A stretch of 64,000 nucleotides of DNA, from positions 1 through 64,000 of the forward strand of contig CAXBQP010000002.1 of NCBI GenBank assembly GCA_963978095.1. Reading direction: 5' to 3'. This DNA is from an uncultured bacterium. GTDB lineage: Bacteria > Gemmatimonadota > Gemmatimonadetes > Gemmatimonadales > Gemmatimonadaceae. Below are positions 1 through 64,000 of this stretch, piece by piece; the first letter of the stretch is position 1, and each line of letters begins with the position of its first letter. The notes under the pieces were generated by a model. The model was not told where the DNA came from and ran no database searches. It worked only from the letters and a program-made list of their open reading frames with translations. Made by a program: the position numbers and the translations under genes.

Positions 1-110
1 ATACTTCTCGGAAAAACGCGACGAGTGCACATAGAGCAGCTCATCGCCCTCCACCCACAACTCCGAAAACCGCAGCGGTCCCCACTCCCGGGGAAGCAAC
101 AACCGTCGCA

Positions 111-608
111 TCAGATCGCCCCCCGTTTCCCCGCCGGCAGCACCACCAACGCCACGATACCGCCCGTGACCACGGCGACGGGAAATCGCAACGCTCGCCA
201 GGCGCCGCGACGCAGCAGCACGTCGTCCCGAGTCGTCGCGGCGCGCGCCTCGAGCTCCGGCACGCGACCCTCGTAGGCCGGGTCGATCGCCGTCACCAGC
301 GCATACTGGAGCGACGGGTCCTGTTCCTCGACCCAAAGGGCAGCACGAGTCGGATCAATCCGCCCGAACGCAGCACGCCCGCGCCACAGGAGCAGCAAGG
401 CCGCGATCCCCGCACATGGGAGGAACCACTCTCGAACCACCAACGGAAGGTCGACGAAGGTATCCAGCACGGCAGCAGCGCCCCACACGAGCAGCACGCA
501 TGCCGTTGCACGCAGCAACTGCCGGGCCGCGCGCACGAGCCGGAGCGTGGCGGCCACGTTCGCGACGCGCCCCAGAGCCCGCGGCCATGCGACGTCTGAT
601 CTGCTCAT
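111..608 (-). CDS. Membrane protein (three hydrophobic segments), last gene of the MoxR/DUF58/BatA run; possibly frameshift-truncated
   Basis: ATG at 608 overlaps the upstream TGA (ATGA). Hydrophobic helices plus an AALWVEEQDPSLQYALVTA segment resemble the N-termini of long membrane proteins found in MoxR operons. Confidence 0.6.
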   Translation of the reverse strand: MSRSDVAWPRALGRVANVAATLRLVRAARQLLRATACVLLVWGAAAVLDTFVDLPLVVREWFLPCAGIAALLLLWRGRAAFGRIDPTRAALWVEEQDPSLQYALVTAIDPAYEGRVPELEARAATTRDDVLLRRGAWRALRFPVAVVTGGIVALVVLPAGKRGAI

Positions 609-1801
609 CGCACACCCCCAGCTCGGGCACGCATCACCTGTTCGAGCAGCAGTGCGGCGAGCGCCAACGCAAACAACGTGAGCGTCGATGCAACCGGCGG
701 CCTCGGAACCGGCGCCTCGTCGGTCGACACGCCGCGCGCGGGCCACGGATGGGCGAGGACGTGCACGGTGGAATCGGAGGCGACCTCACGGTGGCCTCCG
801 CAGGGGGACTCCAGAATCTTCTGCAGCGCGATGAACGACGGTTGCAACGGCAGATCTCCCGTCGGCGGCACGCCGATCGAGACGCGGCGGAGGCAGCCAG
901 CGCCGAGTGGTGTCTCACTCGCGGCGGGCATGCCGTCGCGCCACCGCGCGACGATCGTTCCCGTGTGCGCCGCGGGCAACCGTACGAGCGGCGCAACCAC
1001 CGTCACATCGCGCGCCCAGACCGCATCCGCGAGCGCCGGAGCGACGGGGCCCGCACTGCCGCCCGCACTGCCGCCCGCATTCGGCCACACGACGACCGTC
1101 GTCCCGGAGCGCGCCGCTGCGCTGTCGTTCGCGTTCGGCTCCGACCCGATCGTGCGCACCGCTCGCTGCGGTGACGGGGACGGTTGACTGCGCACGACAC
1201 GCACGCGCCCGGCCCAGCGGGCCGCCAGCGGTGCGACCGCAGCATCCATCTCCTCACGCAGAAAGGGCGAAACGATCACGAGCTCGACGGAGTCCGCGCG
1301 CGCCAACCGCGCACGCCGGTGCTGATGCGCGCTGATGATTCCGGCTGACAGCCGCCCGCGCACATCGGTGGGCGCCGGCGCGTCGGCACCGTTCCGCGGC
1401 CCACGGTCCGCCGAATCCGCCGCGGCTCGCGCCGACGAATCGAACCACACGACCGCGTCCCCGGCGCGCCACAAGGCACGCACGGAGTCGCGGACGTCCG
1501 ACTGCGCGGCGCGGGACGCATCGGCCACGAAAACCCGCACCAGGGCCGTTCGGCCGTTCGTCAGACGCGGCCCGGCGATCGCAGCGCCCAGCAGCAGCAG
1601 TGCCAGCACGCGAAGCGCCAACAGCCGGCGATCCGTCGGCCTCGTGGTGCGTGACGCCGCACGCGCCGCGCCCTCGGGCACAAACCGCGCCGTCGGGAGC
1701 ACCACCGCCTGCGGCCGGTGCGTTGCGATCAGGTGCAGGAGCACCGCCACGATCGACGCCGCACCGGCGATGCCGAGCGCCCACGGCAGGGCGAACTTCA
1801 T
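605..1801 (-). CDS. BatA (N-terminal double-transmembrane) domain protein with degenerate vWA-like region
   Basis: N-terminus MKFALPWAL...LLHLI...LPTARF...LLALRVLALLLLGAAIAGP is the BatA pattern. FVADASRAA is a degenerate DxSxS. C-terminal TM helix. Follows DUF58. Confidence 0.8.
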   Translation of the reverse strand: MKFALPWALGIAGAASIVAVLLHLIATHRPQAVVLPTARFVPEGAARAASRTTRPTDRRLLALRVLALLLLGAAIAGPRLTNGRTALVRVFVADASRAAQSDVRDSVRALWRAGDAVVWFDSSARAAADSADRGPRNGADAPAPTDVRGRLSAGIISAHQHRRARLARADSVELVIVSPFLREEMDAAVAPLAARWAGRVRVVRSQPSPSPQRAVRTIGSEPNANDSAAARSGTTVVVWPNAGGSAGGSAGPVAPALADAVWARDVTVVAPLVRLPAAHTGTIVARWRDGMPAASETPLGAGCLRRVSIGVPPTGDLPLQPSFIALQKILESPCGGHREVASDSTVHVLAHPWPARGVSTDEAPVPRPPVASTLTLFALALAALLLEQVMRARAGGVR

Positions 1802-2667
1802 GTGAGCCGCGCGACGATGCGGCGAATCGCCACATCCATCGGATCGTCGTCACGGACCTCCGCGTAACCGACGCCCGCGTCGCGCCAGCTCCGCGCCGTG
1901 TCCTGCCGCCACGCGTCGAACGCATCGCGATACACGGCACGGGTCGCGTCCGACAACGGACGCCGGACCGTCGCATCCTCGGGGTCCACGACGATCTGCA
2001 CACCGGCCGACGGCTCCAGCTCGCCGCGCGACACCACATGCGCCACGAACACCTCGCCTCCACCGACGACGTGCGCCCGAGCGGCGTTCACGAGCGACCC
2101 GACGTCGCCCAGACAATCGGTGACGACCAGCACCCGCGCTGGCGCCCCCGCGAATCCCTGTTCGAGCGCCGCCCGTCCCTCCGGCGTGACGGCATCGAGG
2201 GTTCGCGCGACTTCGGCCACCACCCCGCGTCGCGTGCGCGGCGCGAGTCGTGACACCCCTCCGCCCCCGACCACGGTGACGCCCACCGGGTCCGCCCCAG
2301 CGTGCGCGATCGCCGCGCAGCCGACGGCCAACGCGCGTGCGCAGCGCCACTTGGAGGCGCTACCGGACCCCACGCCTCGCGGCGGAAAATCCATCGAGGC
2401 CGACGCGTCGACGAGCAGCAGCGTCCCCAGGACGGCACGATTCGGCGCGAGCCGGATGAACGCGCGATCACTCCGCGCCAGCAGCTTCCAATCCAGACGC
2501 CGGGGGTCGTCCCCCTGACGGTACGGACGGTACTCCACGAACTCCGTCGCGACCCCACGGCTGCGCGCCACATGCGCGCCCGGTGCGCCGCCGGCCACCG
2601 CGCGCCGTGCGGGCCAGCGAACGCCACGCACGGACTCGAGCAGCGCGCCGTACGGGCCGACCACCAT
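1798..2667 (-). CDS. DUF58 domain (vWA-like) protein, MoxR partner
   Basis: EFVEYRPYRQGDDPRRLDWKLLARSD and LLVDASASM motifs. Confidence 0.9.
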   Translation of the reverse strand: MVVGPYGALLESVRGVRWPARRAVAGGAPGAHVARSRGVATEFVEYRPYRQGDDPRRLDWKLLARSDRAFIRLAPNRAVLGTLLLVDASASMDFPPRGVGSGSASKWRCARALAVGCAAIAHAGADPVGVTVVGGGGVSRLAPRTRRGVVAEVARTLDAVTPEGRAALEQGFAGAPARVLVVTDCLGDVGSLVNAARAHVVGGGEVFVAHVVSRGELEPSAGVQIVVDPEDATVRRPLSDATRAVYRDAFDAWRQDTARSWRDAGVGYAEVRDDDPMDVAIRRIVARLT

Positions 2668-2670
2668 GCG

Positions 2671-3690
2671 CTACACCGTCAGATCGCTGCGCGGCGGTGA
2701 CACGCGGGCCAGCACATCCTCCACCACCCGCTCCGACGTCACGCCTTCCGCTTCGGCAGCGAAATTCGGCAAGACCCGATGCCGCAACACCGGCCGCGCC
2801 ACGCGACGGATGTCTTCCGGCGCAACGGCGAACCGTCCCGCCAGCAACGCCGCAGCCTTCGCACCCAGGATCAAGGCTTGTCCGGCACGCGGCCCGGCGC
2901 CCCAACGCACGTATCGCTTCACGAGATCGGTGGCGGTCACGTCATCCGGACGGGTCGCCCGCGCCAGCGCCGCCGCATAACGCAACGCGGCCTCGGAGGC
3001 GGCCACGTCGCGCGACAGCCGCTGCAGCGCCCGGGCTTCGTCTCCCGTGAGCACCGGGGTGAGCGGGACGCGCTCCCGCCCCGTCGTCGCGCGCAGGATC
3101 GCGACTTCATCGTCGGCGGCGGGATATCCGATCCGCACGTCGAACAGGAAGCGATCCAGCTGTGCTTCCGGCAACGGATACGTCCCTTCCTGCTCGATCG
3201 GATTCTGCGTCGCGAGCACGAAGAACGGCTCGGGCAAACGCATCGTCTGGCCGGCAGCTGTCACCCGGTGTTCCTGCATCGCCTCGAGTAACGCGGCCTG
3301 CGTCCGCGGCGGCGCGCGGTTGATCTCATCGGCGAGCACGATGTTCGCGAACACAGGACCCTGCACGAAGCGGAAAGTGCGTTGCCCACTTCTCGCATCC
3401 TCTTCCAGCAACTCGGTGCCGGTGATGTCGCTCGGGACGAGGTCCGGGGTGAACTGGATGCGGCGGAAGTCGAGTTGCATCGCCTCGGCCACCGCACGAA
3501 TCATCATCGTCTTGGCCAGCCCGGGGACGCCGACCAGCAACACATGCCCACCGGCGACGAGCCCCATGAGGATCTCGTCGAGGACCTCCTGCTGCCCCAC
3601 GATCGCCTTGGCCACCTCCGCCCGGAGTCGTCCGGCCGCGGCCAAGAGCGCGTCGCGCTCAGCAGGCGAACGCTCCGCGCCTCCCGTCAC
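2671..3690 (-). CDS. moxR: MoxR-family AAA+ ATPase
   Basis: Walker A GVPGLAKT, RIQFTPDLVPSD, Walker B LADEINRA, ATQNPIEQEGTYPLPEAQLDRF. Start reassigned to GTG 3690, just after the upstream stop. Confidence 0.93.
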   Translation of the reverse strand: MTGGAERSPAERDALLAAAGRLRAEVAKAIVGQQEVLDEILMGLVAGGHVLLVGVPGLAKTMMIRAVAEAMQLDFRRIQFTPDLVPSDITGTELLEEDARSGQRTFRFVQGPVFANIVLADEINRAPPRTQAALLEAMQEHRVTAAGQTMRLPEPFFVLATQNPIEQEGTYPLPEAQLDRFLFDVRIGYPAADDEVAILRATTGRERVPLTPVLTGDEARALQRLSRDVAASEAALRYAAALARATRPDDVTATDLVKRYVRWGAGPRAGQALILGAKAAALLAGRFAVAPEDIRRVARPVLRHRVLPNFAAEAEGVTSERVVEDVLARVSPPRSDLTV

Positions 3691-3692
3691 GC

Positions 3693-4031
3693 TCAGCGAA
3701 CCGGACGCCGGCGTCGGAACCCGAGCAGCAACGTCGAGCCGTCCCGAGCACCCGCCACCGCGAGCGACTCCTGTTCCTGCCCGATCTCCCCCCCGCGCAA
3801 CTTCAGCACGAAATCCTCGACCGGGACATCGGTCATGCCGAACTGCGCAAGCGCCGCCTGCTTCAGCGCCAGCACCGACGCATCGGAGCCGCAGTCGAAC
3901 GCCAGCGTCTCCCACCGCTCCTGCAGTTCGACCCGCAATGTGATGCGCGACGCGCCCTCCCCCACACGGGTGATCCCGGGGCGGCTCCGTAGCGCGGTCA
4001 CGAACGGGCGCTTCACCGCGACGCCACTCAT
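3693..4031 (-). CDS. Ubiquitin-like (beta-grasp; YukD/EsaB-like) small protein
   Basis: SVLALKQAALAQFG...FVLKLRGGEI...SLAVAGARDGSTLLL aligns by eye with ubiquitin TIENVKAKIQ...RLIFAGKQL...TLSDYNIQKESTLHL. No C-terminal GG. Confidence 0.7.
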   Translation of the reverse strand: MSGVAVKRPFVTALRSRPGITRVGEGASRITLRVELQERWETLAFDCGSDASVLALKQAALAQFGMTDVPVEDFVLKLRGGEIGQEQESLAVAGARDGSTLLLGFRRRRPVR

Positions 4032-4327
4032 GCGGTCACCGGCGCCACCGTGCGTGGCAGCGAAGCCAGAAAGCGCGCGACCTGCTGATCGAACATGTAG
4101 GACGACGCCGTCACCGCCGTCCCCCCCGGTGCATCGCTCACCCCGACGACGATCTCTTCTCCCCCAAGACCGCGCAAGTTCACGAAGGTCGGCCCTTCCT
4201 TCTCGAGAAAGGCGGAATAGATCCCGGACTCCCGAGCAAAGAACTCCCGGGCGGACGCGAGGACTTCGTCACCACGAAGCGTGGTGTGTGTCTGCTGCAA
4301 GGTGCGGTTGCGCTGTTGATTGGCCAC
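4028..4327 (-). CDS. Small hypothetical protein (alpha/beta)
   Basis: 99-aa ORF with protein-like composition. Its stop overlaps the start of the UBL gene (ATGA). Confidence 0.7.
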   Translation of the reverse strand: MANQQRNRTLQQTHTTLRGDEVLASAREFFARESGIYSAFLEKEGPTFVNLRGLGGEEIVVGVSDAPGGTAVTASSYMFDQQVARFLASLPRTVAPVTA

Positions 4328-4364
4328 GACGCGTTCTCGTCAAAAAAGTTCGGATCGCTGATGG

Positions 4365-5609
4365 TCAGACACCATCCGGAACCGGCGGACTGCCCCCCGC
4401 CGGGCACTGCATCGGCAGCTCCACGCGAATCCCGCCGGCCGCATCGGCGAGAATCCGCCCACCCAACGCGCGAGCGGTGGCGTTCGCCACGGCCGCGCCG
4501 AACGCGTGCGGAGCCCCCTCGCCGCCAGACACACGATACACGGCCGTCTCTCCGGCCACGTGGATCGCCGCCCGCACCTCGGTCACACCAGGCGACCGAT
4601 AGGCGGACTCCAGAAAGGTAACGAGGGTACGGGCGATTTTCTTTCGATCGCTGCACATCGGGGGCTGCGCGAGGACGGGCTCCTCGACGATCAGGCCGAC
4701 CCCCTCCGCGAGCCCGGCGGCCTGCTTCATCGCATCGCGCAGCGGTACGCGGGGGTCGAATTCCTCCAACTCGACGCTCAACGTCCCCCGCATCGCCTCG
4801 GCGAGGTCGCCGAGCGCCGCGACTGTGGCCCCGACCCCAGAGTTGCTCGCGTGGGATTCCGTGACGGCATCGGCAATCGCTAAGAGGAGCGCCTCGCGCG
4901 CGCGACGCTCGTCCAGCATGGCCACGTCCGCGCGCGCGAGTTCGGCCGTCGTCTCGCTCACGGCCGCTTCCGCGCGCCGAAGGTCGTCGAGCCGTTGCGC
5001 CTTGTCCGCCGCTGCCGCCAACAGCTCGGCGACGGTGCGCAGGAACGCCCGGACCGAGAGCGCGACTTGACCCGCTTCCCGGAAATAGAACGCCACGGTC
5101 CCCAGGACCGTGGTGCCTGACTGCAGCGGCAGCGCCACGATGGCGCGGAACCCGAGCTCGCGTGCAACCTCATGCCAGTCCTCGAGCTCCGGGTCGGCAA
5201 AGACATCCGGGATCTCGATCGTCCGACGCTCGCTCGCCGCCTCGCCACTCGGGCCGAACCCGACCCGCACACGCGCGCTCCCGAGCCAGGGGCGCATCGC
5301 CTCCGGCCAGTTGCCGGCTGCCGCCAACCGCATCAACTCCGACGCGCCGTCCACGAGATACACCGACGCGAACGACGCTCCGGCCAACGGAATCACCCGA
5401 TCGAGCGCATGCTGGAACACCTCCTCCGGATGGTCCGCGCGCAACATCGTATGCAGCAGTTCACGAATCGCCCCCAACTCATGGTCGGCGGCGGTCGGTG
5501 CCGCGGGGGGCACCGGAACTGGGCGGGCGGCGTATCGGCGACGAGGCACACCGAAATCTACGCGCGGAATCAGTCCCCGACGAGCCGATTCCCTGGTACT
5601 TTCCGGCAT
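4365..5609 (-). CDS. GAF-domain sensor with degenerate histidine-kinase core (pseudokinase)
   Basis: GAF segment (ASVYLVD...GPSGEAASERR...AIVALPL...LGTVAFY), then a coiled coil, then eroded HisKA/HATPase boxes. Confidence 0.75.
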   Translation of the reverse strand: MPESTRESARRGLIPRVDFGVPRRRYAARPVPVPPAAPTAADHELGAIRELLHTMLRADHPEEVFQHALDRVIPLAGASFASVYLVDGASELMRLAAAGNWPEAMRPWLGSARVRVGFGPSGEAASERRTIEIPDVFADPELEDWHEVARELGFRAIVALPLQSGTTVLGTVAFYFREAGQVALSVRAFLRTVAELLAAAADKAQRLDDLRRAEAAVSETTAELARADVAMLDERRAREALLLAIADAVTESHASNSGVGATVAALGDLAEAMRGTLSVELEEFDPRVPLRDAMKQAAGLAEGVGLIVEEPVLAQPPMCSDRKKIARTLVTFLESAYRSPGVTEVRAAIHVAGETAVYRVSGGEGAPHAFGAAVANATARALGGRILADAAGGIRVELPMQCPAGGSPPVPDGV

Positions 5610-5810
5610 GGCCGCCTCTGCACGCGTACGCCACCGTACGGCATCCCGTTCCCCTGACCGTTACGCCGGACGCGGTCTCCTTCCTGCTCCTCGGCGACCG
5701 GGGGCGCGGCGGAGGCCATGGGCCTGACGGCGAGTCGCCTGACGGCGACGTCCGCTATCGCACTTTCCTGCGACGCCAGCGCCACGCCGCGCGATCAGAC
5801 GGCCGCGCGA

Positions 5811-6677
5811 TCAGCGGGCCGCGGCCGCAAGCGCATAGAGCCGTGCTTCGAACGCCGCACGCAACTGATTGGTGATCGGCCCCGGCGCCCCGGTCCCGAC
5901 GGGAGTGCCGTCGATGCGCACGACGGGCGTCACGTCGGTCGTCGAGCCACAGAGCATGACTTCGGACGCCCGCGCGAGTTCGTCGAGCGTGAACGCGACC
6001 TCACGATGCGGGATTCCGAGTTCCTCGACGAGTGACATCACCACGATCCGCGTGATGCCCGGCAGGATCCGCGGCGTCAATGGATGCGTCCGCAACACCC
6101 CGTCGATGACGGCCAGCACATTCGTCGCCGCTCCCTCGGTCACAACACCCTCGCGATGCAGAATGGCCTCATACGCGCCGACCTCCTGCGCCGACTCCCG
6201 CGCGAGCACCGAGCCGAGCAGATTGACCGTCTTCCAGTCACAGCGCGACCAACGCATGTCCTCGAACGTGATGGCGGAGCAGCCATCGTCGCGCATCGCG
6301 CGCGGCACCACGAATCGCGTCGCTGACACGAACACCGTCGGCGGAGTCCCCCGCGCAGGGAAATGATGGGTCCGCGGAGCCGCACCACGCGTCACCTGCA
6401 GATACAGGAAGGCTTCCGCGTCGTCCAGCCCGTTCTCCCGCACCAAGCGCTCACAGACGCCACGGAGCGCATCGACCTCGGCCGCCCCGAAGTTGATCTT
6501 GAGTCCCGCGAGTCCGCGCACCATCCGTTCCGCATGCAAATCCCATTCGAAGAGACGCCCCTCGACGGCGCGCACCCCTTCGTAGATGCCGTCACCGAAG
6601 ATGAACCCGCGGTCCTCGACGGGAATGAGCGCCTGCTCACGCGGCACGTAATCGCCATTCAGATAGAACGTCGGCAT
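5811..6677 (-). CDS. dat: D-amino-acid aminotransferase (PLP class IV)
   Basis: EDRGFIFGDGIYE, YLQVTRG, RWSRCDWKTVNLL, TEGAATN, ILPGITR. RBS GGAGGAG precedes ATG 6677. Confidence 0.85.
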   Translation of the reverse strand: MPTFYLNGDYVPREQALIPVEDRGFIFGDGIYEGVRAVEGRLFEWDLHAERMVRGLAGLKINFGAAEVDALRGVCERLVRENGLDDAEAFLYLQVTRGAAPRTHHFPARGTPPTVFVSATRFVVPRAMRDDGCSAITFEDMRWSRCDWKTVNLLGSVLARESAQEVGAYEAILHREGVVTEGAATNVLAVIDGVLRTHPLTPRILPGITRIVVMSLVEELGIPHREVAFTLDELARASEVMLCGSTTDVTPVVRIDGTPVGTGAPGPITNQLRAAFEARLYALAAAAR

Positions 6678-6692
6678 CCTCAACTCCTCCGA

Positions 6693-8210
6693 TCAGGTCA
6701 ACATCCGCTCGATCGCCCGCACGAGCGGAGCGAACGACAACTGCTTCCCACTCACGCGCGTCGCCTGCTCCTGCGCCGATTCCCGCTGTCCATGCGCAAA
6801 GAGCTCCTGCACGAGGTACGGCCCAGCCTGCGGATTGCGCCACCAATCGTCATTGAACCGCTCGACCAACGACTCGGCGAGCACCGCCTGCAACTGCCAC
6901 GCCCGCAGATAGCGCACGGCATAGAAACGCGGGTCCACATCCACGAATGCATCGGCGCGCTGATACCGGAATCCCGTCGCGCCTGTCAGTGTCTCCACAT
7001 ACACATCCGGGAGCGATCCCCAATTCGCACCCTCCGCGTGGAGCTGTATCTCGTAGATCAGCTTGGCGGAATACCGACGCAGGAACTGCAGTTCCTCGAA
7101 CCCCGCCGCGCGCAGAAAGCGCGGCAGATCCCGCGTCCCGAGCCCTGAATACCGCGCCAACCATCCGGCATCCTGCAGGCGATGATCGAACAGCATCGCA
7201 TAGCCTTCGGTGATTGAGTTGTCGCCCAACCACCGGAACTCGAACGGCAGCGACGCCTGCATGTTGGCAAAATGCAGCGCGTGCCCCAACTCGTGCAGCA
7301 ACGTCTGCCAATCGGTTTGCCCGCCATGCGGACGCAACACGAGATGCACGAGATCGGGAATCCGGACCGGCGCGCAAAAGGCGCGCGAGCGTTTGCCCTC
7401 CCGCTCGCCGGTGTCGTACCGCACCCGACCTTCGGCATCGGGACTGATGCCCATCTCCGTCACCTGACGTCGCACGGCCCGTTCCATCTCGCTCGCCGGG
7501 AACGCGGCGTCGAACTCCGGCACACGCATCAGCGCCAGCGCGTCGGCCCGGGTCGCCTCCCCGGGCCGGATGCCGAGCCCGGCCGAGAGCCGCTCCGGCA
7601 GCACGTCATCCCACATGGCCTGCGTATCGCGCAGAAAGGTCTCGCATTCGACGCGCAAGGCATCCAGCGAGATCCCGGACAGCGCCTCGAACGTGGCGTT
7701 GTACGTCGGCGCCACGCCGATCGCCGCGACACACGCATGCTCACGTTCGAGCTTCTCCCGGCGCATCGGCGCGAACTCTGCCTGCACCAGTGCGGCGCGG
7801 GCATCGTCCAATCGACGACGCGCCGCCGCGTCGCGCGTATTCCCGATCGTGATCGACGCGCGCTGATACGGCTCGACGGTCCCGTCGGGCAGCCGGATGA
7901 CGGCGCTGCCTTCCCACGCCATCTCGCGCTCGTCGAGCGGGGCCAGAAGCTGACCCGTGCGGGATTCGATCAGCCAGTCGAGCAACAGGCGCGCGGAGCG
8001 GTGCTCCTCGCTGGCGGCCGCCGTCGAGCGGTACTGGGCATGAACGGTCGCGAAGGCCTCTTCGCCGAAGGCCTCCCGATGCTTGGCATAGATCGGCTGG
8101 AGCAGGGCGTCCGGCTTGTGCCCGGCCGACGCCGCGTGGTATTCGGCGGAGATCTCCTCGAGAAAGCGCTCACCGCGCTCCCGAACCCGGCCCAGCACCG
8201 ATTCGTCCAC
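6693..8210 (-). CDS. Gluzincin metallopeptidase (M3/M2/M32-like)
   Basis: LLHELGHALH (HExxH), downstream ITEGYAMLF, and KRSRAFCAP motif. Confidence 0.75.
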   Translation of the reverse strand: MDESVLGRVRERGERFLEEISAEYHAASAGHKPDALLQPIYAKHREAFGEEAFATVHAQYRSTAAASEEHRSARLLLDWLIESRTGQLLAPLDEREMAWEGSAVIRLPDGTVEPYQRASITIGNTRDAAARRRLDDARAALVQAEFAPMRREKLEREHACVAAIGVAPTYNATFEALSGISLDALRVECETFLRDTQAMWDDVLPERLSAGLGIRPGEATRADALALMRVPEFDAAFPASEMERAVRRQVTEMGISPDAEGRVRYDTGEREGKRSRAFCAPVRIPDLVHLVLRPHGGQTDWQTLLHELGHALHFANMQASLPFEFRWLGDNSITEGYAMLFDHRLQDAGWLARYSGLGTRDLPRFLRAAGFEELQFLRRYSAKLIYEIQLHAEGANWGSLPDVYVETLTGATGFRYQRADAFVDVDPRFYAVRYLRAWQLQAVLAESLVERFNDDWWRNPQAGPYLVQELFAHGQRESAQEQATRVSGKQLSFAPLVRAIERMLT

Positions 8211-8213
8211 GCG

Positions 8214-9596
8214 TTACCGACCCGCCTTCGACGCCTCGGCGGTCGCGTGGTCCTCGGCCAGGTAATCGCCGATCACCTTCGCCACCTGTGACGTCGAGAC
8301 GCGGATCTGCCCCATGTCGTCGCGGAAGCGGATCGTCACGTCATCATTGGCCGTTGAATCCGGATCGATCGTGATCCCGAACGGCGTCCCGGCCTCGTCC
8401 TGACGGCGATAGCGGCGGCCGATGGCTCCGGCCTCGTCGTAGAAAACGGGGAACTGCTTGCGCAGTGATGCGGCGAGCTTCTGCGCCATCTCCGGCTGCC
8501 CATCCTTCTTGGTGAGCGGGAACACGCCGGCCTTGATCGGCGCGATCGCGGGATGCAGCGCGAGCAGCGTGCGCCCCTCGGTCTCGCCCGGGACGACTTC
8601 CTCACGCAGCGCGTTCACGAGTGTCGCCAACGTCACGCGATCGGCGCCGACCGAGGTCTCGATCACGTACGGCAGGTAGCGCTTGTTCGCGGCCTGGTCC
8701 ACGTACTCGAGCCGCTTGCCGCTGAACTCCTGATGCTGCTTCAGGTCGAAGTCGGAGCGGTTGTGCACCCCTTCGATCTCCTGAAAGCCCAGCGAGCCAC
8801 CGAAGTCGAAGTTGATGTCGAACGCCGCGCGCGCGTAGTGAGCGAGCTCGTTCGCTTCGTGCTGATGGAACTCGAGCCGGTCGCGCGAGAGGCCGAGGCC
8901 CAGGTGCCACTCGAGGCGCGCCGCCTTCCATCGCTCGAACCACTCCATGTCGGTGCCAGGCTCGACGAAGAACTGCATCTCCATCTGCTCGAACTCGCGC
9001 GTCCGGAAGGTGAAGTTCCCGGGGGTGATCTCGTTGCGGAACGCCTTCCCGATCTGCGCGATGCCGAACGGCACCTTCTGCCGCGTGGCCTGCTGCACGT
9101 TCAGGAAGTTGACGAAGATCCCCTGCGCCGTCTCGGGGCGCAGATAGACCACGGCCGCCGAGTCCTCGACCGGTCCCATGAACGTCTTGAACATGAGATT
9201 GAACTGCCGCGGCTCGGTGAGCTGACAGTCCCCGTGCTCTCCGGGCTTCTTGCTCGGCTTTCGCGGGCAGGCCGTGTCCTGGATCTTGTCAGCGCGGAAC
9301 CTCGCCTTGCACGCCTTGCAGTCCACGAGCGGGTCGCTGAACCCGCTCACGTGCCCGCTCGCTTCCCACACCTTGGGGTGCATGAGGATTGCGGCGTCGA
9401 GACCTTCGACGTCATCGCGCTCGCGCACCATCGTCTGCCACCACCGCGCCTTGACGTTGTTCTTGAGCTCGACACCGAGCGGCCCGTAGTCCCACACGGA
9501 ACCGGTGCCGCCGTAGATCTCGCTCGACTGGAAAATGAAACCGCGCCGCTTGGCCAGCGACACGAGGGTGTCCATCACGTCAGGATATGCGCTCAT
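8214..9596 (-). CDS. glyQS: Glycine--tRNA ligase, homodimeric (alpha2) type
   Basis: [57 protein letters not shown]. Confidence 0.97.
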
Positions 9597-10591
9597 GCGG
9601 TGAAATCTCGCCGTTCCAGCAGGGCCTGCGCAATCATGGGGCCGTGCACGCGGCCATTCTCGATGAAGATCTTGTTCGCGTCCAATCCGCTCGCCAGCAC
9701 GCCGGCGATGAACACCCCGCGCGTGGCGGTCTCCATCGTCTTCGGATTGTGCGGAGGGACTCCGGTGACCGGGTCAAGGGAGATCCCGACCGACGCCAGC
9801 AGCTCAGGTCGGGGCGTATAGCCGGTCATGAGGTAGACGTGCTGCGCGGCGATCCGCTCCGCGACGTCGTTGCGCTCCACGAGCACCGCGTCCGGCGTGA
9901 TCGCCGTCACCCGCGTGTTCCAGTGCAGCGCGATGTCGCCATCCGCCACGCGCCCCTCGAAGTCCGGGCGTACCCAGGGCTTGATGTTCTTGTCGAAAGT
10001 CGGCCCGAAATGGACGACCGTGACTTTCGCACCGGCGCGGTACAAGTCGAGCGCCGCCTCGACGGCGGAGTTCCCGCCGCCCACCACGAGCGCCGTGCGC
10101 TGGAAAGCTTCGTGCCCCTCACGGTACTCATGCGTCACATGCGGGAGATCCTCTCCCGGCACATCGAGGCGGTTCGGCGTGCCGAAGTACCCCGTGGCCA
10201 CGATCACCGCACGGGCCTTGGTTTCCTGAGGCCCGAGTCCGCGCGGCGCGCTGTGCACCACGAAAAGTCCGTCGCGAGGCTCGATGCGCGTGACCGCCTC
10301 GTACTGACGCACGGCGAGATCGAAATGCCGCACGACGGCGCGGTAGTACGCGAGCGCGTCGCGACGCGTCGGCTTGTCGGTCGAGACGACGAACGGCATC
10401 CCGATCGACAACTTCTCGGCGGTGGAAAAGAAACTGATGTACGTCGGGTACCCCATGATCGAGTTCACGACGCATCCCGCCTCGAGCACCACTGCGTCGA
10501 TCCCCGCCTGCTTCATGGACACAGCGGCGGCGAGCCCACAGGGCCCGCCGCCGACGATCACCACCGGCACGACGGCCGTGCTGCCGCTCAT
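9593..10591 (-). CDS. ypdA: YpdA-family FAD/NADPH disulfide reductase (putative bacillithiol disulfide reductase)
   Basis: GGGPCGL, GCVVNSI..YP...[25 protein letters not shown] signature. Confidence 0.88.
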
Positions 10592-11883
10592 CCCCCGACG
10601 ATCCCGGTCTCGAGGATCTGGTCGCGCCGCGTCCCCACCGAGACGTACTTGATCGGACAGTCCACGAGCGCCTCGATCCGGTCAAGGTAGGCGCGTGCCG
10701 CCGCCGGCAGGTCCGCGAGCGTGCGGGCGCCGGCCGTCGAGCACATCCACCCGTCGAACCACTCGTAGCGCGGCACCACGCCGTCGAGTTCGGCGATGTC
10801 TCCCGGGAACTCCTCCACGAACTCGCCACCGATTTCGTAGCCGGTGCACAGCCCGATCCGCTCGATCGTGTCGAGCACGTCGAGCTTCGTCACCGCGAGC
10901 GAGGTCAGTCCGTTCACCCGTACGGCGTAGCGGACGACCACCGCATCGAACCAGCCGCACCGGCGCGGCCGGCCGGTCGTGGCGCCGAACTCGTTGCCAA
11001 GCGCACGCACGCGCTCGCCCATCGCGTCGTCGAACTCGGTCGGAAGCGGCCCGGAGCCCACGCGCGTCGTATACGCCTTCACCACGCCGAGCGCCGCGTC
11101 GATCGAGCGCGGGCCGATCCCGACGCCGATGCTCGCGCCGCCTGCCGTCGTGCTGCTCGACGTCACGAACGGATACGTGCCATGATCGACATCGAGCAGC
11201 GATCCCTGCGCGCCCTCAAGCAGCACAGCGGCCCCGCTCTTCTGCGCATGATGCACCGTGAGCCCCACATCCTCCGCGATCGCCAAGAGACGCGGCGCGA
11301 GCTTGGCCAGCTCCGCCAGCGTGAACTCGGCGTCCGCACGCTTCGCGCTGCCGAAGCCCGCGAGCAGCTGGTTCGCATGCGCCGTCCCCTTCTCCACGAG
11401 CGCGCGCAGCCGCTCCGGGTGCCGCAGGTCGAGCACGCGGATCCCGCGCCGCGCGACCTTATCCTCGTAGGCGGGCCCGATGCCGCGTCCAGTCGTTCCG
11501 ATCGCCTTGCTCGCGGCACTCTCCTTGTCGACCAGCTTGTGGTACGGCATCACCAGATGCGCACGGTCGCTGAGGTACAGCCGTCCCTCGACGTCCACCC
11601 CGTCGCGGACAAGCGCGTCGACCTCGACGAAGACCGTCTCCGGGTCGAGCACGACCCCATTGCCGATCGCGCAACGCACGCCGGCATGCAGGATCCCGCT
11701 CGGAATCTGGTGCAGCACCGTCGACCGGTCACCGATGTGCACCGTATGTCCGGCGTTCGCGCCCCCCTGGTAGCGAACCACCCAGTCGGCCTTCTCGGCG
11801 AGGACGTCCACGAGCTTGCCCTTCCCCTCGTCGCCCCACTGGGCGCCGACGACCACGAGCGTGCGAATATTGGTATCGAACAT
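10588..11883 (-). CDS. purA: Adenylosuccinate synthase
   Basis: GAQWGDEGKGK, GGANAGHT, GTYPFVTSS, GATTGRPRRCGW. Confidence 0.98.
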   Translation of the reverse strand: MFDTNIRTLVVVGAQWGDEGKGKLVDVLAEKADWVVRYQGGANAGHTVHIGDRSTVLHQIPSGILHAGVRCAIGNGVVLDPETVFVEVDALVRDGVDVEGRLYLSDRAHLVMPYHKLVDKESAASKAIGTTGRGIGPAYEDKVARRGIRVLDLRHPERLRALVEKGTAHANQLLAGFGSAKRADAEFTLAELAKLAPRLLAIAEDVGLTVHHAQKSGAAVLLEGAQGSLLDVDHGTYPFVTSSSTTAGGASIGVGIGPRSIDAALGVVKAYTTRVGSGPLPTEFDDAMGERVRALGNEFGATTGRPRRCGWFDAVVVRYAVRVNGLTSLAVTKLDVLDTIERIGLCTGYEIGGEFVEEFPGDIAELDGVVPRYEWFDGWMCSTAGARTLADLPAAARAYLDRIEALVDCPIKYVSVGTRRDQILETGIVGG

Positions 11884-11918
11884 GGGTCCGGCATTCCCTT
11901 GGGAGGCCCGCTCGCGGG

Positions 11919-11953
11919 CAACAAAAAACGCCCCGGCGGATGCCTTGGGCGTT
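11919..11953 (-). terminator. Intrinsic-terminator-like hairpin upstream of purA
   Basis: Minus-strand AACGCCC-AA-GGC-ATCC-GCC-G-GGGCGTT followed by TTTTGTT. Confidence 0.6.
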
Positions 11954-11992
11954 GACGAAATCTAGTCCTGACCCGAACGAACGCAACATTTC

Positions 11993-12025
11993 GGGCGCCG
12001 GTCCTGACCCGCGGGACCGGCGCCC
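11993..12025. repeat. 12-bp perfect inverted repeat (hairpin) downstream of the DapA-family gene
   Basis: GGGCGCCGGTCC-N9-GGACCGGCGCCC. Confidence 0.7.
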
Positions 12026-12044
12026 CACCTTCAGCGAACGGCCG

Positions 12045-12947
12045 TCACTCCGCCACCGGCAGCCCCCCGGCGACCAGCAGCTCCCGCACTCGCGCCCGCC
12101 CCGCCGCGTCCAGGTCGGTCAGCGGCCCACGCACCGGCCCCCCGGAGAGACCCACGAGCTCCGCCGCCGCCTTCACGCCGGCCACCCCCAGCTCACCCAC
12201 GATGGTGACCGCCAGCGGCTTCATCCGGTCCTGAAGGCGCTGCGCGGTGGCGTCGTCGCCCCGAGCGGTGGCCTCGTAGATCGCCACGGCCAGCTCCGCA
12301 CCGAAGATCGATACCGCCACAATCCCCCCCTTCGCCCCCGCCTTCATCGCCGGATGGATCTGCCCGCCATTCCCGGTCAACACCGTGAAATCATCCCCGC
12401 GCGCGGCGAGATACCCGCCGAGCAACTCGAGATCACCGGAGCTGTCCTTGATCCCGATGATGTTCTCATGCTGCGCCAACTCCGCGACCAAGGCCGGCGA
12501 CAGCTTGAAATGCATGTACTTGGGGATGTTGTACAACACCACCGGGATCGGACTCGCGTCGGCGACACGCGTGTAGTGCGTGCGGAGCGCGCCCTCATGC
12601 ATCGCGTTCGAGTAGTAGTGCGGGGCCACCACCAGCGCGGCATGCGCGCCCGCCGTTTTCGCGTCCTTGGCGCGTTGGATCGTCTGACGCGTCGACTCGC
12701 CGCCGCATCCCATCAGGATCGTGCTCCCCCCCGTCGCCGACTTGCATGCCTGTTCGAGCACCGCCACCCGTTCGTACTCGGAGAGCAATGCGGCCTCGCC
12801 GGTGGAGCCGCAGATCACGAGCCCGCCTACGCCGGCCGCGCCGTGCGCCGCCGCGTTCCGGCCGAAGGCCTCAAGATCGAGGTCCTCGCTCCCGGCGCGG
12901 AAGTTCGTGATCATCGGCGCAAAGATCCCGCTCAGCTTCACAGTCAT
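12045..12947 (-). CDS. DapA/HOGA-family class I aldolase
   Basis: GSTGEA, PVVLYNIP, NIIGIKDSSGD (Schiff-base Lys). Confidence 0.88.
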   Translation of the reverse strand: MTVKLSGIFAPMITNFRAGSEDLDLEAFGRNAAAHGAAGVGGLVICGSTGEAALLSEYERVAVLEQACKSATGGSTILMGCGGESTRQTIQRAKDAKTAGAHAALVVAPHYYSNAMHEGALRTHYTRVADASPIPVVLYNIPKYMHFKLSPALVAELAQHENIIGIKDSSGDLELLGGYLAARGDDFTVLTGNGGQIHPAMKAGAKGGIVAVSIFGAELAVAIYEATARGDDATAQRLQDRMKPLAVTIVGELGVAGVKAAAELVGLSGGPVRGPLTDLDAAGRARVRELLVAGGLPVAE

Positions 12948-12968
12948 GATGTCATCCGTTGGAGAAGA

Positions 12969-14003
12969 TCAGTACCCGGTCTCGCGATCCACCACGTGCC
13001 GCATCGGCGTCCCCGCCCGATAACTCGCCCAGTTCTCGAGGAAGAGCGCGGTCAGCCGCTCCCAATACTTCCGCATCGAGACGCCCGCGATGTGCGGCGT
13101 CACCAGCACCTGCGGCATCCCCCAGAACGGGCTCTCGGCGACGAGCGGCTCCTGTGCGAACACATCGAGCACGGCTCCGCGCAGATGCCCCGAACCGAGT
13201 GCGGCGACGAGCGCGGGCTCGTCCACCAATGCCCCCCGCGACACATTGCACACGACCGCGCCGCGCGGGAGCAGGGCGAGCCTCGCGGCGGTCAGTACCT
13301 GCCGGGTCTCCGGAGTGAGCGGCGCGGCCAGCACCAAGACATCGGCGTGCGGCAGCTCGGCGTCGATCGCCGAGAGCGGGAACAGTCGGGAAAAGCCCGG
13401 CGGCGTCCCCGCCCCCAATCGGCGACGTGACCCGACGACCGTCGCCCCGAGCGCCGCGAACCGCCACGCGACCTCCGCACCGATCCCGCCAGCCCCCACC
13501 ACGACCACCCGGCACTCGCACAACTCGCGCAACCGCGTCTCGTCGGTCGCGAACGGCGCCGGATCCCACACGCGGCGACGCTGCAACGTCCCCGCAACAT
13601 CGAAGCCGCGCAACAACTGCATCGCCCCGGCCAACACGTGCTCCGCGATCGTCGGACCGTAGATCAGCGAGTTGGTGAGGAGCACATCGCTCGCCGCCAG
13701 CTCCGGGAACAGTAACGACGCCACGCCGGCCGTCCCGGTATGGATCCACCGCAGCTTCCTGGCCGCCGCGAACAGCGGCTTGGGCATGCCAAAACCGAGA
13801 TACACCTCGGCGTCCGCGATCTCACGGAGCGCCTCCTCGCTCGGCGACTGCGACCCGTCGCCGAACGAATCCGTGTCCGCCTCCACCACATGCGTGTGCC
13901 AGCCCGGCGGCGTGGCCGCGACAAGCGTCGCCGCCACCGCATCGGGCATCCGGTACGCCTGCGTGCGGGAGCGCAGATCCACCACCAACCGACGTGGGGT
14001 CAT
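12969..14003 (-). CDS. D-2-hydroxyacid dehydrogenase
   Basis: VVGAGGIG, PLTPETR, NVSRGALVDE, LDVFAQEPL, VTPHIAG. ATG 14003 overlaps the trpS stop. Confidence 0.9.
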   Translation of the reverse strand: MTPRRLVVDLRSRTQAYRMPDAVAATLVAATPPGWHTHVVEADTDSFGDGSQSPSEEALREIADAEVYLGFGMPKPLFAAARKLRWIHTGTAGVASLLFPELAASDVLLTNSLIYGPTIAEHVLAGAMQLLRGFDVAGTLQRRRVWDPAPFATDETRLRELCECRVVVVGAGGIGAEVAWRFAALGATVVGSRRRLGAGTPPGFSRLFPLSAIDAELPHADVLVLAAPLTPETRQVLTAARLALLPRGAVVCNVSRGALVDEPALVAALGSGHLRGAVLDVFAQEPLVAESPFWGMPQVLVTPHIAGVSMRKYWERLTALFLENWASYRAGTPMRHVVDRETGY

Positions 14004-14989
14004 GCCAGCGGTAATCCCATCTTCTCCTTCGTCTCCGTCATGGTCGCCTGCGCCACGGCGCGCGCCTTCGCCGCGCCATGGTCGAGAGCATCCGCCACCA
14101 TCGACGGCGACGCCATCAACGCCGACGCCCGCTCCCGGATCGGATTCAACTCGGCCACCATGTTCGCGTGCAATACCTTCTTGCAGTCGATGCATCCCCA
14201 CTGCGCGCCACGGCAGTTCGCCTCCACCTCGGCGACCGTCGCCTCAGGCGAGAATGCCTTGTGCAACGGGAAGATCGTCGCGCAGTTCTCGGGAGTACCG
14301 GCGTCCGTCTTGCGCTGCCGCGCGGGGTCCGTCACCGCAGGCCGCAACTTGTCCCACATCGCCGTCGGTTCCTCGAGCAATCCGATGGTGTTGCCCATCG
14401 ATTTCGACATCTTGGCCTGCCCATCGAGCCCGACGATCCGTCGCGTCGGCGTCAACCGCGGCTTCGGCTCCGGGAAATACGGCACGTCCGGGGAGAACCG
14501 GGCATTCCAGTTGCGCGCCACGACCCGCGACAACTCCAGATGCTGGATCTGGTCCTCTCCCACGGGAACGGTGTCGGCGCGGTACAAGAGGATGTCCGCC
14601 GCTTGCAAGACGGGATAGTTCAACAGCCCCGCCATCACCTGCTCCTGCCGCGACGCCTTCTCCTTGAACTGCGTCTGCCGCTCCAACTCGCCAAGCGGCG
14701 TCACCGTGTTGAAGATCCACGCGAGTTCCGCATGCTCCGGGACCTGCGACTGCACGAACAGGGAGCACTTGGCCGGATCGATCCCCGCCGCCAGCAGTCC
14801 CACCGACATCTCGTACGTCCGGCGCCGCAACTCCTCGGGCGCGTACGCCACAGTGATGGCGTGATAATTTACCACGCAGAAGAACGCCTCGGCCTCATCC
14901 TGCAGCGCCACCCAATTCTTCACGGCGCCAAGGTAATTTCCGATATGCAGTTCGCCCGACGGTTGGATCCCGCTGAAGATGCGCGTCAT
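14000..14989 (-). CDS. trpS: Tryptophan--tRNA ligase
   Basis: SGIQPSGELHIGNYLGA, VPVGEDQ, KMSKS. Confidence 0.97.
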   Translation of the reverse strand: MTRIFSGIQPSGELHIGNYLGAVKNWVALQDEAEAFFCVVNYHAITVAYAPEELRRRTYEMSVGLLAAGIDPAKCSLFVQSQVPEHAELAWIFNTVTPLGELERQTQFKEKASRQEQVMAGLLNYPVLQAADILLYRADTVPVGEDQIQHLELSRVVARNWNARFSPDVPYFPEPKPRLTPTRRIVGLDGQAKMSKSMGNTIGLLEEPTAMWDKLRPAVTDPARQRKTDAGTPENCATIFPLHKAFSPEATVAEVEANCRGAQWGCIDCKKVLHANMVAELNPIRERASALMASPSMVADALDHGAAKARAVAQATMTETKEKMGLPLA

Positions 14990-15012
14990 ACCCTGAAGTT
15001 ACGGTTGCGACC

Positions 15013-15849
15013 ATGACCAATCAATCTGCCAAAGCACCGGCCCAGACCGATCCGGAGGTTGGAATCCGGCTCCTCACGGTCGCCCGCGCCGCCGCCCGCG
15101 AGGCCGCTGCGGTCATTCGCGACGCCACGCCACGCCGGGCCGCCATCACCTGGCAGGAGAAGAGCGCAACCGACTTCGTCAGTGAAGTGGATCTCGCCGC
15201 CGAAGCCGCCATCCGCGCGGTCGTCGCCGCCCACCTGCCGCACGCCGCCCTCCTCGCCGAAGAGAGCGCCGAAAAGTTCGATGGCACCACCATGGACGCC
15301 GGGACGGTCTTCGTCGCCGATCCGCTCGACGGCACCACGAACTTCCTCCATGGGTATCCGGAGTATGCGGTATCCGTCGGCGTCCTCCACGACGGCATCC
15401 TGGTCGCCGGCGTCGTCATCGATGTGCCCGCGAACGAAGAGTTCACCGCGGTGCTCTGCGGCGGTGCCGCCCTGGATGGCATCCCGATTCGCGTCTCGAC
15501 GATCGACACCCCGGCGCGCGCGCTGATCGGCACGGGGTTTCCCTTCAAGAACCCGACCGACATCGCCCCCTACCAAGCCCAGATGTCGCGCGTCATGGCC
15601 GGGGTCTCAGGAGTGCGCCGCCCCGGGGCCGCCGCGCTCGACCTGGCCAGCGTTGCCTGCGGCCGATTCGACGCCTTCTGGGAGAACATGCTCGCCCCGT
15701 GGGATCTCGCGGCGGGGACCTTGCTCGTGCGCGAAGCGGGTGGCATCGTGACCACGGTGTCCGGGACCCCGGCGGCCGTCGCCCACACGTCAATCGTCGC
15801 CGGGAATCCCCCGATGCACCGCTGGCTGCTCGACACCCTCAACGCCTGA
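15013..15849 (+). CDS. suhB: Inositol monophosphatase family (SuhB)
   Basis: DPLDGTTNF, RRPGAAALDL, PWDLAAG. Confidence 0.9.
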   Translation: MTNQSAKAPAQTDPEVGIRLLTVARAAAREAAAVIRDATPRRAAITWQEKSATDFVSEVDLAAEAAIRAVVAAHLPHAALLAEESAEKFDGTTMDAGTVFVADPLDGTTNFLHGYPEYAVSVGVLHDGILVAGVVIDVPANEEFTAVLCGGAALDGIPIRVSTIDTPARALIGTGFPFKNPTDIAPYQAQMSRVMAGVSGVRRPGAAALDLASVACGRFDAFWENMLAPWDLAAGTLLVREAGGIVTTVSGTPAAVAHTSIVAGNPPMHRWLLDTLNA

Positions 15850-15862
15850 CCCATCCGCGATC

Positions 15863-17386
15863 ATGAAACTCGTCGAATGCGTGCCGAACTTCTCCGAGGG
15901 GCGTCGCCCCGAGGTCATCGAGGCCATCACCGCCGCCATCGCCAGCGTCGATGGCGTCGTGATCCTCGATACGTCGAGTGATCCGAGCCACAACCGCACC
16001 GTCGTCACGTTCGTCGCACCAGCCACAGCCGCGGTCCAAGCGGCCTTCAACGGCATCGCCAAGGCCCGCGAGCTCATCGACCTCACTGCACACACGGGCG
16101 AACATCCGCGCATCGGCGCCACCGACGTCTGCCCCTTCATTCCCCTCGAAGGGGCGACGATGGACGATTGCATCGCCCTCGCCCGCGAGCTCGGAGCCAA
16201 GGTCGGTACTGAACTGGGCATTCCCGTCTTCCTCTACGAAAAAGCCGCCACGCGCGCGGATCGTGAGAACCTCGCCGACATTCGCCGCGGCGAGTTCGAG
16301 CTCGCGCGCACCGAGATCGGGACGAATCCGAATCGCGTCCCCGACTTCGGACCCCACGCGATCCACCCCACGGCTGGCGCCACCGTCATCGGCGCGCGCC
16401 CCTTCCTCGTGGCCTACAACGTCTACCTCGGTGGCGCCGAGAACGTGAACGTCGCCAAGGAAGTCGCCAAGGCGGTGCGCGGCTCGAGCGGGGGACTCCG
16501 ATTCGTGAAGGGACTCGGCCTTGAAGTGGACGGCCAGGCGCAGGTCTCCATGAACCTCGTCGATACCGACAAGACCCCGCTCTACCGCGCGTACGACATG
16601 GTACGCATGGAAGCCGAGGCGCGCGGCGTCACCCCGACCTGGAGCGAGCTCGTCGGGCTCGTCCCCGAGAAAGTCCTCTTCGAGACGGCCGCGCGCCACA
16701 TCCGGCTCCCGAACTTCTCCACGTCGATGGTGCTCGAGCACAAAGTGCGCGCGGCCTTGGGCGGCGGGGAGTCGCTGAGCGGCTTCGTCGCCAGCGTCGC
16801 GAGCAGTGCCCCAGTGCCGGGCGGCGGTTCAGTCAGTGCGCTGGCCGGTCAGCTCGCGGCCGCACTCGCGCAAATGGTGGCCGGGCTCACCGTCGGACGC
16901 AAGAAGTACGCAGCCGTCGACGGCGCAATGAAAGATCTCGCCCTCACGGCCGTCTCGCTCGGGAATAGACTCTCCGCGCTCGTGAAGGAGGACGCCGACG
17001 CGTACGCGCTCGTAAGCAACGCCTACAAGCTCCCCAAGGAGACCCCGGAGCAGACCACCGTGCGCGACGCGGCCATCCAAGCCGCCCTGATGAAGGCCGC
17101 CGAGATCCCGCTCGAAACCGCGCGCGCCTGCGCAGAGGTCGCCGCGCTCGCCGTCACCTGCGCACATCACGGGAACAGCAACGCCGTCAGCGATGCCGGC
17201 GTCGCCGCGCTGCTCGCCGAGGCGGCGTGTCGCGGGGCCGCGTACAACGTACGCATCAATGTGTCCGCGATGGCCGACAAAGCCGCAGGACAGCCCCTGA
17301 GCTCTGCCGCTGCTGCGCTGGTCGTGGAGACGCACACGCTCGCCCAACAAGCCACCGCAGCCGTTGAGGCCGCGATCGGCGACTAG
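15863..17386 (+). CDS. ftcd: Bifunctional glutamate formimidoyltransferase / formiminotetrahydrofolate cyclodeaminase
   Basis: MKLVECVPNFSEGR, GEHPRIGATDVCPF; C-terminal PVPGGGSVSA and NVRIN cyclodeaminase motifs. Confidence 0.93.
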   Translation: MKLVECVPNFSEGRRPEVIEAITAAIASVDGVVILDTSSDPSHNRTVVTFVAPATAAVQAAFNGIAKARELIDLTAHTGEHPRIGATDVCPFIPLEGATMDDCIALARELGAKVGTELGIPVFLYEKAATRADRENLADIRRGEFELARTEIGTNPNRVPDFGPHAIHPTAGATVIGARPFLVAYNVYLGGAENVNVAKEVAKAVRGSSGGLRFVKGLGLEVDGQAQVSMNLVDTDKTPLYRAYDMVRMEAEARGVTPTWSELVGLVPEKVLFETAARHIRLPNFSTSMVLEHKVRAALGGGESLSGFVASVASSAPVPGGGSVSALAGQLAAALAQMVAGLTVGRKKYAAVDGAMKDLALTAVSLGNRLSALVKEDADAYALVSNAYKLPKETPEQTTVRDAAIQAALMKAAEIPLETARACAEVAALAVTCAHHGNSNAVSDAGVAALLAEAACRGAAYNVRINVSAMADKAAGQPLSSAAAALVVETHTLAQQATAAVEAAIGD

Positions 17387-17387
17387 C

Positions 17388-18140
17388 CTACGACCGCGTC
17401 AACACCACCGGCCCAGCGTCGGTCACCGCCACCGTGTGTTCGAAGTGCGCCGAGTTCTTGCCATCGGCGGTTACAACGGTCCACTTGTCAGACAAGGTGC
17501 GCGTCTTGTCCGTGCCGACGTTCACCATCGGTTCGATCGCGATCGTCAGGCCGGCCACCAAACGCATCCCGCGCTTGGGCTTGCCATGATTCGGGATCTG
17601 GGGCTCCTCGTGCATCATGTGTCCCACACCATGCCCGACGAGATCGCGAACCACGGTGAAGCCACCGGCCTTCACCACCGATTCCACGGCATGTCCGATA
17701 TCCCCGACGTGATTGCCGATCACCGCGGCCTGCATCCCCGCCTCGAGCGATGCCTCGGTCACCGCCATCAGACGCTGCGTCTCGGCATCGATCGGCCCGA
17801 CGGCGTACGTTCGCGCGGAATCGGTGTGCAAACCGCCGAAGAACACCCCGATGTCCACCGAGATGATATCCCCCGTGCGAAGAATCTTCTTCTTGTTCGG
17901 GATCCCGTGGACGATCTCTTCGTTCACGGACGCGCAAATACTCGCCGGAAAGCCGTAGAGCCCCTTGAAGCTCGGCACCGCTCCCTGGGAGCGGATGAAA
18001 TCCTCCACCACCTGGTCGATCTCCCAGGTGGAGACCCCCGCGGCAATGGCGTCGCGGGCAGCACGGTGGGCCTCGGCGAGAATCCGACCGCCCGCCGCCA
18101 TCGTATCGATTTCGCGTGGCGACTTGAGTTGGAGCATCAC
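17388..18140 (-). CDS. map: Methionine aminopeptidase type I
   Basis: CASVNEEIVHGIP, GHGVG, IEPMVN, SAHFEHT. Confidence 0.97.
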   Translation of the reverse strand: MMLQLKSPREIDTMAAGGRILAEAHRAARDAIAAGVSTWEIDQVVEDFIRSQGAVPSFKGLYGFPASICASVNEEIVHGIPNKKKILRTGDIISVDIGVFFGGLHTDSARTYAVGPIDAETQRLMAVTEASLEAGMQAAVIGNHVGDIGHAVESVVKAGGFTVVRDLVGHGVGHMMHEEPQIPNHGKPKRGMRLVAGLTIAIEPMVNVGTDKTRTLSDKWTVVTADGKNSAHFEHTVAVTDAGPVVLTRS

Positions 18141-18787
18141 GTACGGCCGAGAGCGGCGAGCGCCCGGCCCTGGACCGCATCCAGCGATCCCACCGCATCA
18201 ATCGACACCACGTGCGCCTGCTGCGCACGATACCACGCGATCACCGGCGCGGTCTGCTCCTGATACACCCGCAGACGGTTGCGGATCGCGTCGGGCTCAT
18301 CGTCCTTGCGGCGCACGAGCGTCCCCTTGGGCTCCTGCACGCACTCCGTGTGCGTCTCCCCAGGCATGCGCCCGGTGAAGGGCATCTGGCACGCCTCACA
18401 GACCGTACGCCCGCTGAGCCGCGCCACGAGCACCTCGTCGGCGATCTCGAAGAGCATCACCGCGTCGAGCGGACGTCCGAGCTCCGACAGGACCGCCGCA
18501 AGACCCTCCGCTTGCGGCACGGTACGCACCACACCATCGAGGATCACCCCCGACGCCTGCTCCGGCGCCTTGAGCGCCTCCTTCATGATGCCCAGGATCA
18601 CGGCATCGGGCACAAGGTCGCCCCGATCCATGAAACCCTTGGCCTCGAGGCCGAGCGTGGTCCCGGCTTTGACCGCAGCACGGAGCACATCCCCCGTAGC
18701 GATCTTGGGGACGCCGAGGGCCGCGGCGATCCGCTCCCCCTGCGTCCCCTTGCCGGCGCCCGGTGGTCCGAGCAGCACGACGATCAT
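18137..18787 (-). CDS. adk: Adenylate kinase
   Basis: GPPGAGKGTQ P-loop; LID with CxxC...HxxC. Confidence 0.97.
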   Translation of the reverse strand: MIVVLLGPPGAGKGTQGERIAAALGVPKIATGDVLRAAVKAGTTLGLEAKGFMDRGDLVPDAVILGIMKEALKAPEQASGVILDGVVRTVPQAEGLAAVLSELGRPLDAVMLFEIADEVLVARLSGRTVCEACQMPFTGRMPGETHTECVQEPKGTLVRRKDDEPDAIRNRLRVYQEQTAPVIAWYRAQQAHVVSIDAVGSLDAVQGRALAALGRT

Positions 18788-18802
18788 GGTACGCTCCTGA
18801 CT

Positions 18803-20137
18803 CTAGAAGCCGCCGGTGGCCGAGCGACCGCGGAACTTGACGCGGCCCTTCTTCATGAAGCCGTCGTACTTGCGCAGCAACAGATGCTGCTGCATTTGCG
18901 CCATCGTGTCGAGCGCCACGCCCACGACGATGAGCAACGAAGTCCCGCCGAACTTGAACGGCACGTTGATGAGATCCGCGATCCAGATCGGCATCAGCGC
19001 GATCATGGTCAGGAAGATCGCGCCGGGCAGGGTGATCCGACTCACGACATGGTCGATGTACTCGGCCGTCTTGCTTCCGGGCTTCACACCCGGGATGAAG
19101 CCGCCCTGCTTCTTCAGGTTCTCCGCCAGATCGATCGGATTGAAGATGATCGAGGTGTAGAAGTACGTGAAGAACACGATCAGCGTCGCCGAGAGCAGGA
19201 AGTACAGCCAAGTCCCCGGCGCGAGATAGTCCGCGAAATCGCGAAGCTTCTCGCTCCCGCTCACCTGGGCCAGCGCGCCGGGTACCACGATCAGCGAGTT
19301 CGCGAAGATGATCGGCATGACGCCCGCCGAGTTGATGCGGAGCGGGATGAAGTTCTTGGCGGCCTCGCGCTGACGACCACGGGCCATCGTACGCTGCGGA
19401 ATCTGGATCGAGATGCGACGAGCCGCGAGCGTGATCCCGACCACACCAGCGACCACCGCGAGCATGATGGCACCGAGCGCCACGAGCCCGATCAAGGGCA
19501 CCGCCCCCGTGCTGACATACTTGAACGTGTCGATGATCCCGGGCCAGAAGCGCTCGACGATCGAGAAGAAGATCAGCAGCGACGCACCGTTGCCCAATCC
19601 ACGCTCCGTGATCTGCTCACCGAGCCACATCACGAAGATCGCGCCGGTGGTGAGGATGAACGCCATCTGCAGCTTGAAGCCCACCCCCGGCGTCCCGACG
19701 GCCCCCTGCACACTCTCCGTGAACAGGGCGAAGCCCCACGCCTGCACCATCGCCAGGCCGACCGCGCCATACCGGGTCCACTGCGTGATTTGCTTCCGCC
19801 CCTCTTCGTCCTTCTGCATCTTGTCGACCTGCGGGATCACCGCGCCGGCGATCTGCGCGAAGATGCTCGCGGAGATGTACGGCATGATCCCGAGCGCGAA
19901 GACCGTGGCGCGTGAGAGGTTCCCGCCGACGAACAGGTCATAGAGGCCGAGCAGGCCCCCGCCCTTCGACTGGTTCTGGAAGAAATCCACCATCGCCTGC
20001 ACATCGACGCCAGGAGCGGCGACGTGCGAGCCCACCCGGTACACCACCAGGCAGATGAAGGTGAAGACGATCTTCTCCCAGAGTTCCGGCGTGCGGTAGA
20101 TGTTCGCGACCGCCGCCGCGGGATTCGCCTGAGCCAT
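18803..20137 (-). CDS. secY: Preprotein translocase SecY
   Basis: FALGIMPYISASI, GLGNGASLLIF, FIPGVKPG, GGTSLLIVVGV. Start MAQANP at 20137. Confidence 0.98.
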   Translation of the reverse strand: MAQANPAAAVANIYRTPELWEKIVFTFICLVVYRVGSHVAAPGVDVQAMVDFFQNQSKGGGLLGLYDLFVGGNLSRATVFALGIMPYISASIFAQIAGAVIPQVDKMQKDEEGRKQITQWTRYGAVGLAMVQAWGFALFTESVQGAVGTPGVGFKLQMAFILTTGAIFVMWLGEQITERGLGNGASLLIFFSIVERFWPGIIDTFKYVSTGAVPLIGLVALGAIMLAVVAGVVGITLAARRISIQIPQRTMARGRQREAAKNFIPLRINSAGVMPIIFANSLIVVPGALAQVSGSEKLRDFADYLAPGTWLYFLLSATLIVFFTYFYTSIIFNPIDLAENLKKQGGFIPGVKPGSKTAEYIDHVVSRITLPGAIFLTMIALMPIWIADLINVPFKFGGTSLLIVVGVALDTMAQMQQHLLLRKYDGFMKKGRVKFRGRSATGGF

Positions 20138-20138
20138 G

Positions 20139-20603
20139 TTATGCCTCGACCGTTCCGCCGGCCGCGACAATCTTCTCGCGAGCCTGCGCACTCATCTTGA
20201 GTCCCTTGACCGTCACGGCATGCGTGATCTCGCCATTGGCCAGGAGCTTCGCCGGTCCCTTCGCGCTCTTGATCAGCCCCGCCGCGACCAACGACTCGCG
20301 CGTCACCTCGGTCCCCGCGGCCAGCAGCGCCAGATCGGCAATGCTCACCACCTGCGACTCGATCCGGAACGGGTTCGTGAAGCCGCGCTTCGGAATGCGG
20401 CGCGTCATCGGCATCTGACCGCCCTCGAAGTGCGGCTTGTTGCCGCCGTGGCCGTGATGGCCCGCGCGCGCCTTGATGCCCTTGTGCCCCTTGCCCGACG
20501 TCTTGCCCGTGCCCGACCCCGGGCCGCGGCCAAGCCGCTTGCGGTTCCGGTGCGAGCCCGGCGCCGGCGCCAGGTTATGAAGTCCGATCTTCTCGTTCGA
20601 CAC
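20139..20603 (-). CDS. rplO: 50S ribosomal protein uL15
   Basis: [27 protein letters not shown]. Confidence 0.97.
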
Positions 20604-20607
20604 GGGA

Positions 20608-20859
20608 TTACTCCTGAACCGGGGTGACCGTCACCAGGTGACGCACCCGCTTGATCATGCCCCGCAGCGACGGCGAATCCTGCTGCGTGACTTCGTCCTG
20701 ATGGTGCTTGAGACCGAGCGCCTCAAGGTTCGCGCGCATCCGGGCCGTCTGCCCGATGCCGCTCTTGACCTGCTTGATGAGCACCTTCCCCGACGTCAAC
20801 GTCTCGGGCGGCGTGGTCTTCGGACCACGCGAGCGGTGCCACACGAACGTCCTAGGCAT
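20608..20859 (-). CDS. rpmD: 50S ribosomal protein uL30 with N-terminal extension
   Basis: IKQVKSGIG...LEALGL...[11 protein letters not shown]; lies between rpsE and rplO. Confidence 0.92.
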
Positions 20860-21640
20860 GCGCGGCCTCCTTCGACTTGGCACGCGAACGGTAGCCGAGC
20901 GACGACACCTCGACACCACGCTCACGCGCGATCTGCTCCACCGTCGTCAGCGCCTGAAGGCCCTGCATCGCGGCAAGCACCATGTTGTGCGGGTTCGTCG
21001 AACCCAACGACTTCGTGAGGATGTCGCTGATGCCGACGCACTCCATGACGGCACGCACCGCACCACCCGCGATCACACCGGCACCCGGAGCCGCCGGCTT
21101 CATCAACACCTTGCCGGCCCCATGCGCCCCGACGATCTCGTGCGGGATCGTCGACCCGGTCATCGGGATCGACACCATGTGGCGGCGCGCCGCATCCACG
21201 GCCTTGCGGACCGCTTCGGACACTTCGTTCGCCTTGCCGGTCGCGATCCCCACCTTGCCCTGCCCATCGCCCACCGCCACGATCGCGCTGAACGAGAAGC
21301 GGCGGCCACCCTTCACCACCTTGGCCACACGGTTGATCGCGATCACGTTCTCGACGAGATCCGATCCCTCCTCCCCGCGTCCGCCCGGTCCGCCCGGGCC
21401 CCCACGGTCGCCGCGGCCACGGCCACCTCCCCCACCACGTCCACCCCCCGGGCCGCCACGACCGGCACCACCGCCGCCGCCAGCACCACCGCCCGGGCCA
21501 CCACGTCCACGCGCACCGCCCGCACCACCGCCCGGACCGCCGCGACCGCGGGGACCGTTGCGGTTGGCGCCGCTGCGCGCGCTGCCACCCATACGCGGGG
21601 CCGGAGCCGCCGCCGGAGTCGTCTCTTCGTTATCCGCCAT
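20852..21640 (-). CDS. rpsE: 30S ribosomal protein uS5 with long Gly/Arg-rich N-terminus
   Basis: [34 protein letters not shown]. Confidence 0.97.
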
Positions 21641-21997
21641 TTAGAACTCCAGCCCGCCTTCGCGGGCACCGTCGGCCACCGCCTTCACGCGGCCGTGATA
21701 CTGGTAGCCGGCACGGTCGAACACGACCTTGCTGATGCCGGCGGCCTTCGCCTTCTCGGCGATGCGCTTCCCGACTTCGACCGACTTCTCGGTCTTCTTC
21801 CCGGTCAATCCCGAATCCGTGACCGTCGCGATCGTGCGCTGCACGACGTCGTTCACCAACTGGGCATAGATGTGCTTGTCCGAACGGAACACCACCAACC
21901 GCGGACGCTCCTCCGTCCCCTTCACCTTCGCGCGCACGCGAATGTGACGCCGCGTCCGAAGATTGGCACGACCCTTGGGTACTCGTTTCCCTGGCAT
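21641..21997 (-). CDS. rplR: 50S ribosomal protein uL18
   Basis: [37 protein letters not shown]. Start MPGKR at 21997. Confidence 0.96.
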
Positions 21998-22536
21998 TAC
22001 TTGCCTCCCGCCTTGCCGGCCTTCCGCCGGATGACTTCGCCCGCGTACTTGACACCCTTGCCCTTGTACGGCTCCGGCTTGCGCAACGACCGGATCTCGG
22101 CCGCCACCTGCCCCACAATCTCCTTGTCCGCGCCCGCGACGACCACATTCGTCGGCTGCGGCGCCGTCAGCGAGATCCCCTTCGGGGCCTTCACTTCGAT
22201 CGTGTGCGAGTATCCGAGCGACATCAGCAACCCGTACGGCTTCACTTCCGCCTTGTAACCGACGCCGGAGATCTCCAGCTGCTTCACATAGCCCTTCGTC
22301 ACACCCTCGACCATGTTGGCCACGAGCGTGCGCGACAGCCCATGCAGCGACTTGTGCATCGGCTCGTCCGACGGACGCGTCACCGTGCACACGTTCCCCT
22401 GGACCGACACACCGATCTGCGGATTCAACACCCGATGGAGCTCACCCTTGGGACCCTTCACCGTCACGGCCGAACCCGTCACCGTGATGGTCACGCCCGC
22501 GGGGATCTCGATGGGCAACTTCCCGATACGCGACAT
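21997..22536 (-). CDS. rplF: 50S ribosomal protein uL6
   Basis: [18 protein letters not shown]. Confidence 0.98.
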
Positions 22537-22548
22537 GATGGCGTCTCC

Positions 22549-22950
22549 TTACCAGACGAGGGCGAGAAGCTCACCACCCGTCCGCTGCGCGCGCGCCTGC
22601 CGGTCGGTCATCAACCCCTTCGAGGTGCTGAGGATCGCCACGCCAAGCCCGTTGCGCACGCGCGGGATCTCCGTCGCGCCGACATACGTGCGGAGCCCGG
22701 GGCTCGACACACGCTTCAGCTCGCGGATCACCGACTGCCCGCCATGCGCATACTTCAGCACCACGCGCAACACGGGACGCCCCTCGTCCGTTTCCACCGT
22801 CTTGTAGTCGGCGATGAAGTTGTTCTCCTTCAACAACCGGGCGATCTCAAGCTTCAACTTCGAAGCCGGAATGTCCACGCGACGGTGCTTCGACCCGCAA
22901 GCGTTGCGGATCCGCGTGAGCATATCGGCCACTGGATCGGTCATGCTCAT
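22549..22950 (-). CDS. rpsH: 30S ribosomal protein uS8
   Basis: MTDPVADMLTRIRNA, SSPGLRTY, GGELL. Confidence 0.98.
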   Translation of the reverse strand: MSMTDPVADMLTRIRNACGSKHRRVDIPASKLKLEIARLLKENNFIADYKTVETDEGRPVLRVVLKYAHGGQSVIRELKRVSSPGLRTYVGATEIPRVRNGLGVAILSTSKGLMTDRQARAQRTGGELLALVW

Positions 22951-22965
22951 GATGAATGTCCTTGT

Positions 22966-23006
22966 CTCCTGTGGTTTCCGGACGTCTCCGACCGGACCTG
23001 CAGGAA
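22966..23006 (-). promoter_or_regulatory. Candidate uS8-binding mRNA hairpin (16S helix-21 mimic) upstream of rpsH
   Basis: mRNA UUCCUG-CA-GG-U-CCGG-UCG-GAGA-CG-U-CCGG-A-AA-CC-A-CAGGAG: GNRA-capped hairpin with the A-bulge/GU...AAAC core of the uS8 site. Confidence 0.65.
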
Positions 23007-23044
23007 GTGAATGGTTGGTACGATGGGTCCGAACAGTCCTGCGT

Positions 23045-23350
23045 CTACCAGCTCGCCTTGCGCACACCCGGGATCAGGCCGTTCAGCGCCATCTCCCGGA
23101 ACGCCATGCGCGACAAGCCAAACATCGCGACATACCCGCGCGAACGACCGGTCATCGAGCACCGATTGCGGATGCGCTCACGCGCCGAGTTGCGCGGCAA
23201 CTTCTGCAACTTGACCTGCGCCGCCGCCTTCTCCTCGTCGGTCGACTTCGGATTCTGCATGACCGCCTTCAACGTCGCGCGCTTCGCGGCGTACTGAGCG
23301 GTCATCTTCTTCCGGCGGTCGTTCTTCTCCGTGCTGCTCTTCTTCGCCAT
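23045..23350 (-). CDS. rpsN: 30S ribosomal protein uS14 (101-aa, Zn-independent type)
   Basis: LQKLPRNS..RIRNRC..TGR.RG, GVRKASW; only one Cys. Confidence 0.97.
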   Translation of the reverse strand: MAKKSSTEKNDRRKKMTAQYAAKRATLKAVMQNPKSTDEEKAAAQVKLQKLPRNSARERIRNRCSMTGRSRGYVAMFGLSRMAFREMALNGLIPGVRKASW

Positions 23351-23361
23351 GGTCGGATCCC

Positions 23362-24030
23362 TTAGTGATGAACGACGATCGGCTTGTCGTCGCCGCGGAA
23401 CGGCATACCGAGTTCGCGCAACAGCGCGAAGGCCTGGTCATCCTTGTTCGTCGTGGTCACGAACGTGATGTCCATCCCGTGGATCTGTTCAACTTGATCG
23501 AAGTTGATCTCCGGGAAGATCATCTGCTCCTTCACGCCGAGGCTGTAGTTGCCACGGCCGTCGAACGCGCGCGTCGACAACCCGCGGAAATCGCGGATGC
23601 GCGGGATCGCCGTCGTCACGAACCGGTCCAGGAACTCCCACATCCGGTTGCCACGCAGCGTCACGCTCGCGCCGATCTCCTGCCCCTGACGCAACCCGTA
23701 GTTGGCGATCGACTTCTTCGCCTTCTTCCGCACCGGCAGCTGCCCCGCGATGATCGACAACTCCTCGACCACCGTGTCCAGCACCTTGGGCTGCTTGATC
23801 GCCTCACCCATGCCGACGTTCAACACGATCTTCTCGAGATTCGGGATCTCATGCGGATTCGACAGCCCGAACTGCTTCGAGAGGTTCGCGCGAACCGTGT
23901 TCAGGTAATACGCGCGGAGTCGCGGTGCCGGCACCGGCAGGTCAACACCCGCATGCGGAGGACGCGGAGCCGCCGCGGCCGCCTGACGCTTGCCCCCGCC
24001 CTTCTTCTGGTCCTTTTCCTTGGTCGCCAT
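23362..24030 (-). CDS. rplE: 50S ribosomal protein uL5 with N-terminal extension
   Basis: EKIVLNVGMGEA, PRIRDFRG, FDGRGNY, GMDIT. Confidence 0.98.
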   Translation of the reverse strand: MATKEKDQKKGGGKRQAAAAAPRPPHAGVDLPVPAPRLRAYYLNTVRANLSKQFGLSNPHEIPNLEKIVLNVGMGEAIKQPKVLDTVVEELSIIAGQLPVRKKAKKSIANYGLRQGQEIGASVTLRGNRMWEFLDRFVTTAIPRIRDFRGLSTRAFDGRGNYSLGVKEQMIFPEINFDQVEQIHGMDITFVTTTNKDDQAFALLRELGMPFRGDDKPIVVHH

Positions 24031-24048
24031 CTGATCTCAGTCCTCGGA

Positions 24049-24453
24049 TTAGCGCTTGGTGGGACGCGGGAACGCGTCACCAGACTTCACGCTGATCCGC
24101 TCCTTCGTGCCGTCGGCGTCGATCCGCGCGCGGACGCGCGTGGGTGCGCCCGACTTCGGGTCCTTCAGCATCACGTTCGACGCATGCACCGGCGCGGGCA
24201 TCTCGATGATCCCCGACTGCTCCTCCGCCGTCCGCGCCTTCCGGTGCTTCTTCACAATGTTGATCCCCTCGATCAGCACACGCCCCGTCTTCGGGTACAC
24301 GCGGATGATCTTCCCTTCCTTCCCCTTGTCGTCGCCACGGACCACCTTCACGGTGTCGCCCTTGGCCACGTGCAGCACCTCACGCTCCGCGTTGATCACG
24401 TGACGCGTGCGGTTCCGCTTCCCCAGGGTCTTCTTGTAAACGTGCGTACGCAT
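24049..24453 (-). CDS. rplX: 50S ribosomal protein uL24 with N-terminal extension
   Basis: [17 protein letters not shown] (KOW), VHASNV. Confidence 0.96.
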
Positions 24454-24454
24454 G

Positions 24455-24823
24455 TCAGATCACCTCGGGCGCGAGCGACACGATCTTCATGTACCGCTTG
24501 TCGCGCAGTTCACGGGCCACCGGACCGAAGATACGCGTCGCCCGCGGCTCGCCATTGTCATTGATGATGACCACGGCGTTCTCGTCGAAACGAATGTAGC
24601 TCCCGTCCTTCCGTCGCGTCTCCTTCACGGTGCGCACCACCACGGCACGCGCCACGTCGGACTTCTTCACCGTGCCGTTCGGCAGGGCGTTCTTGACCGC
24701 GACGATCACGATATCCCCAAGACCGGCATAGCGCCGGCGGGTCCCGCCCAGCACGCGGATCACCAGGGCCGTCTTCGCCCCCGAGTTGTCCGCCACCTTG
24801 ACCATCGACTCCTGCTGAATCAT
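24455..24823 (-). CDS. rplN: 50S ribosomal protein uL14
   Basis: [27 protein letters not shown]. Confidence 0.98.
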
Positions 24824-24835
24824 TTGTCGTCTCCC

Positions 24836-25117
24836 TTAGCGCGCGCGTTCGACGATCTCGACCACGCGCCACCGCTTGTCCTTCGACAGCGGGCGGGTCT
24901 CCATGATGCGCACGGTGTCGCCCGTCTTCGCCGAGTTCTCCTCGTCGTGCGCCTTCAGGCGCTTCGTCCGGGTGACCATCTTGCCGTACACGGGATGCGG
25001 AACGCGACGCTCGATCTGGACCACGACCGTCTTCGCCATCTTGTCGCTCACTACCAGCCCCGTCCGCGTCTTGCGCGCACCGCGCGCGGCCGTCGAGGCG
25101 CTCTGGATCTCAGCCAT
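24836..25117 (-). CDS. rpsQ: 30S ribosomal protein uS17
   Basis: [37 protein letters not shown] precedes ATG 25117. Confidence 0.97.
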
Positions 25118-25119
25118 GG

Positions 25120-25347
25120 TCACTTACCTCCCGCCTTTCGCGCCGCACCGGCCGGCGCGGCCTGCTGCACGCGCAGCTCCGTCTTGAGCCGCGCGATGTC
25201 GCGGCGAATCCCCCGCAGGCGAAGCGGATCGTCCAACGTCTGCGTCGCCCCACGGAACTTCAGGTTGAACCGCTCGCGCTCCAACTCCGCGATGCGGGTT
25301 GCGATCTCTGCTGCCGACAGCTCGCGGATCTGCGAAGCCTTCATCAT
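25120..25347 (-). CDS. rpmC: 50S ribosomal protein uL29
   Basis: [10 protein letters not shown]...ERFNLKF...[10 protein letters not shown]. Confidence 0.95.
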
Positions 25348-25766
25348 TCGGTGTGCGCCTCCTCGCGGGCCACGAACTTCGACTTGACCCCGAGCTTCGC
25401 CGCAGCGAGGCCCAGTGCCTTCTTCGCCAACTCCTTCTCCACCCCCTCGATCTCGAACATCACGCGCCCCGGACGCACGACCGCCACCCACAACTCCGGC
25501 GAGCCCTTGCCCTTGCCCATGCGGGTCTCGGCCGGCTTCTTCGTGATCGGCTTGTCCGGGAAGATCCGGATCCACACCTTGCCGCCACGCTTGATGTGAC
25601 GCGTCAACGCCACTCGGGCCGCTTCAATCTGACGGGCCGTCACCCAGCCGGGCTCCAGCGCCTGCAGCCCGAAGTGCCCGAACGACACCTCGGCGCCACG
25701 GGTCGCGATCCCGTTGGTACGCCCCTTGAACATCTTGCGGAACTTCACGCGCTTCGGTGCGAGCAT
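25344..25766 (-). CDS. rplP: 50S ribosomal protein uL16
   Basis: [20 protein letters not shown]. Confidence 0.98.
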
Positions 25767-25781
25767 TAGTCGTCTCCTCCC

Positions 25782-26441
25782 TTACGCGTCCGTCGAGTAC
25801 GTCTTGCCACGACGGTCCTCGACGATCTCGCCCTTGAAGATCCAAATCTTGACGCCGATCGTCCCGAACGTCGTCTTCGCCGTGCTCGTGGCGTAATCGA
25901 TGTTGGCCCGCAGCGTGTGCAGGGGCACCCGCCCCTCATGATAGCCCTCGACGCGCGCGATCTCGGCGCCGCCCAGACGACCACTGCACTTGACCTTGAT
26001 GCCTTCCGCGCCCATCCGCATCGCACTCTGCACGGCACGCTTCATTGCGCGCCGGAACGAGATGCGCTGCGCCAACTGCGCCGAGATGTTGTCGGCCACC
26101 AACTGCGCCTCAATCTCCGGGCGCTTGATCTCCTCGACATTCACCCCGACTTCCTTCCCGGTCAGCTGCTGGAGCTCGTTCTTCAGCTCCTCCACCGCCT
26201 GACCCTTCTTCCCGATGACGACACCCGGACGCCCGGTGTGGATCGTCACCACCACCTTCCCCGGCTTCCGCTCGATCGTGATGTCGCTGATCGCGGCACC
26301 CGAGAGACGCGCCTTCAGATACTTGCGGAGGAGCTCATCCTCCTGCAACAGCGCCGGAAAGTCCTTCTTGGCATACCACTTCGAACGCCACGTCTTCGAG
26401 ACGCCGAGGCGAAAGCCGATCGGATTGGTCTTCTGTCCCAT
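25782..26441 (-). CDS. rpsC: 30S ribosomal protein uS3
   Basis: [34 protein letters not shown]. Confidence 0.98.
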
Positions 26442-26800
26442 TATCGCCCTTCCTTCTCGGACACGATGATGTCGATGTGGCTCGTGCGCTTGTGAACCGG
26501 AGTGGCACGTCCCATCGCCGCGGGGGTGAAGCGCTTGAGCTTCGGTCCCTCGTTCACGATGGCGTGCGTCACATACAACGCGTCGACGTCGAGCGAGCTG
26601 TTCGCGTTCCGCGCCGCCTGCTCGGCGTTCGCGATCGCACTCCGCAGCACCTTCTCGATCTGCTTCGCCGCGTGCTTCTTGCTGAACTTCAGGAGAGCGA
26701 GCGCCTCATTGACGTTCATCCCCCGCACCTGGTCGATCACCAAGCGCATCTTGTACGGCGACTGACGCGCCGTACGCTGGATCGCGCGTGCTCCGGCCAT
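26441..26800 (-). CDS. rplV: 50S ribosomal protein uL22
   Basis: [21 protein letters not shown]. Confidence 0.97.
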
Positions 26801-26803
26801 GGG

Positions 26804-27130
26804 TTACTTGCCTCCCTTGCCGGCCGGCGCCTTGGCCGGTGCCGCCGACACCGCCGGCTTCGCCGCGGCGCCCGCTGCCGTATGACCACGGAACAAACGC
26901 GTCGGCGAGAACTCGCCCAGCTTGTGTCCCACCATGTTCTCCGTCACGTAGACCGGAATGAACTTGTTGCCGTTGTGCACCCCGAACGTGTGCCCGACGA
27001 AATCCGGCAACACCGTGCTGGCGCGCGACCAGGTCTTGATGACCTTCTTCTCGTTGCGGGCGTTCATGCCCTGGACGCGCTTCATCAAGCTGTCCTGGAC
27101 GAATGGGCCCTTCTTGATGCTTCTCGCCAT
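26804..27130 (-). CDS. rpsS: 30S ribosomal protein uS19 (Ala/Lys/Pro C-terminal tail)
   Basis: [24 protein letters not shown]. Confidence 0.98.
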
Positions 27131-27145
27131 AGTCTCGTATCCCGG

Positions 27146-27976
27146 TTACTGGGTCGCCTTGCCGCGCTTCCGTCCGCGCACGATCAGGCGCTGCGACGGC
27201 TTCTTCTTGTTACGCGTCTTGACGCCTTCCTTCTTGCCCCACGGACTCACCACGTTGCGACCACCGCGCGTACGACCGCCGTGCGGGTGATCCACGGGGT
27301 TCATGACTTCACCGCGGACCTTCGGACGCTTGCCCGCCCAACGGCTCGCTCCGGCCTTGCCGGCCGACTTGAGCTCGTGCTCCGCGTTCCCGACCTCACC
27401 GATCGTGGCCAAGCAGGTGCCGTGCACCATGCGCATCTCCGACGACGCCATGCGCAACGTCACATACTCCCCTTCCTTCGCCACCACCTGCACGCTCGTG
27501 CCGGCCGAACGCGCCATCTGCGCACCCTTCTTCGGCGTGATCTCCACGCAATGCACCGCGGTACCGAGCGGGACTTCCTTCAGCGGCAGCGCGTTGCCGT
27601 TGCGCACGTCGGCGCCCGGCCCCGACACCACCGTGTCGCCCTGCTTCAGCCCCTTCGGGTGGATGATGTAGCGCTTCTCCCCGTCGGCGTACTCGATCAG
27701 CGCGATCCGGGCCGACCGGTTGGGATCGTATTCGATCTCCTTCACCGTGCCGACCACCCCGAACTTGTTGCGCTTGAAGTCGATGATGCGGTACATCTGC
27801 TTGTGACCACCACCGATGCGGCGCATCGCGATGTGGCCATGATTGTCACGCCCGCCACTCTTCGGCTTCGGCTCGACCAACGACTTCTCAGGCGTCGAAC
27901 GCGTGATCGTGTCGAAGTCCGAAACCGAGCGGAAACGCGAGCTCTTGGTGACCGGCTTGAACTGACGGATACCCAT
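27146..27976 (-). CDS. rplB: 50S ribosomal protein uL2
   Basis: [35 protein letters not shown]. Confidence 0.98.
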
Positions 27977-27981
27977 ATGCC

Positions 27982-28269
27982 TCAGCCCTCAAAGATCTCG
28001 ATCGTGTCGCCGGCCTTCAGCGTCACGATGGCCTTCTTCCAGCGCGGCCGGAGGCCGGAGCGGGTTCCCACGCGCTTCAACTTGCCGCGCTGCTGGGAGG
28101 TCCACACACCCGTCACCTTGACGCCGAACAGCGACTCGATCGCCTGCTTGATCGCCTGCTTGTTCGCGTCCGGATGCACTTCGAAGGTGTACTCGCCACG
28201 ATCCTGGTAAGCCGCCGAGCTCTTCTCGGTGACGATCGGGCGCACGATGGTACGGAGGAGCGTTGCCAT
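27982..28269 (-). CDS. rplW: 50S ribosomal protein uL23
   Basis: [16 protein letters not shown]. Confidence 0.97.
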
Positions 28270-28272
28270 TGA

Positions 28273-29139
28273 TTACTTCCCCTTCTTCTTGGCCGCCGGC
28301 TTCGCGGCGGTCTTCTTGGGCGCCGCAGCCTTCTCGGCCTTCGGCGCAGCGGCCTTCTTCTTCGCCGCCGGAGCCTTCTCAGCCTTTTCGGCCTTCGGCG
28401 CAGCGGCCTTCTTCTTCGCAGGAGCCTTCGCCGCCGGCGCCGCCTTCGTCTCCGCCTTCGGCGCCGCCTTGCGGACCTTCACCTTCGCCACCTCCTTCTC
28501 GGCGATCGGCGCAAGCGCCTCACCCAGAGCGGCCGACTCCACCAGCACCGTGTGCGACCACAAAATGTGGTACGTCGAGACGTCGCTGTACGGCATCACG
28601 TGCACGTTCGGCAGGTTGCGGCCGGAGAGGAACACGTTCGACTTCACCCCGTCGGTGAGCACCAGCACCTTCTTGCCGGTGAGCTCGAGACGGGCGAGCA
28701 ACTGCAGCATCCGCGAGGTCTTCGGCGCGTCCCACTGGAACGCGTCGATCACGTGCAGCGCCCCTTCACCCGCACGCGCATTCAACGCGCTCTTGCGGGC
28801 CAACGCGCGCACCTGCCGCGGCACCGTCTCCGTGTACTTGCGCGGACGCGGACCGAACACCGTACCGCCGCCGACCCAGACGGGTGAACGCGTCGAGCCC
28901 GAACGGGCGCGGCCGGTCCCCTTCTGCTTCCACGGCTTCTGGTTGCCGCCGATCACTTCGCCACGCGTCTTCGTGCTGTGCGTGCCCTGGCGCTGGTTGG
29001 CCAAGTACGCCTTCACGGCCTGGTGCATGACGGGAACATTCACCGTCCCGTCGAACACCGTGCCCGGAAGGGACATACGGTCGCGCGGCGTTCCCTGAGC
29101 GGTGAACGCGGCTGCGTCGAGGTTCATGGTATCAGCCAT
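28273..29139 (-). CDS. rplD: 50S ribosomal protein uL4 with Lys/Ala/Pro-rich C-terminal tail
   Basis: RQGTHSTKTRGEV, KPWKQKGTGRARSG. Confidence 0.98.
   Translation of the reverse strand: MADTMNLDAAAFTAQGTPRDRMSLPGTVFDGTVNVPVMHQAVKAYLANQRQGTHSTKTRGEVIGGNQKPWKQKGTGRARSGSTRSPVWVGGGTVFGPRPRKYTETVPRQVRALARKSALNARAGEGALHVIDAFQWDAPKTSRMLQLLARLELTGKKVLVLTDGVKSNVFLSGRNLPNVHVMPYSDVSTYHILWSHTVLVESAALGEALAPIAEKEVAKVKVRKAAPKAETKAAPAAKAPAKKKAAAPKAEKAEKAPAAKKKAAAPKAEKAAAPKKTAAKPAAKKKGK
28327..28419. repeat. 39-nt direct repeat (one mismatch) inside the rplD tail
   Basis: agccttYtcggccttcggcgcagcggccttcttcttcgc at 28327-28365 and 28381-28419, encoding AKKKAAAPKAEKA. Confidence 0.85.
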
Positions 29140-29142
29140 CGG

Positions 29143-29826
29143 TTAACCCTGCTTGCGGACGAGGACGATCCCGTTCTTCGGACCGGCGACCGAGCCGCGG
29201 ATGTAGATCAGGTTGCGCTCCGCGTCGATCTTCTCCACGCGAAGGTGCGTCTGCGTGACGCGCTCGGCACCGTAGTGGCCCGGCATCTTCTTGCCCTTGA
29301 TGACGCGCGACGGGTCCGTGCCAGGTCCGATCGAGCCCGGACGGCGATGCTTCGTGTTGCCGTGCGTGTTCGGACCACCGCCGAAACTCCAGCGCTTCAC
29401 GACACCCTGGAACCCGCGGCCCTTCGAGGTGCCGGTCACCTTGACCGTGTCCCCTTCGGCAAACACGCCGACCGTGATCACGTCACCGACCTTGTACGAC
29501 GGCACCTCGGGGTTCTTCCCCGGCGCGTCGTCGAGACGGAACGAACGGAGGACCGCCGGCGCCGCCGACAAGCCGGCCTTGGCCGCATGTCCGAGCTCCG
29601 CCGCGGCCGCGCGATTCCCCTTGGGAGTCCGCTCGCCCTTCTTCGAGTCGCGCGCCGTGCGCTGCGACTCGAAACCAAGTTCGATGGAATCGAAGCCCGC
29701 CACCTCCTTCGTCATCACCTTCGTGACGGGATTCGGAGCGGCCTCCACCACCGTGCACGGGATCTGCTGCCCCGCCGCATTGAAGATCTGGGTCATCCCC
29801 AGCTTTCTGCCGATAATGCCGATCAT
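29143..29826 (-). CDS. rplC: 50S ribosomal protein uL3
   Basis: GRKLGMTQIF, SKGRGFQGVVKR, KGKKMPGHYG. Confidence 0.98.
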   Translation of the reverse strand: MIGIIGRKLGMTQIFNAAGQQIPCTVVEAAPNPVTKVMTKEVAGFDSIELGFESQRTARDSKKGERTPKGNRAAAAELGHAAKAGLSAAPAVLRSFRLDDAPGKNPEVPSYKVGDVITVGVFAEGDTVKVTGTSKGRGFQGVVKRWSFGGGPNTHGNTKHRRPGSIGPGTDPSRVIKGKKMPGHYGAERVTQTHLRVEKIDAERNLIYIRGSVAGPKNGIVLVRKQG

Positions 29827-29957
29827 TGTTTCCTCATGGCGTAGTCACGGCCCGGTCCCACCGTCACCGGATGGCTGCCGTTGGACTGTGGCGTGCCGCG
29901 CGACCGATGCGGGGACGACTCCCCGACGACATTCGCGCGCGGTACGTCTGCTAGGTG

Positions 29958-30266
29958 CTACTGAACCTTGATCTCGACGTCCACACCGGCCGGCAGATCG
30001 AGCTTCGTCAGCGCGTCCACCGTCTGGGCACGGGAATCGAGAATGTCGATCACCCGCTTGTGCGTCTTCAACTCGAACTGCTCACGCGACTTCTTGTCGA
30101 CGTGCGGGGACCGCAACACGGTCCAACGCTGCGTCTTCGTCGGGAGCGGAATCGGCCCCGACACCTGCGCCCCGGTCTTCTCGGCCGTACGCACGATGTC
30201 ACCCGCGGCCTGATCGATCACCGCATGGTCGAACGCCTTCAAACGGATACGGATTCTGCCAGCCAT
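29958..30266 (-). CDS. rpsJ: 30S ribosomal protein uS10
   Basis: [31 protein letters not shown]. Confidence 0.99.
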
Positions 30267-30332
30267 GTTACTCTCAGTGAAGAGACCCGCCCGGCGCCGC
30301 CGTTGCGACGGCGCCGGTAGGTCCGGTTCCGC

Positions 30333-31535
<1,203 letters not shown>

Positions 31536-31613
31536 TGTCGAATCCTGCTGCTGGTTGGTTGATGGAAACCGGTGATACTGCGCTTGAAAATCCCCTGCCC
31601 TCCCGTGCCCTGC

Positions 31614-33740
<2,127 letters not shown>

Positions 33741-34216
33741 CGTAATCGAAATCCCGTATTTGCGTCGTTCGCGGCAGACTGTCCCGTCGCGAGGTAGGGG
33801 TACTCGTCTTCACGCCTTCGGCCCAACAGCGCCCCCGAGCCTCCGGGAGCAAAAATGCGGCTGGACCAGTCACCCTGATCGCGCGCAACATGAGCATCGC
33901 TGCGACGGCAGGATTGGTATCCATCCGCTCTCGCCGGGTACATTCGCCACTGTTGCGCGAACGGGGACCCTCGGCGCGCCGGAAGTGGCAACGGCAATCG
34001 TGAGCAACAGCTCCCACGATTCCTTCCGACGTCGAATTGTCCTGCGTTGCTTTTCGGGAACCTCGGTGTCCGCACAGAGCGGAAACGTTCGGTAGACTGA
34101 TCCCACAATCCCCGCGCGTGCACGTACACCATCCGCACGTTGGCGAGCCCATAAGTCCCGGTACGCAGTTCACCGGTTTTGCTCAGGCGCGAGTCACTTT
34201 TTGCCAGAGCCTTGGT

Positions 34217-34244
34217 AAGATAGCGCGAGCGGCCCTTAAGTCAA
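34217..34244 (-). promoter_or_regulatory. Putative sigma70 promoter for the fusA-tuf-S10-spc transcript
   Basis: TTGACT-N16-TATCTT on the minus strand, just downstream of a terminator. Confidence 0.6.
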
Positions 34245-34297
34245 CCGCTGGGGGACCCCAGCCTTCCGGGATCCTCCGAACGGCTCAGGCCTCCTCT

Positions 34298-34334
34298 AAA
34301 TGAAACAGGGCGCCGCCCATCCGGACGGCGCCCC
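34298..34334 (-). terminator. Intrinsic terminator closing the flgM unit
   Basis: GGGGCGCCGTCC-GGAT-GGGCGGCGCCCT followed by GTTTCATTT. Confidence 0.65.
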
Positions 34335-34352
34335 TTCTCCCCCCTTCCTGCG

Positions 34353-34517
34353 TCAGGCTTCGCTGACCGCCCCGCCCGACGCCTCGCTCCCCCAGGACAG
34401 CGAGCCGCTGGTCCCATCGCGGGCTGGAACCGCCCGCAACGTCGAGACCTCAAGGTCCACGGCGCGGAGCGCCACTTCGGAGTTGTACAGAATCTCTTCG
34501 ATGCGAGCGGGCGTCAT
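34353..34517 (-). CDS. Small 54-aa ORF downstream of flgM (absent from the ORF track)
   Basis: MTPARIEEILYNSEVALRAVDLEVSTLRAVPARDGTSGSLSWGSEASGGAVSEA; fills the space between the flgM stop and the terminator. Confidence 0.5.
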   Translation of the reverse strand: MTPARIEEILYNSEVALRAVDLEVSTLRAVPARDGTSGSLSWGSEASGGAVSEA

Positions 34518-34554
34518 GGCAATCTCAGTAAGGACAAAGGAAAACAGATGACGA

Positions 34555-34845
34555 CTAGAGGTCGCCGGACTTCAGGATCGCACGAGCGACCGAGTCCAGG
34601 ACCGCCGTGGAGTCGTAGGCCTTCTGGTTGACCCGCTGGCGGATCTCCGCCAACCGCGCGGTGTTCGCGGCATCGCCCTTCGACATGGCGAGCCCCTCGG
34701 CCGAGAGGGTGACGGCATCGCGCGCGGGCGCACGAGTGGCCGCAACGGGAGACGCCACCGACGGCGCGCTCGGCTTGGCCGTTTCGCGGTTGACGGTGTT
34801 GGCGGCGAGCTTTGACGCTTGGGTGCCGATGTTTCCGATCTTCAT
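34555..34845 (-). CDS. flgM: Anti-sigma28 factor FlgM
   Basis: DAVTLS...RLAEIRQRV...YD...VARAIL pattern; strong RBS AGGAGG; sigma28 promoter upstream. Confidence 0.8.
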   Translation of the reverse strand: MKIGNIGTQASKLAANTVNRETAKPSAPSVASPVAATRAPARDAVTLSAEGLAMSKGDAANTARLAEIRQRVNQKAYDSTAVLDSVARAILKSGDL

Positions 34846-34869
34846 TCGATGTTTCCTCCTGTACCAGCA

Positions 34870-34896
34870 ATATCGACACGCGGCGTGAAAACTTTA
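34870..34896 (-). promoter_or_regulatory. sigma28 (FliA) promoter for flgM
   Basis: TAAA-N15-GTCGATAT. Confidence 0.8.
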
Positions 34897-34929
34897 GCGG
34901 CCGCTCAGCATGACGGTCCGATTGGCGCG

Positions 34930-35307
34930 CTAGTAACGGACTTCGAAACTTCTTGCATGATCCGCGCCAGCGCCACTGGAGGCGGCCATGACCCCGTCCA
35001 GGGGGAAGGCCGCACCGGCTCCGGGCGACGAAGCCAAAGCGACCGCAGCCTGTTCACGCACATTCGAGGCTCGGGCACGCGCGGCTCGCAACATCGCCGG
35101 TTGACGGCTGACCTGCGTCGTGGCGAGCGCGATCATATCCGCCACGGACCAGCTGGGTTGCTCCGCCGGCCCGCGATCCCCTCCGGTCCCCGTGACCGAC
35201 GAACCAGCCGACGCGCTGAGATCCGGACTGGCGTCCGAGAGGGTCGCAAGCATCACGAGCCCACCCCAACGCGCCCCGGGCGGCACCTGTCGCCGATATA
35301 TCTTCAC
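34930..35307 (-). CDS. Hypothetical protein with a flagellin C-terminus-like segment
   Basis: GTG start overlaps the upstream stop (GTGA); lies in a sigma28-driven unit. Confidence 0.5.
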   Translation of the reverse strand: MKIYRRQVPPGARWGGLVMLATLSDASPDLSASAGSSVTGTGGDRGPAEQPSWSVADMIALATTQVSRQPAMLRAARARASNVREQAAVALASSPGAGAAFPLDGVMAASSGAGADHARSFEVRY

Positions 35308-35732
35308 TTCGTCAGCCGGAGGTAGGACCGGCTGGACGGGGCGCCGGGAGGGGCGACGGGATGAACACCAGGCTGTCCGCTCAGCGGGGACCGGGCCTGA
35401 TCCACCGCCTTGGCCGGCAAGGCCGTGTACGTGGAGGCAACAGCCTCGACCGCGTCAAGCGGGGCTTCACCGTTCGTCAAGCGTGCCTTCAGCTCGTCGA
35501 GTATGCGTTGGAGTTCCTTCCCGAAATCGCCGGGCAGCGGCTTGGCACTCGGCGATTCTTGCCGCAGCGCCTCGCGAAGTGCCGGATAGTTGACCGTCAG
35601 GTGATCCGTCACACGCGCACCGACACGTACGTCGAGCGATGAAACCCGAACAGCGGCCGATGGCGGAGCGGTCGGCTTCACGAGCCGAGGCTGCGGCCGC
35701 ACGTCGGCGTTCGCGGTTCGGATGAGAGTCAT
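35304..35732 (-). CDS. Hypothetical protein under sigma28 control
   Basis: Open frame with a helical central segment. Start at 35732 (or 35747 if leaderless), given the promoter position. Confidence 0.55.
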   Translation of the reverse strand: MTLIRTANADVRPQPRLVKPTAPPSAAVRVSSLDVRVGARVTDHLTVNYPALREALRQESPSAKPLPGDFGKELQRILDELKARLTNGEAPLDAVEAVASTYTALPAKAVDQARSPLSGQPGVHPVAPPGAPSSRSYLRLTK

Positions 35733-35754
35733 GGTGAAGGAATCCATGCCTGAT

Positions 35755-35782
35755 ATGTCGGCCCAATGCTTGCAAGACTTTA
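35755..35782 (-). promoter_or_regulatory. sigma28 promoter
   Basis: TAAA-N16-GCCGACAT. Confidence 0.7.
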
Positions 35783-35937
35783 GGCATGCGGCGCAATCGG
35801 ACCGCCGGAAGGGGGGCACATACATTTAATGCACGAACTATGGGTCGACTGGTGGAGTCCCCAGGGTGCTCCCGGTGTGGAGGATCGGCGCCGGTCAGGG
35901 GGGAGCGATTCGGTTTGGGGGCGGAGTTCCAGCGCCG

Positions 35938-35952
35938 TGGCACGAATCGTGC
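35938..35952 (+). promoter_or_regulatory. sigma54 (-24/-12) promoter for flgL-fliW
   Basis: TGGCAC-GAATC-GTGC. Confidence 0.65.
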
Positions 35953-36012
35953 GGAAACCCCTGTCGAGGCGGCAGCTTTGTCCGCCACCACCCGTTGAGG
36001 GATGCTCCTGCG

Positions 36013-36915
36013 ATGCGTGTCACGAACTTCAGCATCAGCGATTCCGCCGTTCTCAATCTGAGTGCGCTCCGCGGACAGGTCGACGCGGCGCAGCAGCAGA
36101 TTTCGAGCGGCAAGCGCTTCACCGAGGCGTCGGCCGATCCGGCCGCCGCGCACGGCGTGATGCAGAATCAGAGCCAGTTACGGGCGGTCACCCAGTATCA
36201 ACGCAACGTCGGACTCGCGACATCACGGGCGACCCTGGAAGAGTCCGCCCTGAATCAGTTGGGAGACATTCTGACGCGTGCGCGGGAACTCGGCATCGCA
36301 CAGGCGACCGGAACCGCCAGCGCCAGCACCCGCAGTGCCGCCGGCACGGAGATCAGCCAGCTCCTGGCGCAGGCGGTGAACCTGGGCAACTCCAAGGATG
36401 GCGCCGACTATCTGTTCGGCGGCACCTCGTCCAGCACGGCACCCTACACCATCGATACCACCGGCGCCTCAGCGACTTTTGCCGTCTCCGGACAACCGAC
36501 CGGCGTTCGCGCCGTCCAGATCGGAAGCGGACAGCAACTGACGCCGACGCACGATGGCGCCACCGTCTTCGGGACCAGCAGCGCCGGACCGTTGAAGACC
36601 CTGCAGGACATGGCCGCGGCCTTGGCTTCGAATGATGTGCCGCGTTTGCAGTCCCTGATCGGCGAGGCCAACGCGGCCTTCGACAAGGTCCAGAGCCAAC
36701 TCGGCGAAGTCGGCGCGCGCGCGAGTCAGTTGCAACTCGCGGATTCCAACTTGTCCTCGCTCTCCCAGCAGCTGCAAGCATCGACGTCGACGCTGCAGGA
36801 TGTGGATGTGGAAGCCGCCATCACCATGCTCACGTCACGACAGACGGCGTATCAGGCAGCGATGGCCGCGACGTCACGCATCCTCAATCTCTCACTCACC
36901 GACTACCTCAAATGA
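36013..36915 (+). CDS. flgL: Hook-filament junction protein FlgL
   Basis: MRVT...QQQISSGKR...SADP, YLFGG, DVDVEAAI...AYQAAM...LSLTDYLK. Confidence 0.92.
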   Translation: MRVTNFSISDSAVLNLSALRGQVDAAQQQISSGKRFTEASADPAAAHGVMQNQSQLRAVTQYQRNVGLATSRATLEESALNQLGDILTRARELGIAQATGTASASTRSAAGTEISQLLAQAVNLGNSKDGADYLFGGTSSSTAPYTIDTTGASATFAVSGQPTGVRAVQIGSGQQLTPTHDGATVFGTSSAGPLKTLQDMAAALASNDVPRLQSLIGEANAAFDKVQSQLGEVGARASQLQLADSNLSSLSQQLQASTSTLQDVDVEAAITMLTSRQTAYQAAMAATSRILNLSLTDYLK

Positions 36916-37382
36916 ACGACATGCAATCTGACGTCACCATGCGGATGACGACGATCCAGTCGGAGTTGTTCGGCCCGCTCGCAGTGGCCGACGATGCGTT
37001 CGTGGACTTCCCCGCCGGCATCCCGGGATTCCCGACGTGCCAGCGCTGGGTGTTCATCACCGGTGCCAAGCAGGGGACGGCATGGCTGCAGTCGGTCGAT
37101 CGCTCGGGGCTCGCCTTCCTGCTCGTGGATCCGTTCCTCGCCTTCGAAGGATACTCGGTGGAGCTGAGCGACTCGGATGTGCGTCGTCTCGATGCGGGAC
37201 AGCCGAATGAAGTCGCGGTCTACGCGATCGTCACCTTGCCGGGACGTCCGGGCGAGCACGCGACGGCGAATCTGCAGGGCCCGTTGCTCTTGAATCACGG
37301 ACGACGCCGCGGCATGCAACTCGTGCTCGGTGACGGCCCGTGGGGCATCCGCGAATCGTTGCCGGTGACGAAGATCGCGTAA
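36912..37382 (+). CDS. fliW: Flagellar assembly factor FliW
   Basis: FPAGIPGF, WLQSV, FLLVDPF, TANLQGPL. Confidence 0.92.
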   Translation: MNDMQSDVTMRMTTIQSELFGPLAVADDAFVDFPAGIPGFPTCQRWVFITGAKQGTAWLQSVDRSGLAFLLVDPFLAFEGYSVELSDSDVRRLDAGQPNEVAVYAIVTLPGRPGEHATANLQGPLLLNHGRRRGMQLVLGDGPWGIRESLPVTKIA

Positions 37383-37526
37383 GAGCGGCATGCGAGCGCC
37401 GTCGCAGTTCGGATCGCGACGCTCGAAGTTCAGCACGCGCTTTTCAGAAAATCCGACATCGGTCGATATAGAGTGAGTGAACGCAGGAGCAGTGAACGCA
37501 ACTTCGAACGCGTGGCGAATCAGCGC

Positions 37527-37553
37527 TAAAGTTCGAGACGAGTCTGACGATAA
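37527..37553 (+). promoter_or_regulatory. sigma28 promoter for flagellin
   Basis: TAAA-N15-GACGATAA. Confidence 0.8.
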
Positions 37554-37589
37554 TGGACTCAGGAGGCGATGCACCGTGCATCGACTCAC

Positions 37590-37607
37590 GAGGGAACGGA
37601 TTCCCTC
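37590..37607 (+). promoter_or_regulatory. CsrA-type binding hairpin in the flagellin 5' UTR
   Basis: GAGGGA-ACGGAT-TCCCTC: ANGGA in the hairpin loop, 24 nt before the ATG. Confidence 0.65.
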
Positions 37608-37631
37608 CAACACACACTAGGGAGCAAGACC

Positions 37632-38459
37632 ATGCGCATCAACACGAACGTCAGTGCCCTCTCGGCGGCCCGCAACCTCACCAACACCCAGAACGCGGTT
37701 GCAGCCTCCACCCAGAAGCTCTCCTCGGGCTTCCGCATCACCCGCGCGGCCGATGACGCTGCCGGCCTCGGCACGGCGAACGTCCTGCGCTCGGACATCC
37801 GCGCCTACAACCAGGCCACGCGCAACGCGGAGCAGGCGAACTCGGTGTACAGCATCGCGGAAGGCGCCGCCTCGTCGGTGCAGACGATGCTGGAGCGCAT
37901 GAAGGAGCTCGCGACGCAGGCCGCGTCGGACACGGTGGACAGCAACGGCCGCGGTCGCATCAACGACGAGTTCACGCAGCTCGCGGCGGAAATCGATCGC
38001 ACGGTCAGCGGCACGAAGTTCCAGGGCGGCGCCCTGCTCGACGGCACCTACTCGGCGACCTTCCTCGTCGGCGCCTCGGGCGACTACACCGGCAACGACA
38101 CCCTGGCGGTGGACGGCAGCAAGATGGATCTCTCGACGACCACGCTCGGCGTCGGCTCGTCCACGGTCGACACGCTCTCCAACGCGCAGTCCGCGCTGAC
38201 CGCTCTCGACACCGCGATCGGCAAGGTCAACTCGGCCCTCGGGTACATCGGCGCCAGCCAGAGCCGCATGGAGAATGCGGTGGCGAACCTGAAGACCACC
38301 GTGCAGAACTACTCGGCCGCGGAAAGCACGATCCGCGACGTCGACATGGCTGACGAGATGGTGACCTTCTCGAAGAACAACATCCTCGCGCAGGCCGGCA
38401 CCGCGATCCTCGCCCAGGCCAACCAGGCCGGCCAGGGCATCCTGAAGCTCCTCGGCTGA
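37632..38459 (+). CDS. fliC: Flagellin (275 aa, D0/D1 only)
   Basis: MRINTNVSAL, KLSSGFRITRAADDAAGL, AESTIRDVDMA, LAQANQ. Confidence 0.97.
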   Translation: MRINTNVSALSAARNLTNTQNAVAASTQKLSSGFRITRAADDAAGLGTANVLRSDIRAYNQATRNAEQANSVYSIAEGAASSVQTMLERMKELATQAASDTVDSNGRGRINDEFTQLAAEIDRTVSGTKFQGGALLDGTYSATFLVGASGDYTGNDTLAVDGSKMDLSTTTLGVGSSTVDTLSNAQSALTALDTAIGKVNSALGYIGASQSRMENAVANLKTTVQNYSAAESTIRDVDMADEMVTFSKNNILAQAGTAILAQANQAGQGILKLLG

Positions 38460-38487
38460 TTCTGGCCAGTAGTCCGGAGTTCCATCA

Positions 38488-38529
38488 CACGACGTCCCCG
38501 GGACCGAGCATGGTTCCGGGGGCGTCGTG
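38488..38529 (+). terminator. Long hairpin between fliC and fliD (attenuating or stabilising)
   Basis: CACGACGTCCCCGGGACC-N6-GGTTCCGGGGGCGTCGTG with a pyrimidine-rich tail. Confidence 0.55.
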
Positions 38530-38553
38530 CTCCTTCCCTTCGTTGGCCCTCAC

Positions 38554-41280
38554 ATGACATCACCCATCGGCTCATCCACGTCCTCGCCGGCCGGCTCCGT
38601 TCAAGGGCTCGCCAGCGGCGTGCAATGGCAATCGATGGTGGATCAGATCATGGCCGCGGAATCGGCACGTACGCTGAGCCCGGTGCAGAAACGTCAAGCG
38701 GCACTCCAGTCACAGAGCACCGCTTGGCATCAGTTCCAGAGCGTCGTCGGGCAGTTCAAGACCGCCGCCAGCGCGCTGCGCGATCCGAGTTCCTTCGACC
38801 TCTTCCAGGCCAAGGCTGCCAAGAGCGCATCGTCGAGTCGCGAACTCCTTGGCGTGTCGGCCACCACCGGGGCGGTCCCTGCCTCGTATTCGGTCGAAGT
38901 GATGTCGCTCGCCAAGGCGGAAAAGGTGAGTGGCAACGTGGTCGCCGATGCGACCGCCGCGCTCGGGCTGTCGGGTCAACTCTCGCTCGGCGGCCGCGCG
39001 GTCACCGTGTCCGCGACCGATTCGCTCACGAACCTGCGCGACAAGATCAACGCGGCCAACGCAGGGACCACGCCGAGCGGCGTGTCGGCGTCCCTGCTCT
39101 CGACGGGTGGCGGCGCGCGGCTCGTCCTCACCAGCGCGACCGCCGGTTCCTCCGGCGTCGAGATGCTGGATGATGGCAATGGCACGCTCCAAGCGCTCGG
39201 GCTGACCGACGGCACGACCGTCACGAATCGCTCGGCGTCCGGCGCGACGCAAACCAACCGGCTGTCGAGCAGCACGGCCGCGATCGCCACGCTCCTCGGA
39301 ATCCCGTTGCCCGGCCCATCGAGTCTCCGGGTCAATGGCCAGGTGATCCACATCGACCTCTCCGTCGATTCGCTGGCCACCGTTGCGCAGAAGATCAACG
39401 CCGCCACCGGCGATGCCGGCTCAGCCTCGGTGAAAGCCGAGTCCTTGAGCGGCGGGTCCGTCTACCGGCTTACGACCACGGCGACGATCGACACGGATCC
39501 CTCCGATCCGTCCAACAGCACCGCGACGCTCGCCGCGCTCGGCTTCACCAAACCGGGACGCGCGGGGATCACGCAGGTGCTCGGCAGCGCCGCCACGTTC
39601 ACCGACGCGGCGACCGGGGCGTTCGCCGATGCGGCCACCACGCTCGCGAACCTCGTCATGGATGGGACGTCGATGGCGTTGGCGACCGGTGATCGGATCG
39701 CGATCGGCGGCACCAGCGGCGACGGTTCGACCGTGAGCAAGAGCTTCACCGTGACGGCGACGAGCACCGTGGGTGATCTCCTCAGCGCCATCAATGGATC
39801 GGAGTCCGGCTACGGCGCGAACAGCCGTGCCGCCAACGCCGCCATCAGTGCGGGGCAGCTCACGCTGACGGATGGCGTCGCCGGTGATTCCCGGCTGTCC
39901 ATGTCGCTGTCGGTGACGCATGCGTCCGGCGGGACGGGATCATTCGGGGCGATCTCGAGCAGCTACGGCACCACGGGGCGCAGCCGCCAACTGGTGGCGG
40001 GCGCGGATGCCCAGCTGATGATCGACGGGCAGTACGTGACGCGGGGCACCAACACCATCAGCGACGCCATCAGTGGCGTGACGCTTTCCTTGACCTCCGC
40101 CGAGCCGGGGACGGCTGTGGATGTGTCGATCGCGCGCGACCCCGATGCGATTGCCAAGACCCTGACAGATTTTGCGACCGCATACAACGCCGTGCGCACG
40201 TTCATCGATCGGAACGGGGCCGCCGGCGGACCACTCGCGAACAACAGCACCCTCCGCTCGATGGGCGCCTCGCTGACGTCGAGCCTGATCGGCAATGTCA
40301 CCGGCTTGTCCGGCAGCTATCTCACGGCGGCCACCGCCGGACTGCAGCACGATTCGAAAGGCACGCTCTCGCTCGACGCCGCCACCCTGAAGGCCAAGCT
40401 CGCGACGAACTTCGACGACATCAAGCGCTTGTTCACGATGACGGGAACACCGTCGGATTCGGAAGTGTCATTCGTGAGCGCGCGCACCGCGGCCAAAGCG
40501 ACGTCAGCCGGCGCGCCCTATCCGATCACTATTTCGCATGTCGCCACTCCGGCGGACGCGACCGGAGCGGCGCTGTCGACGTACGCGACGAGCGGCGCGG
40601 CCGACACGATGACCATCGCCGACAACTCGACGGGGCTGCATGGCGCGATCACCCTCTCGAATGGTGACTCGCTCGACAGCATCGTGCAGCGACTGAACGG
40701 CCTGTTCGGTGCGCAGCGGATGCGCCTCTCGGCGTCGCGCACGGCGGGCAGTCAACTTCGCATCGTCGGCAGCGATGCGGGGTCCGCGAGCGGATTCACG
40801 ATCGGGTACACGCCGGGCGCCGGCGGCGACGGAACCGCTTCGCTCGGGCTCGCCGCCGGGACCTACGCCGGAACCGACGTGGTCGGCACGATCAACGGGG
40901 TGGCGGGGATCGGCCGAGGACAGTTCCTGACCGGTGCAAAGGGTGACGCGAGTGAAGGGGTGACGATCCAGTACACCGGGTCCGCGGTTCGCGCGGTGGG
41001 GACGCTGGCGCTGAGCCTGGGCGTCGGCGGGCAGCTCGCCTCGATCGCGGATTCGATCTCGGCGACGGGCACCGGCAGTGCTACCACGCAAGCGGACACG
41101 GCGGACACGCAGGCCAGTGCACTGGACAAGCGCATCGCGGACATCCAAACCCGACTCGATGCACGCAAGGCTGCCCTGACGAAGCAGTTCATCGCCATGG
41201 AATCCGCGATGTCCAAGGCGCAGAGCATGGGGAACGCGCTCAGCTCGCAGATCAACGCGCTTCAGAGTTCGTCGAAGTAG
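38554..41280 (+). CDS. fliD: Flagellar cap protein FliD (very large, 908 aa)
   Basis: GLASGVQWQSMVDQIMAAE, YSVEVMSLAKAEK, NTISDAISGVTLSL, C-terminal KQFIAMESAMSK. Confidence 0.92.
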   Translation: MTSPIGSSTSSPAGSVQGLASGVQWQSMVDQIMAAESARTLSPVQKRQAALQSQSTAWHQFQSVVGQFKTAASALRDPSSFDLFQAKAAKSASSSRELLGVSATTGAVPASYSVEVMSLAKAEKVSGNVVADATAALGLSGQLSLGGRAVTVSATDSLTNLRDKINAANAGTTPSGVSASLLSTGGGARLVLTSATAGSSGVEMLDDGNGTLQALGLTDGTTVTNRSASGATQTNRLSSSTAAIATLLGIPLPGPSSLRVNGQVIHIDLSVDSLATVAQKINAATGDAGSASVKAESLSGGSVYRLTTTATIDTDPSDPSNSTATLAALGFTKPGRAGITQVLGSAATFTDAATGAFADAATTLANLVMDGTSMALATGDRIAIGGTSGDGSTVSKSFTVTATSTVGDLLSAINGSESGYGANSRAANAAISAGQLTLTDGVAGDSRLSMSLSVTHASGGTGSFGAISSSYGTTGRSRQLVAGADAQLMIDGQYVTRGTNTISDAISGVTLSLTSAEPGTAVDVSIARDPDAIAKTLTDFATAYNAVRTFIDRNGAAGGPLANNSTLRSMGASLTSSLIGNVTGLSGSYLTAATAGLQHDSKGTLSLDAATLKAKLATNFDDIKRLFTMTGTPSDSEVSFVSARTAAKATSAGAPYPITISHVATPADATGAALSTYATSGAADTMTIADNSTGLHGAITLSNGDSLDSIVQRLNGLFGAQRMRLSASRTAGSQLRIVGSDAGSASGFTIGYTPGAGGDGTASLGLAAGTYAGTDVVGTINGVAGIGRGQFLTGAKGDASEGVTIQYTGSAVRAVGTLALSLGVGGQLASIADSISATGTGSATTQADTADTQASALDKRIADIQTRLDARKAALTKQFIAMESAMSKAQSMGNALSSQINALQSSSK

Positions 41281-41314
41281 TCGATACTGTGAGAGACACC
41301 ACAGGAGCCGACGC

Positions 41315-41710
41315 GTGAGCCACCCCGGGATGACCACCAACAAGTACCGCGAAACCGAGATCCTCTCCGCTGCTCCCGAGCGGTTGTTGATCATCACCTT
41401 TGACGGTCTCATCGCCGCGATGACGCGCGCGCGCGTCGCCGCCGCCGCCTCGCGGGCGGACGTGCTCTTGCCGGCGCTCGAGAAGTCCCGTGACATCCTC
41501 GGCGAATTGCTGGCGTCTCTCGACTTCAACCGTGGTGGCGCGATCGCGCGCCAGCTCTCGTCGATCTACGTCTTCCAACTCGGGCAGTTGCAGACCATGG
41601 GGATTGCCCCTGACGTGCGCCTGCTGGAGCGTCTCACCGCACAGATCCGGGAGTTGCGTGATGCCTTCGCCGAGATTGCGGCCCGCGCGCCGCAGATGGA
41701 AGTCGCATGA
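41315..41710 (+). CDS. fliS: Flagellin chaperone FliS
   Basis: YRETEILSAAPERL, ILGELLASLDF, IARQLSSIY, LRDAF. Confidence 0.9.
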   Translation: MSHPGMTTNKYRETEILSAAPERLLIITFDGLIAAMTRARVAAAASRADVLLPALEKSRDILGELLASLDFNRGGAIARQLSSIYVFQLGQLQTMGIAPDVRLLERLTAQIRELRDAFAEIAARAPQMEVA

Positions 41711-42075
41711 ACCCCGTGGTGATCGCCGAAGATGCCGCGCTGCGTTTGCACGAAGCCGCCGATCTCTGCGACCGCGCCCGCGCCGAAGCCGAGGCGAGCG
41801 ATGAGCAGTTGGCGCTTTCGCTGGAGCAGGCCGCCTCGGTGATCGAGTCGATCTCACCGGTGGCGATTCCCGCCGGCACGTCGGCGCGGCAACGGGTGGA
41901 TGAGGCGTGCGCGCGCGCCCTGAAATCGCACGCGGCGTTGCTCACCACGATCGCCGAGCGGATGCAGAGCATACGTCGTGAGCTGGGTCAGCTGGGCCAG
42001 GCGACGTCTGCGACCTCGCGGTACACCGCTCGCCCCGCTGCGTCCCGTTCGCTCGTGGTGGATCGCATCGGCTGA
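41707..42075 (+). CDS. Hypothetical helical protein at the FliT position
   Basis: Overlaps the fliS stop (ATGA); all-helical, C-terminal A..RY...VVDRIG like FliT-type chaperones. Confidence 0.55.
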   Translation: MNPVVIAEDAALRLHEAADLCDRARAEAEASDEQLALSLEQAASVIESISPVAIPAGTSARQRVDEACARALKSHAALLTTIAERMQSIRRELGQLGQATSATSRYTARPAASRSLVVDRIG

Positions 42076-42118
42076 CGCGCGGCCGCGCCATCGGCGCGAG
42101 TACCGTTGCGGGTTCGAC

Positions 42119-43108
42119 TCAGCCGCCGTCGCCCTTCCGGGCTCGACGGCGGTATTTCTTTTGTGCACGGGCCATGGCCGCGCGGAAGCGACGTTCGAAT
42201 CCCTCCGGGGCGAACTCGCGGATGGCGGTCGCGCGCGCCGCCGCCCCCATCGTCCGCGCGAGGGCCGGGTCGACCAGCAGGCGTTCGGCGGCGCGACGCG
42301 CCTCGTCCGGGCTTCGGGCCACGAATCCGTCGACGCCGTCCGTGATCGGCGTCCCCGGGTGTGCGTTCGTGATCACGGGCAGCCCGGCCGCCATCGCCTC
42401 GCACATCGCCATGTTGAAGCCGTCCTCGTACGACGGATTCGCCGTGTGAACGTAGAACCGGTGTTCGGCGAACAGTCGCTTCAACGCCTCCCAGTTCTCC
42501 GCCGCTTCGACCCCGAGTTCGGGGTTGTGGCCCACCAGCGTGACCGGAAGTCCGTGAAAACTCTGGATGTGGAAGTCCCAATCCAGAAACACCTGTTTGG
42601 AGACCACGTGGTTGGCAACGCGCAACCCCGCAGCCCGCTCGTAGGTCGGGGGATAGTAGTCGGCGACGTCCGCGCTGTGACGGAGCGCGGTGCCTGGGAC
42701 TCCCCAGGATCGCCCCTTCAGGTCAGTGACCGCCACGGCGTCCGCGCCCTGGAGGGCGAGATACTGTCGGAGGCGCTCCTGCATCGCTGCAGGGGAGATC
42801 TCCGCTCCTTGCTGGGCGATACGCCCTTCGATGGTCTCGTGGATGACCAGCAGCTTGGGGGCCGGGATCCGGGCCGTGTCGAGCAGATCCGTGATGTTGT
42901 GGCAGATTACGAGGTCCCATGGCCCCCCCTCGCCCGCCAACGCCTCGGGAAGACGCAGGGTTCGCGCACCGCGCGGAAGCGGCCGCATCCGCGTGTCCCA
43001 TCCCGCGATACGTCGCCCAGGGAGGTCGACCACGAGGTGCAACTCCTCGTTGAGTCGATCCAACTGATGGATCCAGCCCTCGTGACAGTTGAGGACGAGC
43101 AGTCGCAT
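42119..43108 (-). CDS. Glycosyltransferase family 4 (GT-B)
   Basis: EDGFNMAMCEAMAAGLPVI, ITDGVDGF. Start reassigned to MRLLVLNCHE (43108). Confidence 0.85.
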   Translation of the reverse strand: MRLLVLNCHEGWIHQLDRLNEELHLVVDLPGRRIAGWDTRMRPLPRGARTLRLPEALAGEGGPWDLVICHNITDLLDTARIPAPKLLVIHETIEGRIAQQGAEISPAAMQERLRQYLALQGADAVAVTDLKGRSWGVPGTALRHSADVADYYPPTYERAAGLRVANHVVSKQVFLDWDFHIQSFHGLPVTLVGHNPELGVEAAENWEALKRLFAEHRFYVHTANPSYEDGFNMAMCEAMAAGLPVITNAHPGTPITDGVDGFVARSPDEARRAAERLLVDPALARTMGAAARATAIREFAPEGFERRFRAAMARAQKKYRRRARKGDGG

Positions 43109-43207
43109 GCGGGGAGTGGGGAGATACCGGAGACTCGGCTTCTGTATTTTGCCCTTCTCCGGCGTTAGCTTGCAAGGTTCACGCCAGACTTCCGTCAACC
43201 AGACCGC

Positions 43208-44632
43208 ATGGCCACGATCCTCTTCGTCGACGATGAACCATCGGTCGACATGATCATCGAAGACACGCTGCAGCGCGCGGGGCATCAGACCGTGGGGTGC
43301 CGGAACGTCGGCGAAGCGCTTCAGGTGTTGGCACGCGGCGACATCGATCTCATCATCTCCGACTACCGCATGCCGGGGATCTCGGGGATCGAGTTCTTGG
43401 GCATCCTGGCGCGGGACGGGATCGACGTCCCGCTGATCATGCTCACGGGCTACGCCAGCATCGAGCACGCGGTCTCGAGCATCAAGGCGGGGGCGGTCGA
43501 CTACATCACCAAGCCGGTGCGCCCCCAGCAACTGCAGTTCTCCGTGGACCAGGCCTTGGAATTCGTGCGGCTGCGCCGTGAGAATGAGGCGCTTCGCCGG
43601 GAGGTGAACGAGTTCCGGAGTGAGCGGCATATCATCGGCGAGAGCGCAGCCATCCGGCGGGTGCTCCAGACGGTGACCATGGCCGCCCCGACCCGCGCGA
43701 CCGTCTTGTTGCAAGGGGAGAGCGGCACGGGCAAGGAGTTGTTCGCGCGTGCGGTGCACGATCAGAGCAACCGGCGTGACCATCCCTTCATCCAGCTCAA
43801 CTGCGCCGCATTGCCGGAGGGACTGATCGAGAGCGCCCTGTTCGGCCACGAGAAGGGCGCGTTCACCGGGGCGGTCAAACGGGTGGAAGGGGCGTTCGAG
43901 CGCGCCCACCGAGGCACGCTGCTTCTCGACGAAATCAGCGAGATGCGACTCGATCTCCAGGCGAAACTGCTGCGCGTTCTGCAGGAGCAGGAGTTCGAGC
44001 GTGTCGGTGGCACCGTGCCGATTCGCGTGGACGTGCGCATCATCGCGACCACGAACCGGGATCTGGCCTCGGAGGTCGAAGCCGGCACCTTCCGGCGCGA
44101 CTTGTACTACCGCCTTGGCGTGATCCCGATCCTCATTCCACCGCTCCGCGAGCGCAAGGAAGACATCGCCATCCTCGCGCAGCGCTTCGCGGTGCGCACG
44201 GCGAGCGAGATCGGAAAGAACATCACCGGGATCGCGCCGGAGGCCATCCAGCTGTTGCAATCGATGGATTGGGCGGGCAACGTGCGCGAGTTGCAGCACG
44301 CCGTGGAGCGCGCCGTCATTTTCACGGCGGACGGAATCGTCCAAGCCCACGCCTTCGATGCGAGTCGGTACGGCCTCACGCCGGCCAGCAGCTCGGCGGT
44401 CAGCCCGTCAGCTCCGGCGTTGCTCCCTCCGGCGTTGCTCCCTCCGTCCGCCGACGCGGGCTCGCCCGTTTCCCTCGCCCTTCGGTCGCTCAATGTGGAC
44501 GAGGCAGAGAAACAGCTCATCGCGCGGGCACTGGAGGCGGCGGAGGGGAATCGCACCAAGGCCGCCGAGTTGCTCGGCATCAGTGTTCGGACCCTGCGCA
44601 ACAAGCTCAACACCCCAGAGAAAGACGACTAA
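43208..44632 (+). CDS. sigma54-dependent response regulator (REC-AAA+-Fis HTH; FlrC/FleR-like)
   Basis: FVDDE, ISDYRMP, GESGTGKEL, GAFTGA, WAGNVREL, GNRTKAAELLGISVRTL. Confidence 0.93.
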   Translation: MATILFVDDEPSVDMIIEDTLQRAGHQTVGCRNVGEALQVLARGDIDLIISDYRMPGISGIEFLGILARDGIDVPLIMLTGYASIEHAVSSIKAGAVDYITKPVRPQQLQFSVDQALEFVRLRRENEALRREVNEFRSERHIIGESAAIRRVLQTVTMAAPTRATVLLQGESGTGKELFARAVHDQSNRRDHPFIQLNCAALPEGLIESALFGHEKGAFTGAVKRVEGAFERAHRGTLLLDEISEMRLDLQAKLLRVLQEQEFERVGGTVPIRVDVRIIATTNRDLASEVEAGTFRRDLYYRLGVIPILIPPLRERKEDIAILAQRFAVRTASEIGKNITGIAPEAIQLLQSMDWAGNVRELQHAVERAVIFTADGIVQAHAFDASRYGLTPASSSAVSPSAPALLPPALLPPSADAGSPVSLALRSLNVDEAEKQLIARALEAAEGNRTKAAELLGISVRTLRNKLNTPEKDD

Positions 44633-44660
44633 CCGTTGAGAGAAATATCTCGGGTTCGCC

Positions 44661-44687
44661 AAGGGGCGGCACAATGTGCCGCCCCTT
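44661..44687. promoter_or_regulatory. Palindrome: terminator-like hairpin containing a candidate enhancer CGGCA-N5-TGCCG
   Basis: AAGGGGCGGCAC-AAT-GTGCCGCCCCTT, about 125 bp upstream of a sigma54 promoter. Confidence 0.55.
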
Positions 44688-44805
44688 CTGCATCCGACAG
44701 GGTCAAACGGTCGAATGATCGAGTACCCGGCGAAACCCGCTAAGAATCTGCGAAATAACAAGTTAGAAGCGTAATCCGGCAGTTGAACCGACGGCCGAAA
44801 TGCCG

Positions 44806-44820
44806 TGGCACCACAGTTGC
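44806..44820 (+). promoter_or_regulatory. sigma54 promoter for the flgB operon
   Basis: TGGCAC-CACAG-TTGC consensus; AT-rich IHF-like tract near 44752-44766. Confidence 0.85.
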
Positions 44821-44853
44821 ATATGGAGTCCCCGTCACCCTCCGGAGCAACTC

Positions 44854-45135
44854 GTGTCAGTCGGCTTCATCGGCAGGACCTCGATGGCCAATCAGCTGAA
44901 GTCAGCGCTCGACGTGAGCGCCGCGCGCTCGCGTGGCATCGCCGACCGCGTTGCGCAGGCGTCGGCCCAGAATGCGCAGTTTTCCATTCCCGGCCAGCCA
45001 GCCGCGCAGGGTGCACCGATCGACCTTGAGACGGAAATGGTCAGCCTCGCGGACGAACAGCTCCGCTATGAGGCGACCGCCAAGTTGCTCGAGAAGACCT
45101 ACTCTGGGCTGCGCGAAGCCCTGCGGGAGAAGTAA
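44854..45135 (+). CDS. flgB: Divergent, short FlgB (proximal rod)
   Basis: Precedes flgC; LKSALD..AAR..IA and IDLETEMVSLADEQLRYEA; GGAG before GTG 44854. Confidence 0.75.
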   Translation: MSVGFIGRTSMANQLKSALDVSAARSRGIADRVAQASAQNAQFSIPGQPAAQGAPIDLETEMVSLADEQLRYEATAKLLEKTYSGLREALREK

Positions 45136-45138
45136 GCC

Positions 45139-45690
45139 ATGCCCGGCCCGATCAATCCCACCGGTAACAGCTCGTCGCAGCGCCCGATGTTCCGGACGCT
45201 CGGCATCGCCTCGAGCGGCCTGTTCGCGCAGCGTCTCCGGATGGAGACGATCGCGACGAACATCGCGAACGCTGAAACGACTCGGACCGAAGGCGGCGGA
45301 CCGTACCGCCGTCGCTTGGTGGAGATGACGGCCGCGGCTGACACCGGAGTCGCCCATGCGGGCCCGAACGATGCCGCAGCGCTGGCGCAGGGCCGCGGCG
45401 CGGCCGCCGCCGCTCTGGCCAGTGCGGATGTCACACTGGCCGATGCTACCGGTCGGGATGTGCCCGCGGGCGGCGTGAAGGTCACGGGCATTGTTGAAGA
45501 TGCCACTGAAGGGCCGCTGGTGTACGACCCGAGCCACCCGGATGCCAACACCGACGGCTACGTCCGGTATCCGAACGTGCGCGTGACCGATGAGATCGTC
45601 GACCTCATGGATGCCAAGCGCATCTATGAGGCGAATGCCACCGTGTTCCAGGCGGCGAAGTCGATGCTTCGCCGCGCCATCGATATCTGA
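45139..45690 (+). CDS. flgC: Basal-body rod protein FlgC
   Basis: SGLFAQRLRM...NIANAETTR, YDPSHPDA..GYVRYPNV, YEAN. Confidence 0.95.
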   Translation: MPGPINPTGNSSSQRPMFRTLGIASSGLFAQRLRMETIATNIANAETTRTEGGGPYRRRLVEMTAAADTGVAHAGPNDAAALAQGRGAAAAALASADVTLADATGRDVPAGGVKVTGIVEDATEGPLVYDPSHPDANTDGYVRYPNVRVTDEIVDLMDAKRIYEANATVFQAAKSMLRRAIDI

Positions 45691-45703
45691 GGATCGCCAT
45701 TCC

Positions 45704-46072
45704 ATGAGCATCAACGCCCTGACCAACTCCGCCTCCTCGCTGCTCGCGCCGCGCCCGGATACCGCCGCCAACAGCGGCGTCGGTACCCCGGCACGCGCGA
45801 ACGGCGCCAATGGCGCGAATACCCTGGCCACCGCGCTCACCAATGGCAGCGCCAAGGACGCCTCCACGGCGTCGGCGGCTCCGACGCTCGGTGCGCGGGC
45901 GCCGGAAGGGACGGACCCGGGGCTGTGGAGCGTGCTGACTTCGGAGGAACGGAACTTCTTTGCGCGGACGGTGACGTCCGGTCCGCTGACCTACAGCCGC
46001 GTGATGCTGAGCGGTGCCCGGGCCACGCCGGCGCCCGCCGCCCGTGGCGGTCGTATCGACATTCGGGCCTGA
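45704..46072 (+). CDS. Hypothetical protein between flgC and fliE
   Basis: Low-complexity N-terminus, core PEGTDPGLWSVLTSEERNFF, C-terminus GGRIDIRA. Confidence 0.7.
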   Translation: MSINALTNSASSLLAPRPDTAANSGVGTPARANGANGANTLATALTNGSAKDASTASAAPTLGARAPEGTDPGLWSVLTSEERNFFARTVTSGPLTYSRVMLSGARATPAPAARGGRIDIRA

Positions 46073-46074
46073 TC

Positions 46075-46455
46075 ATGAGCGATCCGATTGGCGCTGCGGT
46101 GTCGCGCTTCACACAGTCTCTTTCGAACTCCGGCCTCGGTCAGGGGTTGTCGGTCCCGGGGGCGAACCAGGGGATCGGTGCCGGCCGTTTGGGCGGTGGT
46201 GACTCCGCCGCCCGTCAGATTCCGGTCGCGGATGGTCCGTCGTTCGGCGATACCCTGAAGAAAGCGATCAATGACGTCTCCGCGCAGCAGGACAAGGCGT
46301 CCGACACCTTGGGCGCGTTCCTGCGCGGCGAGAATGTCGAACTGCATCAGGTGATGGCCGCGACGGAAGAAGCGCAGATCTCGTTGCAGATGCTCATTGA
46401 AGTGCGCAACAAGTTCACGGACGCCTACAAGTCCCTCGCGAACATGCAGGGCTGA
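46075..46455 (+). CDS. fliE: Hook-basal body protein FliE
   Basis: SFGDTLKKAI, LHQVM.A.EEA, EVRNK..AY...NMQ. Confidence 0.93.
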   Translation: MSDPIGAAVSRFTQSLSNSGLGQGLSVPGANQGIGAGRLGGGDSAARQIPVADGPSFGDTLKKAINDVSAQQDKASDTLGAFLRGENVELHQVMAATEEAQISLQMLIEVRNKFTDAYKSLANMQG

Positions 46456-46460
46456 TCGTC

Positions 46461-47966
46461 ATGCTGCCTGATCTCCTGCAGAAGCTAGGTGGTCCCCGCC
46501 GCGTGATGATCGGTGCCGTTGGGCTGGTCGTGGCGGGCGTCATCCTGGTCATTTCCCGTGTGGCGACGGAGCCCACCTGGGTACCGGCCGTGACGGGGGT
46601 ACCGCTGCAGAGCGCGTCCGAACTCACCGACCGGCTTGATCAGGCGGGCATCAAGTACAAGCTCGACCGTGGCGGCGCGGAGATCCTGGTCGCGCAGACG
46701 GACTTGCCGCGTGCCCGCGTGACGCTGGCGAAAGACGGGCTGCCGGGCGGAAATCGCCCGGGCTTGGAGATCTTCGATCGACCGTCGTGGGGCTGGAATG
46801 ACTTCACGCAGCGCGTGAACTATCGCCGGGCGTTGGAAGGGGAGTTGGAGCGTACCATCGGCCGGATGCGCGGCATCGAGCGCGCCGAAGTGCATATCGC
46901 CATTTCGGATCAAGGGGGCTTTCGCGCCGCCAATGAGCGGCCGGCGACGGCGTCGGTCCTCATCGCCCTGAAGGACGCCTCACAGCCGGGACAGGACATC
47001 GTCCAGGGGATCGCGCACCTCGTGTCCTCGAGCGTGGACGGACTGAGCGCGGAGAACGTCAGCATCCACGACGAGACGGGCAAGCAGTGGTCCGAGCCGG
47101 CCGACGGATCGGGCGCGGGTCTCACCAGCCGCCAGCTCCGCGTCCAGCAGGACGTGGAGAAGTATCTGGAGCGCAAAGCTTCCGATCTCGTGTCGCAAGT
47201 CGTGGGACCGGGGAACAGCCGGGTCCAGGTCGCGGCCGCGATCAACTTCGACAAGATCGAGCGTACCACGCTCTCCGTCGATCCCGACAAGCAGGCGCTC
47301 GCGTCGGAGACGAAGGCCGAGATCGTCCCGGGCGCCCAAGGCGGCGCGGGGTCGACCAACGTGAACAGCAGCTACGAGAACACGAAAAGCACGGAGATCT
47401 TCAGTGGCGCGATCGGCAACATCCGCCGCCTGACGGTCGCGGTGCTCGTCGCCGACGCACCGGTGCCCAGCACGGGCCCGACCGATACGATCCCGCGCTA
47501 CACGCCGCGCTCTCCCGAGGAGCTCGCCCGCTTGGAGACGCTCGTGCGCAGCGCACTCGGCGCGGACTCGACGCGCGGCGACGCCGTGAGCGTGGTGAGC
47601 CTGCCGATGCCAGTGCAACGGGCGAAGCCGTCGGTACCGCCGGTTCCGACGTTCGCCGAGAAGATGCAACCGTTCGAACGCCCGGCGCTGACCGTGGTCG
47701 GCCTTCTCTTGGCGTTCGGCATGGGGATGATGGCCTTGCGTTCGCTCCGCACGCCGGCCGCGGTGCCGATCGCGGCGACGTTGGCGCTCGCCCCGGCGGA
47801 ACCCGCGCCCGCGCTCGTGCGCCAGCCCCCCCCGCGTCCGGTGGACATACCGGCCTATTCGTTCCCCATCGCCGACACGCAGATCCGTGACCGTGTCGTC
47901 CAGACCGTTGATGAGAACCCTGATGCGGCCGCGCGCTTGGTGAAGTCGTGGCTCAAGGATTCGTGA
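46461..47966 (+). CDS. fliF: MS-ring protein FliF
   Basis: GLEIFD, YRRALEGELERTI, ATASV, IRRLTVAVLV, ARLVKSWL. Confidence 0.95.
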   Translation: MLPDLLQKLGGPRRVMIGAVGLVVAGVILVISRVATEPTWVPAVTGVPLQSASELTDRLDQAGIKYKLDRGGAEILVAQTDLPRARVTLAKDGLPGGNRPGLEIFDRPSWGWNDFTQRVNYRRALEGELERTIGRMRGIERAEVHIAISDQGGFRAANERPATASVLIALKDASQPGQDIVQGIAHLVSSSVDGLSAENVSIHDETGKQWSEPADGSGAGLTSRQLRVQQDVEKYLERKASDLVSQVVGPGNSRVQVAAAINFDKIERTTLSVDPDKQALASETKAEIVPGAQGGAGSTNVNSSYENTKSTEIFSGAIGNIRRLTVAVLVADAPVPSTGPTDTIPRYTPRSPEELARLETLVRSALGADSTRGDAVSVVSLPMPVQRAKPSVPPVPTFAEKMQPFERPALTVVGLLLAFGMGMMALRSLRTPAAVPIAATLALAPAEPAPALVRQPPPRPVDIPAYSFPIADTQIRDRVVQTVDENPDAAARLVKSWLKDS

Positions 47967-47971
47967 GGTCG

Positions 47972-49009
47972 ATGCGCGCCAACACGGCCTTCGCCACGCT
48001 CGCGGACGAGCAGACCTTCTCGGGACGGCAGAAAGCCGCCATCCTCTGCATGGCGCTGGGCGCCGAGGGCGCCGCCAAGATCACGCAGAAGTTGTCGCCT
48101 GAGGAAGCCGAGGCCATCTCGTTCGAGATCGCGCGCATGGATCGTCTCGCGCCCGAAGAGGCCGAAGGCGTGCTGTTGGAGTGGATCGAGACCTCCGTCG
48201 CCTCCCAAGCGTTGAACTCCGGGGGCGTGGACTACGCCCGTGAGATTCTCGAGAAGGCGTTCACGACACAGAAGGCGCAGCAGATCCTGAAGCGGGTCGT
48301 GAGTCAGCTGGCGGACTCCACCGGATTGCGGCGTCTGCGGAACGCCGATCCGCAGCAGGTCGCGACGATGTTCCGCAATGAGCATCCGCAGACGGTCGCC
48401 ATGATCCTGGCGCATCTGATGCCGCAGCAGGCGGCCGCGGTGCTCAAGGAAATCGACCCGACCAATGCGGCGGACATCGCGTTCCGCATGGCCAAGATGG
48501 AAAAGGTCTCGCCGGAGATGCTGCAGCTCATCGAGCGATCCCTCGGATCGGACACCGACCTCAATATCCAGCAGGGCATGTCGGCGGCCGGTGGCCCGGC
48601 CGCGGTGGCGGCGGTGCTCAACCTGATGCAGGGCACCATGGAGAAGGAGATCCTCGCGCAGGTCGCCGCCCGGGACCTCACCCTCTCCGAGCAGATCAAG
48701 CACCTGATGTTCGTGTTCGAAGATGTCATCGGCCTCGACGACCGCTCGGTGCAGCGCATCTTGCGCGACATCGACAACAAGACCCTCGCTCTGGCGCTCA
48801 AGGGGGCCAGCGCGGAACTGAAGACCCGGATCATCGGCCAGATGTCGCAGCGCGCGTCCCGGGCGTTGGCCGACGAGATGGAAATGCTCGGACCGGTCCG
48901 CATGCGGGATGTCGAAGCGGCGCAGATGGGAATCGTTGCGCAGATCCGTACGCTCGAGGAGGCCGGAGAAATCGTGCTGGGCGCCAGCGCCGACGACCTT
49001 GTCGCGTAA
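47972..49009 (+). CDS. fliG: Motor switch protein FliG
   Basis: KAAIL, GGVDYA, EHPQTVA, MFVFED, MSQRA. Start uncertain (47963 or 47972). Confidence 0.96.
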   Translation: MRANTAFATLADEQTFSGRQKAAILCMALGAEGAAKITQKLSPEEAEAISFEIARMDRLAPEEAEGVLLEWIETSVASQALNSGGVDYAREILEKAFTTQKAQQILKRVVSQLADSTGLRRLRNADPQQVATMFRNEHPQTVAMILAHLMPQQAAAVLKEIDPTNAADIAFRMAKMEKVSPEMLQLIERSLGSDTDLNIQQGMSAAGGPAAVAAVLNLMQGTMEKEILAQVAARDLTLSEQIKHLMFVFEDVIGLDDRSVQRILRDIDNKTLALALKGASAELKTRIIGQMSQRASRALADEMEMLGPVRMRDVEAAQMGIVAQIRTLEEAGEIVLGASADDLVA

Positions 49010-49628
49010 CCCGTCGGCTCGGAAATCCGCGCCCAGCGCGTGGTCGCTCGACGACTTCGGCGCCTTCCGAAAGGAAACTGCCGCGGAAGCCCCCGTCGAT
49101 CCCGGGCCGTCGGCCCAGGAACTCGCGATCGAGGAGGCGTGGCAGGCCGGGTATCAGGCCGGGCGTCTGGAAGGAGAGATGGCCGAACAGGCGCGCTTGG
49201 CCCCGACCTTGCGCGCCGCGTCCGACGCGATCGACGACATCCGGGCCTCCGAGGAACGGTGGCAGGGTGCGATCGAGGAGAACATCATCGCCCTCGCGAC
49301 CGCGATCGCCCGGCACTTGGTGGATCGCGAGATGGAAACGGACGTCACCGTCGTCTCCTCGCTGATCGAGCGGGCGCTCGAAGCCTTCCCGATCGACCAG
49401 CCGGTGCGCGTCCGCGTCAACCCGCGCGACCTGACGGTGATCGAGTCGCTCTCCGCCCACGACCATCCGTTGCCCGGGGCCGCGCGCGGCAACAACGCCC
49501 GCTGGATCGCCGATGCGCGCATCGCACCGGGAGGCGCGATGGTCGAAGGCCGTGAGCGCATCGTCGACGCGCGCGTCGACAGCGCGCTGGAGCGCATCTA
49601 CCGCCGCCTGACCTACACCGGTGCCTGA
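48999..49628 (+). CDS. fliH: Export protein FliH
   Basis: AWQAGYQAGRLEG (GxxxG repeats), VRVNPRD; lies between fliG and fliI. TTG start inferred. Confidence 0.85.
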   Translation: MSRNPSARKSAPSAWSLDDFGAFRKETAAEAPVDPGPSAQELAIEEAWQAGYQAGRLEGEMAEQARLAPTLRAASDAIDDIRASEERWQGAIEENIIALATAIARHLVDREMETDVTVVSSLIERALEAFPIDQPVRVRVNPRDLTVIESLSAHDHPLPGAARGNNARWIADARIAPGGAMVEGRERIVDARVDSALERIYRRLTYTGA

Positions 49629-50952
49629 GCTCCTCGTCCGCCGCGTCGGGGAGATGCCCCGCTTCGCCACCAACGGTCGCGTCATTCGCGTGACCGGGCT
49701 CGTCGTGGAGGTTGCCGGCCTCGACCTGGGGCTCGGCGAGATCTGTCAGCTCTCGTCGTTCACGGACGGTCGCACCGTGCTGGCCGAAGTCTGCGGCTTC
49801 GACAGCGACCGCCTGCTCCTGATGTCGCTCGGCGAACTCGACGGCATCCATCCCGGCGCCATGGTGACGCCGCTCGGACGGTCCTTCGGCATCGAAGTGG
49901 GGCCAGAGCTGTTGGGCCGTGTACTCAACGGACTCGGCCAGCCCATCGACGGGGGACCGAAGCTGCGCAACACCGAGCGCGTCTCGCTGACCTCGGAGCC
50001 GCCGAATCCCCTGCAGCGCCAGATGATCAACGAACCGCTCGAGACCGGTGTCCGCGCGATCGACGGGCTGCTGACGATCGGGCGCGGCCAACGCGTCGGG
50101 ATCTTCGCGGGCTCGGGCGTCGGCAAGAGTACGCTCCTCGGCATGATCGCCCGCCAGGCCAAGTCCGACGTGAACGTGATTGCCCTCCTCGGCGAGCGTG
50201 GACGCGAGGTCCGCGAGTTCCTGGAACATTCCCTCGGTCCTGAAGGACTCGCGCGTTCCGTGGTCGTGGTCGCGACCGGTGATCAGGCCGCCCTCGTGCG
50301 TGCGCGTGGCGCGCTCGTCGCGACCGCGATCGCCGAGTATTTCCGCGACCAGGGCAAGCAAGTGACGCTGATGATCGACTCCGTGACGCGCGTGGCCATG
50401 GCCTGGCGCGAAATCGGATTGGCCGTCGGCGAACCCCCCACCACCAAGGGCTACCCGCCCTCGGTGTTCGCGAATCTGCCGCGCCTGCTCGAACGCGCCG
50501 GCAACGGTGCCACGGGGGGGATCACCGGACTCTACACCGTGCTGGTCGACGGCGATGACTTCAACGAGCCCGTCGCCGATGCTGCCCGTTCGATCCTCGA
50601 CGGACACATCGTCCTCACGCGGAAACTGGCGAGCGCGGGGCATTATCCGTCGATCGACATCCTGGACAGCAAGAGTCGCGTGAAGGATCTCGTCACCGAC
50701 GTGCCGCATCAGGCGGCTGCGCGTTCCGTGCTACGCACCGAAGCGGCGTATCGCGAGAAGGAAGACCTGATCATGGTCGGCGCCTATCAGCGCGGCAGCG
50801 ATCCGCATGTGGACGCCGCCATCCAGTTCCGGGAGCCGATGGTGTCGTACCTGCAGCAGGCACCCACCGAGCATTCGACCCTCGAGCAGACGACGAACGA
50901 CCTGCTGGCGCTCGGCGGCGCGATCGACACGTCGACCGCGCGTCCCTCGTGA
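49621..50952 (+). CDS. fliI: Export ATPase FliI
   Basis: GSGVGKS, GERGREV, GEPPTTKGYPPS. Confidence 0.97.
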   Translation: MPELLVRRVGEMPRFATNGRVIRVTGLVVEVAGLDLGLGEICQLSSFTDGRTVLAEVCGFDSDRLLLMSLGELDGIHPGAMVTPLGRSFGIEVGPELLGRVLNGLGQPIDGGPKLRNTERVSLTSEPPNPLQRQMINEPLETGVRAIDGLLTIGRGQRVGIFAGSGVGKSTLLGMIARQAKSDVNVIALLGERGREVREFLEHSLGPEGLARSVVVVATGDQAALVRARGALVATAIAEYFRDQGKQVTLMIDSVTRVAMAWREIGLAVGEPPTTKGYPPSVFANLPRLLERAGNGATGGITGLYTVLVDGDDFNEPVADAARSILDGHIVLTRKLASAGHYPSIDILDSKSRVKDLVTDVPHQAAARSVLRTEAAYREKEDLIMVGAYQRGSDPHVDAAIQFREPMVSYLQQAPTEHSTLEQTTNDLLALGGAIDTSTARPS

Positions 50953-51404
50953 AATCCGACCGGTTCACCTTCCGTCTCGAGCGATTGCTGTCGCTCCGAC
51001 AGAAGGCGGAGGAGGCCGCTGCCATCGCCCTCGCGGAGGCCCGCAATGCGGAGACGGCAGCGCATGAAGCCAAGGCGGCGCTCGCCATGCACCGTGTGCG
51101 CACGCAGGAGTCGCTGACCCTGCGGGCCGGCGACTCATCGACCGTGGCGAGTTTGCGCCAAGTGGCGATGTTGGTGGAGGATGCGGACCGCCGGATCGCG
51201 CACGCCGACGAGCGATTGACCGCATGCCACAGCACGACGCTGGCCCGCCGGGAGGTCCTCAACGCGGCCATTCAGGAACGCCGCGTGCTTGGACGTTTGA
51301 AAGCGCGCGCCTTGGACAGCTGGCAACAGGCCGCGGCCCGGTCCGAACAGGTCGCCATGGACGAGTTTGCCCAGAAGCGACGGGACGGCACAGAAATTGC
51401 ATAA
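50949..51404 (+). CDS. fliJ: Export protein FliJ
   Basis: FTFRLERLLSLR, coiled coil, EQVAMDE. Confidence 0.85.
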   Translation: MKSDRFTFRLERLLSLRQKAEEAAAIALAEARNAETAAHEAKAALAMHRVRTQESLTLRAGDSSTVASLRQVAMLVEDADRRIAHADERLTACHSTTLARREVLNAAIQERRVLGRLKARALDSWQQAAARSEQVAMDEFAQKRRDGTEIA

Positions 51405-51431
51405 CCAGGAGTCGGACCCTTCCGATCTCCT

Positions 51432-52022
51432 ATGAAACGACTGCTGATTCCCTTCGCCGCGGCACTCCTTGCCGCCGCATCCGGTACCTCCGCGCTCTCC
51501 GTGTCGCAGGCCAAGGCCGCGGCGGCGGAAGCTCAGGCCAAAGCGAAAGTGGTCCACGACAGCCTCGCGCGCGTGGCCGCGGACTCCCTGAAGCGTGTGG
51601 CAGAGGCCAAGCGCGTGGCCGACAGCACCACCGCGGACAGCATCATGGCGTCGGCGTCCCACGCCGCCCCGACACCCGCCACCGTCCCGGCAACCCCTGC
51701 CGCCAAGACGCCCGTCGCGACTGCCGTTGTCAACAAGAGAAGCACCACGCCCGAGCTGAAGCCGCCGACGGCCGGTCTGCTGGCCGGCCCGCTGCAGAGC
51801 GGTGACGCGGTGCTGCCCAGCGGCCGTCTCTCCAAGATTTTCGCCACCATGTCCGCCAAGGACGCCGCCAAGGTGCTCGCGCACCTCGATGACGTCGATG
51901 TGTCGCGCATCCTCGGCGCGGTCAACGACAAGCGGGCGGCCGAGATCCTCGCGCTCCTGCCGTCGGAACGCGCCGCCGCCATCAGCAAGTCCGCGCTCAA
52001 GTCACCCGCGAGCGGCAAGTGA
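51432..52022 (+). CDS. MotE/FlbB/YlxF-like (MgtE N-terminal-like) protein
   Basis: Signal or anchor segment, then LSKIFATMSAKDAAKVL...KRAAEILALL; located after fliJ. Confidence 0.75.
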   Translation: MKRLLIPFAAALLAAASGTSALSVSQAKAAAAEAQAKAKVVHDSLARVAADSLKRVAEAKRVADSTTADSIMASASHAAPTPATVPATPAAKTPVATAVVNKRSTTPELKPPTAGLLAGPLQSGDAVLPSGRLSKIFATMSAKDAAKVLAHLDDVDVSRILGAVNDKRAAEILALLPSERAAAISKSALKSPASGK

Positions 52023-53509
52023 ACAGCATCCCGTCGTTCGTTCCGGTCAACGCACCGGTCGCGCCGACGGCCGACGCCTTCGCCGATGCGCTGAGTGGCG
52101 CAACCTCGTCCAGCGCCTTTGCCGGTGCCTTGGACCGCGCCACACGGGTTCGTGAGACCGACGATCTGGATGCAGCCAACGCCGAGAAGGCGGAAAAGAA
52201 GCGCCGCGAACAGGATGACGCCGAGCGTGCCGCGTCCGGCTCCACCGGTGAAACGAGCTCCGGGACGAGTGCCCTGCGTGCGTTGCTGGCTCGTGCCTCG
52301 CTCGAATCGTCTGGCGTGACCACCCGGGTCGATGCGCTCATCACGGAAAAAGCCGCTCGCGAAGCTGCGGGGAGTGATCCGTCGATCGTCTTCAAGGATC
52401 CGGCACTCCTGCAGCCGGAGTTCCGCAGCAAGCTGGCGCGTGTCGTGCAGCGCGTGAAGGGCGAGACCGGCGCCGATGTCACGATCGCCGAGACCTGGCG
52501 GAGCCAGACGCGACAGAATGCGCTCTATGACCAGGGGCGCTCGACGAGCGGCCCGGTGGTGACCTGGACCCAGAACTCGCGCCATTCGTCCGGGTTGGCC
52601 GCGGATCTCGTGGTCGCAGGCGGCACGGCGAGCCAGTACGCCGCCATGCAACAGATCGCCAATGAGGAAGGGCTTCGGACGCTCGGCGCCAAGGACCCTG
52701 GCCACGTCGAACTGAATCTCGGTACCCTGCAGCAGCAAACCGGCGCGTCAGTGCTTGGCGCGGAGATCAGCGTGGCGGCCCCCGGTCAACAGGCCTCGCT
52801 GGCGCAAGGCGCACAGGTGGCACAGGTGGCCACGGTCGCCCAGGTGGCGGATGTCGCGGAGGTGGCCCATGTCGCCACGATCGCGACCCCTGGCGTTGCG
52901 TCGAAGTCTGACAGCACGGCGGCGGCCGCCACGGGCGCCGGCGCCTCCGTTCGGTCCACCAAGTCGTCGCGTTCGTCGCGCTCCTCTTCCGACTCGCGTA
53001 ACGAGGGCTCGAACGCCGGCAACGGTGGCAGCGGCACGAGAACGCCACAGCCGGCCTTGGTGTCCCAGCTCGGCAGCCCGGTCAACACCGGCGGTGTGAG
53101 TGCCCCGCGGTTCGTCGCGCCGCTGCCCAGCGATGCCGCGGCCCGCGTGGATCGCGTCTTGGCGCTGCAGGATGCCCGTGCCGCTCAGCCCATGAATCAG
53201 ATGCTGCTCCGCGTCGACGACGGCGCCGGCGGCGAGGACCGGATCCGCATCGGGACGATCGGGTCGCGCGTGGGCGCGACGATCGACCTCGCGGACCCCA
53301 CACTCGCGGCCCAGATCGGCCTGCGGGCCGCCGAACTCGGCAAGACGCTGGCTGCACGCGGCCTCTCGATGGATGCGCTGCGCGTGCGCGGCACCGGCGG
53401 CCCCGCGTCGACGACGAACGACCTGCTCAACGCGCTCGTCGCCAATGGCGACCTTGCCCCGACTCCTTCCCGTCGCCGCACCGGCGGCACCACCGGATCC
53501 CAGCCATGA
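52019..53509 (+). CDS. fliK: FliK-like hook-length control protein with internal M15 Zn-peptidase domain
   Basis: Located directly before flgD; low-complexity linkers; C-terminal FliK-C-like beta/alpha pattern; internal WRS..RQ..LY.QGR, SRH-x6-D, DPGH. Confidence 0.75.
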   Translation: MNSIPSFVPVNAPVAPTADAFADALSGATSSSAFAGALDRATRVRETDDLDAANAEKAEKKRREQDDAERAASGSTGETSSGTSALRALLARASLESSGVTTRVDALITEKAAREAAGSDPSIVFKDPALLQPEFRSKLARVVQRVKGETGADVTIAETWRSQTRQNALYDQGRSTSGPVVTWTQNSRHSSGLAADLVVAGGTASQYAAMQQIANEEGLRTLGAKDPGHVELNLGTLQQQTGASVLGAEISVAAPGQQASLAQGAQVAQVATVAQVADVAEVAHVATIATPGVASKSDSTAAAATGAGASVRSTKSSRSSRSSSDSRNEGSNAGNGGSGTRTPQPALVSQLGSPVNTGGVSAPRFVAPLPSDAAARVDRVLALQDARAAQPMNQMLLRVDDGAGGEDRIRIGTIGSRVGATIDLADPTLAAQIGLRAAELGKTLAARGLSMDALRVRGTGGPASTTNDLLNALVANGDLAPTPSRRRTGGTTGSQP

Positions 53510-54189
53510 CCATCCCGATGATCGGTTCGACCGCTGCCAGCAGCGGGGCAACGACGAGCGCGGCCGCCAAGACCATGCTGGGCAAGGACGACTTCATGAA
53601 GTTGCTCGTGGCCCAGATGCAGCATCAGGATCCGCTCAATCCGAGCGACAGTTCCCAGATGGCGGCGCAGTTGGCGCAGTTCTCGTCGCTCGAGCAGCTC
53701 ACCAACATCTCACAACAGATGGCGACGCAGGCCTCGGATTCCGCGACGCTCGTGAACACGGTCAACAACTCCTCGGCCATCGGCCTGCTCGGCAAGACCG
53801 TCACCGTCCTGGACGACACCGTGCAGGTGGGAGGATCCTCTCCGACCACGACCGCGTCGACGATGGTTGGCGCCGGCGGTGGCGACTTCACCGTACGACT
53901 CGAAGACGCGAATGGCTACACCGTGGCGACGCAGCATGTGGGACGTGTCTCCGGCGGTCAGCAGAACGTGTCCCTCGATTCGCTCACCAGTGGGCTCCCG
54001 GCGGGGAACTACAAGGTCGTCTTCGATGTGACCAATGGCGTTGGCAGCACGCAAACGATCGCGCATCCGACCGCCACCGTCGCCGCCCACGTGGACGGCA
54101 TCGGCTTTGGCACGAATGGTGCAGTGGTCAGCAGCGGTTCCAAGCAGTACACGATCGGACAAGTGCTCTCCGTCCACGCGACCAACTAA
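53506..54189 (+). CDS. flgD: Hook capping protein FlgD
   Basis: LGKDDFMKLLVAQMQHQDPLNP, QLAQFSSLEQL. Confidence 0.95.
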   Translation: MTIPMIGSTAASSGATTSAAAKTMLGKDDFMKLLVAQMQHQDPLNPSDSSQMAAQLAQFSSLEQLTNISQQMATQASDSATLVNTVNNSSAIGLLGKTVTVLDDTVQVGGSSPTTTASTMVGAGGGDFTVRLEDANGYTVATQHVGRVSGGQQNVSLDSLTSGLPAGNYKVVFDVTNGVGSTQTIAHPTATVAAHVDGIGFGTNGAVVSSGSKQYTIGQVLSVHATN

Positions 54190-54207
54190 TCCGCACCGAG
54201 GATCTCC

Positions 54208-55521
54208 ATGCTGAACTCGCTCAACACCGGACTCGCGGGACTGAAGAACCACCAGTCCATGATGGACATGATCGGCAACAACATCGCCAACGTGAACACC
54301 CTCGCCTTCAAGTCTGGCCGCATGACCTTCAAGGAAGGGTTCGCGGACATGCTGCAGGGCGCCACGGCCCCGACGACTGGTCAGGGCGGCTCGAATCCGA
54401 TGCAGCTCGGACTCGGCTCGACGATCGGCGCCATCGATACGTCGTTCACGCAGGGCAACTTCCAGTCCACCGGGCGCAACACGGACCTCGCAATCACCGG
54501 CAGCGCCATGTTCGTGACGCGCTCCGGCAATCAGCAACTGTACACCCGCTCCGGCAACTTCCAAGTGGATGGGAACGGCACGCTCATCGCGCCGCCGACC
54601 GGCGCCGTGGTGCAGGGTCGTCTCGCCACCAATGGCATCCTGGGCACCAGCGTCGGCGACATCGTGCTGCCCTTCGGGCAGAAGACGGCCGCGCACGCGA
54701 CCACGTCCATGAAGCTGTCGGGCAACCTCGATGCCTCCGCCCCGGTGTTCGACACCAGCTCGTACCAAGGCAGCGCCGAGGGGTTCAACGCCACCACCGG
54801 CGCGAATCCCGTCAACGCCAAGTCCTGGAGCGAGTCCTCGCTCACCGTCTACGACTCGCTCGGCAACAAGTACGACGTGCGCGTCAACCTGTGGAAGTCG
54901 GGCACCTCGGAGTGGACGTGGGCGGTCGACCCGCAGAGTCTCACCGACGCCAAGGTTCCGGCAGATTCGATCTCCGGCGGTGGTGTGCTCAGCTTCGGCC
55001 CGGATGGCATGCTGACCGCGCCGAGCCCGGGCACAATCAACTTCGCGCCGCCGGGCGCCAAGCCCGTCATCATCAACGTGGACCCCGGGAGCGGAGTCAA
55101 CGGACTCACCGACATCGCCTCTCCGACCACCGCCGTGTTGCGCGATCAGGACGGCTACACCTCCGGCCTGCTGCAAGATTTCACGATCGACCGCAACGGC
55201 GTAATCTCGGGATCGTTCAGCAATGGTCAAACGCTGACGCTGGCCCAGGTGTCGCTCGCCGACTTCAACAACCCCGACGGACTCATCCGTGCCGGCGACA
55301 ACATGTATCAGGCCTCGGCCAACTCCGGCAGCCCCGTCCTCGGCTTCGCCGGCGAAGGCAGCCCGTCGAGCATCACGAGCGGCGCGCTCGAGCTGTCCAA
55401 CGTGGACCTGGCCAGCGAGTTCACGCAGATGATCGTTGCGCAACGTGGCTTCCAAGCCAATAGCAAGGTCATCACGACGTCGGACGAAATGCTGCAGGAA
55501 ATCATGCTGCTCAAGCGCTGA
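54208..55521 (+). CDS. flgE: Hook protein FlgE
   Basis: IGNNIANVNT, DLAITG, YDSLG, LELSNVDLASEF...AQRGFQAN. Confidence 0.96.
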   Translation: MLNSLNTGLAGLKNHQSMMDMIGNNIANVNTLAFKSGRMTFKEGFADMLQGATAPTTGQGGSNPMQLGLGSTIGAIDTSFTQGNFQSTGRNTDLAITGSAMFVTRSGNQQLYTRSGNFQVDGNGTLIAPPTGAVVQGRLATNGILGTSVGDIVLPFGQKTAAHATTSMKLSGNLDASAPVFDTSSYQGSAEGFNATTGANPVNAKSWSESSLTVYDSLGNKYDVRVNLWKSGTSEWTWAVDPQSLTDAKVPADSISGGGVLSFGPDGMLTAPSPGTINFAPPGAKPVIINVDPGSGVNGLTDIASPTTAVLRDQDGYTSGLLQDFTIDRNGVISGSFSNGQTLTLAQVSLADFNNPDGLIRAGDNMYQASANSGSPVLGFAGEGSPSSITSGALELSNVDLASEFTQMIVAQRGFQANSKVITTSDEMLQEIMLLKR

Positions 55522-55533
55522 TCACGGCGCCGC

Positions 55534-55574
55534 CAGAACGCCGCCCTCCACCGGAGGGCGGCGTTCTGCTATTT
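55534..55574 (+). terminator. Intrinsic terminator after flgE
   Basis: CAGAACGCCGCCCTCC-ACC-GGAGGGCGGCGTTCTG then CTATTT. Confidence 0.75.
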
Positions 55575-55586
55575 CGATGCGCCGGT

Positions 55587-55601
55587 CGGCAAGAGTTGCC
55601 G
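55587..55601. promoter_or_regulatory. Candidate enhancer palindrome for the sigma54 activator
   Basis: CGGCAA-GAG-TTGCCG, about 107 bp upstream of a sigma54 promoter. Confidence 0.55.
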
Positions 55602-55707
55602 CATGAGTGAAAGGCACCCCGGACAGCGCTCGCTTTTCCTGAAATATCACACTGTAAGTCATTGTATGTCAATGATTTATCAGTCATTGCCGGCGGTGTG
55701 CTGTCTC

Positions 55708-55722
55708 TGGCACGGCCTTTGC
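55708..55722 (+). promoter_or_regulatory. sigma54 promoter for the fliL operon
   Basis: TGGCAC-GGCCT-TTGC; AT-rich IHF-like TGTCAATGATTTA upstream. Confidence 0.85.
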
Positions 55723-55766
55723 TGTTTATCGCCCCAGAAAGACACCCGATTACTCCTGCCCAGACT

Positions 55767-56300
55767 ATGACAGTCCCGAACACCGCCACGGAAGGCGCCG
55801 AGCAGCCCGCGAAGAAGCCCGGCATGATGCCTATCATCGCAGCCGCGCTCATCGGGATCCTTGTCGGCGCCGCGGCTGGGAGCTTCGTCATCGGACCCAA
55901 GCTTGCCGCATCGATGCACATCGGTACGATGACTGCCGCCGACTCCGCCAAGCTCGCGGAGGCGGAAGCGCCCTCGGGCAAGGAGGGCAAAGAAGGGGCG
56001 TCGAACGTGCACATGATCGAGAACCTCGTCCTGAATCCGGCGGGCTCCAACGGCTCGCGTTTCCTGCTGGTGTCCGTCGGCCTCACGATGAACTCCACGG
56101 GCGCCGCGGCGCGCGTCAAGGAACAGGACGCCGAGGTGCGGGACATCGTCCTGCGCGTTCTCGGCAGCCGCTCAATCAATGACCTCTCGGAGGTCGGCAA
56201 TCGCGACCGGCTCAAACAGGACATCCTCTCCGCCGTCGACTCGCTGTTCAAGGGTCGTTCCGTGAAGAGCGTCTACTTTCCGCAGTTCGTGCTCCAGTGA
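55767..56300 (+). CDS. fliL: FliL
   Basis: TM helix, LVLNPA..RFL, EVRD, VYFPQFVLQ. Start must lie downstream of the sigma54 promoter. Confidence 0.92.
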   Translation: MTVPNTATEGAEQPAKKPGMMPIIAAALIGILVGAAAGSFVIGPKLAASMHIGTMTAADSAKLAEAEAPSGKEGKEGASNVHMIENLVLNPAGSNGSRFLLVSVGLTMNSTGAAARVKEQDAEVRDIVLRVLGSRSINDLSEVGNRDRLKQDILSAVDSLFKGRSVKSVYFPQFVLQ

Positions 56301-57286
56301 CCGCGCCCGCGTCGAATCCTTCGGACGTCGCGGGCGAGGCGCGCGACACCCTGTCGGCGGGTGCGACCCTCGGCGGCAAGGCGGCCAAGCCCGTCACGGT
56401 TCATCCGTACGATTTCAACCGCCCGTACCGTATCTCGACCGACCGCATGCGCACGCTCGAAGCCATCTTCGAGCGCCTGTGCAAGTCGCTCGAAGCGTGG
56501 TTGATCGGCCGCGTGCGCAAGCAGGTGGAGTTCCGTCTGCTGAGTGTCGAACAGAAGACCTTCGGGGAGTTCACCCAGACCCTGCCGGTGCCGTGCGCGA
56601 GCTTCGGCTTCGAGATCGTCAACGCCGGTGGCCAGAAGGGGGTCATCAACTCCGGCGACCTGTTCTCGTTCTTCGTGGTGGATCGCCTGTTCGGCGGTGC
56701 CGGCAAATCGTCCGCCCTCTCCCGCACGTTGACCGTGATCGAGCGCATGACAGTCAAGCTGGTCGTCGAGCGCATCGGCAGCTTGCTGTCCGAGATCTGG
56801 ATGGACTACGTGCCGCTTCAGATCGAGATCACCTCGTTCGAGTCCGTGCCGGAGATGGTGCAGGCCGGGAGCCGCCAGGACCCCGTGCTGGTGGCGAACA
56901 TCGAGTTCTATGCGGATGGCGAGAGCGCGTTGATTCCGATCTGCCTCCCGTTCGGCGTGCTGGACTCGTTCTTCTCGTCCATCGAACAGCAGCGCGTCAA
57001 GCCGATGTCCGGGAGCGACGATGAGCGTCGCGTGACCCGTGAACGGGCGGAAGGCACATTGCGCAGCACGAACGTCGAGGTCTCGGCGCGCCTCCCGCGT
57101 TTCACCCTTCCCTTCCGCATGGTCCTCGGATTGCCGGTCGGTGGCGTCATGGCCACGCCGATCAGTGCGGACACGCCGATGGAACTCTGGGTCGGGGATG
57201 AACCGCGCTATCGCGGTGTGCCCGGCCGCTCTGGCACGAAACTCGCTCTACGAATCACCGAAGACGTCGACGCAACGTCGCGCTAA
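56297..57286 (+). CDS. fliM: Switch protein FliM (lacks LSQxEIDALL)
   Basis: PYDFNRP, VDRLFGG, LTVIE, ICLPF, C-terminal SpoA-like domain. Confidence 0.9.
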   Translation: MTAPASNPSDVAGEARDTLSAGATLGGKAAKPVTVHPYDFNRPYRISTDRMRTLEAIFERLCKSLEAWLIGRVRKQVEFRLLSVEQKTFGEFTQTLPVPCASFGFEIVNAGGQKGVINSGDLFSFFVVDRLFGGAGKSSALSRTLTVIERMTVKLVVERIGSLLSEIWMDYVPLQIEITSFESVPEMVQAGSRQDPVLVANIEFYADGESALIPICLPFGVLDSFFSSIEQQRVKPMSGSDDERRVTRERAEGTLRSTNVEVSARLPRFTLPFRMVLGLPVGGVMATPISADTPMELWVGDEPRYRGVPGRSGTKLALRITEDVDATSR

Positions 57287-57308
57287 ACTCGTCACTCCGA
57301 CGCCCATC

Positions 57309-57632
57309 ATGTCCGATCTCACGCAGACGCCCGAATACGAAGAGCTTGCGCCCGGCACCTCGATCACCGGGGAAGTGCCCTTGTCGATGATGCTCGACCT
57401 CTCGCTGCCGGTCTCGATTGAACTGGGCCGCACGAAGATGACCGTCCAGGAGATCCTGAACCTCGGCCGCGGATCCGTGGTGCAACTGGACCGTCTGGCT
57501 GGCGAACCGATCGATGTCTATGTCGGCGATCGTCGGTTCGCGGAAGGCGAAGTCGTCGTCATGAACGAGTATTTCGGGATCCGCATCACGCGGCTCCTCG
57601 GCGCGTCGGCGCTGGCCGACGTCGCGGCGTAG
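57309..57632 (+). CDS. fliN: Switch protein FliN
   Basis: SIELGRT, GSVVQLDRLAGEP, GEVVV, FGIRIT. Confidence 0.94.
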   Translation: MSDLTQTPEYEELAPGTSITGEVPLSMMLDLSLPVSIELGRTKMTVQEILNLGRGSVVQLDRLAGEPIDVYVGDRRFAEGEVVVMNEYFGIRITRLLGASALADVAA

Positions 57633-57653
57633 CACGACCGCACGACCGGGGCC

Positions 57654-58898
57654 ATGACGGTTTCGTCGTTCATCGGCGTCCTCGGGACGCTGGGCTTGGT
57701 CCTCGGATTGCTCCTCGTCACCCTCCGGCTGCTGAAGCGGTTGTCGGTCACGACCGCGACGGGACTTGCGCCGCTCCCGTTGCGCGTCGAGCAGCGGTTG
57801 GCGATCGGCCCGCGCCAAGGGATCGCGATCGTCCGCATCGGAAGCCGCGTAGTCGCCGTATCAACCGGCGAAGGGGGGGTGCGCCGCATCGCCGACGTCA
57901 CGGACGATGCCCAAGCGCTCAACCCCTCACGGGGAGACGACAACGCCGACGCATCGACCACCGTGGGCGGTCCGGATGCCAACGCCCCAGCGGGCTTCGG
58001 CACCATCCTTCGCACCGCCATCAAGCGTTCGGTTCCACTTGCCCTGGTGGTGGCCGTCGCCGTCCAGAGTGCCGGCGCGCAGGGGACGACCAAGGCCGCC
58101 GCGAAGCCGGTCACGAAAGCGGCCGCCACCACCAAAGCCGGCGCCAAGCCGACGCCCCCAGCCGCGCCGTCGATCCAGCCGGTCGCCACCGCCGGCCGAG
58201 CCGATACGATGATCACCAAGCTCGCGCCGAAGATCGACCTGCGCGTCGGTGGCGAGAACGCCTCCGGCCTGCGCTTGTCCGGCACCGTCGGTGTGATCGT
58301 ACTCATGGGGCTGCTCACCCTGCTCCCCACGTTGGTCCTCATGATGACCGGCTTCACGCGCATCATGATCGTCCTGAGCTTTCTCAAGCAGGCCATCGGC
58401 GCGCAAAGTGCGCCGCCGACGCAGTTGGTGGCCGGACTCGCGATGTTGCTCACCGGGTTCGTCATGGCGCCGACGCTGTCCGACGTCAACAGGACCGCGC
58501 TCGAGCCGTGGATGGACGGCAAGATGGAACAGGCCCAGATGCTGAGCGAGGGCGTGAAGCCCTTTCGCGCCTTCATGTTGCGCCAGGTCCGCTCGACCGA
58601 TCTGGCCACCTACATGAAGATCAGCCGTCAGGCCCCGGTCGCCAGCGTGCAGGATGTCCCCTTGGTCGTCCTGACCTCGGCGTTCGTCACGAGTGAGTTG
58701 CGGACGTCCTTCCAGATCGGCTTCGCGCTCTTCCTGCCATTCATCGTCATCGACATCGTCGTGGCCTCGGTGCTCATGTCGATGGGCATGATGATGGTGC
58801 CGCCGGCCATGATCGCATTGCCCTTCAAGTTGCTGCTCTTCGTGCTCGTCGACGGGTGGTCGCTCGTGATCCAAGGCCTCGTCCAGAGCTTCAACTGA
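57654..58898 (+). CDS. fliP: FliO-FliP fusion protein
   Basis: N-terminal FliO pattern (TM + RLAIGPRQGIAIVRIG) in frame with FliP (LTLLP, MTGFTRI, SELRTSFQIGF, LPFKLLLFVLVDGW). Confidence 0.9.
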   Translation: MTVSSFIGVLGTLGLVLGLLLVTLRLLKRLSVTTATGLAPLPLRVEQRLAIGPRQGIAIVRIGSRVVAVSTGEGGVRRIADVTDDAQALNPSRGDDNADASTTVGGPDANAPAGFGTILRTAIKRSVPLALVVAVAVQSAGAQGTTKAAAKPVTKAAATTKAGAKPTPPAAPSIQPVATAGRADTMITKLAPKIDLRVGGENASGLRLSGTVGVIVLMGLLTLLPTLVLMMTGFTRIMIVLSFLKQAIGAQSAPPTQLVAGLAMLLTGFVMAPTLSDVNRTALEPWMDGKMEQAQMLSEGVKPFRAFMLRQVRSTDLATYMKISRQAPVASVQDVPLVVLTSAFVTSELRTSFQIGFALFLPFIVIDIVVASVLMSMGMMMVPPAMIALPFKLLLFVLVDGWSLVIQGLVQSFN

Positions 58899-59167
58899 TG
58901 AACGACGCCGCGATCGTCGACCTGGCCCGCAACGCGCTGCTCATGGCGGTCACCCTCGCCGCCCCCATGCTGATGGTCGCGCTCGTGGTGGGGCTGCTGG
59001 TGTCGATCGTGCAGGCCGTGACGCAGATCCAGGAGCAGACGCTGGCGTTCGTGCCCAAGCTGATGGCCGTTGCCATGGTCTTCCTGATCGGCCTGCCGTG
59101 GATGATCCAGATGGCCGGCAAGTACACCACCGAACTGCTGCGCTCGATCCCGTCGCTGGCACACTGA
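58898..59167 (+). CDS. fliQ: FliQ
   Basis: VGLLVSIVQAVTQIQEQTLAFVPK. Confidence 0.96.
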   Translation: MNDAAIVDLARNALLMAVTLAAPMLMVALVVGLLVSIVQAVTQIQEQTLAFVPKLMAVAMVFLIGLPWMIQMAGKYTTELLRSIPSLAH

Positions 59168-59958
59168 TGGTCGCCGCGGCGTTCGACCCCTTCGCGCCAG
59201 GATCGGCGGAGACGCTAGCCCTCTTCGGCGCTCGCGTGGGTGGCATGATGCTGGTCGCCCCGTCGTTCTCCTCGAATCTCGTCTCACGTCAGGCACGCGT
59301 CGCGCTCACGGTCGTGCTGACCGTGCTGCTGCAACCCGCGGCCCTCGCCTCGGTTCATGGCGTCCCAGCCATGACGGCGACGGCGTTCCTGTCCGAAACC
59401 ATCATCGGGTTCGCGATCGGGTTCGGCGCCGCGCTCTTCATCGGGGCCGCGGAAACGGCCGGTGACGTGATGTCCATCCAGATCGGCCTCAGCGGCGCCG
59501 CGATCCTCGACCCGACCGACCATTCGCAGTTGCCGGTACTCGGTGCGTTCACGCGCGTGCTCGTGCTCACGCTGATGCTCAGCTTCGACCTGCATACCTC
59601 CCTGCTCTCCGCGCTCGCCGACAGCACGCTCGCGCTGCCGGTCGGTGTGCCCTTGGCCCTCGAATCCGGTGCGAAGGCGCTCCTCCTCGAAGGCGGGGCG
59701 ATGTTCGCCATCGGCGTGCGGCTGGCCGCGCCGGTGATCGCCTGCGTCCTGCTCGCCAACGTCGCGATCGCCGTGCTCGGCCGCGCTGCCCCGCAGCTGA
59801 ACATCCTGACCGTCGCCTTCCCGATCCAAATCACGGTAGGTCTGCTGGCCTTCTTTGCCTCGTTGCCGGCCATCGCCCGGTTCATGAGCGGCTGGAACGG
59901 CATCTACGACTCCATGCTCGGTGATGTTGTGCGAGGGCTGACCCTCGTCCACGGGTGA
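59167..59958 (+). CDS. fliR: FliR
   Basis: AG..MSIQIGL, LAAPV, RAAPQLNIL.VAFP. Confidence 0.94.
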   Translation: MVAAAFDPFAPGSAETLALFGARVGGMMLVAPSFSSNLVSRQARVALTVVLTVLLQPAALASVHGVPAMTATAFLSETIIGFAIGFGAALFIGAAETAGDVMSIQIGLSGAAILDPTDHSQLPVLGAFTRVLVLTLMLSFDLHTSLLSALADSTLALPVGVPLALESGAKALLLEGGAMFAIGVRLAAPVIACVLLANVAIAVLGRAAPQLNILTVAFPIQITVGLLAFFASLPAIARFMSGWNGIYDSMLGDVVRGLTLVHG

Positions 59959-59973
59959 TCTCGGAACCCCACC

Positions 59974-61080
59974 ATGGCTGACGGCGCGGACTCCGAAGCA
60001 GAGAAAACAGAAGCCCCCACACCGCGACGCGCACAAGAAGCGGCCGATGAGGGGCGTATCCCGCGATCGCCGGAACTCAGTGTGGCGGTCGCCTTATTGG
60101 GTGCCGCCGCCACCGTCAGTGCCGTGATGCCGTCGATCTCGTCGCGACTGATGTCCCTGTTCGCGACGGGACTTCGCGCCATCGGCGATCACCCGGGCGA
60201 CTCCGGCGCCTCACTGGGCCTGCTTCAAACCACCGGTCGCGAGATGCTCACCATCGTCGCGATTCTCGGCGCGGGACTGGCCGCCACCGCGCTCTCGGTC
60301 GGCGCGCTGCAGGGGCGAGGGACACTGACGCTCATCCCCCTCGCCCCGAAGTGGGCGCGCATCAATCCGATGTCGAACGCGGGCCGCATGCTGGGGATGC
60401 AAGCCGTCGTGGATCTCGGAAAATCCCTGCTCAAACTCGCGATTGTCGGGTCCGCGGTGTGGAAGACCCTCTCCGCCGCATGGCCCGATTTCATGGACCT
60501 CTCGGCGCGCGATCCCCTGAGCCTGCTCGGCACCGTCCAGAGTTACTCGGTCAAGCTGCTCACGACCGCCGGGCTCTCGTACCTGGTGCTCGCGAGCGCC
60601 GACTACGGCTGGCAGTTCTGGCAGCACCTGAAGGGGCTTCGGATGACGAAAGACGAGGTCAAGCGCGAATCCAAGCAGAATGAAGGCGATCCGATGCTCA
60701 AATCGCGCGTCCGTTCGATTGCGCGGGCTCGCATCCGGCGCCAGATGATGGCCGCGGTCCCCAAGGCCGACGTCGTCATCGTCAACCCGACCCATATCGC
60801 CATCGCGCTCCGGTACGATCCGAACGAGGCGCCAGCACCAATCGTTCTGGCGATGGGCCAAGAGCTTATCGCATTGAAAATCAAGGAGTTAGCATTTGAA
60901 CACGGCATTCCGGTGATCGAGAACCGACCGCTGGCACGAGGCTTGCTTGCATCTGCGAGCGTGGGGCTCATGATCCCGGCAGAGCTGTACGCGGCTGTCG
61001 CCGAGATCCTGGCCTTCGTGCTGCGACAGCGTGCCGCTGCCGGCAAGCCCGTGACTTGGACCCGAACTCCTGACGCATGA
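59974..61080 (+). CDS. flhB: FlhB
   Basis: EKTEAPTPRR, MTKDEVKRE, EGDP, NPTH autocleavage motif. Confidence 0.96.
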   Translation: MADGADSEAEKTEAPTPRRAQEAADEGRIPRSPELSVAVALLGAAATVSAVMPSISSRLMSLFATGLRAIGDHPGDSGASLGLLQTTGREMLTIVAILGAGLAATALSVGALQGRGTLTLIPLAPKWARINPMSNAGRMLGMQAVVDLGKSLLKLAIVGSAVWKTLSAAWPDFMDLSARDPLSLLGTVQSYSVKLLTTAGLSYLVLASADYGWQFWQHLKGLRMTKDEVKRESKQNEGDPMLKSRVRSIARARIRRQMMAAVPKADVVIVNPTHIAIALRYDPNEAPAPIVLAMGQELIALKIKELAFEHGIPVIENRPLARGLLASASVGLMIPAELYAAVAEILAFVLRQRAAAGKPVTWTRTPDA

Positions 61081-63158
61081 CCGCCGCAGCCCTGCCGATC
61101 GTCGATCCCAAGAGTGGACGCAATGCCGAAGTCGGCGCTGCCATCGCCATCGTGGGGCTCATCGGTCTGCTGATCGTTCCGCTGCCGCCGATCCTGCTCG
61201 ACCTGTTCATCTCGCTCTCGATCGGCATCTCGCTGGTGGTGCTGCTGCTGGCGCTCAACACCAGTGACCCGCTCGAGTTCAGCTCCTTTCCCTCGCTGTT
61301 GCTCCTGCTCACCCTGTTCCGCCTCGCGCTGAACGTGAGCTCCACCCGTTTGATCCTGTCCGAAGGACATGCGGGGCAAGTGATCCAAGCATTCGGGCAG
61401 TTCGTCATCGGCGGGAACTACGCCGTGGGACTCGTCCTGTTTCTGATTCTGGTGGGGATCAACTTCATCGTCATCACCAAAGGTGCCGGGCGCGTGGCAG
61501 AAGTTGCCGCCCGCTTCACCTTGGACGCCATGCCCGGCAAGCAGATGGCCATCGACGCCGACCTCGGCGCTGGGCTCATCGACGAAGCGACGGCGCGCCA
61601 GCGCCGTTTGGTGATTTCGCAGTCCGCCGATTTCTACGGCGCGATGGACGGTGCCTCCAAGTTCGTGAAAGGCGACGCCATCGCCGGGCTGCTGATCACG
61701 GCGATCAACATTCTTGGCGGCATCTTCATCGGTGTGGTCCAGAAGGGACTTCCGATCGGGCAGGCCGCCTCGACCTACACCATGCTGACCGTCGGTGACG
61801 GTCTCGTCGCGCAGATTCCCGCACTGATCGTCTCGACCGCGGCCGGCCTGATGGTCACGCACTCGAACGGCGGGAACCGCCTGGGGCAGGTGCTGGTGCG
61901 CCAGATCGGTGGGCAGCCCCGCGTGATGTACATGTCCGGCTCCGTGCTCGCGATCTTCGCGCTGGTGCCAGGGTTGCCGGCACTCCCCTTTCTCGCCCTG
62001 GCTGGCGGCTTCGCCTTCCTCGGCCGCGCCGCCGAGAAGCAGCGCGTCGCCCGGGAGACGGCCGAAGCCCTGGCGGCGGCGCCGGTGGAGGACGCTCCGC
62101 CAGTCGCCGATCCGATGCGCGACTTGCTCCAGCTCGACCCCATCGAGCTCGAAGTCGGTTACGCGCTGATCCCCTTGGTGGACGAATCACAGGGCGGCGA
62201 TCTCCTCGAGCGCATCGGCCTGCTGCGCAAGCAGGCCGCGGTGGAGTTCGGCATTCTGATCCCGGCCATCCGCATCCGTGACGACGTCCGACTCCCGGCG
62301 AGCGAGTACGTGATTCGCCTCCGCGGCAGTGAAGTCGCCCGCGGCGAGATCATGCCGCGCCACCTCCTCGCGCTCGACACCGGCGCGGTGATCGACGTGG
62401 TCGACGGACTCGAAACGACCGACCCGAGCTTCGGCATGCCGGCGCGTTGGATCGCGCCGACGCGCCGCAGCGATGCGGAGGCCATGGGCTACGTCGTCGT
62501 CGAGTCCACGACGATGATCGCCACGCACCTCATGGAGACCCTCAAGTCCAACGCCGCCGAGTTGCTCGGCCGTCAGGATGTCCAGGAGATGGTGGATACG
62601 ATCAAGAAGACCCACCCTGCGCTCGTGGACGATCTCATTCCGAGCAAGGTGCCGCTGGCCACGCTCCACCGCGTGCTGCAGCGCTTGTTGCGCGAGCGTG
62701 TGCCGATCCGCGATTTCATCACGATCCTCGAAGCGGTCGGCGATGCGGCCGACACGACCAAGGACCCGGAACAGCTGACCGAACACGCCCGCCGCGCGCT
62801 GGGCAATGTGATCGCGCAGCAGTACGCCGAGGCCGACGGCACGGTGCGCGGCGTCACCCTTGGCCCCCGTCTCGAAGCCGCGCTCATGTCGCTCTTCACG
62901 CCACGCGCCGCGCAGTCCGGTCAAACGATGATCACCCCGAACACGCTGGCGAATCTGCTGCGCGACTTGCAGACGCTGACCGCGACGAGTCCGGACGCGC
63001 GTCCGCTCCCGCTGATCGTTCCGCCCGGGCTGCGCGTCGGCATCCGTCGGTTCGTGGAGCCGGTGCTCCCGGCGCTTCCCGTGCTCTCGCTCGCCGAACT
63101 GCCCCCGTACGTCAACTTGAACACCACCGCGATGTGGGAGATGCAGCATGCGGCTTGA
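61077..63158 (+). CDS. flhA: FlhA
   Basis: RVAEVAARFTLDAMPGKQMAIDADL, FYGAMDGASKFVKGDAIAG. Confidence 0.98.
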   Translation: MTAAALPIVDPKSGRNAEVGAAIAIVGLIGLLIVPLPPILLDLFISLSIGISLVVLLLALNTSDPLEFSSFPSLLLLLTLFRLALNVSSTRLILSEGHAGQVIQAFGQFVIGGNYAVGLVLFLILVGINFIVITKGAGRVAEVAARFTLDAMPGKQMAIDADLGAGLIDEATARQRRLVISQSADFYGAMDGASKFVKGDAIAGLLITAINILGGIFIGVVQKGLPIGQAASTYTMLTVGDGLVAQIPALIVSTAAGLMVTHSNGGNRLGQVLVRQIGGQPRVMYMSGSVLAIFALVPGLPALPFLALAGGFAFLGRAAEKQRVARETAEALAAAPVEDAPPVADPMRDLLQLDPIELEVGYALIPLVDESQGGDLLERIGLLRKQAAVEFGILIPAIRIRDDVRLPASEYVIRLRGSEVARGEIMPRHLLALDTGAVIDVVDGLETTDPSFGMPARWIAPTRRSDAEAMGYVVVESTTMIATHLMETLKSNAAELLGRQDVQEMVDTIKKTHPALVDDLIPSKVPLATLHRVLQRLLRERVPIRDFITILEAVGDAADTTKDPEQLTEHARRALGNVIAQQYAEADGTVRGVTLGPRLEAALMSLFTPRAAQSGQTMITPNTLANLLRDLQTLTATSPDARPLPLIVPPGLRVGIRRFVEPVLPALPVLSLAELPPYVNLNTTAMWEMQHAA

Positions 63159-63972
63159 GACCTTCCGCGCCGCCGACTTGACCGCGGCGTTCGCCATGGC
63201 ACGCCACGCCCTCGGCGCGGATGCCATGATCACGCACTCGCGTGTCGTCCGCGAGGGACTTGGGACCGCGCACGAAGTCGTCGCCGCGGACGCCGGCGAC
63301 ATCCAGCAGTTCCGCCGACTCCTGAATCCCGAGCCGCCGCGCGTCGCCGCGCGACGCTCGGGAAGCGGGGGCCAGCGCCCGTTCGTGGTCTCGCTGATCG
63401 GGCCCACCGGTGCAGGCAAGACCACCACGGTCGCCAAGCTGGCGGTCAGCGAGCTCACCTTCGTGGGTCGCGAGGTCGGACTTATCTCGTTGGACACCTA
63501 TCGCGCCGGCGCGATCGAGCAGCTCGGGGGGTTCGCGGACGCCGCGGAGCTCCGGCTCGAAGTCATCTTCGAAGCGGCGCAGATCGCGGACGCGTTCAAG
63601 CGCCTCGCGGGCTGCGACATCGTGATCGTCGACACGCCCGGCCGCGGCCCCAAAGGGCAGGACAGTGAGTGGCAACGGATGCTCCGCCAGCTGGCGCCCG
63701 ACGAGACGCACCTGGTGGTGCCCGCCACCACCCGACTCGACCTCGCGCCACGGCTCCTGGAGAGTTACCGGCGCGTGCGCCCGACGCACGCGCTGCTCAC
63801 CAAGCTCGATGAAGTGCCCAACGATGCCGAGATCGCGCATCTCGCGGCTGCCCTGGAGCTGCCCATGCGCTACGTGACGGACGGCCAGGAAGTCCCTGCG
63901 GACCTGCATCCGGCCGGCCCCCGCATCTTCCCGACCCTGACCATCGCTCCGGAACTGTCGGCAACCGCGTGA
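63148..63972 (+). CDS. flhF: SRP-family GTPase FlhF (short)
   Basis: LGADAMI, GPTGAGKTTT, DTYRAGA, DTPG, TKLDE, GQEVP. Confidence 0.92.
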   Translation: MRLETFRAADLTAAFAMARHALGADAMITHSRVVREGLGTAHEVVAADAGDIQQFRRLLNPEPPRVAARRSGSGGQRPFVVSLIGPTGAGKTTTVAKLAVSELTFVGREVGLISLDTYRAGAIEQLGGFADAAELRLEVIFEAAQIADAFKRLAGCDIVIVDTPGRGPKGQDSEWQRMLRQLAPDETHLVVPATTRLDLAPRLLESYRRVRPTHALLTKLDEVPNDAEIAHLAAALELPMRYVTDGQEVPADLHPAGPRIFPTLTIAPELSATA

Positions 63973-64000
63973 GCATCCAAGCAGAGGAACTCCGCCGGTA
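63969..64000 (+). CDS. flhG: Probable FlhG/FleN N-terminus (cut by the window edge)
   Basis: GTG overlaps the flhF stop; (M)SIQAEELRR matches the QAxxLR N-terminal motif of FlhG. Confidence 0.5.
   Translation, partial: MSIQAEELRR

Follow-up and report, generated by a model that had tools for sequence, protein, structure and literature searches.

How does a growing flagellar rod pass through the peptidoglycan layer when FlgJ carries no hydrolase domain of its own? To our knowledge, flagellar rod passage is settled only where FlgJ has a hydrolase domain and in a few cases of FlgJ-recruited transglycosylases, and we know of no wall-opening enzyme for many of the lineages with single-domain FlgJ. 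The question is raised anew by a gene in a 64,000-nucleotide stretch of contig CAXBQP010000002.1 (hereafter, the window), which comes from an uncultured bacterium of the Gemmatimonadaceae. Its product, referred to here as FliK-M15, is almost certainly a FliK-type ruler that carries an M15 peptidase domain. Our preferred reading, to which we assign a probability of roughly 60%, is that exported FliK-M15 also opens the cell wall for rod passage and in this way replaces the hydrolase domain that FlgJ lacks.

The fliK locus and the architecture of its product

The gene begins with GTG and shares four bases with each of its neighbours, as a GTGA overlap with the stop codon of the upstream gene and an ATGA overlap of its own stop codon with the flgD start. 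Pfam searches place flgC, fliE, fliF, fliG, fliH, fliI, fliJ, and an MgtE_N-like gene on its 5' side and flgD, flgE, fliL, fliM, fliN, fliO/P, fliR, flhB, flhA, and flhF on its 3' side. The first-pass annotation had assigned the gene to the fliK slot, and the order fliJ, MgtE_N-like gene, fliK-M15, flgD, flgE bears this out. The gene and its nearest neighbours are:

51432..52022, + strand, MgtE_N-like gene between fliJ and fliK (PF03448, E 1.8e-6)
52019..53509, + strand, fliK-M15 gene, an open frame of 496 aa with 140 homologues at E ≤ 1e-3
53506..54189, + strand, flgD, hook cap (PF03963, E 1.1e-23)
54208..55521, + strand, flgE, hook (Flg_bbr_C, FlgE_D2, and Flg_bb_rod)

Homologues of fliK-M15 occupy the same operon slot in related loci. 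The MgtE_N-like gene is found at the same place in 72 of 80 such loci, and FlgD and FlgE are encoded downstream in 68 and 67 of the 80, respectively, where most of the missing cases are due to loci that stop shortly past the match. The predicted structure of FliK-M15 consists of two confident domains with a disordered linker between them. Across the family, protein length ranges from 376 to 818 aa, with a constant M15 domain in surroundings that vary greatly in length. The segments of the window's protein are:

52019..52378, + strand, putative N-terminal export/ruler region, aa 1-120 (non-polar extreme N-terminus, predicted helices, no Sec signal)
52379..52753, + strand, M15 (LAS) peptidase domain of the L-Ala-D-Glu endopeptidase type, aa 121-245 (pLDDT >90 over most of the domain)
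52754..53134, + strand, disordered Ala/Ser/Gly-rich linker, presumed measuring part, aa 246-372 (pLDDT mostly <50)
53135..53398, + strand, FliK-C / T3S4 substrate-specificity switch domain, aa 373-460 (pLDDT about 90)
53399..53509, + strand, disordered C-terminal tail, aa 461-496, and stop codon (pLDDT <55)

The M15 peptidase domain

The motifs R161, H189-x6-D196, and D226-x2-H229 had led the first-pass annotation to propose an intact M15 (L-Ala-D-Glu type) domain. All of these motifs are present, and the zinc ligands, whose conservation in homologues was in question, are retained almost without exception, as given for the 80 species-level homologues in the following list:

52499..52501, + strand, R161 codon, conserved active-site Arg (80/80; invariant in 115 sequences)
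52583..52606, + strand, H189-x6-D196, predicted zinc ligands 1 and 2 (H189 80/80; D196 79/80, one Asn)
52694..52705, + strand, D226-P-G-H229, predicted catalytic Asp and third zinc ligand (D226 80/80; H229 80/80)

In addition, E158 is kept in 80/80 of these homologues, and in the alignment of 115 homologues R161, H189, D196, D226, and H229 are all invariant. The roles named for R161 (conserved Arg) and D226 (catalytic Asp) are those that we take to be general in this family. The segment ETWRSQTRQNALYDQGR spans aa 158-174 and includes R161, SRHSSGLAAD at aa 187-196 contains H189 and D196, and DPGHVEL at aa 226-232 contains D226 and H229. Two of the positions first quoted needed correction: LQPEFRSKL starts at aa 131, and MLLRVDDG starts at aa 395 rather than 392.

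Ply500 and LysB4 have S-x-H-x-x-G-x-A-x-D where the H-x6-D motif of FliK-M15 aligns. The family profile matches Ply500 (PDB 2vo9) with an E-value of 8e-14, which together with the invariant residues shows that the likeness is not due to chance. In a tblastn comparison with the Ply500 gene, domain residues 18-112 align at 31.8% identity. When the single protein was searched against Pfam, the M15 cut-offs were not reached (VanY, 17.5 bits against 25; Peptidase_M15_3, 16.5 against 23.2), and its NCBIfam M15 matches were far under the cut-offs. Because of these sub-threshold scores, membership of M15 rests on the family profile and on the fold. In VIA-align, the domain is closest to LysECD7 (Z 10.1), Ply500 (Z 10.0), ChiX (Z 9.7), and LysB4 (Z 9.6), with Z ≤8.7 for Hedgehog, VanY, VanX, and LdcB, and Foldseek also places L-Ala-D-Glu endopeptidases nearest. 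The predicted fold would then lie nearer the L-Ala-D-Glu enzymes than the D-Ala-D-Ala enzymes; at a separation of about 1 Z unit, this preference is suggestive and not decisive.

No other part of the protein is as well conserved as the M15 domain, whose mean column identity is 58%, compared to 46% for the C-domain and 15% for the whole protein. It forms a subfamily of its own, with 454 representative clusters at E ≤ 1e-30. A search for short, stand-alone close relatives returned a single 244-aa protein, probably a fragment, encoded on a contig of 2,270 bases. As far as its origin could be traced, the domain appears 'endolysin-like', and phage endolysins are among its closest relatives. Judged by its conserved residues, the domain is apparently active, and its substrate would be the L-Ala-D-Glu bond of peptidoglycan.

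The switch domain and the linker

The C-terminal region was the less obvious part of the assignment. PF02120 (Flg_hook) gave no Pfam match at E ≤ 1 in the window's protein alone. It is matched by 67 of 89 full-length relatives (the first 89 of the 115-sequence alignment) and by 54 of 59 relatives' C-domains. An HMM built from 57 relatives, which left out the window's protein and its closest relative, matches aa 371-465 of FliK-M15 with an E-value of 3e-28. The C-domain was also modelled separately (pLDDT 78). Among 48,161 chains, VIA-align ranks 2rrl first (Z 6.7, rmsd 7.7, 76 aligned) and 5cuk second (Z 6.0, rmsd 3.3, 65 aligned), and Foldseek ranks 5cuk first (E 2.7e-3) and 2rrl second (E 1.1e-2); these scores are modest, and it is the ranks that carry the weight. 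A sequence profile of the C-domain did not find FliK among PDB sequences (the best matches are unrelated, E ≥0.015), and so the link to 2rrl and 5cuk is made by the fold searches only. The FliK-C pattern noted in the first-pass annotation is thus real but weak in the single sequence, and it is demonstrated through the relatives and the fold because the window's copy is too divergent for the Pfam model.

No second PF02120 gene was found over the cut-off in the genome, which is 91% complete (best other E 0.62), and the family C-domain profile finds a single place in it, namely fliK-M15. The gene is the only FliK of this organism in the 91%-complete genome, and the idea that a canonical fliK might lie elsewhere finds no support there.

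Within the linker lies one regular element:

52817..52888, + strand, (Val-Ala-x)8 period-3 repeat, aa 267-290 (9- and 18-base DNA periodicity)

At least four Val-Ala-x units are present in 94 of 115 family members, mostly 33-75 aa past DPGH, and no such repeat was seen in four FliKs without an intact M15 domain.

Signs of flagellar export

Hydropathy analysis of the whole protein revealed neither a Sec signal nor a transmembrane segment; the Kyte-Doolittle maximum over 15 residues is 1.25 for all of FliK-M15 and 0.98 in the first 60 aa. Helices are predicted at residues 33-72, 81-95, and 104-119 with low to moderate confidence. The N-terminal region contains a candidate export element, for which we take F-x-x-x-L to be the consensus:

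52118..52132, + strand, F34-A-G-A-L38, candidate gate-recognition motif for FlhB docking (F34 in 109/112 and L38 in 91/112 family members)

The alignment shows F-x-x-x-L at this position also in plain FliKs of two other families, f2 and f10. All seven of the early substrates of the window's organism (7/7) have the pattern F...[LIVMF] at positions 29-45, and it is absent there from FlgK, FliI, and FliG of the same organism. The concept of a gate-recognition motif in early flagellar export substrates is set out in PMC8983047. The lack of a Sec signal and the conserved F-x-x-x-L at aa 34-38 are indirect signs that FliK-M15 may be exported by the flagellar type III system, where it would control hook length.

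Occurrence of the fusion and the state of FlgJ

In a 301-genome sample of Gemmatimonadota, the fusion is present in 37 of 66 FliK-bearing genomes. In the phylum survey that the first-pass annotation had envisaged, the fusion is confined to some clades. That annotation had also allowed that flgJ may lie past the edge of the window and had asked whether FlgJ of such genomes lacks a hydrolase domain; on FlgJ, the survey speaks for its reading. The gene is indeed found at contig positions 69683-70009 and encodes a 108-aa protein with only the rod-binding domain, and FlgJ is rod-binding only in 29/29 fusion genomes examined (the window's genome, 20, and 8 others). No hydrolase is visible among the genes annotated around the flagellar locus, an interval that covers 45-64 kb of the window plus a further 14 kb past its edge.

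Other clades are arranged differently. Family f10, a sister lineage in the same phylum, combines a plain FliK with a FlgJ of Rod-binding+SLT architecture, and the fusion occurs in 0/2 of its FliK-bearing genomes. Family f2 has a plain FliK and the fusion in 0/25 FliK-bearing genomes sampled; the one f2 cluster examined encodes a rod-binding-only FlgJ, and no hydrolase was found in its annotated region. A phylum-wide fusion is ruled out by these counts. Since f2 has neither the M15-FliK fusion nor a two-domain FlgJ, flagella in Gemmatimonadota can be built without either, and a strict either/or between the two is ruled out as well. Close relatives in family f1 also vary: G089 has a FliK without the M15 domain, and G140 retains an M15 remnant that lacks the His of H-x6-D and the DPGH. 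Judging from these sequences, some lineages at least can dispense with the M15 domain.

The window's genome has one housekeeping SLT gene, five f1 genomes with the fusion have 1-3 each, and five f2 genomes without it have 3-6. The sole SLT gene of the window's genome is located far from its flagellar genes; f1 and f2 both have a small SLT gene, and none lies inside a flagellar cluster. SLT gene number was considered as a complement to the fusion and rejected, as 1-3 against 3-6 does not discriminate. A complex predicted for the M15 domain with single-domain FlgJ received a score of 0.00 and a mark of 0.32, which speaks neither for nor against binding. Matches in the ESM Atlas are to Gemmatimonadota FliK-like clusters only, in a search that cannot show absence from other phyla.

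A proposed role in rod passage

We propose that FliK-M15 is a secreted ruler that would measure the hook and flip the flagellar type III export gate, as FliK does, and that would meet the wall on its way. Because FliK is an early substrate, FliK-M15 would pass unfolded through the gate during rod construction. As long as the rod has not penetrated both wall and outer membrane, the protein would emerge periplasmically at the rod tip, where the M15 domain could refold and take up zinc. It would then cleave peptidoglycan stem peptides at the L-Ala/D-Glu bond, and the local removal of cross-links would let the rod pass. After the outer membrane has been breached, FliK-M15 molecules secreted later would leave the cell, and wall cutting would be switched off automatically. 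As FliK would be periplasmic only until the envelope is crossed, cutting would be confined in space and time without a separate regulator. The M15 domain would in this way substitute for the hydrolase domain that is missing from FlgJ of the fusion genomes. Two observations made with FliK itself, as presented in PMC13344023, are consistent with this sequence of events: FliK secretion is continuous through rod and hook assembly, and a FliK-beta-lactamase fusion gets to the periplasm and is active there. The broader idea, that a type III ruler is an enzyme and that FliK drills the wall for its own machine with location setting the timing, we regard as evenly balanced.

The losses in G089 and G140, together with the ability of f2 to do without M15-FliK, favor an accessory role, in which the domain is active on peptidoglycan and single-domain FlgJ recruits a housekeeping lytic transglycosylase as the main wall opener. 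The FliK-borne peptidase would then help under some conditions, for example when the stationary-phase wall is heavily cross-linked. SLT genes are present in every genome checked, and FlgJ could recruit one; single-domain FlgJ is reported in PMC8517470 to bind SLT-type enzymes, and the hydrolase motif of the TM4 tape measure is described in PMC1796659 as dispensable yet useful in stationary phase. However, near-perfect conservation of the active site over 80 species-level genomes, in what is the most conserved part of FliK-M15, speaks against an accessory part, and the window's genome has a single SLT gene distant from the flagellar genes. We consider this account unlikely. The same conservation bears on a structural role, in which the domain would be a folded, zinc-stabilized, or peptidoglycan-binding module that works for the ruler instead of on the wall. 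Unfolding at the gate or a grip on the wall could slow or pause FliK secretion and tune the switch, or the module could add a fixed length increment. The domain does lie within the measuring region, with the export signal on one side and the switch domain on the other, and is constant in a family whose lengths vary greatly; the speed of FliK secretion is also tied to switching probability, according to PMC13344023. Nevertheless, R161, D226, and E158, which are expected to be catalytic and not to serve folding, are as invariant as the metal ligands, and the plain FliKs of f2 and f10 function with no module of this kind, which makes a purely structural role improbable.

It is also conceivable that the domain acts after hook completion, when FliK has been expelled into the medium, by attacking the walls of other cells or recycling wall fragments, with the flagellum as a secretion route for a lysin. 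The closest M15 relatives are phage endolysins, and FliK is released outside once the structure is past the outer membrane, as stated in PMC13344023. Against this, the outer membrane of Gram-negative targets bars access from outside, the fusion is found strictly within the flagellar operon, and it co-occurs with a hydrolase-less FlgJ. Moreover, FliK is produced in small amounts. We view an extracellular lysin as very improbable.

If wall opening by FliK-M15 is confirmed, this would, to judge from our literature search, be the first report of a catalytic domain in a type III secretion ruler. It would also show that a folded enzyme can be accommodated where the ruler measures, a point of relevance to the way FliK gauges length. 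With two-domain FlgJ and FlgJ-recruited transglycosylases as the other two, it would moreover constitute a third, independent way for the flagellum to get through the wall. The M15-FliK family is thus a concrete candidate in a poorly studied phylum, with a different chemistry (stem peptides) and a different carrier (a secreted ruler). Furthermore, natural variants are at hand for comparison, including intact, decayed, and lost M15 domains, plain FliK, and the FlgJ-SLT fusion of the sister lineage.

Comparison with known systems

Among known rulers, FliK-M15 is closest to FliK, the flagellar hook-length control protein (PF02120; Salmonella C-domain, PDB 2rrl), and to the injectisome ruler PscP (5cuk): it has the slot before flgD/flgE, a disordered measuring region, and a T3S4-type C-domain, and it shares the N-terminal motif with plain FliKs. 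FliK-M15 differs from them by a folded catalytic domain inside the ruler region, and no published description of a ruler-peptidase fusion was found in our literature search. On the enzymatic side, Ply500 (2vo9), LysB4 (6akv), ChiX (5opz), LysECD7 (8q2g), and CwlK are M15 (LAS) L-alanyl-D-glutamate endopeptidases, the activity predicted for the FliK-M15 domain, and Ply500-type enzymes have the fold, the H-x6-D ... D-x2-H pattern, and the conserved Arg in common with it. FliK-M15 departs from the pattern of a stand-alone lysin that has a wall-binding domain or uses a Sec/holin route, in that its enzyme is embedded in a protein predicted to be type III-exported.

The proposed job, a local opening for the rod, is that of FlgJ with a hydrolase (the GH73 type of Salmonella and the Rod-binding+SLT type of f10) and of SltF and LTaseBb, which are separate enzymes bound by single-domain FlgJ. 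Salmonella FlgJ is also exported via the flagellar type III system. Here, however, the bond differs (stem peptide instead of glycan), as do the carrier (ruler instead of rod cap) and the fold. The likeness is functional only, since PF10135 (rod-binding) has no match in FliK-M15 and FlgJ is a separate protein.

A parallel in chemistry is TagX, a Ply500-like L-Ala-D-Glu endopeptidase of Acinetobacter that, as described in PMC5061870, is needed for the T6SS to cross the wall. TagX is likewise dedicated to the crossing of the cell's own wall by an envelope-spanning machine, a role that is proposed for FliK-M15. It is a separate, inner-membrane-anchored protein of the T6SS, whereas the FliK-M15 enzyme is part of the secreted flagellar ruler. 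A parallel in design is the tape measure gp17 of mycobacteriophage TM4, also a ruler that bears a wall-degrading module; according to PMC1796659, assembly does not depend on this module, and the losses in G089 and G140 suggest the same for FliK-M15. The proteins and machines are unrelated, and the phage enzyme works on the host wall from outside at infection. If exported FliK does drill the wall for its own machine, FliK-M15 would be the cellular counterpart of such lysin-carrying phage tape measures.

Gene context

The gene under study, fliK-M15, sits within a long run of flagellar genes, directly downstream of a gene resembling MgtE_N and directly upstream of flgD.

52019-53509, + strand: fliK-M15, open frame of 496 residues
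51432-52022: MgtE_N-like gene, 196 aa, between fliJ and fliK, with a 4-base overlap with the fliK start

The GTG start of fliK-M15 shares GTGA with the stop of the upstream gene and the flgD ATG shares ATGA with the fliK-M15 stop; such 4-base overlaps at both ends suggest tight coupling, as expected within an operon. By Pfam, the neighboring ORFs follow the order flgC, fliE, fliF, fliG, fliH, fliI, fliJ, MgtE_N-like gene, fliK-M15, flgD, flgE, continuing downstream of flgE with fliL, fliM, fliN, fliO/P, fliR, flhB, flhA, flhF. This order places the gene in the fliK slot, in agreement with the first-pass annotation. The motifs quoted in that annotation were all found in the protein, with two small corrections of position (LQPEFRSKL starts at residue 131 and MLLRVDDG at residue 395).

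Two other features of the operon were observed. fliO and fliP form a single 414-aa ORF (57654-58898; FliO at aa 27-123, FliP at aa 217-409), and are likewise fused in a genome of f2, another family of the phylum (locus L084:6729-7850, 373 aa). The longest fliN ORF (57039-57632) overlaps the end of fliM (56297-57286) by about 250 bases, and the real fliN start is thus probably more downstream.

Domain assignment of FliK-M15

By itself the protein is difficult to place; its family is not. Searched singly against Pfam, it matched VanY at 17.5 bits (cut-off 25) and Peptidase_M15_3 also below threshold, and gave no Flg_hook match at E≤1; its NCBIfam matches were sub-threshold as well. Among 5.8 billion proteins searched, 140 relatives were found at E≤1e-3; names given by their sources, where there are any, are M15 family metallopeptidase, FliK, YcbK/DUF882, D-Ala-D-Ala dipeptidase, or CwlK. 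We aligned 115 sequences, consisting of the query and 114 among the 120 matches listed, after six near-duplicates, partials, or sequences of short coverage were removed by hand. R161, H189, D196, D226, and H229 are present without exception in this alignment. Among its first 89 members, Pfam (E≤0.01) detected PF02120 Flg_hook in 67, VanY in 47, Peptidase_M15_2 in 32, and Peptidase_M15_3 in 29. We are highly confident that the protein is a FliK carrying an intact M15 domain.

The first-pass annotation had proposed a peptidase of the L-Ala-D-Glu type, and sequence profiles and fold comparison support this. The family profile matched Ply500 (2vo9, E 8.3e-14) and LysB4 (6akv, E 7.9e-13) in alignments covering the R...QGR and S-x-H-x-x-G-x-A-x-D stretches. 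In an AlphaFold2 model from an 89-sequence alignment, residues 120-245 are mostly above pLDDT 90, and the top PDB matches of the domain by Foldseek are Ply500 (E 7e-6), LysECD7, LdcB, LysB4, and ChiX. VIA-align ranks L-Ala-D-Glu endopeptidases first (LysECD7 Z 10.1, Ply500 Z 10.0, ChiX Z 9.7, LysB4 Z 9.6; model residues 126 to about 245 for all four), with Hedgehog, VanY, VanX, and LdcB folds lower (Z 8.7 at most). In a tblastn search of phage genomes, domain residues 18-112 aligned to the ply500 gene itself (31.8% identity, E 2e-4), and the domain also aligned to genes whose annotation reads L-alanyl-D-glutamate endopeptidase or CwlK. Across the window and 79 loci at species level, E158, R161, H189, D226, and H229 are each kept in 80/80 and D196 in 79/80, with a single Asn. 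By the M15 family pattern, we take H189, D196, and H229 to be the zinc ligands and D226 the catalytic residue; the alignment and the conservation were computed here. Conservation within the protein is highest in the M15 domain, where mean column identity is 58%, versus 46% for the C-domain and 15% for the whole protein.

To the C-terminus, the first-pass annotation had assigned FliK-C, and this assignment holds at the level of the family. PF02120 was found in 54 of 59 C-domains (the last 111 residues of the window copy and 58 related loci) at E≤0.01, with a best value of 4.6e-10; the window's own C-domain was without a match at that threshold. An HMM of 57 C-domains, from which the window and a relative 92% identical to it had been left out, matched residues 371-465 with E 3.2e-28 on a scale of a million sequences. 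Against the six-frame background it matched one further frame only, which belongs to this gene in this reading frame. The C-domain modeled alone has a pLDDT of 78. Foldseek against the PDB gave no match at E≤0.001, with 5cuk (PscP switch domain, E 2.7e-3) first and 2rrl (FliK-C, E 1.1e-2) second. VIA-align, which is independent of Foldseek, placed 2rrl (Z 6.7, rmsd 7.7, 76 aligned) at the top of 48,161 representative chains, followed by 5cuk (Z 6.0, rmsd 3.3, 65 aligned). The scores for this predicted fold are modest, yet both known ruler switch domains lead in both searches. A sequence profile of the C-domain run against PDB sequences did not find 2rrl or 5cuk. No second FliK-C, canonical or divergent, was detectable in the window's genome (91% complete).

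Residues 246-372 are rich in Ala/Ser/Gly and predicted to be disordered, as expected of a ruler. A period-3 repeat lies shortly after the M15 domain.

52817-52888, + strand: (Val-Ala-x)8 repeat, eight units, aa 267-290

The repeat, which has DNA periodicities of 9 and 18 bases and is predicted to be disordered, was found in 94 of 115 family members, where it mostly lies 33-75 residues past DPGH, and in none of four examined FliKs without an intact M15 domain. It appears to belong to the enzyme module.

No Sec signal or membrane span was found in the protein (hydropathy over 15 residues peaks at 1.25). Small non-polar residues open the N-terminus, and F34-A-G-A-L38 presumably follows the gate-recognition consensus. 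F34 is present in 109 and L38 in 91 of 112 relatives, and an aligned F-x-x-x-L also occurs in plain FliKs (those lacking M15) of two other families. In this organism, F-x-x-x-[LIVMF] lies at positions 29-45 of FlgC, FlgD, FlgE, FlgF, FlgG, FlgJ, and the fliK-M15 protein, and is not found there in FlgK, FliI, or FliG. Since the motif is short, we count it as supporting evidence only. Two export signals are described for early flagellar substrates: one is an extreme N-terminus of hydrophobic character, the other a gate-recognition motif (residues 36-40 in FlgD, 39-43 in FlgE) that docks on FlhB (PMC8983047). The N-terminal sequence features of FliK-M15 would fit both.

Distribution of the fusion

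Scanning a single genome for each species turned up 455 stretches that encode a relative. The best 80 of these are nearly all labeled Gemmatimonadota (Gemmatimonadaceae, Gemmatimonas, Longimicrobiaceae, Longimicrobiales); a few short contigs carry unexpected labels. In these 80 loci, neighbors are retained in the same order, with FliI in 72, the MgtE_N-like gene at its fliJ-fliK position in 72, FlgD in 68, and FlgE in 67; most missing neighbors belong to loci that end shortly past the match. In an even sample of 301 Gemmatimonadota genomes, the C-domain profile found FliK in 66, with 34 in family f1 besides the window's genome, 25 in f2, and two each in f4, f7, and f10. A strong M15 match (E≤3.3e-44) is present in 37 genomes, which are the window's genome, 32 others of f1, and two each of f4 and f7; in each of the 37, the match lies on the contig of the FliK-C match and in an open frame of equal length. 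The profile found no M15 domain in the FliKs of f2 (0/25) or f10 (0/2). Two f1 FliKs are without a working peptidase, one with a decayed remnant and one without M15.

L089:1331-3052, - strand, and L088:1420-3357, + strand: the two f1 FliKs

Genome G089 shows no trace of the domain, though other genomes of its genus carry it, and genome G140 retains a 38-bit remnant missing the His of H-x6-D and the entire DPGH.

A profile search run exhaustively over 1.84 billion representatives gave 454 clusters at E≤1e-30. Among the best 150, 141 exceed 330 aa, with the domain well inside the protein in most of these. A search for shorter proteins gave one match, of 244 aa on a 2,270-base contig, which is probably a fragment. 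ESM Atlas neighbors were Gemmatimonadota FliK-like clusters only.

FlgJ and other cell wall hydrolases

The first-pass annotation saw no flgJ in the window and suspected one beyond its edge, where it was indeed located.

Contig 69683-70009: flgJ, 108 aa, 5.7 kb beyond the window edge, between flgI and flgN/flgK

This FlgJ consists of the rod-binding domain only. A FlgJ match was found in 36 of 37 fusion genomes, and the survey for a missing hydrolase domain that the annotation had proposed gave rod-binding only in 29 of 29 examined one by one: the window's genome, 20 in which the longest possible ORF is 98-124 aa, and eight with long stop-to-stop frames in which the match stops 3-21 residues short of the stop and Pfam finds rod-binding only. 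In the remaining seven, open frames of 105-224 aa are below the roughly 295-aa two-domain form. Family f10, of a different class, has a FlgJ match in 13/13 genomes, with frames of at least 295 aa in 11; two were examined.

L085:1284-2162, - strand, and L086:1335-2228, + strand: f10 FlgJ, Rod-binding plus SLT lytic transglycosylase, 292 and 297 aa

One f10 FliK is plain, at 1072 aa, with a canonical PF02120 at 76 bits. Within the phylum, then, one lineage carries the hydrolase on FlgJ and another carries it on FliK. A clean either/or between M15-FliK and two-domain FlgJ was rejected because of the one f2 cluster annotated.

L084:821-2617, + strand: f2 plain FliK, 598 aa
L084:18999-19337, + strand: f2 FlgJ, 112 aa, rod-binding only

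No hydrolase was seen between fliJ and flgN in this cluster. Annotation of the flagellar genes at 45-64 kb of the window and in the 14 kb beyond it showed none either. All genomes checked have SLT genes, which lie outside the flagellar clusters; the window's genome has one, five f1 genomes have 1-3, and five f2 genomes have 3-6.

G000 (the window's genome) contig 70, 5258-5542, - strand: its single detectable SLT-domain gene (open frame of 658 aa), distant from the flagellar genes

Discussion

FliK would reach the periplasm via the flagellar export gate alone. Its secretion is described as continuous through rod and hook assembly, and a FliK-beta-lactamase fusion as being exported to the periplasm and giving ampicillin resistance, which peaks in mutants unable to build past the rod; the low wild-type resistance is ascribed there to secretion before outer-membrane penetration (PMC13344023). 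As described, these results suggest that an enzyme borne on FliK can enter the periplasm and fold in that compartment, and that delivery would stop by itself once the structure opens outward. Single-domain FlgJ proteins elsewhere are reported to depend on separate lytic enzymes (PMC8517470). Together with the precedent of TagX, this points to the M15 domain cutting stem peptides at the nascent rod tip as the most likely reading, with a probability of roughly 0.6.

That the domain is accessory, not essential, fits f2, G089, and G140 at least as well. f2 shows that flagella are possible in the phylum without a fusion on FliK or FlgJ, the loss or decay in G089 and G140 indicates that the domain can be lost, and an accessory role would resemble that of the dispensable hydrolase motif in the TM4 tape measure (PMC1796659). 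The domain may also tune the ruler itself; a purely structural module is argued against by the invariance of residues needed for catalysis, not folding.

The sequences themselves are not new, as members are already labeled M15 peptidase or FliK by database pipelines. Full-text literature searches found no paper describing a ruler-peptidase fusion; most subscription journals lie outside their coverage, so absence is not proven. The ruler, the enzyme class, and the need are each known, and the combination is new as far as these searches show. Salmonella FlgJ bears a glucosaminidase-type domain, unlike the SLT lytic transglycosylase of f10 FlgJ. For the proposed stem-peptide cutting at the rod tip, a precedent is TagX, a Ply500-like L-Ala-D-Glu endopeptidase reported to be required for wall crossing by another envelope-spanning machine (PMC5061870).
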